Shown here: one piece after another, positions 1 to 64,000 of the stretch
Position numbering within the stretch: the first letter of the stretch is position 1
Layout: each line of letters starts with the position of its first letter
Source: Stegostoma tigrinum
Lineage: Eukaryota
Assembly: GCF_030684315.1 (NCBI RefSeq)
Contig: NC_081370.1
Span: forward strand, 5,283,879-5,347,878
Length of the DNA: 64,000 nucleotides
Direction: 5' to 3'
Notes under the pieces: model-generated
What the model saw: the letters and a program-made list of their open reading frames with translations, nothing else
What the model was told of the DNA's origin: nothing
Databases searched by the model: none
Translations under genes and position numbers: made by a program

Positions 1-169
1 CCATTGGATATCTGATCAGCGTGGATGGGTTGGGCCAAAGGGTATGTTTCCATGCTGGACAGCTCTATGTCTCTAGTCACAGTGCCTACCCCTGCATATG
101 AGGATTGATCTCTTTACACTACCTTTGGCAGATATCAACAATAATTCCCCATATAAGAGCATGATGTTT

Positions 170-520
170 TTGATGTCCCAAAGCATTTCACAGCCAAATT
201 ATTTCTGAAGTGTGACTACTGCTAGTTGGTTAGCAGTGACACCAATTTACGCAGAGCAAAATCCAACAGGCAGCAAGGAGATAACTAACCAGCACTTTTG
301 GTTTTGTTCAACCAGGAAAAATTCCCTAACTTTCCTCTAAAAGTGCGTTGGAATCCTTTACATCCACCCAAAGGGGTAGTAAAATAAGTTATTTGAAAGA
401 AAGCACCCTGGGCTCAGCAGCAGTGCCTCAGCATCACACCGGAATTGACAAACTATACATTCACGTCTTGGCATGGTGCTGAGAACAGTGTGCTACCCTC
501 GAGCCAAGCTGATAGTTGGC
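170..520 (-). mobile_element. Degenerate Deu-domain SINE (SacSINE1/AmnSINE1-like)
   Basis: Blocks such as gtcccaaagcatttcacagccaa, ccaatttacgcagagcaaaatccaacaggcagcaa and gaatcctttacatccaccc resemble the DeuSINE core as recalled; related copies near 17.7-18.0 kb and 41.0-41.2 kb. Boundaries approximate. Confidence 0.5.
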
Positions 521-2829
521 ATAAAGCAACTAAGCTTGGAGAACAGACTACAAGGTACTTGCTCTCCTTTATCTCATTGGTGGTATTGAATGAGCTGAAT
601 GATCATTTAAAGTTACACTGAATCCACACTAATTGCACATTCCTGTGTCTGGGAATTTAAAACAAAAACAAACTCAATCTTCTGCAATGGTATTCAGAAG
701 GCCGCTCGTTTTTGCATGGTTTCCACATGTCGTATTTAGCAACATCTTCATTATTCAGTACAATGTTTCTTCTTTGTAATGCAATTCTTAGAAGTACTGA
801 AAATTCCACTAAATCTTGGCCCCAACCAGCCAGTATAGTATCTAATGACTGCACATTTCAACCAGTGCAATGCTTGGCATAGATTCAACAGTAAATAGGA
901 TATTCTGAGCTGTTTACTGCATGTTATCTGCTCAGTGTTCTCTTTGAAGAGAACGTATTTCTCCCCCTCCCTCATCCACCCCCTTCTCACCCAAGATGAA
1001 AGCACATTGCAAAACGACAGAGAGAGGTCACAGGGCATGGCCATGCTTTGTAGCACATTATGTTCCTTGCTGCCATTGGGCTGTACCCACCGAGTGGCAA
1101 ACTGCCCACTTTTCAGAACCAGATCAGTCAATTGGTGGAAACGCAAATGTATTAAAGTGGACAACAGACTAATATTTGTGATCTCATCAACAGCAGCTTT
1201 CTGTCTGAACTCTAACTGTTCCGTGTCGTCCAACGTCACCACGGCGTATCAAATTTCATTTCAATCACTTACATTTGTACAAGTTTTTGAAAATAGAATG
1301 ACCGTCGGCCTTCCACGCTCAATTAGTTTGGCCAGCTATGGTTCTAGGCTTATACCGGCAAAATGGCTATCATCTTTGAAAGCCTCTAATTTGCTTGATT
1401 CCAAGAATAACCAGCTGTGAAACTGTAGTCTGGCATGGACTCATGCCCCTTGATATCTATTTTTAAACTCAGACTTCTACATCAACACAACATTGATCTA
1501 CAAGTTATGTGGCACTGCCTTTTGAATGGATCTGTTCAGAAAATATTTTGTATAACAAGTACTGCCATTTTCTTTTGTCTGTTGGACCCAGTGGATAAAC
1601 TATATTGCGCACTGAATTTCTCTGCTCAGTAAACACGAGGCACTGCTAACAGTAGGCAATTTATCCAGTTTTTTTCCAGAAACATGCATGTATACTGCTC
1701 ACTTCAAAAAGTTCTGTTAAACAGAAAACAAAGGCTGATTTGACACGGTTTCAAGAAACCCAGCATCTCCTATTCCACCTATCGTCTCATGTTTCTGCTA
1801 CGAAATCCATTTATCTGAAGCCGCCTAACAATTCTTCAGTCTGGTTTCTCTTGCAATACAGAAAACAGACTTGATAGAGTAAATGGCAATAGCCAGGCCA
1901 GAATTGCTGAATCACCAAAACCAAAACCAAAACACCGAAGCAACTATAAATCATTCCTAATATGTCAGCAAACAGTGAATGGCAGAGGCAGGTCACGCAA
2001 TATGTGGGAATGGGAGGGAGACGAGAATTAAATATTTAGAAAGCAATCAAATTGAACCCAAAGTAAGCAAGTGCTTGCACGATGCCTGCTAATTTTACAA
2101 CACACCAACACAGGTTGGCTATTATTGGCTAGAGTCACACCTGTTATGCCACATGAATACATTTTGACGGCGAAGGTAAACAGCTAAGTAACCATGGAGG
2201 TTGACGCACTGTAAAACTGAATGAGCAAATGAAACAATTACATTTTATTGCCTTTTTAATCCCTCTTCCCTAAGAGGTCAGCACAAATAGGCCACTAACA
2301 TGAGAACATTATAAAATCAGAAAGTGGGCAAAGCAACAAAGTGCATTAATTTATGGTATGCTTGATGAGATGGCAAGGAGATAAGGGACAGGTACAGGAG
2401 AAATAAAATAGCTCAAATCACTAGTACCACTGAACTGGGAGTGGATGGTACAAGCGCTTTGAAAACCAGAAATAACAAAAGTTTACTCAACCACATGCAA
2501 GGTTTACTTTGAAAAATGCCCTAACCCACTTTGCTTGCCCGTGTTCCGTGAGACTTACATACTCCTGGAGCTGTTGTTCAGTAACCATCATTTCTATATA
2601 GCACCAAAATATCCAGAAGGTGCTCCACAAAACTGATTATCCAACACAATGTGAGCCACAGGGTAAAATTCAAACAGGTGAGTCAAAGAGTAGGTTGTAA
2701 AAAGCCTCTTAAAAACAATGCAAGAGTTGGGGAAGGCAAGGTTTAGGGAGAAGATTCTACATTCAGGCCTTGACAACTGCATGCACAGTTACTGATTGTG
2801 CAAGAATTCGAGGGCACACACAAGCATTG

Positions 2830-3205
2830 GAGGCTGAGGGGGGACCGTATAGAGGTTTGTAAAATCATGAAGGGCATGGATGGGGTAAATAGCCAAGGTC
2901 TTTTCCCCAGGGTGGGGGAGTCCAAAACTAGTTGGCATAGGTTTAAGAGAGGGGAAAGATTTAAAAAGGGACCTGAGGAGTAACTTTTTCCACACAGAGG
3001 GTGCAGTGTGAACGGAATGAGCTGCCAGAGGAGGTGGTGGATGCAGATACAATTATTACATTTAAATAGCATTGGGGTGGGTATATGAATAGGAAGGGTT
3101 TCAAAGGGATATGGGTCAAATGCTGGCTAATGGGACTAGATCAATTTAGAATATTTGGGCAGCATCGACAATTTGGACCAAGAAGTCTGTTTCCACCCTG
3201 TGTGA
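2830..3205 (+). mobile_element. CR1 LINE 3' fragment
   Basis: Translates to RLRGDRIEVCKIMKGMDGVNSQGLFPRVGESKT, the CR1 ORF2 C-terminus; similar to the 12.4-12.7 kb copy. Confidence 0.8.
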
Positions 3206-4203
3206 CATGTTTACCAGCTGGTAAATAATAACCTTTGCCAATAAAAGGGTCATTCAAAATAACCTCATGATTGAATCAAAAAGAACTGTGCTTCAGTACA
3301 CATTTTAGACTGTGGTACAAATCCCAAAAGTAATCTTTGTGCCTGTACGCATGCAGTGCCCATGCTTCGTTGCGGATTGAGAAAACAACCAAGTGGCCAG
3401 CAGGGGCCTATCAGATCAAAGAATCAAACTGCACCTCAAATTTTACAGGTGACCATTCAAAACTGAAAAACAGGAGGCACCAAAAACCATATGCATACAA
3501 AATGCTGTATTTGAACAGAAAAGTATAGCTACAAAGCATTAAAATAAGAATATCTCTTCCCAGGTTTACCTTTCAATCAGGAAGCAAACTAGTAAAGCCA
3601 TAATGATAATGCAGGGTTATCTGATCCTGTTTGGGGTCTGCGTGAAATTCCAACCATGATGGGTGTCAGTGTTCTGTTTATTCAGATCACACCACCTGGA
3701 AAGGAGTATGATATCAATATCATCGTAGCTGTAATGCTCGAGAGTTTGGTGATGGAGCTAGCTTCGTGAAGAAAGGTATCACTGCAACAAAGCCTTTTGC
3801 ATCACCCCAATAATGTGTAAGGTATGTCCAATCAGAAAAAGAAAATGGACCATCTAATCCAGTAAATTACTGCCTAGTGTTGCCGAGCAAAATCTCAAAA
3901 ATGCCCTACTCAACATCATTGTGACAGCACCATCGCCACAAAACTGCAGAAAGCAAGATTTTACTCACTCATAACCCACACACTTAAACACAGTTAAAAT
4001 TCTTATTGCAACAAATGCATCACCAACGGAACTTCCCCTTTCTAAGACTGTTTCAAATGTAAAACAACTGCATTTCAGAATTCCACCGTTTTATATCAGT
4101 AGCAGATCCTCTGCTACCTTTCCCTTACAATAAATCCCCTTCACTAACCTACTAACATGTACAGCTTCAGCGCCACCCTCAAAGCACATCATTTGGTAGC
4201 GAT

Positions 4204-4429
4204 TGTAACAAGGTCAGACAGCTGGAAATCCTAAAATATGAGTTCCATGATTAGAACAGATTAACAGCCCCAGTCAGGGAGCCCTGGCTGACTATCCAGA
4301 TCTCCCTGATCAGAGATACTGACACACTGATAGTTGATTCTGAACGGGCAGTACTGAAATCAAGGTCTATTTGTGTGTAATTAAAGTGGGGCTTGGTGAC
4401 AGGACAGTGGCCTCTGTGGAGTTATTTAA
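4204..4429 (+). mobile_element. Probable solo LTR (degenerate)
   Basis: Starts TGTAACAAGG, contains gattaacagccccagtcagggagccctggctgac and an ATTAAA, ends ggcctctgtggagttattt; resembles a recalled shark LTR repeat. Terminal CA and TSD not clear. Confidence 0.35.
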
Positions 4430-5958
4430 ACAGGCACATTCAAGAAATCTAGATTCTAGATTCCAAATCAGAAGCATCTGGGAAGATGCTGCCTAATGAA
4501 AATGCTTTATTTAAAAAGTGTGCTTTGCTGCAAAAGGGGCACAAAAACTATCTTGCTCCTGACTTATCTGGCCAGTAGCTGACAATGCCGAAGTACATTT
4601 GTATCCAGCTGAATATGTTCAAATATATCATCTGCTATAAAGTTTTGGCTAATAAAACATAGTAGGAGCAGCTAAATCATACTGAGTACAAATGATAAGG
4701 GAAAAATAATATGTCTTTGCTCAAGTTCTGTAAACAGATTAACAGTCTCTCAATTTCTTATGCACAGCACATTAATTTTAATCCAGGCTAAAATTATTAC
4801 CACACCAAGAAATTTCTTACTATCTGTCTGGGAGACAGATTAACAAGATTTCCACAAACTTAAAATACATCAATCGTGGCAAACTGATTTTCTCAGAGAA
4901 GTATTCATTCACTGTTGAAACCATAGCTTTCTATGTTGAAAATGATTACACTTCAATGTTTTGTCGGCTGTAGACACCATTTTAAAACAGACTGAAGGGT
5001 GCTGTACAAACACTTTTTTTATACAGTACAATGGATAATGAACATGATTTTATACTACAATTATACAGTAATCTGAATCAATAAAGGCATGAGGATTAAA
5101 GTTTTGTTAAGAATGCTGAAAAAGAGGGGAACTGAAATCATTTTCCAGAGTTGAAATTGAGCAGTTTGAATCATTGCGTTTTTTTTTCCCCAAAATTAGA
5201 TGAAGGATAAAAGAACTGTGGAATAACTAAGTTATCAGTCAAGGCCAGTATGAAGGATCAAGAGTCAACTAGCATTGTTCAAAACAGAGAAGAACAGGTC
5301 TTGTGACAGAGTGGTAGTGTCCCTACCTCTGGACAATAAGTTCTGCTTTCAGATCCCACCTGCCCAGATATATGTGTCACAACAAGTCTAAATAGGTTAA
5401 ATTAAAATACATAAATGGAGAAGAGGATGTTGTGATCCTTTCCCCTGTAATTAAACAGGAGACTATTTAGTCTGCTCCACTATTCACCAGATGATGACCG
5501 ATATATGGTCATCATTGTTTACCCACCCATAGATTTCATAAGAAATATGGATCAATTTGTTTTGTTTAAAAACTGATTTAAGTCTTGAACTATTCAAAAG
5601 ACCCAGCAACTGCAGTCTTTTGCAGATCTCCATTGTCTGTGTAAAGTGTTGTCTGATCTCACTCCTGAATGTTCTAACTGTAGTTTTTAAGATTATATCC
5701 TTTTGTAATGGATTCTATCACAGGAAATGGACTCCCTTGGTATTTTTGCAATCAGGAACACAGGGTCACGTTCTCAGAATAAAAAGGAGTTGGCCATTTA
5801 GGATTACAATTTAGAAAAATGCCTCAAGTCCACAGTCATTATCTTTGAACTTCTCTGCTTGAGAAAGTTGTGAATGTTCAGCTATTGAGCAAAATCAAAA
5901 CAGAAGTCAATAGAGTTTTGGCTAGAAATAGAATTAAGAACCAAGACAAATGCTATGA

Positions 5959-6250
5959 ATTAGCATTGCTGCCTCACAGCGCCGGGGACCCGGGTTCAAT
6001 CGCACCCTTGGGCAAATGTCTGTGTGGAGTTTGTACATTCTCCCCACGTCTGCGTGGGCTTCCTCTGCGTACTCAGGTTTCCTCCCACAGTCCAAAGATG
6101 TGCAGGTTAGATGGATTGGCTAAGCTAAGTTGCCCGTAGTGTTCAGGGGTCTGTAGATTAGGTGAGTTATGTGGGATGCTCCAACCATCAGTGTGGACTT
6201 GTTGGGCCGAAGGGCCTGTTTCCACGCTGTAGGGGTTCTGTGATTCTGTG
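5959..6250 (+). mobile_element. HE1-type tRNA-derived V-SINE (5' eroded)
   Basis: B box GGTTCAATC, V-domain gtctgtgtggagtttgtacattctcc, tail ggccgaagggcctgtttccacgctgtagg. Confidence 0.85.
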
Positions 6251-7685
6251 AAGAAATGGTGCAGCAAGTTGGATTTGTAACGGAAGACATGGGCTAGTTG
6301 ATTAGTGGCGAGGACTGGTAGGGGCAAATAGTCTACTCCTGTTTCTAGTCCTTATAATGTCCACATGGTCCTTGAATCCCTTCATGTTGTGAAGACTTTT
6401 TTAAATTCACTCATGGGCTGTGTATGTCAAATGCTGTTCCAGCCAAAATCACCCATTCCTAGTTGCCCTTGAGGTGGTGGTTGATTAGATCACCACATAG
6501 CCTTCAAGTCACAATAATGCATTCTTTTTAAATAATTTTAAAAAACTTTATGCCTCACCATTGGGCTTACGAATTTACACTCTTCTCCTGAAATCATGAC
6601 ACCCTTGCTGATGCGTTTTGCCAAAATTGAATGCTGCAAGGTGGTCTGCTCAAGGCTACAAACAATTGAAACAGGGGATGTTTCTCCCTTTTTTATTCCA
6701 ATCCTCTTGAATAACCCCCTTGAATAACCATAATCAATAATGTCACAATAAATCATTTATGAAGCAGCACCATAAAAAATTATATTTAATGAGACAAAAC
6801 ATACAAATCAACAAAATGACAGTAATCTTGACACAGTAGCCACAATGCTATCGATGACAATCAAACATTTCTAGCCCGCACACAACAGCAACCATAAAAA
6901 ATTCAGAACATTAGAAAATCTCTTTCCCACCAGCTGACCATTCATGACATCTCCTCTTTAGTTGTTATATTAAGTTAATTGGTTAACAATATTCATCTGC
7001 ACCATGACAGTCTATCAGCATTCGAGTTTGCACTTCTACAAACCTAATTCAGTAATAACACTGGCTACATTTAACGAGGCCATAAGTCATGTATACTAAA
7101 TAGAATTGAATAGAGTATAATAAATCTGCAACTCAATCAAGAGTTATGTAAATTCAGGGCAATTGCACGCAGTCAAGGTGCAGATCCAAAATCTCACTGA
7201 ACGCCTGAACAATTAACTGACTGGCTAGCAAACCCTACGCTTGTTTTAAGGAAGGACGTTCCAACTTCATAACCGTGATTCTACACATTTCACTAATTTG
7301 ATAAGGAATAACACTGTTTACCATAACCACGTTCACATTAACAGGTAGATATGGTCCCCATACGGCAAAGGACACTGACAGGGGGCCCCGTCTGTCCTCT
7401 CAGTTGGGGAAGGATCTCACATTGGTGCCACACATCGTTCAGCAATATCGTTTGTGCAGTTGCAGTTGTGCGCGCCAGGGAACAACAGCTTCAAAGGGGA
7501 CGCCTGTAGAGAGTTTGGGAAGTGTCCCCGCAATGACGAGAGGCGCTACCTTAAAACAAGAGGTGTTGTTGTTGGATTCCTTCCCTTCCGTGAGTTGACA
7601 GCTTCCTTCCTACGCCGGTGGCTCTCGGGGAGGGGATCTCCGGGCCGTTTGTGTTTTCTTAAGGGAGAGAGAAGCGAGCACTTAC

Positions 7686-7878
7686 CGAGACAAGCTCCGC
7701 TGGCCAGGGCACAGGCTGTCAGCGCTCCGGCCGATGCACCGTAGATGTTGCTGGCGTTGTGGACCAGCTGCGGGGCGTGCTCCAACAGGCAGCTGGCGAC
7801 GCCGATGTGGTAAATGCCCAGGAACCCGCAGCCGGCGAACGAGATGCTCCAGGAGGTCGAGTCTTCGGGAAGCAGCAT
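7686..7878 (-). CDS. PNPLA2: Patatin-like phospholipase domain-containing protein 2 (ATGL), first coding exon; gene continues beyond the left edge
   Basis: [64 protein letters not shown](G): patatin Gly-rich GCGFLG and catalytic GASAG motifs; 193 nt, phase-1 donor G|GTAAGT (GT at 7685-7684); position next to RPLP2 favours PNPLA2 over PNPLA3. Confidence 0.93.
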
Positions 7879-8184
7879 CTCACTCAACAGCGTTTTCGCG
7901 GGACAAGACAAGGAACCGCTCTGCTTCACATTTTCCAGCAGCATCTCCTCTGCTTCCACCCCGCTATCCCGTCTGTTTTCTTCTGTCCTCTGTTCCAATC
8001 AGCTCTGCTGTACACCCAGACTGACAGCAGCTTCTCCCCACCCCCTCCACCAATTACTGTTACCGCCCCTCCCTGAAATCCTGTCAGCCCACAACCATTT
8101 CGACTCACAGAGCACTTGGAACCCACAGTGCAATGATCCAAGTCACTTTGCAGCAATATTATATCGTTTTGTTTTAATTCATTC

Positions 8185-8445
8185 ATTCACAAGATGATGA
8201 GGAGGGGTGGGTGTCACTAGCCAGGCTGGGCAAAGTTAGCAGTTTCACTTCCTAAAAGGGACATCAGTGATCCGTCTGGGTTTTCACCACGATCGACTGG
8301 ATTCATGGTCACCATTGGACTTTTAATTCCAGATTCTTTATTGAATTCAAATTCCAACAGCTGGCATGATGGGTTCGAACCCAGATCGTTACCCGGGTCT
8401 CTGTATTAGCACTCTAGTAAAAATACCACCAGGCTGTTCTCCCTC
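8185..8445 (-). mobile_element. tRNA-derived SINE, second family (same as 26221-26540)
   Basis: Reverse complement shares GGTTCGAACCC box, ccatgaatcc and aaaaccca...cactgatgtccc blocks with the 26.2-26.5 kb copy. Confidence 0.55.
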
Positions 8446-10389
8446 CGGAACCTAATACGCAGGTCCCATATCACTTCACAGAGATGTTTACAAAGCAGAA
8501 TTGTGCATTCAGCTCCCGATATAGATATTATCATCTTTGGGTATTTCTGGACGAACAACTGAACAGAGAATTGCAAGGACTGCTGTGCAAGGAATGAGGA
8601 GATTTCCCTTGCCTGAAGTTAGCAAGCCCAATAGACTCATTGCGTGCTGTGACTTTTCTGTAGCCAAAGGCATGAGTAGATTCCAAGGTTGCAGGAGGAA
8701 ATTGGTCAGGAAAAAACACTCCAGACTTTACAGGTAAGGCCCAACACGGAAAGGATTAAAATCGGAAGTGGCCAAGAGGTTAAAATTGGATGTGCAGGTA
8801 TCTCCCCGGACTGTAGATAAATTATTCCTAAATTCGTTTCTCCTCCATGTGTCTCATGACATACTTCTGTCCAACCTGTTTAAAGTGAAACTTACTTTAG
8901 AAGAATTTATCATTACTTCCTCGTTTTATCATACGCATATTTCCTCTCACGAAGTTGCTGACACGGAGGGACCCCGCAGCTCCTAACTCCATTCCAGGTG
9001 CTCGATTTCAGTGCCAGTCGCCAAGTAAGCAATGACACAGATATTGCACTTGGACTGATAGCAATCTGAGTGTTTAATTACCATTACCACAAAACTCACA
9101 GCAATTTCCGCAGGCCACGCAAATGCAGAAGTCTGGAAGGAGACGTGAATCTATGCTCCTCCCCAGAGTGCAACGAGCAATCTATGCATTAGCTGAAACT
9201 CCCTCCCTCTTTCACCGAACAAAAACAATAATCTTGGAAAACTCGCCACTTGTTCAGTGAAGTGTAACTGTCATACAACTATTTGAGAACACGGCGTTAC
9301 ACGATTCTAGCTTCCTGTACAGCTCCTTCACGAGAATTTCACGATTCCCACAGTCGGCCCGGTTAGGTGCTAGGATCAGGAATTCTCTCTCTACACTTCC
9401 TGTTTTCTCTCGCCCTTAGGACACCCATAATTCTACTTCTGATTCAAGCTTTTGAGCAGTCACCCTCCTCTGGCTGACCGTCAAGATGCACCTTGAGACA
9501 TTGATTTACACTAAGAGCCAAACCATCAAAACACTAATAACTCGTTTGTTGGTTCTTGCGACCGAGAATTTCACAATATACCGGTTAGGTAGACATGGGT
9601 AGTGACCAATAGACTACGTAATATCGCTTATGTTTTGAAAACTTGGGCTGAATACCTGTTCAGATTTGAGAAAATAAAGTAGCTGAACTTTCAAAATATG
9701 TTTTCAAGCGACTGTATCAACATTTATCAGCAGGCCATTTCAGATTATTCCACGGCCTCGTCCGTCCCTATCTCTGTATCCTCCACCACAACCATTTGAA
9801 GGATGTTTTTCGAGCAGTGCATTTGTGTACAAACCGTAAACTTGATTTCACGTACAACCCGATCCAATATTCGCGAGTCAGTTACGACTCTTTTTAAAGT
9901 AAAGGAATATCATTAATGGAGTACAGGTTACACTGTACACTTATTACCCACTCCTAATTGCCCTCGAAAATAGTAGTGATCTGGCTTCTTGAACTGGTGC
10001 AATTCATGTACTATAAATGCAGCCACACTGCTGTTTAGGAGTTTTAGGATCTTGACCCAGCAAGATTGAAGGAATGACAGAATGTTTCTACTTCGGGAAG
10101 ATGAGTGGCTTAGAAGTGAAGTGGTAAGTAGTGGAAGTGCTGTGTATCTGATGTTCTTGTTCTTCTAGATGGCAATGGTAATTGGTTTGGAAAGTATTGT
10201 ATAAAGAATCATAGGGAATCTCTGCATTGCACCTTGTCCTATTATCCATCAGTAGTGGAGGGAGCGAACATTAGAAATGTTATTCCCTGCCTTGAAGAAG
10301 TATCAACAAGATGGGAGCAAATTACTGCAGATGCTAGAATCTGAACTGAAATGAAAAAAAAAATACAGATGAACAGCTACAGGAAGGCA

Positions 10390-11070
10390 GGCCAGGGTCA
10401 TGCTTGTGCATGGATTGGAGGTGTTCTGCAAAGCAGTTACGCAGTCTGCATTTAGTGTCCCCAATGTAGAGTAGGCCACATTGGGTGCAACAAATACAGC
10501 AGGTCGGAGGAGGTATGGGTGAAGTGCTGCTTCACCTGGAAAGACTGTTTAGGCCCTTGGACGATGAACAGGGAGGTGGTGAAGGGGCAGGTGTTGCACC
10601 ATTTTAACACAGCATCTTGTCTGAATGCCTGTGTGACTGTCCTCCACCTGCTGCAGTACCCCAGCACATCACAGCATAAACTGGAGGAGCAATATCTCAC
10701 ATTCACAGGAGGCAGCTTACAACCTTCTGGGCTCAATGTGGAGTTCAACACCTTAAAATTGTGAATCCATTCCTTCTTTTTCTTGTACCCTTACTTGCTA
10801 CATTCCCTGCCAGCGTCCTCCCCCCCAAAAAAAAGTTGGACCATGTTCCTTCCAGTTTGGCAGTTAGACACCATTGTTCTGACATTCTCATACTCCAATC
10901 TCTTAATCTGACCTATTGACATGCTTTCTCCTCCAGCACCCCTACTATTGCATGAATGCTGTCTCCTCAACACTTCTCTTCAGCTCTGAAGTCATTTAAA
11001 CTCAAAACATTAGCTTTCTCCCTCTCCATGGATGCTGCCTGACCTGTTACCTCCAGCACATTTTGTTTTA
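10390..11070. mobile_element. Rearranged Penelope-like element fragment (GIY-YIG region minus, 3' end plus)
   Basis: Minus frame FQVKQHFTHTSSDLLY; plus frame KLEEQYLTFTGGSLQPSGLNVEFN; degenerate terminal repeat at about 10980-11070. Confidence 0.7.
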
Positions 11071-11484
11071 ATATCTACAAAACTTGGTATTATTAAACCA
11101 GCCAGCGACTCACAAGAAGCTTTACTTTCACCTTCGTTTAGCTGTGCAACCCACAACTTTGGCTCAACAGTAGTTCATTCAGTTGTAAACACAAAAATGT
11201 TTCAAGAACATAAACAAAGTTGCTGGAAAAGCTCAGCAGGTCTGTGAAGGAGAAGACAGAGTTAATGTTTCAGGTCTGATGAGCCTTCTTCAGAATGTTT
11301 CAAGGCTGCCTTGCAAAATTCAGATAGCATGCCAAGTTTACGCAAGTCTTCCAAACAAAAAAAAAGGCCTATAGGAAATTAGGGAAGGATAGCATGAGAG
11401 ATAAAGAGAGCAAAAGGAATTAACTACCAGTCTGCAAGACTGCAGTTAGCATTCAGCAAACTCTCCAATACTTACTCAGGAAAT

Positions 11485-11697
11485 AGTAAGAACTGACAGT
11501 GTTGGAATCAGATATAACAGTGTGGAGCTGGAGCAACGCAGCAGGCCAGGCAGCATCAGAGGAATAAGAAAGCTAGATGACAAAGTGCAGAGCTGGATGA
11601 ACACAGCAGGCCAAGCAGCATCTTAGGAGCACAAAAACTGATGTTTCAGGCCTAGACCCTTCATCACCGAAATGTCAGCTTTTGTGCTCCTAAGATG
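11485..11697. repeat. Cluster of Penelope terminal-repeat (pLTR) fragments, direct and inverted
   Basis: ggagctggatgaacacagcaggccaagcagcatc units and a fold-back around cctagacccttcatca. Confidence 0.75.
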
Positions 11698-12778
11698 GAT
11701 AAAAAACTGGCTGGGCAACAGGAGACAGAGGGTAGCAGTAGAAGGGAGTTTCTCAAATTGGAGACATGTGACCAGTGGTGTTCCACAGGGATCTGTGCTG
11801 GGACCATTGTTGTTTGTGACATATGTAAATGATCTGGAGGAAGGTGTAGGTGGTCTGATCAGCAAGTTTGCTGCTGACACTAAGATTGGTGGAGTAGCTG
11901 ATAGTGAAGGGGACTGTCAGAAATTACAGCAGAATATAGATAGACTGGAGAGTTGAGCAGATAAATGGCAGATGGAGTTCAATCCGGGCAAATGTGAGGT
12001 GATGCACTTTGGAAGATCAAATTCAAGGGCGAACTATACAGTAAATAGAAAAGTCCTAGGGAAAATTGATGAACAGACAGATCTGGGTGTTCAGATCCAT
12101 TGTTCCCTGAAGGTGGCAATGCAGGTCAATAGGGTGGCCAAGAAGGCATATGGCATGCTTTCCTTCATTGGGCGGGGTATTGAGTACAAGAGTTGGCAGA
12201 TCATGTTGCAATTGTATAGGACTTTGGTTTGGCCACACTTGGAGTACTGTGTGCAGTTCTGGTTGCCACATTACCAAAAGGATGTGGATGCTTTGGAGAG
12301 GGTGCAGAGGAGGTTCACCAGGATGTTGCCTGGTATGGAGGGTGCTAGCTATGAAGAGAGGTTGAATAGATTAGGATTATTTTCATTAGAAAGATGGAGA
12401 TTGAGGAAGGACCTGATTGAGGTCTACAAAATCATGAGGGGTATAGACAGGGTGGATAGCAAAAAGCTTTTTCCCAGAGTGGGGGACTCAATTACTAGGG
12501 GTCATGAGTTCAAAGTGAGAGGAGGAAAGTTTAGGGGAGATATGCATGGAAAGTTCTTTACGCAGAGGGTGGTGCGTGCCTGGAATGCATTGCCAGCGGA
12601 GGTGGTAGACGCAGACACGTTAGCGTCTTTTAAGATATATTTGGACAGGTACATGGATGGGCAGGGAGCAAATGGACACAGACCGTTAGAAAATAGATGA
12701 CAGGTTAGACAGAGGATCTTGATCGGCGCAGGCTTGGAGGGCCGAAGGGCCTGTTCCTGTGCTGTAGGTTTCTTTGTT
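11694..12778 (+). mobile_element. 5'-truncated CR1 LINE (RT C-terminal half and 3' UTR), nested in a pLTR
   Basis: ORFs 11672-11956 (VTSGVPQGSVLGPLLFVTYVNDL, KFAAD for FADD) and 11972-12700 are in frame and separated by one TGA; 3' tail ccgaagggcctgttcctgtgctgta. Confidence 0.92.
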
Positions 12779-12780
12779 TG

Positions 12781-14250
12781 CTGCTTGGCCTGCTGTGTTC
12801 ATCCAGCTCCACACTTTGTTATCTCGGATTCTCCAGCATTTGCAGTTCTCATTATCTCTGGAACAAGAAAGCCGTTGTTTTGAGTCAGGACCCTTCTTCA
12901 GAAATGGGGGATGGGGAAGGGAGCTGTGAAATAAAGAGAAAGAGAAGGGGTGGGACTGGAGAAGGCAGGTGGGACTGTGATAGGTAAGTTCAGGTGGGGA
13001 TCAGTCAGTGAGGTAGGAGGAGTGGATACGTGGGAGACAAGATGGACAGGTTGTGTCAGGTCAAGGAGGTGGGGATGAGAGGGATGGTTGCTTATGGTGT
13101 GGCAGAGATTTTGAAACTAGTAAAGCCCACATTGAGGCCATTGGGTCATCAGCTCCCAAGGAAGAACATGGGGTGCTGCTCCTCCATCTTCCGGGTGGTA
13201 TCATTGTGACACTGGAGGAGGCCCACGATGGGCAGGGAGTGGGAGGGGAAGTTGAATTGTTTAGCTCCTGGGAGTTGTTGTCGTTTGTCGTGAACCAAGC
13301 GTACGTGCTCCACAAAGCGGTCTCCGAGCCCCCGCTTGGTCTCCCCGGTGTACGGGAGGCCACATCGCGAACAACGCATACGATATACGACATTGGCAGA
13401 TGTGCAGGTGAACATCTGTTAAATGTGGAAGCTGTTTTTGGGTCGTGGGATGGAGGTGAGGGGGAGGTGTAGGGGCAAATATAGCACTTCCAGCGGTTGC
13501 AGGGAAAGGTGCTAGGGAGCGGACGAGGGAGTCACGGAGACAGCGGTCCCTATGGAAGGCAGATGGGGGCGGGGAGGGAAATATATCCTCGATTATGGGG
13601 TCAGGTTGCAGGTGGTGGATACACTGAATCCAGAGAGGAGTGAGGTGATACGCAAGGACAAGGGGGAATTCTGTTTTTGTTACAGGAGAGGATGTAAGGG
13701 CAGGGGTACGAGAAATGCAAGAGATGTGGTCAAGAGTACTTTTGACAACTGAAGGGGGGGTTGCAGTCCTTGAAATAAGAGGACATCTGGGATGTTCAGG
13801 AGTAGACTGCCCCGTCTTGGGAGCAGACACAGCGGAGGAATTTGGAGTCGGGGTTTACATTCTTGCAGGAAGGTGGATGAGGAGGCGTAGTCGAGATAGC
13901 AGTGGGAGTCCATGGGCTTGAAACGGATACGGGTTGAGGCAGTCACCAGAGAGGCATCAGAGATCGTCCAGGTGAAATTGATGTTGGGGTGAAAGGTGTT
14001 AGTACCGTTGATGAACTGTTCAACCTCCTCATGGGCCTCATCCCATGACCAGTTTTCCCTCAAGCCCACCTCTTGACATAACACAACCTGCCTGCTCCTT
14101 CACCCTACTGACCAATCCCCACCTGCACTCATCTATCACTATTCCACCTACTTTCCCTAGCCCCATCACTAATTGTTTCAGAGCTCCCTTCCCCCTCCCC
14201 CATTTCTGAAGGTACCCAACACGAAATGGCAGCTTTCTTGTTCCTCTGAT
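12781..14250 (-). mobile_element. Penelope-like element, degenerate (RT thumb and GIY-YIG) with inverted terminal pieces
   Basis: FTCTSANVVYRMRCSRCGLPYTGETKRGLGDRFVEH (GIY-YIG endonuclease) and FINGTNTFHPNINFTWTISD (PLE RT C-terminus). Confidence 0.85.
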
Positions 14251-15888
14251 ACGGCCACACTTATGTCCAATACTTACAGCTTCAAAAACAAGTTCTCACC
14301 ATAAATCCAAAGATATGAATTTGACTCCATGAATTCTGATCTGGGTTTGCAATATATTATAGACATTGGGAAACTTTAAGTTTCCCAAATTGCGTAAAGA
14401 TAAGTTTGGCTACTTAATGGGATCAGCATGCTGTTTGGGCCATTGACCTTAAAGTCAGTTTTTTGAAGCAAGTATTGGCTCAAGTTAAAATAGTTTGATT
14501 AGCAAGCTGGGAAGTTAATTGAATTGTTCAAAAAAATCGAAACTTTGCAACATGCAGGAAAAAAAGAGAGATGACTTCAAGCCACTCAAAAATCAGAAAA
14601 ATACACCAGCAAAGCACCAACTTTTACAGAAGTCTTCAGGCTCAGAAGTAATCTTTAGCTTTTTAAAGAATTCCTAGGACAATATCCAAAAGACATCACT
14701 TTTCAAGGTTTAGGCAGCAAGGCATTGGGACATTGAGACATGTCTCAATCAGTGAGGGAGCAAAGCATACATAGTGAAAATAGTAAAAGTCACCAAAAGG
14801 GAATACACAGCCTCATTCATTAAATGTGGAATTAAAGAATGAATGTACAAGTGATACTTGACTGGAGTTGTGTCATAAAGGATGTTTTAAGAAAAAATGA
14901 ATTATTTTTGTAATGGAAGATCTTTTAAAAACTGTCATATCCAGAGCCATATAGTATTTTGGACAGGTAATACATAATTGTTTAGCATTACAACTTCTCA
15001 ATGTATTCTTATCACAACCACCGAAATCAAACTGCAAAAATACAAGTTCATCTTTCTGGGATCTTCCTTGTTGATTATTACCATCAACTGCAGACAAAAG
15101 GAACACTTCCAGAAGACCTGGCACAATGTCAGTGCTACTGCTCCATAGAAATCTCCTAACTGAAATTTATTAAATTTCACTTGACTCAGGCACACAACCC
15201 CATGCTGTATATCTGTACAATGTCATGATTCCTATCTTCATTAGCTGGTGGAAAAAGGTGCAGAATACAGGGAAATTCTTAAGAAGCAGCAACCTTTAGT
15301 TACTTCATATCAATTTAACTTCCTTTGAGAACCTGGCAGGAGATTTTAAAATAGTACTCCAATTAACAGCTCCACAAAGCCAGATTCTCTCTCAACTATC
15401 GATACTAGTCACTAAGATCGAAAGTGATACTTGATCCAACTACAACATCCCATTCATGCTGCCCAGTTGTGATCAACACAATTGAATAGAAATTAAGCCT
15501 AAAATGAGATTTATAGATCCTGGTACATACAATTTTCCCATAAGTAGACCATTGAGATTCAAATGGTGAAATTTAGGCAGTGCATGTTGAGCAAATTCAT
15601 AGACTCGTTTCTGGTTTTAGATCCCTCCTCTGGCTTGGAAAATAAAGAAACAGAGAAGGAAGTGGGACAAGGGGAACAGCTTCTTTGGATAGCCAATATT
15701 TGCCAGAAGCCACTTTCAACCCTCACATTTAGTTTCTAGGGCTGCACACAAACCCTATGTGGCAACTCTGGCCAATAAGCTTGAGCACATCAGTGTTCCA
15801 TTTGTACTTTATTGCTTGCTTGCTGGTTTGCACATAATCCCATATTAAATAATCACTTGACAAAACCATCCATTAGAATACAGAAAAG

Positions 15889-15894
15889 TTTATT
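15889..15894 (-). terminator. RPLP2: RPLP2 polyadenylation signal AATAAA
   Basis: tttatt on plus, 15 nt past the stop codon; short 3' UTR typical of ribosomal protein genes. Confidence 0.85.
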
Positions 15895-15909
15895 TTAAGA
15901 GTTTTGAAT

Positions 15910-15986
15910 CTAGTCAAAGAGACCAAAGCCCATGTCATCATCTGATTCTTCAGATTCTTCTTTCTTCTCTTCCTTCTTTTCTTCAG
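15910..15986 (-). CDS. RPLP2: 60S acidic ribosomal protein P2, exon 5
   Basis: (A)EEKKEEKKEESEESDDDMGFGLFD*, the diagnostic P-protein C-terminus; acceptor atcag|; TAG at 15912-15910. Confidence 0.98.
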
Positions 15987-16735
15987 CTGATCATAACAAA
16001 ATTAGAGTTAAAACCAAGTTGTTCATTTCAATGTGATTATGTGTCAGATTGAATACTCACGCATAAAGAAATAAACAAAAAACAAACTTCAACTCAAATA
16101 ATGATTGAATGTTTTGGAAGTAACTCACTACAATGTTGGTAATCAGCTCAGCATTGCCTTTTAGGGCCAAGTGACATGCTGCAGTGGTATTAGTTACCAA
16201 AGACAGTCACTCATCTCAAATGGCTATTCTGAAGTGTCTCCAATTCCTAACTGTATGAGAGAGTGTTACAAACAGTTCACACCAGTGCATAACAATACGT
16301 AGCATTGTCAAAGTAAGCAAATTTATGAAATGCTGCTGATACCCAACCAGACCCAAAAGTGGCAATGCTGATGCTCAAACAGGCTGACACCAAACTTGTA
16401 AACCCACACCTACCATGCACTATGTATCAGAATAAGGATGACAATATTTAACTACTAACATTGAGAATCCTCACTTAGCACTTTTCTTATTTAAAAGACC
16501 CATAAGTAAAACAAGCCCCACTCCAAAATATGACACACAAAGATGAACAAAATCCTGTTAATGCTGGCACACCCATGGCATTTCCCACACTGCTCTGCCA
16601 GTTGCATATTTATACAGCTGCACATTAACTAGTGCATGAAATTTGACTGCACACTTGCATTTTGAATCCGAATCGTCTATACAAACCGGCAGAAGTAGGC
16701 AAGACTATCCAAACAACAAGACAATGAGCACTTAC

Positions 16736-16822
16736 CAACAGCTGCTGCAGCTGGAGCAGCACCAACTGTGGCAGCAGCAGTTGCGACCCCACCAGCTGGG
16801 ACACTTGCAAGTTTGGCATTGC
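16736..16822 (-). CDS. RPLP2: RPLP2 exon 4 (Ala-rich hinge)
   Basis: (G)NAKLASVPAGGVATAAATVGAAPAAAAV; tttag| acceptor and |gtaagt donor; 87 nt, phase 1-1. Confidence 0.96.
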
Positions 16823-17689
16823 CTAAACACAAATTAATTAGTTAACACAACACTGCAGTACACTTTATTGCGCAACCCCCACATCCTGCCCCACACCACT
16901 ACCAGAGACACCAAAAGCTGCATCTCCAACACAGCCTCACAAAGATAAGTTTGCTCCCACAAACAACAATAGAGTGGGACAGAGAAAGAAAAGGGAGAAG
17001 CTAAATTTTAAAAAGTTGGGAGTTGGGATGGTTGTGTTACAGGTAGTTTCTCTGGATGGAAGCAAATAGGAAATTGCAGTTTTCACAGCTGTGGACAGGC
17101 AGGAATAACAGTACAGTCTTTATATTCCCTAGGAGAACACAAAGAAAGGAAACATTCGAAAATTAAGCTTTGGCTTTTTCCATTCTGACATTAAGATAGC
17201 CATAGCTATAAAACTAGGCTTTGTCCAAGACTAAGAGGAGAAATTCTTCACCCCCCCAAAAAAATCACAAATGTTTGGAATTCTCAATTTCAGAGCTCAT
17301 CTGATGCGTATAGTTAAAACAGAGTGGGGGAAAAGTGAATTGCAGCCACAATACTAAAATTTAGAGCTCACTTCATGTACCTACTCCTATTTTTATTTGG
17401 CAAGTTTTTTTTATTTTTGGGTTAACGTAAGTTCTGGGGAACAGATTTCTCCCCCTTTGCAGTTTTAAAATCAAAGAACACCCATCACATTTAATTCCAT
17501 TATGATTTGTAGCACCTATCTTCTCGGTAAAGAATTCAAATATCTCATCAGATTTCCATTATTCCCCTTGCACGTCTCATCCCAACTGTCTTGTTTCATA
17601 TTACTATTACACAATGACCTGGAATCTTCCAGCAAAAGCATAAATCAAAAGAATACTTGTCCAAACATTAAAAACTGAACATCACATAA

Positions 17690-18020
17690 GCCTGGGCACC
17701 ACAACAGCATACTTGCTTCTAAGACAGGACATAAACATAACTGGGGTGCTTTCTTTTGGAAGAAAGATTTAACCAGGCTCCATTCTACTCCCTGAGATGT
17801 GAGCATGAAAAGATCCCAAGACACTAAGTGTGTATGCCCCATGCGTTTAATCAACAGCCATCTTCCTAACAGCAGACAAAAACAGACCATCAGGCCATTT
17901 TCACTTCCACTTGGGAAACCTTGTTACATACAAACTAACTACTTTAATACACTGCAGTGACCGACCTTGGCTGTCTGTAGTAGTTAGTGGTGTTGTGGGG
18001 ATGTGAAAGGCACTTTCTGA
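17690..18020 (+). mobile_element. Degenerate Deu-domain SINE
   Basis: aaagatccca and gggatgtgaaaggcact blocks resemble the DeuSINE core and tail; opposite orientation to the 170-520 copy. Confidence 0.4.
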
Positions 18021-18028
18021 TCCAACAT

Positions 18029-18333
18029 GGGGCGGCATGGCGGCTCAGTGGTTAGCACTGCAGCCTCACAGCACAAGGGGCTGAGGTTCAATTCCAGCCT
18101 TGGGTGGCCGTCTGTGTGGAATTTGCATTCTCCCCAAGTCTGCGTGGGTTTCCACCCACACTCCAAAACATGCAGGCTTGGTGGATTGGCCATGAAAAAT
18201 TTCCCATCATGTTGAGGGCGGTGTACATTAGGTGGGTTACAGGGGGACGGGGCTGCATGGGATGCTCTAAGAGACAGTGTGGGCTTGTTGGGCCGAAGGG
18301 CCTGTTTCCACGCTGTAGGGATTCTGTGATTCT
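18029..18333 (+). mobile_element. HE1-type V-SINE
   Basis: ggggcggcatggcggctcagtggttagcactg head, B box, V-domain and gggattctgtgattct tail. Confidence 0.88.
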
Positions 18334-19619
18334 TTAAGAATAATTATGCATGACTAGCAATAAAGCACAATGACATTCAAGGGAAATAAACAAGCAGTGT
18401 TGGATGTATGGGTGCACCCATAAACAGGGCAGACAACAAAAGCCATGAATATACCAACTAACAAATAATCTCAGAAGCAAAACTATTGCTTTGCAACAAA
18501 TGAAACACCAAAAAGTGCTGTCACGATTGTAACAAAGAAAACAAACAAACAGACACCCAAAAATCCTACTAAGCTGTCGATTAAATAAGGCATTCTACAT
18601 ATGCTGGCTGAGGATGCCAAGGGAATTCTCCCAGGTCTGACTATTGCTATAGGATCAGTGCCCACTTGAGGGAACAGATACAGCCTTGGTTGACATCTTG
18701 AGAGATGCATTCCATATATTTGTATTTCAGCCACAATAGCATGCTTAATTCTGGGGTTTAATCTACACTTGAATCCAGAATACATCACTATACCAAGGCT
18801 GACCATTGTATCTAATTCTCAGTTGACATTTAACAGAAATTAACCCAAATATTTCAACTGTTTATAAACAAGTGAAGCTTGAAGGAGCAACACCAAAGCC
18901 CTCCCAGTCTGAAAACCTAACACTTACACTGAGCTTTTGTTGGATCAAAAACTTTGCACCCTTAATTCCAGCATGTCTTCAAGCCCACAGCTGTCAATTT
19001 TGCAAACCAGTCTACTACGAGGTGCTGTATCACGTGAGTTTAACTTTCTCCCCACACAAACAGCATTCTCACCAACATCCTCCATCATGGCACAGCAATC
19101 AGGTAGGATCATATTTCAAAATTTTAGGTCCTCTCCCACAAAGCCCTCACTCAAAGATCACACTAGATAGCTGGTGCAACTGTGGTAACAATTTCAATCT
19201 CACTTCCTGGCTGAAAAGATCCATCTCTTTAGTATTTGTGACAACCAAGACCATGTGACTTCCATTTCATCACCACCTCAGGGCACAACAACAACAAAAT
19301 TGATTTTGCATTGAATACAGCTCAATTTGGCAATAGTACTGAAAAAAAAAATCAGTTCATCTTGCTATATTCTCCTTAACTTGCACTCTGCTCTTTCTAG
19401 AATAAGATCAAGCCCGACAAACCGTACTTTATGCTTTCCTCTAGATTTCCAGCTTTTAAGTGTACTGATCAGTTATGTGAAGAATAACCTATTTTTCACT
19501 ATTAGTACCCTGACAGAAAATTATGACAGTATGCTTTGGAATAGGGATAAAGTAGTGTGGGGTATGTCCTTTCAGTTGTTGAGTGTTATCTGCATAAAGA
19601 TGTCATAAATCAAAGCTTT

Positions 19620-19865
19620 TAGAGCCATACAACACAGAAATACACTCAGTCCTATTTGTCCATGCTGACCAGGCATTATAAACTGATCTACTCCCATTTG
19701 CCCATTTTTGGCCCATACTCCTCTAAACTTTTCCTATTCACGTACCCATAAAAATGTTTGTTAAATGTTGTAATTGTACCAGCCTCTTCCATTTCCTCGC
19801 AGCTCCTTGCATACACATACAGCCCTCATGAAAGTTACTGTTCACGCCCCTTTCAAATCACTCCC
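19620..19865 (-). mobile_element. CR1 LINE 3' end fragment
   Basis: Reverse complement similar to the 3' part of the 2830-3205 copy (aatgggagtagatcagttta, gcatggacaaatag). Confidence 0.65.
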
Positions 19866-19994
19866 TTGAAGTCCATGGAGCAAAATTCACAACACTGCAA
19901 TTTCAGATTACGAGCTGAACTATGAGTTCTACCAAATCCTGGCACCTTTACATCCGTAAAAACGCCAGCTTCTGTTAATGTCAGACAACAAGTA

Positions 19995-20293
19995 AGGCGG
20001 CAGAGTGGCTCAGTGGTTAGCACTGCAGCCTCACAGCGCCAGGGACCCGGGTTTGATTCCAGACTCAGCTAACTGTGCGGAGTTTGCACATTCTCCCTGT
20101 GTCTGCGTGGGTTTCCTCCGGGTGCTCCGGTTTCCTCCCACAGTCCAAAGGTGTGCAGGTTAGGTGGATCAGCCATGCTAAATTGCCTAGAGTGTTCAGG
20201 GGTGTGCGGATTATAGGGGGATGGGATGCTTCAAGGGGCGGTGTGGACTTGTTGGGCCGAAGGGCCTGTTTCCACACTGTAGGTAATCTAATC
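19995..20293 (+). mobile_element. HE1-type V-SINE (well preserved)
   Basis: A box TGGCTCAGTGG, B box GGTTTGATTCC, V-domain and taatctaatct tail. Confidence 0.9.
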
Positions 20294-20853
20294 TAAAAAA
20301 AACAAAATCAAGACAATAGAAGGACAAGTAACTTAAGAAATAGCTTATAAAAGGTCAAGAGGTTAAAAAGATGACAGAGTTAAGGCCCTGGCAGCTGTCA
20401 AACACAGTCAATGGTGGAATGATGGAAATTGGAGTTTCACAAGCTGTTAGAATTGACAGAACACAAAAATCTTGTTCAGTGTTTGGGCTAGAGGAGGTAG
20501 CCGTTAGGGATTGTTCATGCCACAGATCTGAAAACACGAGAATTTTGAGCATTTCCAAAATGAGATGTAAAGGAGATCAAGAGGCACAGCAAGTGACTGG
20601 AGAAAATGGATTGGCCACAAGTTGAATTTGAAATGTTACCTTCACTTGAGCCTTAATCAAGTTACAGCAGGGCAAAGAGCCCCTTGGTTCAGTAATGGTG
20701 AGATTGCATCTACACTTTCACTAGTGACATTTGTTATGTTATTTTTCACCTCGGTGAAAGTTATGTGCTTACTTAGCAAACCCTCTGGCATTACCTCCAC
20801 AATGATAATGAATCTACTTTGGTAAGATCCACATGTTAAACAAGGTTACTCAC

Positions 20854-20902
20854 CAGCAGCAATGACATCATCTACATTCTTGCCTTTCAACTCACTGATG
20901 AC
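20854..20902 (-). CDS. RPLP2: RPLP2 exon 3
   Basis: VISELKGKNVDDVIAA(G); tttcag| and |gtgagt; 49 nt. Confidence 0.97.
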
Positions 20903-20988
20903 CTGAAATTCAATTAGAATATTAACATTGTTAGAAAAGAGGAAATGCAGCCAATTTCAGCATGCATGTATTCAGAAAGGTACAATAC

Positions 20989-21111
20989 CTTATTCAGTCG
21001 CTCATCATCAGCTTCAATGCCAACACTGTCTAAAATCTTCTTGATGTCCTTTGAAGATGGGGAGGCATTTCCACCCAATACAGCAAGGAGGTAAGCTGCG
21101 ACGTAACGCAT
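20989..21111 (-). CDS. RPLP2: RPLP2 exon 2, coding part with start codon
   Basis: [41 protein letters not shown]; ttttttag|aATG; donor AAG|gtattg. The four coding exons total 336 nt = 111 aa plus stop. Confidence 0.98.
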
Positions 21112-22640
21112 TCTAAAAAAGGAAGAATTTAGCTTCAATTATACTTGTGTATAAAAATTCTTGGAAAAAAAAAGTGTTTTGATTCCTGCCAAGAGCACAA
21201 ACTCCTGATTTCTTTTTCCATTTTGGTTTCCATGGTTTAGCCTTGTTAAAACAAACTTCCATCTATTTGCTAATTCAATTTTTTCTTTTTTTATGCCCTA
21301 ACTCTCCCTTAGCCAGACAGCACTCAGGCCTAACTCCGTAAACACTAGTTAACCTCGCCATACAGGAAATCATACTGGGCTCATACACATTTCCAGAAAC
21401 AGGTACTGTGACAAAATTCAGCAATACACAAATAGTTAGTGAGACCTTAGGCATCATCTTTCTTCTCAGAAGAGCACATACTCAACAATTCATGACCAAT
21501 GTCAGTTTTGCTGTTGGGTCCTCTATATTAAATTCAAAACCACATTAAGGCATCATGAGAGACTTGCACCCAGAACCAATGCCACAAAAATTTGCCCACA
21601 AGTCAGCCAGTGCTAAGATGTCACAAAAGCAGGATAAATCCAGACAGATGGGTTAATTTTTCACCTTTAGATATCAAAGCACTGAAGCCTGCTCAAATTG
21701 TTTCCTCCTCTCGATTTATACTTATTTACTCAGTGAGCATCAGGCAAAGTTAACCTAATTATCAAGCTACCACTACCAAAAGTAGTTAATACAGGTGAAT
21801 TGGTGCACAAACCTAAGAAATCTATCAAATAACATCTTTGGGATAAAGCAGAGAATATAATCAGGGATTTGTTTTTAAATTTCATCCGACAAAACAGAGA
21901 GAAAGGGCTGTTCAGTTGAGGTGGAAGAGGCACAGGGAGGAAGATGTCAAGCGTAATTAGCCTAACAAGCATTTTCACGTTGCATACGCGGACGTGTAAA
22001 ATGGTTCTCTAGCAGCGTGTTGAAAAGCGGTTGTAAGATTTGTTGTAAACTACGTTATCTGCTTCATTGCTCTCCAGCCCACAGCTCCGATTTCAAACAG
22101 GCATTCAAGTCACTAAGCAATCCATTACGTGTTGGCAGAAGTCAAACTGCTTGTCCATACCCAAGAAATTGTGGACAGAAAGCAGCAAACGTGCGGCTTT
22201 ACAACTTGAGGAACATCTTGCAATAGCCTCCAACTCAATCTGAACACTTCCAAGCTGCGCTGAACGGAAGACTACTTTACATGAGTGAGCACCTACCGAG
22301 GCGAGAGAGAATAGTCTGCAAAGGGGAGGCTGCTACTGGAATGGTGCTTTTGCAGCCAACATTGCCTGGAGCCGGCCCTGTGGAACGCGGGCGCTGCCAA
22401 CATTCGGAAAGCGAACGCGGCAGCGTCACAATTGAGAAGGCTCACAAGCACGTGGAGGCCGCGCGGCCTTCACTTCCGGCCGAACCCCCTTTGCCCTTCG
22501 GTGCTCGGTAGCCCTCCGTCAACGAGGCCAGGGCGGCACCGGCGGCGAGGAGAGAAAGAACACGGCTGCCGCTCGAGCCCCTGGTCCGGTAAAATAAAGG
22601 GCGGGGCGGGGGCAAAAACGGGGAAATGCGGCGAACTCAC

Positions 22641-22726
22641 CTGGCGAGCTGGGTGAGGCGCTTGGGAGTGGAGCAGGCCTAGCCTCTGATAACTCCTCAC
22701 GCACTGGGCGCCGGACTGTAAAAGAG
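22641..22726 (-). other. RPLP2: RPLP2 non-coding exon 1 with 5'TOP start
   Basis: Begins at CTCTTTT (22726-22720), ends CAG|GTGAGT, lies in a CpG-rich island; splicing gives the context gccagaATG. Confidence 0.85.
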
Positions 22727-22860
22727 CGAGCCTCGTCCCGACTCTCAGACATAATAAACATGCGCCGGCACGCTCCATTATCATTGGATGCGCTGAGCCA
22801 GGGGCGGGCCAATGGGGACAGCTGTGTGAATAACCCTCCATCTCATTGGTCACAAGTTCT
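22727..22860 (-). promoter_or_regulatory. RPLP2 core promoter (CCAAT boxes and GC box)
   Basis: ATTGG at about 22783 and 22846, GGGGCGGGCCAAT at 22801-22813; further GC boxes (about 22599-22612) and ETS CACTTCCGG (22471-22479) in intron 1. Confidence 0.7.
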
Positions 22861-23002
22861 GGTAAGCGTTGTAAGGCTGCAGTGAGGATCAGCGTCTGGA
22901 ATCTGAGATAATGGGAACTGCAGATGCTGGAGAATTCCAAGATAATCAAATGTGAGGCTGGATGAACACAGCAGGCCAAGCAGCATCTCAGGAGCACAAA
23001 AG

Positions 23003-23032
23003 CTGACGTTTCGGGCCTAGACCCTTCATCAG
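23003..23032 (-). ncRNA. Minimal type I hammerhead ribozyme motif (PLE-associated)
   Basis: CTGATGA-a-GGGtctaggCCC-GAAAC-GTC-ag: CUGANGA and GAAA cores, stem II, palindromic ACGT stem III and GUC cleavage triplet; stem I only about 2 bp. Confidence 0.75.
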
Positions 23033-24353
23033 AGAGGGGGATGGGGAGAGGGAACTGGAATAAATAGGGAGAGAGGGGGAGGCGGACCGAAGATGGAGAG
23101 TAAAGAAGATAGGTGGAGAGTGAAGGTGGGGAGGTAGGGAGGGGATAGGTCAGTCCAGGGAAGACGTACAGGTCAAGGAGGTGGGATGAGGTTAGTAGGT
23201 AGATGGGGGTGCGGCTTGGTGTGGGAGGAAGGGATGGGTGAGAGGAAGAACCGGTTAGGGAGGCAGAGACAGGTTGGACTGGTTTTGGGATGCAGTGGGT
23301 GGGGGGGGGGGGGGGGGGGGGGAAGAGCTGGGCTGGTTGTGTGGTGCAGTGGGGGGAGGGGACGAACTAGGCTGGTTTAGGGATGCAGTAGGGGAAGGGG
23401 AGATTTTGAAACTGGTGAAGTCCACATTGATACCATATGGCTGCAGGGTTCCCAGGCAGAATATGAGTTGCTGTTCCTGCAACCTTCGGGTGGCATCATT
23501 GTGGCAGTGCAGGAGGCCCATGATGGACATGTCATCTAGAGAATGGGAGGGGGAGTGGAAATGGTTTGCGACTGGGAGGTGCAGTTGTTTGTTGCGAACT
23601 GAGCGGAGGTGTTCTGCAAAGCGGTCTCCAAGCCTCCGCTTGGTTTCCCCAATGTAGAGGAAGCCGCACCGGGTACAATGGATGCAGTATACCACATTGG
23701 CAGATGTGCAGGTGAACCTCTGCTTAATGTGGAATGTCATCTTGGCGATAGGGGTGAGGGAGGTGGTGTGGGGACTAGTGTAGCATTTCCTGCGGTTGCA
23801 GGGGAAGTTGCCGGGTGTGGTGGGGTTGGAGGGCAGTGTGGAGTGAACAAGGGAGTCACGGAGAGAGTGGTCTCTCCGGAAAGCAGACAGGGGAGGGGAT
23901 GGAAAAATGTCTTGGGTGGTGGGGTCAGATTGTAAATGGCGGAAGTGTCAGAGGATGATGCGTTGTATCCGGAGGTTGGTAGGGTGGTGTGTGAGAACGA
24001 GGGGGATCCTCTTAGGGCAGTTGTGGCGGGGGCGGGGTGTGAGGGATGTGTTGCGGGAAATACGGGAGACGCGGTCAAGGGCGTTCTCGCTCACTGTGGG
24101 GGGAAAGTTGCGGTCCTTAAAGAACTTGGACATCTGGGACGTCTTATCGTGGGAGCAGATGCGGCGGAGGCGGAGGAATTGGGAATAGGGGATGGAATTT
24201 TTGCAGGAGGGTGGGTGGGAGAAGGTGTATTCTAGGTAGCTGTGTGAGTCGGTTGGCTTGAAATGGACATCAGTTACAAGCTGGTTGCCCGAGATGGAGA
24301 CTGAGAGGTCCAGGAAGGTGAGGGATTCCAGCTCCCTCTCCCCATCCCCCTCT

Positions 24354-24383
24354 CTGATGAAGGGTCTAGGCCCGAAACGTCAG
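24354..24383 (+). ncRNA. Minimal type I hammerhead ribozyme motif (inverted pLTR copy)
   Basis: ctgatgaagggtctaggcccgaaacgtcag, identical to the 23003-23032 copy. Confidence 0.75.
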
Positions 24384-25286
24384 CTTTTGTGCTCCTTAGA
24401 TGCTGCTTGGCCTGCTGTGTTCATCCAGCCTCACATTTTATTAGCGTCTGGAATCTGTCATTTTAGCAATGGGACTTCAATAAGTTATTGTGAACATGTC
24501 CTTGGTGTCTCTCTGGAGGACTGAGAGCAGAAGGATACTTTTGATTTTCCTGTCTCCGTGCAAATAGAAACTTCAGAAGCCTTTCACTGCGGCTGATAGA
24601 TATAAAAATATTACTACGTTGTCTATGATAGCCACACGTTCAATCTTATACGCAGATCTCTATTAAAACCAATATATCAAACGCATACTGAACGCAAAAT
24701 ACATGAACCTGAATATTTTAACCCGCAAGATTCCTTTTAGGATTGGTAGGAAACCGTTAAAATGTGCAACTTGGCCATTATTCTTAACTTGCTTTCATTG
24801 TTTATGACTTGCTATGAAGATTGTCTCAAGAGAAGGATTATGAGCCACAGAGTCTTTCGTCACCTCATCTCTGTGTAGAGGTTTTGCCGACAAAACCAAG
24901 TTTGCATCCTGAACAATATGCCTTCCTTATAATTAAACTGCTAACCACATTGATATCCATATTTCAGTCCGACATCTGCAGGTTTATGAAATGTAATCCA
25001 TGTTATTATAATAGTGGACATTTGTAATATACAACTTACATTGTGATGCAAAGTAACAAAATTTAAATAGCCCTATAGAGTTAATTATGCCCAGAACCAT
25101 CCTGTCACTATGCCATGAACGTATTTGTTTTATGAAAAGAGTTCACAGAATTACTGTGGAAACATTCCAGATTTCTCATCTGCCAGCTTTAGGAGTACAG
25201 TGCTCAAAAGTTCAAAATAATGTACATGGAAACACTAAGTTAAAACATATATATTACACTAATCAAAGTAATATCTTGGAAAATTA

Positions 25287-25417
25287 GAGATAATGGGAAC
25301 TGCAGATGCTGGAGAATTCCAAGATAGTAAAATGTGAGGCTGGATGAACACAGCAGGCCAAGCAGCATCTCAGGAGCACAAAAGCTGACGTTTCTGGCCT
25401 AGACCCTTCATCAGAGA
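25287..25417 (-). repeat. Solo Penelope pLTR with hammerhead motif (25385-25414)
   Basis: Near-identical to 22906-23035; one C>A change in stem II. Confidence 0.85.
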
Positions 25418-26220
25418 TTAGTTCTTTTCCATCCTCCATACCCACAGCACATGATGGAGTCTTTCCTTGTGCAGGAGTCTTATGTGAGAATTGTGAACTA
25501 TTCCTGGCACCACAGCTGTTAAACCAGAAATCATGTTTTCATGGGTTAATGGCAAGCCTGCCCTACACATATGCCTAGTAACTTGCTCTAACCATGATTC
25601 CACATATCGTATTGCAGAGTCCAATTGATAATAACATGCCTGTAGCTTCCCCCTGGCCAAAGCTATCATGTGCCATCCTCCACAGCTAGTAAAGCAATTC
25701 ACCAGTCACTCCACAGTAGCAATGATGAACGGTTTGCTCAGGTCCTTGTTAGGTTAAGTACCATGTGACATTCACTTTAGCAGTTTATATACATAAAAGA
25801 CAGAGTGACTTAACTTCAGGCTAACTGGTAATGTATGGTATTTTCAATTTCTATCCAAATTTCAAGTATCAAGCAAATTTGCATTTTAAAAACATTTTCC
25901 TGCAGATTCATGCATTAAAATCAGAAACATCAAGAATAGCTTGTTTGTAATGTCGTAGCCTGTCAGTTGGTTGACAAGTGAGAATGCTGTGAGCACTTTA
26001 TTACTTAATAATATAAAGCTGAGTCATCTCAATATTTGCTCACTATTGTAACAAACTCAAATAAAACAATCAAATAAAGCTTACTTTCTTAGACTTCAAT
26101 TTAAATCATGTTGACAAAAACTAAAGGCAAGTGTTCTGCCATTTCACCAGATTAGTTTCAATAGGCATTTGGCTTCTGGATTACAATACTGTAGTACTGT
26201 GGGATATCAAATTATATCAA

Positions 26221-26540
26221 GAGGGAGGCAATGGTCTAATGGTATTATTGCTGCACTGTAAATCCAGAGACCCGGATAACATTCTGGGGACCAAGGTTTA
26301 AAACCCGCCATCGCAGATGGTGCAATTAAAAATCTAATGATGACCATGAATCCATGTTGATTGTCAGGAAAAACCCATCTGGCTCACTAGTGTCCTTTCG
26401 GGAAGGAAACTGCCAGCCTTACCTAATCTGGCCTACATGTGACTCCAGACCAACAGCAATGTGGTTGACTCGACTGCCCTCTGGGCAATTAGGGATGGGC
26501 AATAAGTGCTGCCTAACCATCTTGTGAATGAATAAATAAA
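26221..26540 (+). mobile_element. tRNA-derived SINE, second family, with LINE-like tail
   Basis: A-box-like tggtctaatgg, B-box-like ggtttaaaacc, tail gggcaattagggatgggcaataa ending in gaatgaataaataaaa. Confidence 0.6.
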
Positions 26541-27422
26541 AAGCTTATTGCCACAGAAGGCAAGTAGTCTATAAATTCCAGCCACATTAAAGAAAAACTT
26601 TTTAGAGTGAATATACAATTGATGGATACGTACAATGATGGATGCAAGTTAAAAAAAAAGTGACTGGTTTCCCATTTAGATCATAACGTCTTGCAAAAAG
26701 ACACGTCAAGTCTTGAATCTTAAGAGAAGACTCTTTGGAATAGAGACTAACAGTTTCTCTCTCCACAGATGCTGCCAAATATGCTGAGTTTCTCCAGCAC
26801 TTTGTTTTGATTTCAAGTCTCAACTTGCATAACCAATTGCAAGTATTGCATATGACATTTGTGTTGGAGGGAATGGTGGAGATATTGCCTTTGAACTGTA
26901 CTTGCTTAACTTGAACACACGAGTTCATTTTCATCTATCAAAATCACTCAATGACAGTGATTTCTCTATTTGGGTCAAATCAAAATTTGTTCTCCCCTCC
27001 AACCCACCCCCAAACACACACACACACACGCTCCTTTGCAAACTAAAGGTTGGCTTTCAGATTGTCATTACATCCAAGTGTGGAACATATGGTTTCTGTG
27101 CTCAGCTGGCTGTAAAATTGTCTCTGGAAACAAGAATAATGAAGTAAAGTTGAACTTTGAGCATGCTCTCAATGCCAGGTATATGATACTTTGCCTGAAT
27201 CCCTGGCTGGAGATTTCCCTATCAACTGATGTCACCACAGATTCCAAAGATGGGACGTTTCTAATGTGATTCATGTAGGTGGTCCAAAGAGGTGCCCATG
27301 AAGCAGTGATACAAGAACCACTGGTAGACAAAGCTATACATTAGCCAGTGTTAAATTACTATACATGTGTTCAATTTCTGTCAGTTACTAGTACCTTTTG
27401 TGTAAAAAGAGCAGCCTGCAAA

Positions 27423-27512
27423 GGTAACAAAATGTGGAGCTGGATGAACACAGCAGGCCAAACAGCATCTCAGGAGCACAAAAGCTGACGTTTCGGGCCT
27501 AGACCCTGCATC
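27423..27512 (-). repeat. Truncated Penelope pLTR fragment
   Basis: Same pLTR sequence, broken before the CTGATGA core. Confidence 0.8.
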
Positions 27513-28238
27513 TGCACGCCTCACACAATTATGATTCTGCTGCAAATGCCTCCCCCACTTAGAAGTTTGTTAACTTTTGATCGATAAAGTGCCATTCAGT
27601 TTAACCCACTCTTGCAGCTGTTGATCCCTAACTCTGTAGCCAGTTACAGAATCTCAAGCGCACATGCAACCTACACAGCAATTTCAGAACGATCGGGTCT
27701 AGTTCTCTTACTTGATATACATAAACATAAAAGCGACAGATTTACCAAGAACTCCAGCTCGTTCAGGCGCCATTTGCTAAGCATTTGGCGCGAGAACTCG
27801 TGGATCTAGGTTTGAAGGCTCGGTGACGTACCATCTGTTGCTCTGAGAGAGTTCAGGTGGGCAGAGGTCACAGCTCAGACAAGGAAGCGCGACACAGGGA
27901 GGGCCAGTGCAACTTTTAAGTTCAACCACCATGACCAGGGGAGTGAGCGCCGAAGCAAAGGTATTCTAGCCGCTGTGGAACGTTTGTATTATCTTAACAT
28001 TCTAGCGATGGAACGCCGGAAAGTCGTAACATTCTATACTTGGAACTTGGCAACATAGTAACTCCCATTCATTGGGACACTGTCGTGAGGCGGGAAGGCA
28101 TAAGCCCGCGGGCGCTTCCCAATACTCTGGTGAGACAGCACTGTAACCACATCCCGCAGTCACCCGGACACTGCTTTAACCCAGTCGGAGCCGTTTCATT
28201 TCGGAAAAAAAGACTTTGTAAGCAAATCGCCTACTCAC

Positions 28239-28291
28239 CACTGATTCTTCTGCACGGAGTGAACTTATGTTGACGAGGTATCAGGAAAAAG
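28239..28291 (-). ncRNA. Candidate first exon of a 5'TOP non-coding transcript divergent from PIDD1
   Basis: TATATAGAAA (28325-28316) about 30 nt upstream of CTTTTTCCT (28291-28283); donor GTG|GTGAGT (28238-28233); CpG-rich; no ATG in the exon. Confidence 0.55.
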
Positions 28292-28299
28292 CTTGTACT

Positions 28300-28465
28300 T
28301 TCTTGGCCACGAAACTTTCTATATAGGCCGAATGCCTTTGGTCTGTTTTCGAGAAGTTCGTGACTTTTTTTTTTAAAAGCCTATTCATTCTTAAATAACT
28401 GTCATCTTACGCTGATGTATGCGTAACTACTGCAGTGGGGTCTAAAACATTATTGACTTCCGGAC
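28300..28465. promoter_or_regulatory. Probable bidirectional CpG-rich promoter (PIDD1 on plus, TOP transcript on minus)
   Basis: Minus-strand TATA-like box, ETS/GABP ACTTCCGG at 28456-28463, YY1-like AACATGGCG at about 28579; outward-facing strong splice donors on both sides. Confidence 0.6.
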
Positions 28466-28516
28466 ATGAAAACACCGACGCTGCTTAAAGGATCGTTATC
28501 CCCTGCTTAGAGGAAA
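28456..28516 (+). other. PIDD1: Probable PIDD1 non-coding exon 1 (TSS approximate)
   Basis: Donor AAA|GTAAGT at 28517 in the nearest CpG-rich region upstream of the PIDD1 coding exons; head-to-head with RPLP2 as in human. Confidence 0.6.
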
Positions 28517-29385
28517 GTAAGTGGGTTTTTTGGCATTGGCGGGGAATTAAAGGAGCTGGCTCAGTGTTAACTTGCATTAACATGGCGCCTTTAATGGGGA
28601 GAATTCCTTCAGCTTCATGATAAAGCACGAGGAAAGCGAGAGAGATTAGTACGGCCAAAAGAAGCTTGGTCGATGAGATGATCTTTTGACAATGAATGCA
28701 TTTTCGCTTCGTTTGTGCATTGCGACATTACAAATTGACTACATTTAATCGTGAAGTAATTAATGTAATGTAGCAAATAATTATAATTAAATAAGCAAAT
28801 GTGGTAACTACATTTAAGGCGCCGGCATCAACCACTAATGAATGTTAAAAGCCAAAAGAACTGCGATATTAGTAAATCAGAAATAAATAAAAATTGCGAG
28901 GGGGAAAACTCAGCAGGTCTGGTAGCATCTGTGCTAAGAAATCAGAGTTAACGAGGGTCACTCGACGAAACGTTAACTCTAATTTCTCTCCACAAATGCA
29001 GCCAGACTTGAGCTTGTGCAGCAATTTCTATTTGTCAATTAATATTCGTTGATGTTGCTGGAGAACTTAACTTTTCCAGAGGTGTCACCTGCTTGAAACT
29101 GACCTTCCGACCAGGTATTCGTCCTGTCAGTGACCGCGTCTGTTTCCATCTCGCTAATATCACCCAACTTCGTCCCTTCCTCGATTCATCTGTTACTGAA
29201 ATCCCTCATCCTCAACTTTTTTTGTTTTTTTAAAAAAAAATCCCGCTTTGGCTATTACAACATACTCCTGACTAGACTCAATAGTCTGAGTTCGGCCCAA
29301 ACTGGGGATGACTGGTAGTCACTTCAGCTGAGGGTCACCACGCCCCAAACAAGGAATGGCTGTGAAGACAGCGCCTTCGTGGTAG

Positions 29386-29537
29386 TGATAATGGGAACTG
29401 CAGATGCTGGAGAATCCAAGATAACAAAGTGTGGAGCTGGATGAACTCAGCAGGCCAAGCAGCATCTCAGGAGCACAAAAGCTGACGTTCGGAGATGCTG
29501 CTTGGCCTGCTGTGTTCATCCAGTTCCACACTTTGTT
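29386..29537. repeat. Penelope pLTR fold-back fragment
   Basis: pLTR 29386-29490 immediately followed by its partial reverse complement. Confidence 0.8.
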
Positions 29538-30074
29538 GCCTTCGTGGTAGTCTCGGTGTGAGAATTGAACCTGTGCTCTTGGCATCCCTGCATTGCAGGC
29601 CAGTAAACCAAGCTAACTTAAACCCCTCTCTGTCTCCTCCGTGTCTTCAGTTGACTCTGATAGAAGGGCAGCCTAATGTCTTAACAGATAGTAATCTCGT
29701 ACACCCATTGCACCTGCTATTAACTTAGTGTAAGCAAGTTGTATTTTTTTTAACATGCTGATCTTTGTTATGAACTCACTCTGTGACCGCTTCCCTCCCT
29801 AATGCCAAAATCTCTTCCAGCCCCACAGCCCTCCAGGATATCTGCACTCCTCTCTCTGGTTTTGGCTTCTTGATCGTCCCTGATTTTAATTGTTCCACCA
29901 TTCTTCAGCTGCCAGATCCTAAGTTCTGGAATTTCCTCCTTTTAAGATGTTTCAGAAAACTTATCTCTTTCTCAAAGCTTTAGGTCATTTGCCCTAAAAT
30001 CAGTTGTGTATCAATGTTTTGGCTTATGAAGAGCCTTGTTGTGCTTTGTTACAAGAAAGGCACCATGTAAACAC

Positions 30075-30432
30075 AACAGTGTGGCACTGAAGGCACACAG
30101 CAGGCCAGGCAGCATCAGAGGATTTCAAATGATTTCTGAAGAAGGGTCCTGACCCGAAAGGTCACCTACCTTCTCCAAAGCCGCCTAGCCTGCTGTGTTC
30201 CTCCAGCTCCGTGCTGTGTTATTGCTTGACTCCAGCATGTATATATTTAATATACAAGTGTTTGTAAAGTGACAAATAAGGGCTTTGATTTTACAATTCA
30301 TGGAAAAGCCAGCACCCCTGATAGTGAGATAACAAAGTGTAGAGCTGGATGAACGCAGCAGGCCAAGCAGCATCAGAGGAGCAGGAAAGTTGACGTTTCG
30401 GGCCTAGATCCAGCATCTGCAGTTCCTACTAC
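30075..30432. repeat. Penelope pLTR fragments including a plus-strand hammerhead-like motif at about 30136-30165
   Basis: ctgaaga-a-gggtc-ct-gaccc-gaaa-ggtc; further pLTR at 30326-30430. Confidence 0.7.
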
Positions 30433-32164
30433 CCCGATAGTGCAGCAGTTTCTCCACATTGCACTGATGCTTCAGCTTTTGATGATGTGCTCAAGTTCTA
30501 ATGTATCCTTGACTTCCTACTTCAGGAAATGTTCCTTTTTGCTGAACCAAGCTGACAGTTGGGTCTTTTTTTGTGTTTAGTTTCCAGAGAGAAGGTCTGA
30601 AGTGGCCAAAGGATCTGCCACCACTGTTAAGGAAATGAAAGAAAATTGCATGCAAATCTTGAACTTAAGCAAGAAGTGTTTGGGCAATGATTTGAGGTTG
30701 AAGGAGATACAGAAATAGAGGATGAAACAAGTAGTATTGTTGGTCGGCTGTGTCTGTGGTAATGGTGAGTGGAACAGGCTATGTGCAGAGAATCTGTGAC
30801 ATTTTGAAGATTAGGTAACAATGTGGTGGTTGGGAATTTCAGCAGCTGAGTGACTGAGCTTAGTTCTCTTCCTGCACCAGTTTAACAGATGCCAGTTTCC
30901 TATCCCTACTCATCTCTTTTTACCAGGGATATTTTGTTTGTCTGCATTTAATCTCTGAGATGCAGCCTCTCCACATCTTCCTTGAAAGACTGTGTTCTAT
31001 GTGCTTTTCATCTTTACGGACTGCACGTGTTATGTGTATCTGAGGCTGCAAATCTGCCTACTAGTCAGCTCTGGTTCTGTAATACAAAAATCAGTTGGTT
31101 TGCAGTAATGTCTGTTTCGTGAATTGAAATATATTTTACTATTCTAAATAAACTGACCTACGATATAATCAATGCCTGATAATCATTGGTCTATAATCAT
31201 TAACATAACAGGCCAGACCCCATCCTCTGCCACCCGTCTCTGTTGGGTTAAATGTTCTTTTTCTAAATAGTTTCTCCTTCGAACAAAAACAAAGTTGCTG
31301 GAAAAACTCAGCAGGTCTGGCAGCTTCTGCGAAGGAGAAAACAGTTAACGTTTCGGGTCCGGTGATCCTTCCTCAGAAGGGTCCACAGCATCTGCTGTTC
31401 TTCTGGTTTTTAATTCCTCCTTTTGAGTACTCTTGCTTTCTCCATTAAAAACGATGCCACTTTGGAAGACCGAATGACTTGCCACTGCGTCTGCCTTTTT
31501 CTTGTGGCAATGTGAGACATTTCTTGTTCAATCCTAGTTAGGTCTCTGTCTCCCCTCTCTTTCTAATAGAGTGATTGATGATTGTATTGCTTCTGCTTCA
31601 TGTTCTTCCCCAAAATGGGAAATTTCATTCTTTACTTCCAAATTTCACCTTTTTCATACTTCTGTCCATCACTAATTCTTCCCATTCTTGTGTTAATTTC
31701 AGTGGTTTGGTTGACCAATTATATGCCCACTTAGTTCAACGGTTACCTCAATTACATTTTTTCATATCCCACAGTAAGAACACAATACTGGTCTTATAAT
31801 AGCCCATCTTTTGATTAGACAATGGTCATGGAGTGCAATACCTGCAGATTCTATCCATGGCTCCCAATATTTTTAGACAATAGGATCAATTCTTCTGCCA
31901 TCCACAGCTTTTCTAAACCTGTCTTTTATTAACAGAGAACATCTTTCGGCAAAATAGATTTAGGTTCAAAAAAGTGTGTAATGAAATAAACTTGCAAAAC
32001 ATATCAACATTAGTCCATTTTTACAGTTATTCTAGGAAAAGAGAATGGTCAGAAGCAACCTTGTAAATTGATGGGGCGACATTGTAAATGAAAACATCAA
32101 ATGACAGGAGTGTCAAATAATGGATATTACATGTTCATTTTCCAGATGTGCCAGAGATTACAGG

Positions 32165-34270
32165 TTTCTGACACCACCTCCTACTGTCCCTTGATCATGA
32201 TCCCACCACCTGACCACCAAAACATCATCTCCCAAACCATCAACAACCTCATCACTTCAGGTGACCTCCCATCCACAGCCTCCAACTTCATTGTTCCCCA
32301 ACCCCTCACCGCCCGCTTCTATCTCCATCCCAAAATCCACAAACCTGACTGCCATGGTTGACCCATTGCCTCTGCCTGTTCCTGCCCCGCCGAACTTACT
32401 TCGACTCCATTTTCTCCCCCTTGGTCCAGGAACTCCCCACCTACATCCATGACACCACTCTCACTCTCCACCTCCTCCAAAACTTCCGACTTCCCTGGTC
32501 CCCAACACCTAATCTTTACCATAGACGTCCAGTCCCTATATACTTGTGTTCATCATGGAGATGGCCTAAAGGCCCTCTGCTACTTCCTGTCCCACAGGCC
32601 CGACCAGTCACCCTCCACTGACACCCTCATTGGCTTAGCTGAACCCGTCTTCACCCTTAACAACTTCTCCTTCAATTCCTCCCACTTCGTACAGACAAAG
32701 GGGGTGGCCATGGGTACCCGCATGGGCCCAAGCTATGCCTGCCTCTTTGTCAGTTACGTGGTGCAATCCCTCTTCTATACTGGCCCTAAACCCCACCTCT
32801 TCCTCTGTTCCATCGATTGAATATATCGGTGCCACCTCGTGCTCCCATGAGGAGCTCAAGCGGTTCATCCACTTCACCGTCACCTTCCACCCCAACCTTA
32901 AGTTCACCTGGACCATCTCTGATACCTCTGCCTTCTTCCTGGATCTGTCTGTTTTCATCTCTGGCAACCACCTAGAAACTGATATCCATTTCAAGTCTAC
33001 CGACTCCCAAGGCTACCTAGAATACACCTCCTCTCACCCAGCTTCCTGCAAAAATGCCATCCCCTATTCCCAATTCCTTTGCCTCCGCTGCATCTGTCCT
33101 GAGATGAGGCATTCCACTCCTGGATGCCCCAGATATTCTTGTTTTTCAAGGACTGCAACTTCCCCTCCACAGTGGTTGAAAATGCCCTCGACTGTTTCTC
33201 TCACATTTCTCACAACTCATCCCTCACATCCCCTCCCCGCAATAACAACTAAAACAGAATCCTCCTTGTCCTCATGTACCATCCCACCAACCTCTAGATC
33301 CAATGCATCATCTGTTGGCACTTCTGCCATCTGCAGTCTGACCTCACTATCGAAGACATTTTTCCCTCCCCACTCTTTTGTCTTCCTTCTGCAGGGACCA
33401 CTCTCTCCATGACTCCCTTGTCTGCTCCACACTCCCCACCACCCCCGGCACACTTCCCTGCAACCGGAGGAAGTGCTACACCTGCCCCTGCCCCTCACCC
33501 CCATCTCAGGCCCCCAAGAAGATGTTCATTTGCACATCTGCTAATGTGGCATACTGTATCAGCTGTTCTCGATTGAGGTCTCCTCTGCATCAGGGAATTG
33601 CGAACAAGGAATCCTCAGAGGCTTGGAGACCGCTTTGCGGAACACCTACGCTTGGTTGGTGACAAACGACTGCACCTCCCAGTTGCGAGCCATTTCAAAA
33701 CCCCCCCCCACCCCCAACTCCTTAGAAGACATGTCCATCCTGGGCCTCCTGCAGTGCCACAATGATGCCACCTGAAGGTTGCAAGAACAGCACCTCCTAT
33801 TTCGCTTGGGAACCCTGCAGCCCAATGGTATCAATGTGGGTTTCACAAGCTTCAAAATCTCCCCTCCCCCACTGCATCCCAAAACCAGCCCAGCTCGTCC
33901 CTGCCTTCCTAACCTGTCTGTCCTTCCACCCGCCTCAAGCCCCACCTTCTATCTACCAGTCTCATTCCCCCACCTTGACCTGTCCATCCTCCCTGGACTG
34001 ACCTATCCCGTCCCTAACTCCCCATCTACACTCGCCTTTACTGGCTCCACCCCCACCTCTTTGACCTGTCTGTCTCCTCTCCACCTATCTTCTCCTTTTA
34101 TCCATTTTCCATCTGCCTCCCAAACTCACCCTGTTTTATTTCCGAATCCCTTTTCCCCTCCCCCATTTCTAAGAAAGGGTCCAGACCCAAAACATCAGCT
34201 TTCCTGCTCCTCTGATGCTGCTTGGCCTGCTGTGTTCATCCAGCTCTACACCTTGTTATCTCAGATTTCA
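32165..34270 (+). mobile_element. Penelope-like retroelement, 5'-truncated and decayed (RT, GIY-YIG, pLTR)
   Basis: RFYLHPKIHKPD, IFTIDVQSLYT, QTKGVAMGTRMGPSYACLFV, SID* in place of YIDD, FHPNLKFTWTIS, CTSANVAYCISCS; frameshifts and stops. Confidence 0.92.
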
Positions 34271-35324
34271 GACAGCAGTTGTTTCCTTCTCCAAAGCTGC
34301 TACATAATCTGGTTGATATTTTCAGTGTTTTATGTTTCCAGCATCTTCAAGAGTTTATCTTTTGAGGAAGGGAGAATTTGTTTTGAAAACCCTTTATTAC
34401 TCAACCCTTCCGTTATATCTTTGACCTATTTCAGCAGACCAACTCTCGACGTTCTCTATGCTTCTTCAGAGCTGACCTCTTGCTTCACTCTGAATTTCAC
34501 CTCTTCAATGAGGCTGGATGTGTCTTAAGGTGTTTGGACCTAAGCTCAGAATTTCTGAACCAAACTGTTCCACTTCCTTTCCTTTTGTTAAAGTTTTTCT
34601 TAAAACCTATCTCTAATGCCAACCAATCCTAATATTTCCTCAAATAAAATCAGAAAGTGCTGGAAAAATTCAGCAGGTCTGGTTGCATCTATGGATAGAG
34701 AAACTGAGTTAATGTTTTGATTATCACTGATTATTGGACAAACTGGTTTTAGTTTTGGCACTCAGTTCAGCTCTGAAAATAGTGTTCAGAAAATTCAGTG
34801 CTAACGCTGTTCCTCCTTCCAAGATGTTGCCAGATTGGCTGAGTTTCTTCAGCACTTTCTGCTTTTAGTTCAGATCCCTGGCTTCTGCTTTGCTTCTAAT
34901 CTCTCCATATTTGGCTTATTTCCAAGTTTTGTTCATCAGTGCCCCCATTAAATGCCTTTGCCATTTTGACCACATCAAGAGCACCATGTACAGTCAATGA
35001 AAGTCGTTGAGTGGTGAGGGATGTTGCAGAGGTAGGTACCAGTCATTGTCATTGGTCATGGATAGGAAGCAGGTTTTAAAGCTTAGCTTAGGTTTGAAGA
35101 TGCCAAAGTTGTTAATGCTGTGACTACTACTGCGACAATGGAGAGGAAAATGAGGCCTATGGCATATGAATGGGGACTGGAATTGGTGGCTTTGAATTGT
35201 TATTGATTAGTCGACTTAAAATCTTGCACTGATTCGAAACTCTCTGGTTCAGTGTGACAGGATGAAGCGATGAGAAGTGAAGCAATACAACTAGCTATGA
35301 TCGTATGTTTGCAAGCTGAATTGC

Positions 35325-36665
35325 GTACCTGCAATTTCCACTCCTCCATAACTTTCACTTTGTCCTTTTCTGACACACATCTTTCCTGCACTATCTCAGT
35401 TTCAGGGAATAAACTGTCCGCTGCCATCCACTACAAAGCCACTGACTCCTGTAGCTGCCTTCACTACAGCTTGTCACACCCCATGTCCTACAAGGATTCT
35501 ATCCCATTCTCCCAGTTCCTTCACCTACATGGTATCTGTTTGATGCTACCTTCCAAAATAACGCTGTTGACATGGCTTGCTTCTTCCATGACTGGTTTCC
35601 CACCTGCCGTGGTTGACAGGGCCCTCAACCGCATCCGACCTATCACCTATGCTTCCGCCCTTGCCCCTTACCATCGCTTACAACAGTGCAAGCAGGTCCC
35701 TATCGTTCTCACATTTCATCCCACCTACCTCTGCATTCAAAGGATCCTTCTCTGCCATTTCAGACAACTCCAGCAGAATGCCACTATGAAACGCATCTTC
35801 CCTTCACTCCTCCTGTCTGCATTTTGCAGGATTGTTCCCTCCAGGGCACCCTAATCCATTCGTTGAGCACTAACCGCAGCTCTCCCTTCCTGTGGAACCA
35901 TAGAAGGTGCAATACCTGCCACTCCACCTTCCTGCTTACTATCTAAGGACCTAAATAGTCTTTCCAGGTGAAGCATGTTTCATCTGTGCCTCCTCCAATC
36001 TGGTGCATGGTACTCGCTGCGCTCAACGTGGTCTACCACACATTGGAGAAACCAAACGCAGACTGGGTGACTGCGTTGCAGAACACCTCCATTCTGTGCT
36101 TAACATTACCCCAACCCCGTAGCCAGTCATTTTAACACAGCATCCTGCTCGCATGTCCACTTGTCTGTCTTTGGCATGCTGCAATGCTCCAGTGAAGTTC
36201 TCAAACTGAAGGAACAACATCTCATCTTCAGACAAGGCATTTTCTCACCTTCTGAAGATGTTGAACACCACATGAAGCCCAGATTGTGAATCTGCTGCCA
36301 TTCCTTCCCTTTCTTTTAGGTTTGCTTGTTACATTCTCTGTCACCACTTCCTCGCTCCCCTTCCCCTCACCCTAACCCCAGTCGGACTGTCTGTAGTTTT
36401 CAGTCTGGCAGTTAGATACACTATAGTTCTGCCATTCTCACATTGTAATCACCTTAATATGCACCATCAACAACCTCTCTCCCAGCACTCCATACGACTC
36501 CCAAACTGTTGCATAAATGTTGTCCACTCCACACTTCACATTAGCTCAGATGAAGATAATGCTAGATGTTTTAAATGTTAGCTTGATCTCTCTCCACAGA
36601 TGCTGCCTGACCCACTGTGAATTTTCTTTTAGTTATTTTTGGTACAGGTTCCAGCATCTGCAGCA
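35325..36665 (+). mobile_element. Older Penelope-like element fragment
   Basis: NFHSSITFT, IHYKATDS, KDSIPFSQFL, PIVLTFHP, then a GIY-YIG remnant (HIGETKRRLGD) and a degenerate pLTR. Confidence 0.85.
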
Positions 36666-37335
36666 ATTTCCTCCTGCATAAAGTCATATCTTTTACAAGC
36701 AGTGCTTGATTTAAAGTCGATAATCTTGAGAATGCAATTACAAATTTGTATTTTTACGTTTTGTTTTATTAATCAGATTGCTGTGAAATAAAACATCTTA
36801 GATTTCACAGGTTCTGTTCTAGAATTGAACATTATCTTTGCCTCATTGTCTCTGTGCTATCAGACAGCTTGTCCATCCTCCAGTATTGTGTAATCATAGC
36901 TTTCATATCCACTGGACTTCATTATTCTTCCTGGTCCATCACAGGTTGTGATATACAGTCTATTTTAGCTGCTTTTCTGCTTCCTTATCTTCTTGTCAAA
37001 GGCCACTGACCGTCAGTTAAGCAACAAAAGCTTTCACTTATAGATGATTTGAAATCAACCTGTTTGGATATATTATGACTCACCTCCAGGGTGGGTGGGA
37101 ATTGAACACAGTCTTTTGGGCTCAGAAGCAGGGACACTACTAGTGCACCTCAAGACCCATGCTTGGCTTTATTAAGTGCCTTTAATAGAAACAAGAGGAG
37201 AATCTGCCAGTGCCAAGCTGACAACTGTTTAGCATAATAAAACTGCAGGAAACTTTTTAAAGGGAAAAAAGTTAGCGACAAAGTTGATTTGTGATTGAAA
37301 AAATAAGGGTAGGTTAACGAAAGTTAGCACTTGGA

Positions 37336-38139
37336 AGTGGTCTGGGTTTTCATGATTTTGAACATTTCTATCTAGTACTGGTCTAAAGAAAACAAATCCA
37401 GAACCTAACAGTAGTCAGAGCTTCCATAATAATTATGCTAAATCATAAAAGTCAAGTTTAAATTATCACTCCGAAATGAGTTGTTAATGGAAAATTGTAC
37501 TTGATTAACTTGAAAATTCATTGCAGTATTGGAAAGGGTTGATGAGGACAATATAATGATGTTCTATAGATAGATATGCTTTCTGCAGCATTTGAGAAAG
37601 CATCACATATTAGACTTGTCAGGAAATTTTGAAACTTGTGGGCAGAAAGGCACTGAGACAGCATGGCTACAAAACCTTTTAAGGTACAGAAAGTAGAGTG
37701 CAGTACTATTTTTTTTAAATGGGAAAGAGATATCAATGGTGCCCCTCAGGGTTTCTATTATGATCACTGACATTTTTTTTTCATGTACATTAATGACCTG
37801 GACAGGGATATGCAGGGTATAATTTCAAAGGGTGAGATTTCAAATGGGTCTGAGCAACATGGGCTGTGGCAGAATTGGACAAGAATGAATGGGAATAATG
37901 GGCCAAGGATGAGGCCCATTTTGACAAGGGAAGCATCATCTGTGCTTTTCACAAGCATTGTGGCAAGAATTGCAAAATAATTAATTATGGTCAGATCATT
38001 TCGGAGTGATAATTTAAACTTGACTTTTATGATTTAGCATAATTATTATGGAAACTCTGACCACTGTTAGGTTCTGGATTTATTTTCTTTAGACCAGTAC
38101 TAGATAGAAATGTTCAAAATCATGAAAACCCAGACCACT
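37336..38139. repeat. 144-bp inverted repeat pair (37336-37479 and 37996-38139)
   Basis: Arms are reverse complements with 3 mismatches by eye; 516-bp spacer. Confidence 0.93.
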
Positions 38140-39384
38140 GACGATGGCCAGAGTTGTGGGACAATGTGGACTAATGGAATGAATGTGAGAATGATCTCTA
38201 TGGACAGGATGAGCTTGGTTACCTATCTTAACATCTTCTTACGCTCTTTTGGTTGCAGATTTTGTTTGATAATACTCCTATGAAGTATCACTGAATCACC
38301 TCGAAGGAACTGCAGAAATGTAAGTTACTGTTGTTTAAAGCTATAGCTTGCTATTTTTGATAAATTACATCTCTTTTGCAATTGGTGATTGAGATTGACT
38401 AGGAGCTGGATTTGATAATGTCCAAATTCATTGCACAAGGCACTCTTACAGCAGGATGGTAGCGAAGATTTTTATCCTATAATGTGTTCATTGCTTTCAC
38501 TTTCAGAGCTACTTTCCCTCTCCAGAGACAGAAGTGCAACTGCATTGATTGCCACTTGTCTGCAGTATTGAGTGAGTGCTCTGGTGCCACAGGTGCTGAT
38601 TGTCAAATGGACCTATAGGGTGGATGGACAACATGTTAAGAGCACTCTATCTGAATACACGCAGTATTATAAAAAGGTGGCTGATTTGAAGGCACATGTA
38701 GAGGGAAATGAGTATGATCTAATTACCATTACGGAAACAAGATTGCAGAATGACCAAGTGGAACTGAATATCAAAGGTTATCTGATTTTTTTTAAGAGGG
38801 ACAGGGAATTAGGAAAAAGGGGTGGTGTTGCACTGCTAATAAAGATGAGATTGTGATAAAGAAATATAACATGTTATTACTATTTGAGCTTTTAAAACAA
38901 AAGCAGATAAATTTTTTTAGGACCTCAGATTTGACATTTGGAAAAGTGACTAAATACATAATTTTCAAATTGTGGAGGTGTCAGTATCGGACTGGGGTGG
39001 GCGAAGTCGGAAATCACACGATACCAGGTTGTAGCCCAATAGAAGAGCAGTTTCACCCTGGCAGAAGTGTTTTAGTATCATCAAGTTTCCAGCTGTAAGG
39101 GTTTGTATCAAAGTTTTCTACCGATCAGAAGTGGTGTTAGAACTGGGAAGAACTCTTAAAACTATTTCGGCAGTCACTGAAGGAAGCTTGAGAGAGTGGG
39201 TTAAGTGAGAAATCAAAGTTTAAGATTTCACTGGGATTGAGTATCTGAAGACATTGTTGCTTGGAGGAAGATTTAGATCCATGTTTTACTATTTGTATTT
39301 ATCTTTTCCAATTGGTGTTTGTATATACATGCAAATAGCTTTGCTTTTCTCCTTTCCTTTTAATAAACTTAATAGTCTTGTATG

Positions 39385-40660
39385 AGGAGTAGGGGGAATG
39401 CTAGAATCCGTCATAAAGGATGGGACAAATGGACAGTTTGACAGTGATCAGATTGGGAAGTCGTGTGTGAAATTCATGGCTTTTTTTTTGAGTGTGCAAC
39501 TGACAGAATTTATAAAGAAGAGTCATGGATGAAGTATATTTAGATTTTCAAAAGGATACTGAAAATGTCTCAACAGGAGGTTGGCTAGCAACTATAAAGC
39601 ACATGGGAGAGGGATAATATATTGGCATGGATTAAGAATTGGTTAACAGGCAGAAATCAACTGGCCATTCTCCTGTTACCTAGGTAGTAAGGTACTGCAA
39701 GGATCTATACTTGGATCCCAGCTGTTTGCAATCTATATCAATCATATAGATGTGGGCACTAAATATACTATAATATTTCCAGGTTTGCCGAAGACACAAA
39801 GCTCATGTGCTATGAGGAAGATGCGTAATGAGTTGAAGAGAATTTGGAGAAACAGTTAACTGGAGAAGAAGATACCAGATGGAATATAACGTAAAAATCA
39901 TGAGCCATCCATTTGGGTAGGAAGACTAAATGTGCAGGTTCTTTCTTAAGTGGCAAGAGGTTGGGAAGTATAGATTTACCAATGGATTTGATCATTTTGG
40001 AATAAATCACTGAAGGCTTAGATGTAGGTGTCCCAAGCTGTTGGGAAGGTTAATGGACTGTCAGTCTTTATCGCCAGAAGATTTGAGTACAGGAGCAGCA
40101 AAGTCTTGCTGCAGCTGTATAGAGCGTTAGTTTGATTGCACCGAGAGAGGTGTGTACAGATTTGGTCCCCTTACTGTAGAAGGGAGATTACTACAGAGGG
40201 AGTGTCACATATAGTTACCAGACTAGTTGTTACGATGGCAGAATTGTCCTGTGAAGAGGATAGGAGAAACAGGGCCTATATTCTTTCGAGTCTCGAAGAA
40301 TCAGAGGTAACTCTATTGAAACCTACAAAATGTTTGAAGGGATAGACAGGGTAGATGCGTGTAAGATGATTCTGCTGTTTGGGGATCGTAGAACCAAGGG
40401 ATACAGTTTCAAAATTATGAAGATGCCACTTAGGACAGTGAGAAGGATTATGTTTTTTTAAAAATCCATTAGATTATGAATCTTTGAAAGGACTGTGGAA
40501 GCTGAGCTATTGTTTATATTTAAACTAAATTTCTAAATACTAAAAGTATAAAGGGTTAGTGAGGGGCTGAAAAAGTATTGAAACGGATGATCAGCCATGA
40601 TTACATTGCATGGTGGAGCAGGCTCAGTGGACTGAATCCCTAATGATGTTCCTGTGTAGT
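39385..40660 (+). mobile_element. Old degenerate CR1 LINE (RT to 3' end)
   Basis: Remnants of YLDFQK, WIKNWL, FAEDTK, CVQIWSPY and a CR1-type 3' UTR. Confidence 0.75.
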
Positions 40661-41725
40661 TTGCTCCTAAGTCATGGCACAAGTCAGGATCTATGATAGC
40701 TCCTTCCAAACTCAACTCCCACCACCTAGAATGACAAGGGCAGTAGTTACCAAGAATGGTAATACATGCTATCTGTAAGTACCCTTCCAAGCCACAGCCC
40801 ACCCTGAAATGGAAATATATAGTTGTCCCTTCACTGTCATTGTTACAAAACTCTGGAACTGCCTCCTTGTCAATGTGTACCAGCATCACATGGACTGCAA
40901 CTGTTCACAAATGCAGTTCACCAGCTTTTCAAAGACATTTAAGAGTGTGCACTAAATACTGACCCAGGAAGAAGTGCCCATGTACCATGAAAGCACGAAA
41001 CAGTCTCCTGGGAGGCCTGTCCAATACATATCCCTTAGATAACCACTATAACAGATTATCTGACCATTGCAGCTTGGGATCTTGCTGAATGCAGTATGGC
41101 TGCTCTACTGCCCCAAATTGCTACTGTGGCTACATTTCAATTATCTGTCATTGACTTTAAAGTGATTTGAGTTATGCTAAGTATACGAAAGCCCAATACA
41201 AAAGGAAACTTCTCTTTGTCAGCATACATAGTCCCTTTTCATATATATACACCAGTCAGGTGAGTCATACAGCACAGAAACAGGACCTTCAACCCAAATT
41301 ATCCATGCCAACTAGATTTCCTAAACTAAACTAGTTCCTTTTGGCCCATATCCCTCTTAAACCTCTCCTATCCATGTACCTGTCCTAATGTCTTTTGTAT
41401 GTTATAATTGCACCCATCAAGTGCAGTATACTTTACTACTTTCCTCACTGAATAACATGTCCCTATTTCCCCATGAACAAACTTACTGGAAAGCTATGGA
41501 CTCTGTCAGCCCTTTCAATTAGGAGAACAAACTAGACAACATGCATAATATGATTTATTTTGCCCTATTGTGGAAGTACCACAAACGAATTTAATTTTCG
41601 GTTGTCTTGTTTTGCCAATTATGCAGGCTGCAGCCTTCTCTCGAGGGAGAAATCTTGTGGAAAACACCAGCCATCTGACCAACATGTCAGAACATGCATC
41701 TCTCGATGCTGAGCGATGGTAAAAG

Positions 41726-41969
41726 ATGGCTGAATCACTGCGTGGGGAAGCAGGCAGCATCAGCCATGCAGATGTGTGCTTGGCGGATAACCGATTGAAT
41801 TTAGATGTATTTCCAAACAGCAGCAGCCGATTTTCTGTACTTTATGAAACACGCAAAGCAGAGGTGCAACAGGTTGAGTTTCTACGACTAAACTGCAATG
41901 ACGAGCAAATTGATTCATCGCTTGCTATCATTCCTGAACTAAGGAAGCTGAAATCGCTTGTACTTAAAG
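41726..41969 (+). CDS. PIDD1: p53-induced death domain protein 1, exon 2 coding part (exon starts at 41627)
   Basis: MAES...NRLNLDVFP...QVEFLRL...LKSLVLK(G) matches the recalled PIDD1 N-terminus (NRLSLDLYP, QVEFLRL, LRSLVLKG); context AAGATGG; donor AAG|gtaata. Confidence 0.93.
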
Positions 41970-42559
41970 GTAATACAAGTAGATTTAGTTATGTAGTTGT
42001 ACAAATACATTACCATCACTCATACGTCCAGTTTAATTAGTTATGTATATATGTAATTTTGTTTTAATATTTGAAGTGGTATCTGGTATGATTATCTTCG
42101 ATAATTGTTTTTGTTGAAGTAATACTTTTATTTCCTGTACATAAGATCTTTTTCACAGCTAAGTATCCTGTGAAATGTAGCAATCTGTGACCTGGATTGC
42201 ACCAAGCCTTTCTTAAGATTAAATTGCTTTTCTTTCAGTCTGCAAAGTATCATTGCCCTGGTTGAGCATGTATTTTGAAGAGAGATGAATATTTCAGAAT
42301 TAATTAGAATAACTGAATCATGAAATAATCTTGATTGTTTAGAGCTGCTGACCTGTTTGTGTATGATGATATTCCCCCTTTGGTTTCCTATCACATATGA
42401 TAGAATTTGATTGGTATCTTGAAGTTTTAAAGGATGGGAGGGAGCTTTACGAAGCATTGTGGAGCCGAGCATCTTCAAAAACACTTACTATCTGTTAGCT
42501 TTATAGTTACAGCCATCTGGATGGCTATCATTGTTCTAAATCTGACCATGTTGATCCAT

Positions 42560-43510
42560 GGAAGATGGAACATAATGTGAGGTTAAGCACTTTGGCAGGA
42601 AGAATAGAGGAGCTGAATATTATTTAAATGAAGGAAGACTGCAGAAATCTACGGAACTGAAGGACTTGGGAGTTTTCATCCAGAATTTACAAAAAGCTAG
42701 TAATCGAGTTCAGTGGATAATAGGGAATGTGAATGGAATCAAAAACAGAAGTGCCTGGAAAAACTCAGCAGATCTGGCAGCATCTGTGGAGAGAAATCAG
42801 ATGTAACATTTCAAGTAGGGTTTGTGTTTTTGATTTCCAGCATCCACCGTTCTTTTGCGTTTTGTATGCAAATAGAAAGTTGGCCTTTTATTTCAAAGAG
42901 AATGCAGTATAAAAGTATGGAAGTTTTGTTCAACCTAGACACTAGTCAGATAACAACTAGAATACTGTCATCAATTTTGGGCCCCTTATCGAAGGAAAGA
43001 TATTAGTAGTAATAGAGGTAATGCAGAGAAGGTTGACTAGGCTGATACCTAGGTGTGGGAAGTAGTCTTATGTAAGGAGGTTGAGCAAATGGAGCCTGTA
43101 TCTGTTGGAATCAGGAAGAATAAAGCAACTTTATTTTTAGTATAAAAGATTGTCCAGGCCCTTTACAGGGTAGATATAGAAAGTTTGGTTACTCTGGACT
43201 TGGACCAGAGGGCATAATTGTGGAATAAGGGGTTGTGCATTTAAGACAGATGAGGAATATCCTCTCCTCTCTGCGGGTAGTGAACTTGTAGATTTTTGTT
43301 TTTAACCGTAAAGGGCTGTTGAGGCTGGGCCCTCAAACATATTCAAGGCTGAGATACATTTTTGTTTTAATCAGCAAGGGAATCGAAGGCCATTGTGGGG
43401 TGGTGGGGGGGTAAGCAGGAAAGTGGAATTGGGGATTATCTGATCAGCCATGAATTTCATTGAATAGCAATAGACTGAATGGTCTGCTTCTCCTAGCTTT
43501 ATGGTCTTAT
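42560..43510 (+). mobile_element. Degenerate CR1 LINE 3' part, interrupted by a pLTR fragment at about 42740-42865
   Basis: CR1-like blocks (cactttggcaggaagaatag, cagagaaggttgactaggctgatacc) and 3' UTR gatcagccatg. Confidence 0.7.
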
Positions 43511-43570
43511 CTGAAAATTCCTGAGCCTCTTGGTGATGTGACACATTGCGTTATGCTTGGCATTCATTAG

Positions 43571-43984
43571 GTGGCCATATCAAAGATGACTATGGAGCAT
43601 GTCAGCGAGGTCTGGTGGCCACTTTGCCTGTGGAGTTCAGACATCTCCAGCACTTGACCCATTTGGATTTGAGCTTCAACAGCTTTACCTCTGTTCCTGA
43701 ATGCGTGACCGAGTTAAAGGAACTAACTGTGCTTCTGCTGTCCCATAACCAGCTGGCCGCACTGCCCAAGAGCATTGGCAAGCTGGCAAAACTGACCTTT
43801 CTTTCACTGATGAAAAACAAGTTGAGAGAGTTGCCTGGAAGCATTGGCAAACTTGTGGCATTGCAGAAAGCAAATATATCTGAAAATGAACTGGAACAGC
43901 TTCCTGACGAGATTGGAAACCTCCTCAACTGTGCACAGTTAGACCTTTCAGGCAATAGATTAACAACCATACCGTCTTCACTTG
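43571..43984 (+). CDS. PIDD1: PIDD1 exon 3 (leucine-rich repeats)
   Basis: LTHLDLSFNSFTSVP, LLLSHNQLAALP, LDLSGNRLTTIP; attag| and |gtgagt; 414 nt. Confidence 0.96.
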
Positions 43985-44544
43985 GTGAGTTTATTTGCCA
44001 AACAATTGTAATCACTGGAATACCAACATCATTTGAGTTTAGAAATTGTTCAATAATTGGAGATGTACAGAAGGTTACTTTGTTCAGATTTGTGAACATC
44101 TAAGGAGATAATGTGCAAAATACTTAAAATTAATTTCATGTGATAAGATTAATTTCCCAGCGTGTTTTGTCAAGTTGAGTAGTGTCTACACTACTGCACT
44201 TTTGGTACCCACTAAGTTTCAAGAGAATGCAATGGAAAATTAGCATTCTGATCAGAGAGTTTACCTATAAAATGACAATCAAGAGCAACGGTGAATAAAT
44301 ATTACTTTGAAGCTCTATTAATATTTATTAGTCCACAATAAATGTTATACAATCTCGTACAATATCTGTTGGTAAACCTTTGAGTCTTACATTATTCCAA
44401 AATTTTGTATATATGTTTTAATTTTCAGCATGTTGATGTTGTAATACGATATCATTTTAGGTGCTGGTGTTATAAGAGATGTAATAAGTGCCTTTTTTAA
44501 ACAGCAGTTATAAATGACACACAGCTTTTATACTCTGCACACAG

Positions 44545-44748
44545 CAAACCTGAAATCTCTTGGGGAATTGTACCTACACAGCAACCAACTTGTAACCGTC
44601 CCAACCTCCCTCGCTCATCTTCCCAAATTGTCCAGACTTGACCTGCAAAACAACAGCTTGCGCTCTGTCCCTGCAGAGATCCAGAATTTGCCCTGTGTGA
44701 ACTTAAAGGGCAATCCAATAGGGGAGGCAGAGTCCCCAAAAGAAAAAG
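44545..44748 (+). CDS. PIDD1: PIDD1 exon 4 (leucine-rich repeats)
   Basis: LGELYLHSNQLVTVP, LSRLDLQNNSLRSVP, LKGNPIG; acacag| and |gtaata; 204 nt. Confidence 0.95.
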
Positions 44749-45494
44749 GTAATAAATCCAAAGTTTTTTTTTCACTTCACCAGTTTCGATTTTGTAACTT
44801 TGCAAAAGTTTGTGTGTTTATGTACTTTTTAAAAACAAGGCTTTTGTTTTCTTTTGATTTGCTGAATGCCATGAGTCATGAAAGGGGTTCCATGCTTTTC
44901 CAGTTCTACTTGAGTTGCTGTGGATGGGACATTGCATAAGAAATGATGTATGTAGAGGTTAATTGGTCATCTGGTTAATCAACCCAGTAGCCCATCATCA
45001 TGCTTTGAGCTGAAACTACTATCAGTTTAATCATGGGAGGAGAAAGGTACTACACTGAAACTTCCAGCAGTGAAGTCATTGGGCACTGTTCAGGATTAAA
45101 ACCTTTTGTATTATTTCTTTGATTTGCCCCTTTCTTCTAAGCTGGAGATAAATGGCTTATAGACCCAACAAGGCAATTCAGCCACACTTGTCTGTGTAGG
45201 AGCTCATCTGTCAATCCCATTTCCCTTCCCCTTCTCTGTAGCCCTGCAAAAAATTTCTCTTTTGGATAATTGTTCAAGTGTCTCTTTAAAGCCACAATTG
45301 AAGGTGCCTTCTCACAGCCTTAGTACATTCTAGAAATTCACTGCTTGCTGCTTAAGCAAGTTTTTCCTCTTGTTGGTTCTTTTTGCCAATGACCTTAAAT
45401 TGATATCCCGTGGTTTTCAGTTTCTCCCTTTTGTTTTTTGAATCGAGCAAATCTGCACTCAACCTTCCCCTTCTCTAAGTAGAACTTCGGTAAC

Positions 45495-45591
45495 AGATAA
45501 CAAAGTGTGAAGCTGGATGAACACAGCAGGCCAAGCAGCATCTCAGGAGCACAAAAGCTGACGTTTCGGGCCTAGACCCTTCTTCAGAGAG
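45495..45591 (-). repeat. Penelope pLTR with hammerhead motif (CTGAAGA variant, 45558-45587)
   Basis: Minus strand reads ctgaagaagggtctaggcccgaaacgtcag; sits inside a degenerate minus-strand CR1 fragment. Confidence 0.8.
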
Positions 45592-45845
45592 GAATCCATT
45601 TCTGTGACTGAAATCCTTCATCCCCATAGCCATCCTGCTAAATGTTTCCTGAACCCTCAAAGTCATTTAATACTTAGCTTTAAAGATCAAAAATAATTGC
45701 AAAGAATGTTCCCTGTTTGATTTGGGGTGAAGGGCTCCATCTTTTCCCTTGACTTTCCCTTCTACTGAGCTGAGCTTCATTTTTTACACTTGCAATCATA
45801 ACTGGAGCCTACTGTATCTGAACTTAAGTCAATTACGCTTTTACA

Positions 45846-45917
45846 CACCCCTTAGAATAACGGTTAATACCCCTGCCTGTCACATGGGAGACCAGGGTTC
45901 AATCCCTTGGTGGGGAG
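45846..45917 (+). pseudogene. tRNA-Asp(GUC)-derived pseudogene
   Basis: 72 nt colinear with vertebrate tRNA-Asp as recalled: anticodon loop CTGTCAC, GGGAGACC, T loop GGTTCAATC, 3' end GGGGAG; many CpG-type transitions disrupt the stems. Confidence 0.8.
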
Positions 45918-47640
45918 GGAAACTTGCTTGGATCAGCCATGCTCCCCTCGAAAGGCAGAGCAGGCTCAAGGGGCCGAACAGCCTACTCCTGTTTCTATTT
46001 CATATGCTCTTGTAGTTTTGAATTAGTATAATCTAGCGGAACTTAAGCAATTCACATTCTGTCTCCCTCTCCTACTCTTCCCACCACCCCCCAAGCGCGC
46101 ATACACCACGGCTTCACAATCTCTCAAGTGAAACTCCTAGGTTTGCTTGACCCATGCACCACCTGTGTATTGCCTGGAATTGAAACTAGGCAAAGAGCAG
46201 CAGATTGAGCCTTCCTGTGTATAGCCTTATTTAGAATTTTATGATTCATTCTTAACATCTTCTAATTCTCCATCTCTTATTGTCGTAGCCACAAACTCAC
46301 GTTGAGGTACATCCACGCAAGTGTTTTACCCAAGTAGTAAGATGAGTTGGTGGCTGTCAACTGACTGTATAAAGCATTCTGTGAGACCAGAGCCTGCTCT
46401 TGTCCGACAGATGTACCTACACTCTCTGATGAAACCTTACTGTGACACTGGCAAATGTTGGTTTACTGAGCACAGGTAAAGAGCCTGATCCTGGGACAGT
46501 GTGGTCAGTATGGCTGAATTCCACAGCAAGCAATCATTTTACCAACTAAGTTTGCAGAATGGCCCTTGCAGCTCTCTGCTGTATATCTTTATTCAGATCA
46601 CCTCCCCCAGAGTACTCATCAAGGGTCCAGGCCGGAAACATCAGCTCTCCTGCTTCTCTGATGCTGCCTGACCTGCTGTGCTCCAGCTCCACACTGTGTG
46701 TGTGTTGCTCCAGTATAATTGTCTATTTTACAGATGCACTGGGCAAATGTTGCTGATTAACCTCACCTCGCACAGAATGAGTGACCTGATATGTTTGTAC
46801 TGAGAGACATCAGTCTTGAAGGAGCATTGCATTTTAATTTGTGTGGAGATGACCTGCTCTTTATAGCGGTTTTCATGGTGCTGTACAAAAATAAATAGAA
46901 ATCAGGGAGTTTGAAGTGGCAACTGAGACAGAATCCTTGCATGATTGCTCCAAGAGTTCAATCAATGATTGAAGTCTCCTTCCTTTTAATAGATTCAAAC
47001 AGCACATTCCAACCAGTCTGTGCTAAACATAATCCCAAACTAAACTAGTCCCAGAGGCCTGTGCTTGGTCCGTATTCCCATATTCCTCCAAACATTTCTT
47101 ATTCATGTACTTATGCAAATATCTTTTAAACATTGTAACCATACCTGCATTCACCACTTCCAATGGAAACTCCATTCTATACAATGATTATCAGTATCAT
47201 AAGTAGCAGTTATTAAAAAGTAACATTAAATTTCCCAGGTTGGGAATCAGTGTCGCTGTTGTCCTGCCCTGCATTTTCTTCCATGTTGGTGTTCCTGTAC
47301 TGGATTGAAAATGCCACCAGAGGGCAACAGCCACCATTTCAGTCGTCAGCAGGAGGCTCTAACATTGTGTGCTGGCATTCATAGCCTGAAGCCCTTATTG
47401 AAACACTTTTTGTATCACTTCAATATTGGCAGATCAGATGAAAAATGTGAAAAGTGGGGGAAAAACCTATAAGATTTCTGGTGCAGTCTGCCACTGGAAG
47501 AATACTGTATTTTGTGCTATCATTGTTTGCATAATGGAAACGATAGAGCATTTTAATTTTAATTTTAAAAATATTTATGGAAAATACTATGTGAATGCCA
47601 AGATCGCAAGTAGATCCCTACTTCTGAGGTTTGTGATACA

Positions 47641-47956
47641 ATTAGACTCCCTACAGTGTGGGAACAGGCTCTTCAGCTCAACAAGTCCACACTGACCCTC
47701 AGACATCAAACCCAAACCCACCCCCCTATAGCCCACCTAATCTACACATCCCTGAACACTACAGGCAATTTGGAATGGCTAAACCACCTAGCCTGCACAT
47801 CTTTGGACTGTGGGAGGAAACCGGAGCACCCAGAGGAAACCCACACAGACACGAGGAGAACGTGCAAACTCCACACAGTTGCCTGAGAGTGGAATTGGAC
47901 CCAGGCCCCTGGTGCTGTGGGGCAGCAGCGCTAACCATTGAGCCACCGTGCCGCCC
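47641..47956 (-). mobile_element. HE1-type V-SINE (minus strand)
   Basis: Reverse complement begins gggcggcacggtggctcaatggttagcgctg and has the V-domain and tail. Confidence 0.9.
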
Positions 47957-48317
47957 AGATCTGATTATGAAGATTGATCAGATTAAACGTGTGTTTTGCA
48001 ACATCACCTGAATCCTGTAATAGATTGCTTCCATCCAGCGTTTCTGCATACAAGCCAGAATGAAAATCTAGGATACAAAGGGACCCTATGTTAAGTGAAG
48101 AGAAATGTTTCCACTGATGGAATTGACTTGCCTGTATTACTCACAGTTTTTTGCTCCTGGCATTATAAGGCCATTCAAGCCAATGACATTGGGAATATAA
48201 TTTCTCATGTGATATACCATGTGTGGTGGCAGATGCTTAAAATCACTTGACAAAACTTGTACAGAGATGATTTGTGTTCCACAACAACTACTGGATTCCT
48301 TTTCTCATTCTGTATAG

Positions 48318-48372
48318 GCTGTGCCAAAACCAAAGATATCCTAGTCCGAAACCTCTCCTCCGATACAGACAG
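48318..48372 (+). CDS. PIDD1: PIDD1 exon 5
   Basis: (G)CAKTKDILVRNLSSDTD(S); tgtatag| and |gtaccc; 55 nt, phase 1-2, links exons 4 and 6 in frame. Confidence 0.88.
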
Positions 48373-48460
48373 GTACCCGCAGTTGTTGTTTGATCAAATT
48401 GTATAGTTTGGTTGCCTGAGGTAATGGAATTTAAATCCGTGCCTTATTGAATTCTTCCAG

Positions 48461-48659
48461 CTTTGTTGTGACCGCGGAAGGCTGCAAGATTGTGTTACCC
48501 TGCGGGATTGAAATCCACTTCCCACCCGAATCACTTTCTCTGACAGTGATCACGTGCAGAGTGACTTCCCCTCACCCACAGCAGGTGAAACTAAGGCATC
48601 ATGACTTCTTGCTGAGCCAGGTCCTGGAACTTTTACCACATGGGGTACAGTTTGAAAAG
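48461..48659 (+). CDS. PIDD1: PIDD1 exon 6 (ZU5-1)
   Basis: FVVTAEGCKIVLPCGIEIHFP, LLSQVLELLPHGVQFEK; ttccag| and |gtacca; 199 nt. Confidence 0.95.
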
Positions 48660-48957
48660 GTACCAGCGTTTGCCTGAAATTTCCATATTTTGTCTGGCAT
48701 TTCTCATGATACGTTGACTAACTTTTACAAAGGCAAGAAGCATTAAGCCCAAGGATTTTACATTATTCCGATGCAAAGTTTGAGTTTTCCACTTAAGGCC
48801 GCAATTCATGCTAATCAAAAACGCACGTGATTTCGAGTTTAACTATTGCCAGGAATATTTGTTAATGCAGGTTCGATAGTTGGAAACTTTGTTTTCTCTT
48901 CAGAATTTTCTATATCCGAGGAAATGTGATGGACATACGTTAGTGGAAGAGTATGCT

Positions 48958-50968
48958 ATCACTACAATAATTAGACGCACATCCTTAATAATGACCACAT
49001 CAAGCCAATTCTCTTGCCCAGAATAGTAGTTGTGGAGGGTATAGCCTGTGCTCTAAGTTACATTCGTTCAAGACAAATGTACAGAAAGAAAGGCTAATCT
49101 GCAGAACACCCTCCCCGACAGATCTCCTGAGGCATTGCGCATTGTAAAGATATGCTTTTTTTAAAATAACTAACTCTCCACTCCTTTCCTAGCTCCATCT
49201 CTCTGTCCTTGACTACTATGCTTTTCTCCTTGATTTTTTGGCTAGATCGTTCTCCTGACAAAACTCCTTCCGACGGTATTGCTGTATATCCTTAACTGGG
49301 CTATAGTATTATTTAGAAGTTTCATTTAGCTGCTGCTAAATTTTGAGACAAAAATGGTGACATAATTGTGGAGATCATTGAAGCGATGTTAAACTATTCA
49401 CGCACTGTGTCTAAGGATGAGGAAAACTGACCTGCCCAACTCCAGGGCAGGCTCATCCTTCCTAACCGATTCTAAATACCAGAATTTTCATTTCTATCGA
49501 AGACCTGCCCACACCTCGATCAATCATTCTGTGTAAAGAACAAATTCCTGACTGTCCTAACTTTGCCATTTTAACGAGCTTGGGTGTCTTTCCAGATTTA
49601 TCTTTTCCATAACACCATCTATCTCGCATATACATGTGAGATTGGTTGTCTGTCTTTGAGAATTTAAAAAGTGCAAAAATCTCCATTCTTCTTGTATAAT
49701 TTCAGATTTTTACATTTAATTTTTCTGGGCTAACAAGTCCTTATTCAAACCTCTACTCCCTCTTGTGTTCTGACTATTATAATATAGCATTCTCTAGACT
49801 TTGCAACAATCTATATACTCTGCTTTTCTTATTTTGTTTGTTTAACTGCTTTGTTTTCCATGCTAGTTTCCACAATGCTGTTCTTCAACCAAGGCTCCTC
49901 TGATCCCTGGAATTGTCTCTGAAGACCACTTAGCCTTGCTCAGTCAGCATTGAAAGGCTTATTCGAACCCCGTAAATCCTGCGCTGTGCCTTCAATTTCC
50001 TAACTCTAACTTCCTGGGTGGTGCCTACTGATTTTTTTCCAAATTGTTTTGAGATTTATTTTAGTCAGCAATGCTGGTTTTACTGTAGTACTGTTAGTTT
50101 CAGAAGCCCCTAGACCCCGTACACCACCTTCTCCAGGCCAATTACGAATTGGGATTGAATGCTGGCCTGGCTGGCAACACCCACACAAATGAATGAAAAA
50201 AAAATTGCAAGAAGTAAAGAGTAACGATGAAATCACAATTCCAAACACTTGGGAACTCTGCACTGAAAATTCTGATTTGGAATTTGCTGTTGAATTGTTT
50301 ACAAGTTGTGATTACACTCAGCCTTTTTTAGTTCAGATGATGGTTAGGATGAAGAGGGTGCCTGAGCGACTTTCAAGTGTCTGCATTTTGCAAATATTGA
50401 ATGTAGTGTGAAGTTGTAGTGGTGAACGGCTGATCCAAGTGCATGCACGTTGCTTTCTTTAAAAAAAAAACTCATCATTTTGAAAAACAAGTTATTGATC
50501 AAATCTACTACCTAATTTAAATGTCATTTTCTCCTTGTGCATTGTCAGGAAGTACTCATCAGGATTCCGTATGTTCCTCCTCGCTCTGACCATCGAAGGG
50601 AAGTTGTGATCCGAACGTTCAGTGACAGCTGGAGTGACCTGGATACTAAGGTGTTTGAGGTGTGTTGGCTGTGCAGTGAGCAATCAGTTGCGTTCATAAT
50701 TTTAAAGTTGCCCTTAAAGTGGGAAGCTTGTTTTCACGCTTTTCCCTTTAAACATTACAAAGGTGACATCCGTTTGCTTATAGCCCTTGGTTACCATCAT
50801 TTGTGCAATCACAACAATAATTAGAGATCACATCCTTAATAATGACCACATCAAGCCAATTCTTCTCGCCCAGAATAGTAGTTGTGGAGGATATGGCCTG
50901 TGCTCTAAGTTACATTCGTTCAAGATAAATGTACAGAAAGAAAGGCTAATCTGCAGATCACTCTCCCC
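48958..50968 (+). repeat. ~160-bp direct repeat pair (48958-49116 and 50808-50968) flanking PIDD1 exon 7
   Basis: Shared catccttaataatgaccacatcaagccaattct ... ctctaagttacattcgttcaaga ... gtacagaaagaaaggctaatctgcaga with scattered differences. Confidence 0.92.
50549..50659 (+). CDS. PIDD1: PIDD1 exon 7
   Basis: EVLIRIPYVPPRSDHRREVVIRTFSDSWSDLDTKVFE (REVV.RT and W.DL.T as in PIDD1); donor GAG|gtgtgt, with an alternative AAG|gtgttt after 50650. Confidence 0.88.
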
Positions 50969-51329
50969 AAGGAAGCTGTTTAGTCATGAAGCTGAGAGGA
51001 TATGATAGATACACCTTTTCAAGATTTCAAACTCGCTGTGGATATGTCAAGCTACTTTTTCCTGAATCGAGCAACCCCCCGAAACATTTCACTGGGGACA
51101 AACAACAACGACCTTGTCTCATTGTGGGGTGGATGCAGGCCTCTGTACAAATTGTGCACCGGCTGACTTTCTCCATCTCTCCGTTGGGTGCATGGTTGAG
51201 TAAGACAAGCAGAGGCTGTGTTAACATAAAGGGGAAAGGATCATGTGGTGGCTCTGTTGTTTGTGCCAGCCCACGCTCTAAACAAGAATTGGACATCAGT
51301 GTGAATGCATTTATGAAGAGAATGTAGTG

Positions 51330-51665
51330 ACTGGGTGGCTGAGTGGTTAGCACTGCTGCCACACAGCAGCAGAGATCTGGGGTTGATTCCAGCCTTGGGT
51401 GACCGTCTGTATGGAGTTTGCACATTGACTCCAGGTGCCTGCTTTCCTCCTACAGTTCAAAGGTATGCAGGTTAGGAGGATTGGCTATGCCAAAATTATC
51501 TTGTGCCTGGGATGCATAGATTAGGTGGATCAAGCATTGTAACCATGGATTATGGGGATAGCGTTGGGGCTGGGACGGGGATTGGGTAGGATGTCCTTCG
51601 GAGAATTGGTGTGGACTCAATGGGCAGAGTGGTCTCTCTCCACTCTGAAGTGATTCTATGATGCA
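51330..51665 (+). mobile_element. HE1-type V-SINE (diverged)
   Basis: gtggctgagtggttagcactgctgcc head, V-domain and gtgattctatgat tail. Confidence 0.8.
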
Positions 51666-52584
51666 GGTTTATTTGGAAATAATCTATATCTAATAAATTC
51701 AAGCCTTCTAAATATTGTAAAACAGGCCTGCTGAACCATAACTGAGAAATCAATCAAGTCAGTTTCATGAATATATTGGATCATTCTGCAAGTTATCAGT
51801 GAGTTGCACAGGTTCCCTTCATTAGGAAACGTTATCATCAATTTCTTGAGCAGCAGTTTATGTGAAAAACCTTGTGTGGTATAAAAACTCATTGAAAGTT
51901 TGCCCTTGTGAATGCAGCTTTGGGTTAATTTGCTATTGGCAATATTCATGCTCTGCCAGCTGGAACATCCCCCAAATGTTTCTGGAACTGAGTCACCCTC
52001 TCTGAGTCACGACATTTAAACAACACATTCAAGGGCTGTCAGTATCCTTTCTTTTAATTTGGTTGCAGAGTTATGCTGCAGTTGCTTTCTCCTGGTTTTG
52101 GTTCAATATGGGCTGTATTCTTTTTCTCTCTTGGTTTAGTCAGTCATGTGATGCTACAGTGAGTCTTTTTATTTTGTTTGCACTACATTGGTGTTTCTTC
52201 AAGGGTAGCCATGGTGATGAGTTCCTATGGTTACAGGAGTTTGCTGGTGCCAAGAGCCAAAATATGATGGACATTTGCTTTCTATATGTAGAAGAAATTC
52301 TTTTTTCCATTACAGGTATAGTGTTGTCTTCCATACTGGTCTGTGTCCAGCAATTGATTAGTGTTATAGTTTCACTGGGGGCTGGAGAAGGAAACATGCA
52401 ATATTAAAAGAAAGAAGAAACTTTGCAGCCACACTTTTAATTCCAATCTTTTCTTGCATATGAATTCCATTTCTCTGTAAACAAGTTGCTCCATAAATAA
52501 GGGCTGTAACAGGAAAGGATGTGTTTCTCATTTTTTGACTCTCTTTTTGTAGCTTGCACCTTGAAGAAGCAGCTGGAATTTTGA

Positions 52585-54342
52585 GGGCTAACTTTAACGA
52601 ATTGCAGCAGGATTATGGCTGTACAAAGGGCAATGCCCAGCTTGCCCTGTGTTCCTTGTGTGATTAAGTGTTAGTATTGGATGGGGATAGGGGGAGGAGG
52701 TGTTGCTGTTGTTGTGGGGTAACACCACAACGCGGACGAATTTCCCTCTGCTCGATTTTGAAGGGTTAACATCAATGCTCTTGATGCAGCAACCATTCGG
52801 CTGCCCAGTAGCTCAAGGGAAGGGCAGTGCTGTATAGGGAAGGGGAGTCTATAATCCACTGGCTGGGGTCTGCCAACTCTTGTGTCGGCTGCCCATTTGG
52901 CCACCATCTAGGTCACAAAGATGGCAATCACAGTTGCTCTTCCCAGGGGCAATCCTCTCCCAGCTCTGGGTGAGCCAGTCCCACTTCATTCCCGGAGGCC
53001 ACCTTGCTCTTCTGCTGCTCCTGGCATACGATGATGCTAACAGGCTGCAGGGTGAGAGTGAATTGCAGGAGGCAGTGCTGATTTTTGTTTTGCAGAATAG
53101 GAAATTGCGGAGCAATCCTGTTGGTGTCAAAAGGGCTCAACATCGTCATCACTAGGTATTAGACTCTGAAGCCACTGTGGCATCTGTTTCACCTCTGGTC
53201 AGATAGATAGCTGGGTGGATCACCCTGATTCTGGTCTGATTCTTCTTCAAGGAATGTGTGTTGAACAACGAGTTTGTCTCCTGGCAGGGCCTCCCCATTG
53301 TGCAGGACAGAGTTGTGATGGACAATCAGGGAGACCTGAGGCAGTATTCTGCACTGCTCAATCCACACATCGGCGTATATTCCTCACTGGCATCGAGACC
53401 CATCCGTTTAGTGGATAGGCTCCATTGCTAAGTATCCAGCCTTCCATTGGCATTGCTGGGGTGATTAGCTGGGAAGATAGGAGACATCATGGCTACTCCC
53501 AGGGTACTGAGCACAAACCTGTGATCCTGTGGCTGTGGTCATGTACAAAATGTATTCGGGGAGTGAAAATTCTTGAGAGTTTGTAAATACGGCTGGCTGG
53601 CCGACCAGTACCTTGATGGCCATAGACGATGACTCCCTGCTCTTTGGAGAATTACGTTCCATCTCTAAATGCTGTGTTCCTTCATTTAATCAAGTCACCT
53701 GATCTCCTGCAAAGTGTGTCTCCGCGGTTACCTTGATACAGCGATGGGCTCAGTGCTACACAGTATGACCCTGAGGTGTAACTCCTGGTATGACTCCAGC
53801 TGCCTTCTGCCTCTTCCACATCATGAGTGCTTCAGAGGGATGCTCAGCCAGATTCAGCTGTCGGTGCCCTGCTGTCGTCCTCCTCCTGCTGTTTCCCGCA
53901 CCCCCCTCTTTCTCTCCCCCCCCCCACCCCCGAGGAATCTCTGCAGCTGCGAGCCACCACAACTGTGACCCTCGTTTGGATGCAGTGGCGCTGTGCATGA
54001 CCGTAGAAAGTCAGCCTGAGATCAATAACTCACTCCCCTGGAGCAGCAGCATTCTTTTCAGGCGAACTCCTTACTGTTTGTGAAACCCTGCTTTGACCTC
54101 TTCCCTCAATAACCCCTGTTACCCAAAAAAAAAGTCACGCAGCCCACACCGTATATTGGAGCATTGGCAGTTTTATTGCTTTAATTAGCTCTTAACTGTG
54201 TCACTTTCTGAAAAGCAAGTAGGTGTCCGCTCCCTTTCCCTGTTTTCTTGCTGACTGATTTAATGCCATTGGGTGCCTCAACGCCTGGTTTTATGGGGAT
54301 GCAGGATTACTGGCCCAGTGTGCCCCTATAAAATTCAGTCCC
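52585..54342 (-). mobile_element. Decayed PIF/Harbinger DNA transposon
   Basis: Minus-strand remnants VCAQYPGSSHD and VLHN resemble the Harbinger DDE nuclease; imperfect TIRs gggctaacttt and aaaattcagtccc flanked by tga and taa. Confidence 0.55.
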
Positions 54343-54432
54343 TAATGCGGAAATTGTTGGTGGATTTATTTTGATATGGAGTTTGTGTCGTGTCATTATG
54401 CAGCGCAGTCACTTTCTTTCCTTTTTTTATAG

Positions 54433-54615
54433 TCGCAATATGTGGCCTGCTGCAGCGTACTCCATTTCTCTTGGTTCCTTGTCATTTCTCGACTGAAGGA
54501 GAATAAATGTACCGTCCCCCATGAGGGAACGAGACTGTTCTCCTCGGTGGATCCGAACATCAAGGTGATCTTTCCAGCAGGGTCAGTGGCTGAGTCTCGC
54601 AGGGTGAGGATGCAG
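54433..54615 (+). CDS. PIDD1: PIDD1 exon 8 (first HFSW autoproteolysis site, start of ZU5-2)
   Basis: SQYVACCSVLHFSWFLVISR...IKVIFPAGSVAESRRVRMQ; ttatag| and |gttggt; 183 nt. Confidence 0.96.
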
Positions 54616-54735
54616 GTTGGTATATCAAATTAAATCTAACATCATCTCCGTCCAGTGAAGAATGCTTCGTTGTGCTTTTAATTTGCTCAACCAGACGCTC
54701 TATCACGTTTTGCCTTTTTAAAAATGTAAATACAG

Positions 54736-54883
54736 GTGTTGCCAGTTGTTGCAGAGGAGTTGTGCGAGCTTCTCCAGGATCAGGATTCAGTAGCAAGCCC
54801 TCTGCTCTGTTTGTCACAGAATACGACCGACAACTTCCTGAAACCAGTCAAGATACAGCTTCCATTACCAAGTGGGGTCACAG
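54736..54883 (+). CDS. PIDD1: PIDD1 exon 9
   Basis: VLPVV...SPLLCLSQ...FLKPVKIQLPLPSGVT(G); atacag| and |gtcagt; 148 nt. Confidence 0.96.
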
Positions 54884-55121
54884 GTCAGTGTTTTAATAGC
54901 ATGGTGGAAATCAGTGTGAAGGCAGCAGCCATGTTTAAGAGGTTAGGTGGCGTTATGGAGAAGAACAGCCGTGCTCCATCTCTGACCAGAGTTCAAGTTG
55001 AATGGAACAATTTAAAAAGCTGCTTAGACTAGGAGTGTCAACACCTTTTCAGAGGTATTAGATGAGTTGTTAAGGTGATTTTCATGTAGGTTGTGGGGAA
55101 TCCACTTCCCCGTTTCCCTTT

Positions 55122-55210
55122 GAAGTCCGAAGTCACACAACACCAAGTTGCATTCCAACAAGTTTATTTGAAATCACAAGCTTTCGGAGTGATGCTCCTT
55201 CGTCGGGTGA
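55122..55210 (-). repeat. Terminal repeat of a second Penelope family with hammerhead-like motif (55174-55210)
   Basis: Minus: tcac-CCGACGA-a-ggag-catca-ctcc-GAAA-gc-tt-gtga followed by AATAAA; 4-bp stem I, core U>C change. Confidence 0.6.
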
Positions 55211-55224
55211 CTGCTTCCTTGAGG

Positions 55225-56090
55225 AAGTGATATTGAGCCACCTTCTTTAAATGCTGCTGTCTGTGTCGTACTCTTAGGAAGGGAGTACCAGAATTTTGAC
55301 CTGGCAACCGCAAAGGAATGTCAGCGCAGCTCCAAGTTCTGACAGTATGTGGAGTGGAGGGGAACTTGCAGGTGTTGGTGTTCCTGCTGACCCTTGTCCT
55401 TCTAGGTGGCAGAAGTCACAGGTTTGGAAGGCAGCATTGAGGGAGCCTTGGACAGTTGCTTCAGTGCATGATGTAGTTGGTACATTTTGGCACACTGGGC
55501 TACATTGGTGGAGGGAGTGAATGTGGAAGCTTGTAGCCATGGTGACAATTTAAGCAGCTTGCTTTGAGCTGGATGGTGTCAGGCTTCTTAAGTGCTGTTG
55601 CAGTTGCACTCTTCCAGGTCAGTTGAGACTTTGGAAGGTGCAGGAGGCTAGCCACTCACTGCATTATACCCAAATTCTGACCTGTCCCTGCAGCACCAGT
55701 CTTGTGTTGCTGTTCAGTTAAATTTGAATTGATGACCCTGGATAGTGGGGGATCTAATGACTGTAATCGTTTTTTTGTAAAAAGTCACTTGTTGTCCAAC
55801 ATTTAGTTCTCATCCCTATTTTCCCTTGAAGATGGTGGTTTATTGTCTTTGGAACTGCAACAATCCATTGGCAGTCCACCCACAATAGTGTGAGGGAGGA
55901 AGTTCTAGCACCATGACCCACTAACACTGAAGTGACTAAGATTTATTTCAAGCTGGTGAATGTGAGTGATTTGAAGGGGAGCTTGCATGTGGTTGTGTTC
56001 CCATGTGCCTGTTGCCCTTGTTTTTCTAGATAATAGCAGTCAAGGTGTTGTCCAAGGAGCCTTGGTGAATTTCTGAAGTGCACCTATTGA
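55225..56090 (-). mobile_element. LINE 3' fragments (CR1/L2 group), two partial copies
   Basis: Repeated ggggaacttgcaggtg...gttcc...gcccttgt...tctag...ggagccttgg blocks; related pieces at about 9.94-10.26, 40.66-40.99 and 57.5-58.0 kb. Confidence 0.6.
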
Positions 56091-56948
56091 TGGTTGCTTC
56101 TGGACCAATTCAAATTTCCACCTTTTTTGCTTTTTTTAAAAAAATGTCATTGATAAAAGCTATAGAGATAGCAAGAACTGCAGATGCTGGAGTCAGAGAT
56201 AACACAGTATGGAGCTGGAGAAGCACAGCAGGCCAGGCAGCATCAGAGGAGCAGGAAAGTTGATGTTTTGGGTTGGGACCCTTCTTCAGAAAACGATGAA
56301 AACGAGCCTTTCCTACCTTGCTAGTCTCACTCTTGGCTGACTGTTGTACTCATACGAGCTGCAGTAAGTTACCACTCTTAACTACATTCTGGAGTTTTAA
56401 AAAGCAGAAGGTTTTATTGGCAATTATGTTCTAAGCATTACTTGCCTGTGCTGTTTTCTGGCAAATTTGACTTTTGGCAACAGAAATGAAATAGTTTGTG
56501 CCCAGCTTGATGACTTCGCCCTTGGCAAAACCTCCAACCAGTCTGCCCCTGGGGCTTTTAAACTTTCTTTCGCTGATGTCATGAATCTTATCACCATTGG
56601 GAAGGACTCATTGCTCATATTTTCCATGGTGAATGTTTGGAATATGTTCATTGTTTTTTTTGCTTCGATGAGCATCTTTTATGAGCCCCTGACTGCTTCC
56701 TTACTGTTATGTTTTGCTGCCACAGCTGTACTTTTTTTCTCCATTTCTTCTTTGCTTTGACATTCTTGTAAGTTTTCTGAATGTCTCATTCATCTCGGGA
56801 AGCTCCTTGAACATTAGCTCAATCGGCTTTTTTGACTATTTGGTTAATTTGTTTAGGATCTGGCCTTTCAGAGTAAGGCTGGCTATATATATATTGAATT
56901 TTCTACATTATGATTTTAAAGATGTTTTAACTTGTCCTTTTACTCAAA

Positions 56949-57266
56949 GGGGTGGCACGGTGGCTCAGTGGTTAGCACTGCAGCCTCACAGCGCCAGGGA
57001 CCCGGGTTCGATTCCAGCCTCAGGTAACCGTCTGTGTGGAGTTTGCACATTCTCCCTGTGTCTGCATGGGTTTTCTCCAGGTGCTCCGGTTTCCTCCCAC
57101 AGTCCAAAGATGTGCAGGCTAGGTGGATCGGCCATGCTAAATTGTCCATAGTGTTCAAGGGTGTGTGGGTTATAGGGGGATGGTTCTGGGTGGGATGCTC
57201 GAAGGGGTGGTATGGACTTGTTAGGCCAAAGGGCTTGTTTCCACACTGTAGGGAATCTAATCTAAT
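56949..57266 (+). mobile_element. HE1-type V-SINE (well preserved)
   Basis: A box TGGCTCAGTGG, B box GGTTCGATTCC, V-domain and aatctaatctaat tail. Confidence 0.92.
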
Positions 57267-59127
57267 CAAACATATTGAATGAACTCTTCCTTAAGCATTG
57301 CTGAAAAATGACAGATTTTGTCAAATATTTTCTTCTTGCACTTGCCAGATTAGTTTGCGAGAATACTAATTTAAGGGAAAGACCAACATGAAACTGTATG
57401 AGAGGAGAGCGCTAATTGGTTGGAAGATAGATTCTGATTAGTAGAAGTATAGCCAGTCAATGATAGTCAACAGTGCTGTTGAATACACTCCACGTGCCTG
57501 GGCGAATCAGCTCCAACAACAGATGATCTTGAAGCAATCTAGGATGAACCAGCCACCTTGATTAGGCACCACATTCACAAGCATCTACTCCTTCCACCAT
57601 TGACACTCAGCAGCAGCAGAATGTAACCTCTGAGATGCACGAGACGTTCACCAAGACCCTTTTGGACAAACTGTAGTCCAAAAATGTGCAGGTTAGAGTG
57701 GATTGACCACGCTAAATTACCATAGTGTCCAGGGATGTGCAGGTTAGGTAGGCTACCCATGTGGTGGCATTGGGGGTTGGGTGGGGGAATGGGTCTGTGC
57801 TTTGGATTGGATCTTCCAACCAGTTAGCGCTCTTTGGAGGGCTCCACCTTGTCGGGATTCTATAGTCTTGTGAAACCCGTGACCACTACCATCTAGGAGG
57901 ACCATGGCAGCAGATATATAGTAACACCACTTGCATGTTCCTTCTCGAGTCACTCCAAATCTAGATTTGGAAATACATTCCCTACCTAACAGCATTGTGG
58001 GTCTACTCCAAATTAACTGCAGCTCACTGAGGTAGACACATTTCAGGAATTCATGCATTAAAAAAATCTTCCATGATATTTGTTTAAATTTTTAAGCAGA
58101 CAGGTTTAAACTCTTCCTTCAGAATCAGCAATTTATTTTGCTTGATTCTTGATATTTGGTATTTCTGAATCCCACACTCTATGAAATTTTGATTTTCTGT
58201 GGTTGGAATCCCCTGGGATGCGTGAGGTTTCGTGCTGCCATTGGAATTTGAGTCATGTACCACTACAAAGACAAGATTTACAGTTATGCATGACATTTAC
58301 TAAAATAGATTCCTTAAAAAAAACTTGATCTTCAAACAAAACAATTTTGCTAATTTTGCAGATACTTAGGCTTTCCTTATGCAACACACTCTTCTTCCTT
58401 ACAAGATGACCTCTCTCTGGTAAGAGTAATGTTCATTATGAAAAGTTTGGATACAGTCCTTCTGCACGAAACCACACATGAATTGATAGAGATGCCATAA
58501 AGATGACAGAAATTTAAAGAGGAAAAGAAATCACAATGCAATCAGTCTTTTGTTTAAAGCAGGTTATTTGAGAATAGGAGACTTTACTCTGCATCTGAAC
58601 TTGTTGTATTTGTGCGAATGGTGCTGACTGTAGTTGCTGCGTGCTCAAAATGGAAATAAAACATTATTTCACATTGTGGTGTTCTGGAATTTTCTACATG
58701 TATTCCTGTGCCTCTGTACACTTTTGTCTTCCTTTAAAATCTGTTTTTTGCACCAAACTTTTAGCTACCTGCTCAATTATCTTCTTATCTGGCTTGGTCT
58801 GACGTTGATTAATAATGGTCCCCGAAATGTCTTTTTACGTTTTATAACTCTAAAAGTGTCGATTAAATGTTTTTCTTGATTTTATTTGTTGGCTTTCATA
58901 TTTAATAATTAAATCTTTTCTTTATTCCCTTCAAAGCATGAGTTAGTCTCCACAGCCACGTACGTCGTGCAGGAAGGGCTGGATAGAAATCCTGAACTTT
59001 AGCTGGTTCAGCTCTCCAGAATTGTTACGGTGGAGGAAGGGACCATTCAGCCCATCGTGTCCACACTTATTCTGAACATTTCAACTTTGTGCCAATCTCC
59101 TGCCTTTTCCCCAAAACCCTACACATC

Positions 59128-59412
59128 GGGGCGGCACGGTGGCTCAGTATTTTAGCACTGCGGCCTCAAAAGCGCCAGGGACTCGGGTTCGATTCCACCC
59201 TTGGGTGACTGTCTGTGTGGAATTTGTGCGTTCTCTGGGTGCTCCGGTTTCCTCCCAGTCCAAAGATGTGCAGTCTAAGTGGATTGGCCATGCTAAATTG
59301 TCCATAGTGTTCAGGGATGTGTAGATTAGGTGGGATGCCGTGAGGGTCGGTGTGGACTTGTTGGGCCGAAGGACCTGTTCCACACTGCAGGAATTCTGTG
59401 ATGTAAGATTCT
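59128..59412 (+). mobile_element. HE1-type V-SINE inserted in a minus-strand CR1 remnant
   Basis: ggggcggcacggtggctcag head, GGTTCGATTCC and tail; CR1-like sequence continues on both sides (about 59020-60370). Confidence 0.85.
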
Positions 59413-60686
59413 ATTATTTCTGCTTAAATGATCATTCAATGGATTCTCCAATGCCTATCTTGAACATGCCTCCACCCCATTTCCAGGCAAGGCCAGATTC
59501 CAGATCCTAATTTATCTTTGTGGAAAAGTTTTTTTTTTCTCAGCTGGAATTTGTAAAACACTTAAATTGTGCCCTCTAATTCTCAATCCATTTATTATCG
59601 GAAACAGTTTCTCCCTATGCTTTCTGTCCCCAGACCCTTCTTGGTTTTGACAACTATCAAATCTCATCTTAGTCTTCTCCTATCCAAGAATAACAGTTCC
59701 AACTTCTCTCATCATAGTCATAACTGAAGTGCTTCATCCTGGACCCATTCTTGTAAACCTCTTCTACATTTTGTTTGTTACATTCGCATCCTTCTTGTAG
59801 TGTTGTGCCCAGAATTGTAAATAATATTCCAGCAGTGTCTTATATAAAGTTCATCATAATTTCCTACATCTTATTCTGTGCTGCTACTTATACTAAAATG
59901 AATCCCCTCATGCTTCTCCATGTTGAACTTGATCTGCCACCAAACGCACACTCAAGCAGCATTTTAATGTCTGCATGAAGTTCTACACTATCCCCCTCAG
60001 TTTATAGTTCTCTTGAGCTTTTTTGTCACTTGCAAACTGTGAAATTGTCCCCTGCATATCAAGTTCTAGAGTTTTTTTTTAATATAATAGGAACAGCATC
60101 GCTCCTAATACCAACCCCCAGGGAACTACAGTGGAAACCTTCCTCCAGTGCGACAAGTAGCCAAACATCAATACTGTCCATTTTCTATCCCTCAGCCAAT
60201 TTTAAATCCAGTTTGCTGCTGTACATTATATACCATGACTTCAGACTTTCTTAAGTCTGCTGTGTTGCAGTATATTGAAAACTGTTTGGAAATCTGTGTA
60301 TAGGACATCAACAGCCTTCCCATTATCGTTAGTTAAACAGTTTTTCCGTCTAAAACAAAACCCACACTGATTTTTCCAAATCCGGTGTTTCCATGTAACA
60401 ATCAATTCCATCCCAATTAAAAGTGAGGAAAAACAGGAGTGACTTAAAAGAGCTTTTCCTGGCTGTTCAGATCCTGTTTGGAAATGCATGTTATCGACAT
60501 TAAACTGTCTTTCCTTTGGTGTTTTGGAATTCAGTACATGTGTATTTGTGCCTTTTCTATTACTCAAACCAAATTAAATTCACTTTTGAGCCAAGTATTA
60601 TTTCTGTTTTAATGGCATTTGTACTTCTATATTTTTAACAGAAGCTTAAAGTCTTTCATTGAAGAAGTTAAACTCTCTTGTTCCAG

Positions 60687-60822
60687 GTTTGAATTTGGAC
60701 CGCTCCAAATTGCACTTACTTCATGGGGATCCAGACGTCCAGAACTGGAATGACATTACAAATCAGGTGGTGCTGGAATTCACTCACTGTTATGCCCTTT
60801 TTGAAGTAGACCATTTCTCATG
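60687..60822 (+). CDS. PIDD1: PIDD1 exon 10 (second HFSW autoproteolysis site); gene continues beyond the right edge
   Basis: (G)LNLDRSKLHLLHGDPDVQNWNDITNQVVLEFTHCYALFEVDHFS(W); ttccag| and TG|gtaaga; 136 nt. Too short for the ORF track. Confidence 0.96.
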
Positions 60823-61130
60823 GTAAGATTTGTAATGGTTCCTTCCTTCTACTAAGTTTTTGAATATGGCACTTTTGGAATGTTCTGTCTTTGTAGCTGA
60901 TGAAGGTTATAAACAAGAAACAAGAATAGGACACTCAACCCTTTGAGATTGTTCTGCCATCCGATGAGATCGGGGCTGATCTGATTTTAACCCAACTCTC
61001 CACATCTGCATGTCCCCAGTAATCTTTCATTACCTTGCTAAGCTAGAACCTGCCTCCACATTAAAAACATCTATAGATTCTGCATCTGCTCCCTTTTAAA
61101 AAGAGGGAACTCTACAGACACTCTACCTTT

Positions 61131-61455
61131 AGGGTGGGATAGTGGCTCAGTGGTTAGCACTGCTGCCTCACAGCACCAGGGACCTGGGTTTGATTCCATT
61201 CTTGGGCAACTGTCTGTGAAATTTGTACATTCTCCCTGTGTCTGCATGGGTTTCCACCAGGCACATCAGTTTCCTTCCACAGTCCAGAGATGTACAGGGT
61301 GGGTGAATTGGCCATGCTATATTACCCATAGTGTCGGGGGATGTATCGGTTACCTGGATTAGCCATGGTTCATGCAGTGTTATGGGGATGGGTCGGGTTG
61401 GTATGGACTCATTGGGCCGAATGGCCTGTTTTCACACTCTAGGGATTCTGATTCT
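61131..61455 (+). mobile_element. HE1-type V-SINE inside a minus-strand CR1 3' fragment (about 60910-61640)
   Basis: gtggctcagtggttagcactgctgcctcacagc head and gggattctgattct tail. Confidence 0.82.
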
Positions 61456-64000
61456 GAGAGGGGAAAATGTTTCGTCATCTCTGTCTTAAATGGGAAAACC
61501 CTAGTTCTTGATTCCCCTACATATGGAACATTTTCTGTGTCCACCTGATTAAGTCCCCTCAGAATCTTGTGTTTCATTTCTGTCACCTCTGACCTTTCTA
61601 AACTCCGGAGACGATAAACCTAGGCTGTCTATCTTTTCCTCATGTGGAAAGGAGTGGCAAACATGTCATGTAATTTATATTGGGTTTAAGCTGATGCTGG
61701 GTAATTGGAACTGAGTTGACGCTGTGTTGTAACCTTTTGAGGGTAATTGATGAGTAAGGCAGCTCAGCAACATTCCAGGATCCTGTTGATCAAAGAAACA
61801 GTTAACCCAGTTTACTGTGAGATTTGGAGTGGTAAACCTGTCTTTGGAAGCTGGACACCTTTTTGCTACTTAACTCCTGACAGTTTAAAGCAAAATGTTC
61901 CCAAGGAATGAACTAGACAAATAGAAGGATGTTCACCGGTGAATTATATTTGTATGTTGAGCAGAATGCAAGCTGTAGACATATCTGTGAGCACACGCCC
62001 AAGTGCTTCAGCTTGGCTGTGAACTGTGCAAATATTTTGAGAGTGTAGCTGATTCTTGGGTGTCTAATTTTGGTACACTGGGTATTCTACTTTGGGAAAA
62101 TTGGAATATCTTAAGTGAAATCCTCGACCATTGGTTTAGAAACTTTTAAGCAGGGTGTTAGGTTTTCCAGGATATCAGCCTGCAAACTAACGATATAAAC
62201 ATCAACCTAAAGAATTTGCTGGAATGTTATGGAAATTGTATTGATAGTGAAGTCCCTGTCATAGCACTATAGCTCCAAAAGTCATTTGAAAAGTGCAATT
62301 TTAGAAACATTTTTCCAATTAAATAAATGGCCTGGGGCCTAAATCTGTTTAGTTTTGTATGTATTGTCAATTTGAGTGGGTGCCCAGGAATGCAGACTGA
62401 ATATAAATTGGACATAAAAGGCTATTTTGTTATGGAAGGGAACCAATTTGTTTGGCTCATGATTGCAGTTAAGTAACTACATAAAAATTCATTTGCAGTT
62501 CTGGATATGACAAAGCAACGTAGCTGGTTCTGTAGTAAAATGGCTTAAACAGCCACTGCCCTGACTACAGTTGACCGGATTTCCAAAGAAAAATGCTATT
62601 CATAGCAATAGGTGGGGCTGCAAAATAAACCATTTGACTTTATTTCCAGTGATGTGTGATGACTGAAGTGCAAAATATGTGCTTGATATTTGTTCTTTCA
62701 GCTGCTTTTTACTGGATAATGAATGCCGTATGTTTTCTTTCAAGTTAACTTTGCTGTTTTGTAGGCATTAAAAAGACAATGACTACACTTTAAAAGAAAC
62801 TTAAAGTTTGAGGCACCTGCAGAGGAGAGAAATGTAACCCCCAAGAATGTGTAGGAGGTGGAATGTACAATCTTAGATTTTTCAAGAATAATTATATTCC
62901 ACATCATGTAATCCAGCTTCTGAATCCACCCACCCCACCTTTTTTCCTGAAACAAAAATTGTTCAATCGCAAAGTGATCAAACAAAATGTAATTTTTTTT
63001 TAATGTTCTTATTCTTCATCCAGCAAGGTGTCCATCTGTGAGCACCTCCAGAATTTTCTTGGAGTAATTTTTTTTTTGAAACAATCTGACAATTGGTGAC
63101 TTGTGTCAATCCGCTTTAGTTTTGAAATTTTTTGTTTTTGTTTCTCACATTTCTTTTTTGCTAACAAAGTCAATCTTCAGTATTTTCTTAGCAACACCTT
63201 TTCCTGTAAGTACATTCTTTCCAATGAAATGGACATCTACATAATGCATTTTATGGGTAAATTTCTCATTGTCCTTTTGTATTGGATTTGTTTTAGAATA
63301 TTGGATAAATAAGCTTCTTTTGAGCTATGATCATCCTCGACTACCTTCAGTATTATCTTATTCTTGTTCTGCAATAGCTTTTAGTTGCCTTCCCCCACAT
63401 AGTTCCCTCTAATGCAGGCAGTAGCAGTACTCTGGGAACCTCCACGTGTGAGAGGTCACTTCTCCCCTCAAATAAGGTAGCCCGTGACCCCTCAGAGCAT
63501 GCACAGGTAGGACTTTCGTCCACACCCATCACCAGTTCAGATTTCCACCTCCATGGTTACTGTATTTTGATTAGATTTGAGTGCACAGTCTGGTGAGTAC
63601 AAAATTGACACACCTCTACAGCCACTGGCAGAATGAAATGCTCCAACTGTATGAGGACTGCTGGAGATGAGGTACCTACTCAGCCTCCTGCAGAAGATGT
63701 GCGCCTGTTGTCAGCTATAACCGACAGGCTCAACCTACAGAGACAGGCATAGGAACACCACCTTATTATTTAACAACAGCAGCAGTGGTCAAAGTGGCTG
63801 TCAGAACCTTTCAGTGTTAAAACACATAGGGGACATAGTCTGCCTTTCCACCACTGTTCGGCTCTATGAAAGCTATCAGATTGGAAATGCAGTTACAGAT
63901 TTCTTGGGGAATCTTGAATGAAACGTTGACTTAAAAATGTGAAGCTCCCTCCTTTTGCCCCTCCATGTTGACAATATGTCTAAGATTTTCATACCTCAGA

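Follow-up and report, generated by a model that had tools for sequence, protein, structure and literature searches.

Introduction

Divergent lncRNAs that lie less than 500 bp from a coding gene are a described class with fast turnover (PMC4739325), and the U1/PAS control of transcription direction has been reviewed (PMC4085477). For transcripts that begin at a TCT element, the consensus is YC+1TYTYY with a TATA box at -32 to -28 (PMC5580651).

The site analysed here resembles the divergent class in position, as it lies on the opposite strand, less than 500 bp from the predicted start of PIDD1 and in the same CpG island. A literature survey of titles and abstract openings returned none describing a PIDD1–RPLP2 intergenic transcript in sharks; annotation databases may hold an lncRNA model for the candidate.

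Locus organization and gene order

The window, a stretch of 64,000 nt from Stegostoma tigrinum located in the genome at G000:C20:5283879-5347878, carries in order a patatin gene (minus strand, ~7.9 kb), RPLP2 (minus), the candidate (minus) and a gene with LRR and ZU5 domains (plus). From domains and synteny, we take the patatin gene to be PNPLA2 and the LRR and ZU5 gene to be PIDD1. RPLP2 is a single-copy gene in this genome and its protein matches P2 structures (E 5e-19). We assume that mammalian, including human, PIDD1 and RPLP2 stand head-to-head on a common promoter. The features that frame the candidate are as follows.

20989..21112, minus strand: RPLP2 first coding exon, ATG at 21111
22641..22726, minus strand: RPLP2 own first exon, with CCAAT and GC boxes, a TATA-like element at -30, CTCTTTT at 22726 and a donor of 12.6 bits at 22640
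22905..24443, no strand assigned: retroelement insertion of 1.5 kb that splits the upstream flank of the RPLP2 island and has a 15-bp target-site duplication
27521..29200, no strand assigned: CpG island from which both PIDD1 and the candidate would start, with the higher GC content on the candidate side
28351..28516, plus strand: likely PIDD1 first exon (predicted start), ETS motif at 28457, donor AAA/GTAAGT at 28517

Several further observations concern the flanking genes. The likely PIDD1 leader has an upstream ORF of 14 codons within exon 1 (28465-28510, plus strand) and several ATGs shortly ahead of the main start (41629-41725, plus strand), and its first donor carries a T>C allele at position +6 (28522) in DNA runs. 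A PIDD1 LRR query used in the search for relatives returned two loci at 39-41% identity, which were not taken as orthologues, and no p53 response element with two or fewer mismatches was found in 27-42 kb. Another CpG-rich stretch at 8800-10000, with a minus-strand pyrimidine tract at 9142 and a donor, lies upstream of the patatin gene and is likely its first exon.

Core promoter motifs and CpG island

The elements listed in the preliminary description, namely the TATA element, the pyrimidine tract, a 53-nt exon with its GTGAGT donor, the 27972-27832 segment, a donor at 26084 and an AATAAA, are all present on the minus strand at the positions given there.

28318..28325, minus strand: TATA element TATATAGA with a palindromic TATATA core; the plus strand reads TATATAGG from 28320
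28239..28291, minus strand: candidate exon 1, 53 nt, starting with C and 8 pyrimidines (TCT 6/7); possible YR starts at 28296 and 28294
28233..28238, minus strand: candidate exon-1 donor GTG/GTGAGT, scoring 9.4 bits with an approximate matrix and thus among the top 0.3% of GTs on the minus strand
27973..28238, minus strand: candidate intron 1, 266 nt, in which no snoRNA was found; at 28061 one allele has an 18-bp deletion
27832..27972, minus strand: candidate exon 2, 141 nt, weak ttccacag acceptor, donor ATG/GTACGT of 7.4 bits, reached by a 33-codon frame that opens with ATG
27743..27811, no strand assigned: imperfect inverted repeat with E2F-type (TTTGGCGC) and YY1-type (ATGGCG) motifs, both strands folding equally
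25997..26002, minus strand: candidate 3' end AATAAA, the first AATAAA/ATTAAA downstream of the start, at 2289 nt

The minus-strand TATA, TATATAGAAA, begins at 28325 and the C-pyrimidine tract, CTTTTTCCT, at 28291. Its first T therefore sits at -34 relative to C28291 rather than the ~30 nt described earlier, whereas the TATA of GAS5 in the same genome sits at -30. The C followed by 8 pyrimidines forms a 9-nt run of the kind that defines a 5'TOP, and this part of the proposed 5'TOP start stands. The candidate departs from the TCT/TATA consensus in its 6/7 match, its G at -1 and its TATA at -34; RPLP2 likewise scores 6/7, while GAS5 and RPL32 both reach 7/7. Because the distance from the TATA favours a YR start on A28296 or A28294, and given the G at -1, the TOP status of the candidate is uncertain. 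On the PIDD1 strand, a YR start at G28351 places the same TATATA at -31, so that it would fit a PIDD1 start equally well.

The island is pronounced, with a CpG o/e of 0.91 over 27521-28900 against a window median of 0.27. Its GC content is 0.49 on the candidate side versus 0.38 on the other (Fisher p 1e-4), an asymmetry that among three control promoters is present at RPLP2 and absent at GAS5 and RPL32 (1/3). Two composite patterns of these motifs were defined post hoc, after the site had been seen, so that their rarity figures flatter it: the strict composite matches at this site alone when both strands of 84 kb are searched, where 60 Markov simulations lead one to expect 0.17 matches per 64 kb, and the looser composite has three matches in 264,898 strand-bases, namely this site, the GAS5 promoter and 18863, the last outside any CpG island. 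A search of metagenome contigs with the exon-1 pattern gave no match.

These data bear on a sceptical account, in which the motifs fell together by chance inside the PIDD1 island, PIDD1 is the gene that uses the TATA, and minus-strand output is limited to a short, unstable upstream-antisense RNA. The palindromic TATATA with its ideal plus-strand spacing suits this account, as do the -34 spacing and the G at -1, both off the consensus of PMC5580651, the weak exon-2 acceptor, a strand skew indistinguishable from zero (below) and the non-island match to the looser composite, which shows that a chance origin is possible. Against it, a composite is expected by chance in a given 1.4-kb strand with a probability of ~0.002-0.016, the minus side of the island is the GC-richer one, and no polyA hexamer occurs over 2.3 kb. 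On balance we consider chance motifs an unlikely explanation. The sequence evidence suggests that the TATA/pyrimidine/donor composite is unlikely to be accidental and that the promoter-like unit is probably real, which supports the earlier proposal of such a unit facing away from PIDD1; the unit lies within the common CpG island.

The inverted repeat at 27811-27743 was examined separately. Its folding z of -3.3 was selected as the best among ~93 windows, and the longer 226-nt fold gives a z of 0.0. As a SECIS element it was rejected, with a core of ACGA instead of AUGA and no Rfam match; that reading also lacks an ORF, as in exons 1-2 no frame opened by an ATG runs through a TGA. Its interpretation as a miRNA or an H/ACA arm was rejected as well.

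Structure and coding potential of the candidate transcript

Beyond the strong first donor, two more donors lie within 600 nt. The boundaries proposed for a second exon (27972-27832) are present, but its acceptor is weak: it scores 2.4 bits with approximate splice-site matrices, and 18% of minus-strand AGs score the same or better. Three real RPLP2 acceptors score 1.8-2.3 bits with these matrices, no better than that of exon 2. Better-scoring acceptors are found at 28126, 27415 and 27123; given these and the weak acceptor, the exon chain beyond exon 1 is uncertain. The further minus-strand donor AAA/GTAAGC at 26084 and the AATAAA at 26002 both exist as proposed, but the donor lies 82 nt ahead of the AATAAA, so that a single transcript cannot use both.

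The claim that no recognisable protein is encoded was borne out. Stop-to-stop frames in 24.4-29.3 kb reach at most 110 aa, and the candidate has no conserved ORF. A 51-aa ATG frame found no homologue among proteins of 28-90 aa, on which ground a micropeptide was rejected, and its first 33 aa matched no Pfam family. In a search for retrocopies recording a spliced form, the candidate exons, RPLP2 exon 1 and the RPLP2 coding exon returned self matches alone. The 18-bp deletion at 28061 in intron 1 was present in contigs of 4/4 DNA runs (two samples at most, one study), which is mild evidence against constraint there.

Strand skew and polyadenylation signals

Minus-strand keto skew amounts to 0.105 in RPLP2 introns, 0.094 in GAS5 and 0.103 in RPL32 (the latter two unmasked). 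Across 24.4-27.5 kb (2424 unmasked bases) it is 0.035, about one third of the RPLP2 or GAS5 value, so that this segment does not behave like an RPLP2 intron (0.035 vs 0.105; z 2.9, p 0.004). The candidate value is close to that of PIDD1 intron 1 (0.039) and is not significantly above zero (TA p 0.44, GC p 0.08). Such low skew argues against a strong, old germline transcript of the SNHG type or a main RPLP2 intron.

PolyA hexamers in the same 2424 unmasked bases number one in sense and six in antisense orientation, an asymmetry that is not significant alone, and the gap of 2289 nt to the first hexamer was matched by 7.5% of 5000 random starts. Skew, hexamers and GC content together offer weak hints that lean towards minus-strand transcription.

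Search for hosted snoRNAs

The preliminary description offered a snoRNA host gene as one reading of the candidate, and covariance-model screens of the kind it called for in 24.5-28.2 kb did not bear this out. Rfam gave no match at gathering score in the whole window; 11 weak matches in 14-30 kb, none of them a credible snoRNA inside the candidate; three matches in 24.5-28.3 kb, of which two were snoRNA models at E 5 and 6.2; and none at E 10 in 27.5-28.3 kb. As a positive control we used GAS5 of the same genome, located through SNORD47 (G000:C242 near 187800-193100), which has its TATA at -30 and a perfect TCT. The same search returned 12 matches there, representing seven distinct plus-strand snoRNA loci, with SNORD74, 75, 79, 47 and 81 among them; three exceeded the gathering score and six had E<0.001.

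A search for C/D boxes, with the 18S and 28S of this genome as its guide targets, found 23 C/D box pairs in GAS5, where five boxes combined a C box with a guide, whereas the candidate yielded two pairs from one degenerate C box (26030), none with an 18S/28S guide of at least 10 nt. For H/ACA guides, the scanner gave 10.5 in the candidate region, with 9.5 for the SNORA7 control and 10.5-13.5 for simulated sequences, so that the control itself is not separable from simulations; H/ACA-shaped candidates fold no better than shuffles (z -1.4 to +0.7).

A true host of the SNHG/GAS5 class could nevertheless carry an intronic H/ACA or scaRNA too diverged for Rfam. Its promoter layout would be like that of GAS5 in this genome, and Rfam H/ACA models do score weakly here, as shown by SNORA7 in RPL32 (36.5 bits against a cut-off of 100). 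SNORA52, which human RPLP2 presumably hosts, gave no match at E 10 in the RPLP2 introns (15990-22640) and has no clear location elsewhere, the best of 45/65,585 candidates scored in a weak genome search reaching 28 bits; snoRNAs are also described as switching hosts (PMC13736004). Opposing this, no snoRNA family in the region scored better than E 5, a 36-bit match would have shown up, the degenerate C box and the shuffle-like folds compare poorly with the GAS5 control, intron 1 carries a deletion allele, and the exons are longer and the skew weaker than in GAS5. We regard a snoRNA host as distinctly improbable, and the putative divergent RNA probably carries no snoRNA.

Two side observations come from the RPL32 control (L014 873-3000, G000:C13): the gene has a TOP first exon with the diverged SNORA7 match in intron 1, and a probable processed copy lies at C41:19950221-19950533.

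The RPLP2 promoter and a possible distal first exon

RPLP2 has a complete and separate promoter 5.6 kb downstream of the candidate, within a second CpG island (21.9-22.9 kb), and its own first exon gives the coding exon an agaATG context. A distal exon is thus not needed to provide RPLP2 with a TOP start. The retroelement, inserted ~180 bp upstream of the RPLP2 start, has terminal repeats with a CTGATGA...GAAA motif. The candidate island was also considered as a duplicate of the RPLP2 promoter and rejected, the two islands being without sequence similarity (p 0.25-0.93).

Candidate exon 1 might still serve as a distal RPLP2 first exon, spliced from 28239 to 22715 (a hybrid internal exon) and then to 21112, with PIDD1 and RPLP2 on a common promoter. 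The two lie on the same strand, and CTTTTTCC is a ribosomal-protein-type start. The RPLP2 TOP tract doubles as an acceptor at 22715 (9.1 bits, top 1%), and the resulting route is, as a sequence possibility, a 129-nt leader without upstream ATG; joining at 22715 restores agaATG and removes the earlier objection that a distal exon would give the poorer gtgaATG. Hybrid exons usually have their starts centred on the 3' splice site (PMC11797052), and one human E-box has been placed near both RPLP2 and PIDD1 (PMC10620128). However, the RPL32 TOP tract scores likewise as an acceptor (8.9 bits), which makes this property generic and the 22715 route a possibility rather than evidence. The complete promoter at RPLP2 itself, the significantly lower skew in 24.4-27.5 kb, the two intervening AATAAA (26002, 24442), the dissimilarity of the islands and the upstream ATGs that candidate exon 2 would bring into the leader also weigh against it, and we judge a distal RPLP2 exon rather unlikely. 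In a hypothetical 27832>21112 junction, the 33-codon frame of exon 2 would stop right before the RPLP2 ATG, probably a coincidence.

A more specific form of this idea is that this shark has two tandem TOP promoters, the PIDD1-linked one being the counterpart of the mammalian head-to-head arrangement and splicing 5.5 kb into the RPLP2 first exon. We hold this to be a speculative and quite doubtful proposal; if true, the tandem promoters would tie part of ribosomal P2 production to the PIDD1 promoter, and the locus would record ribosomal-gene promoter trading during vertebrate evolution.

Proposed origin and fate of the transcript

The site combines a CpG island, core promoter motifs and a splice donor with no ORF, no known snoRNA family and a separate RPLP2 promoter. 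Our tentative preference is that it forms the divergent half of the CpG-island promoter of PIDD1, with a modestly expressed, short, spliced non-coding RNA directed towards RPLP2 as its likely product. Pol II would load at the TATA and initiate at 28296-28291 with mixed YR and C starts, so that a 5'TOP would be confined to a fraction of the molecules. Protection from early termination would come from U1, bound at 28238, 27831 and 27711. The RNA would be spliced once or more and end at the AATAAA at 26002, near 25980, with NMD or the exosome then degrading it. Any role would be exerted in cis, the RNA being a by-product or a tuner of the PIDD1 promoter. A by-product would not need anything as elaborate as a TATA with a TOP-like start, which favours the SNHG or RPLP2 alternatives.

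Comparison with known systems

Like the divergent lncRNAs described in PMC4739325, the candidate lies on the opposite strand, a few hundred bases from a coding start, in a common island and without an ORF, and its strongest signal is in the first exon. It differs in having a TATA and TOP-like core and in facing a ribosomal protein gene at a distance of 5.6 kb, and is described here from DNA sequence. An ordinary divergent non-coding transcript from a real promoter-like feature is probably the appropriate description; it would then add a further unannotated case to a common class and be of modest interest.

With GAS5 and other SNHG hosts, the candidate shares a TATA, a C-pyrimidine start, a short first exon, a strong donor and the lack of an ORF. 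Unlike GAS5, it has no detected snoRNA, its TATA is at -34 rather than -30, its TCT match is 6/7 rather than 7/7 and its skew is 0.035 rather than 0.094; as a detectable snoRNA, the defining feature tested, is missing, we do not place it in the GAS5/SNHG class. A TOP-type non-coding gene without snoRNA cargo would matter more than a common divergent lncRNA.

The closest promoter analogy may be with dual-initiation YR and TCT/TOP promoters (PMC6954239), as the candidate has YR dinucleotides at -29 and -31 from TATA, a few bases from the C-pyrimidine start, although this C start is G-C and not Y-C. Finally, as in the hybrid first-internal exons of PMC11797052, the RPLP2 start overlaps a strong 3' splice site and has a same-strand promoter upstream, an overlap that is read from sequence and that the RPL32 TOP tract shares as a generic property. 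Were the candidate a second RPLP2 promoter tied to PIDD1, it would show a step in the origin of the mammalian PIDD1/RPLP2 arrangement.
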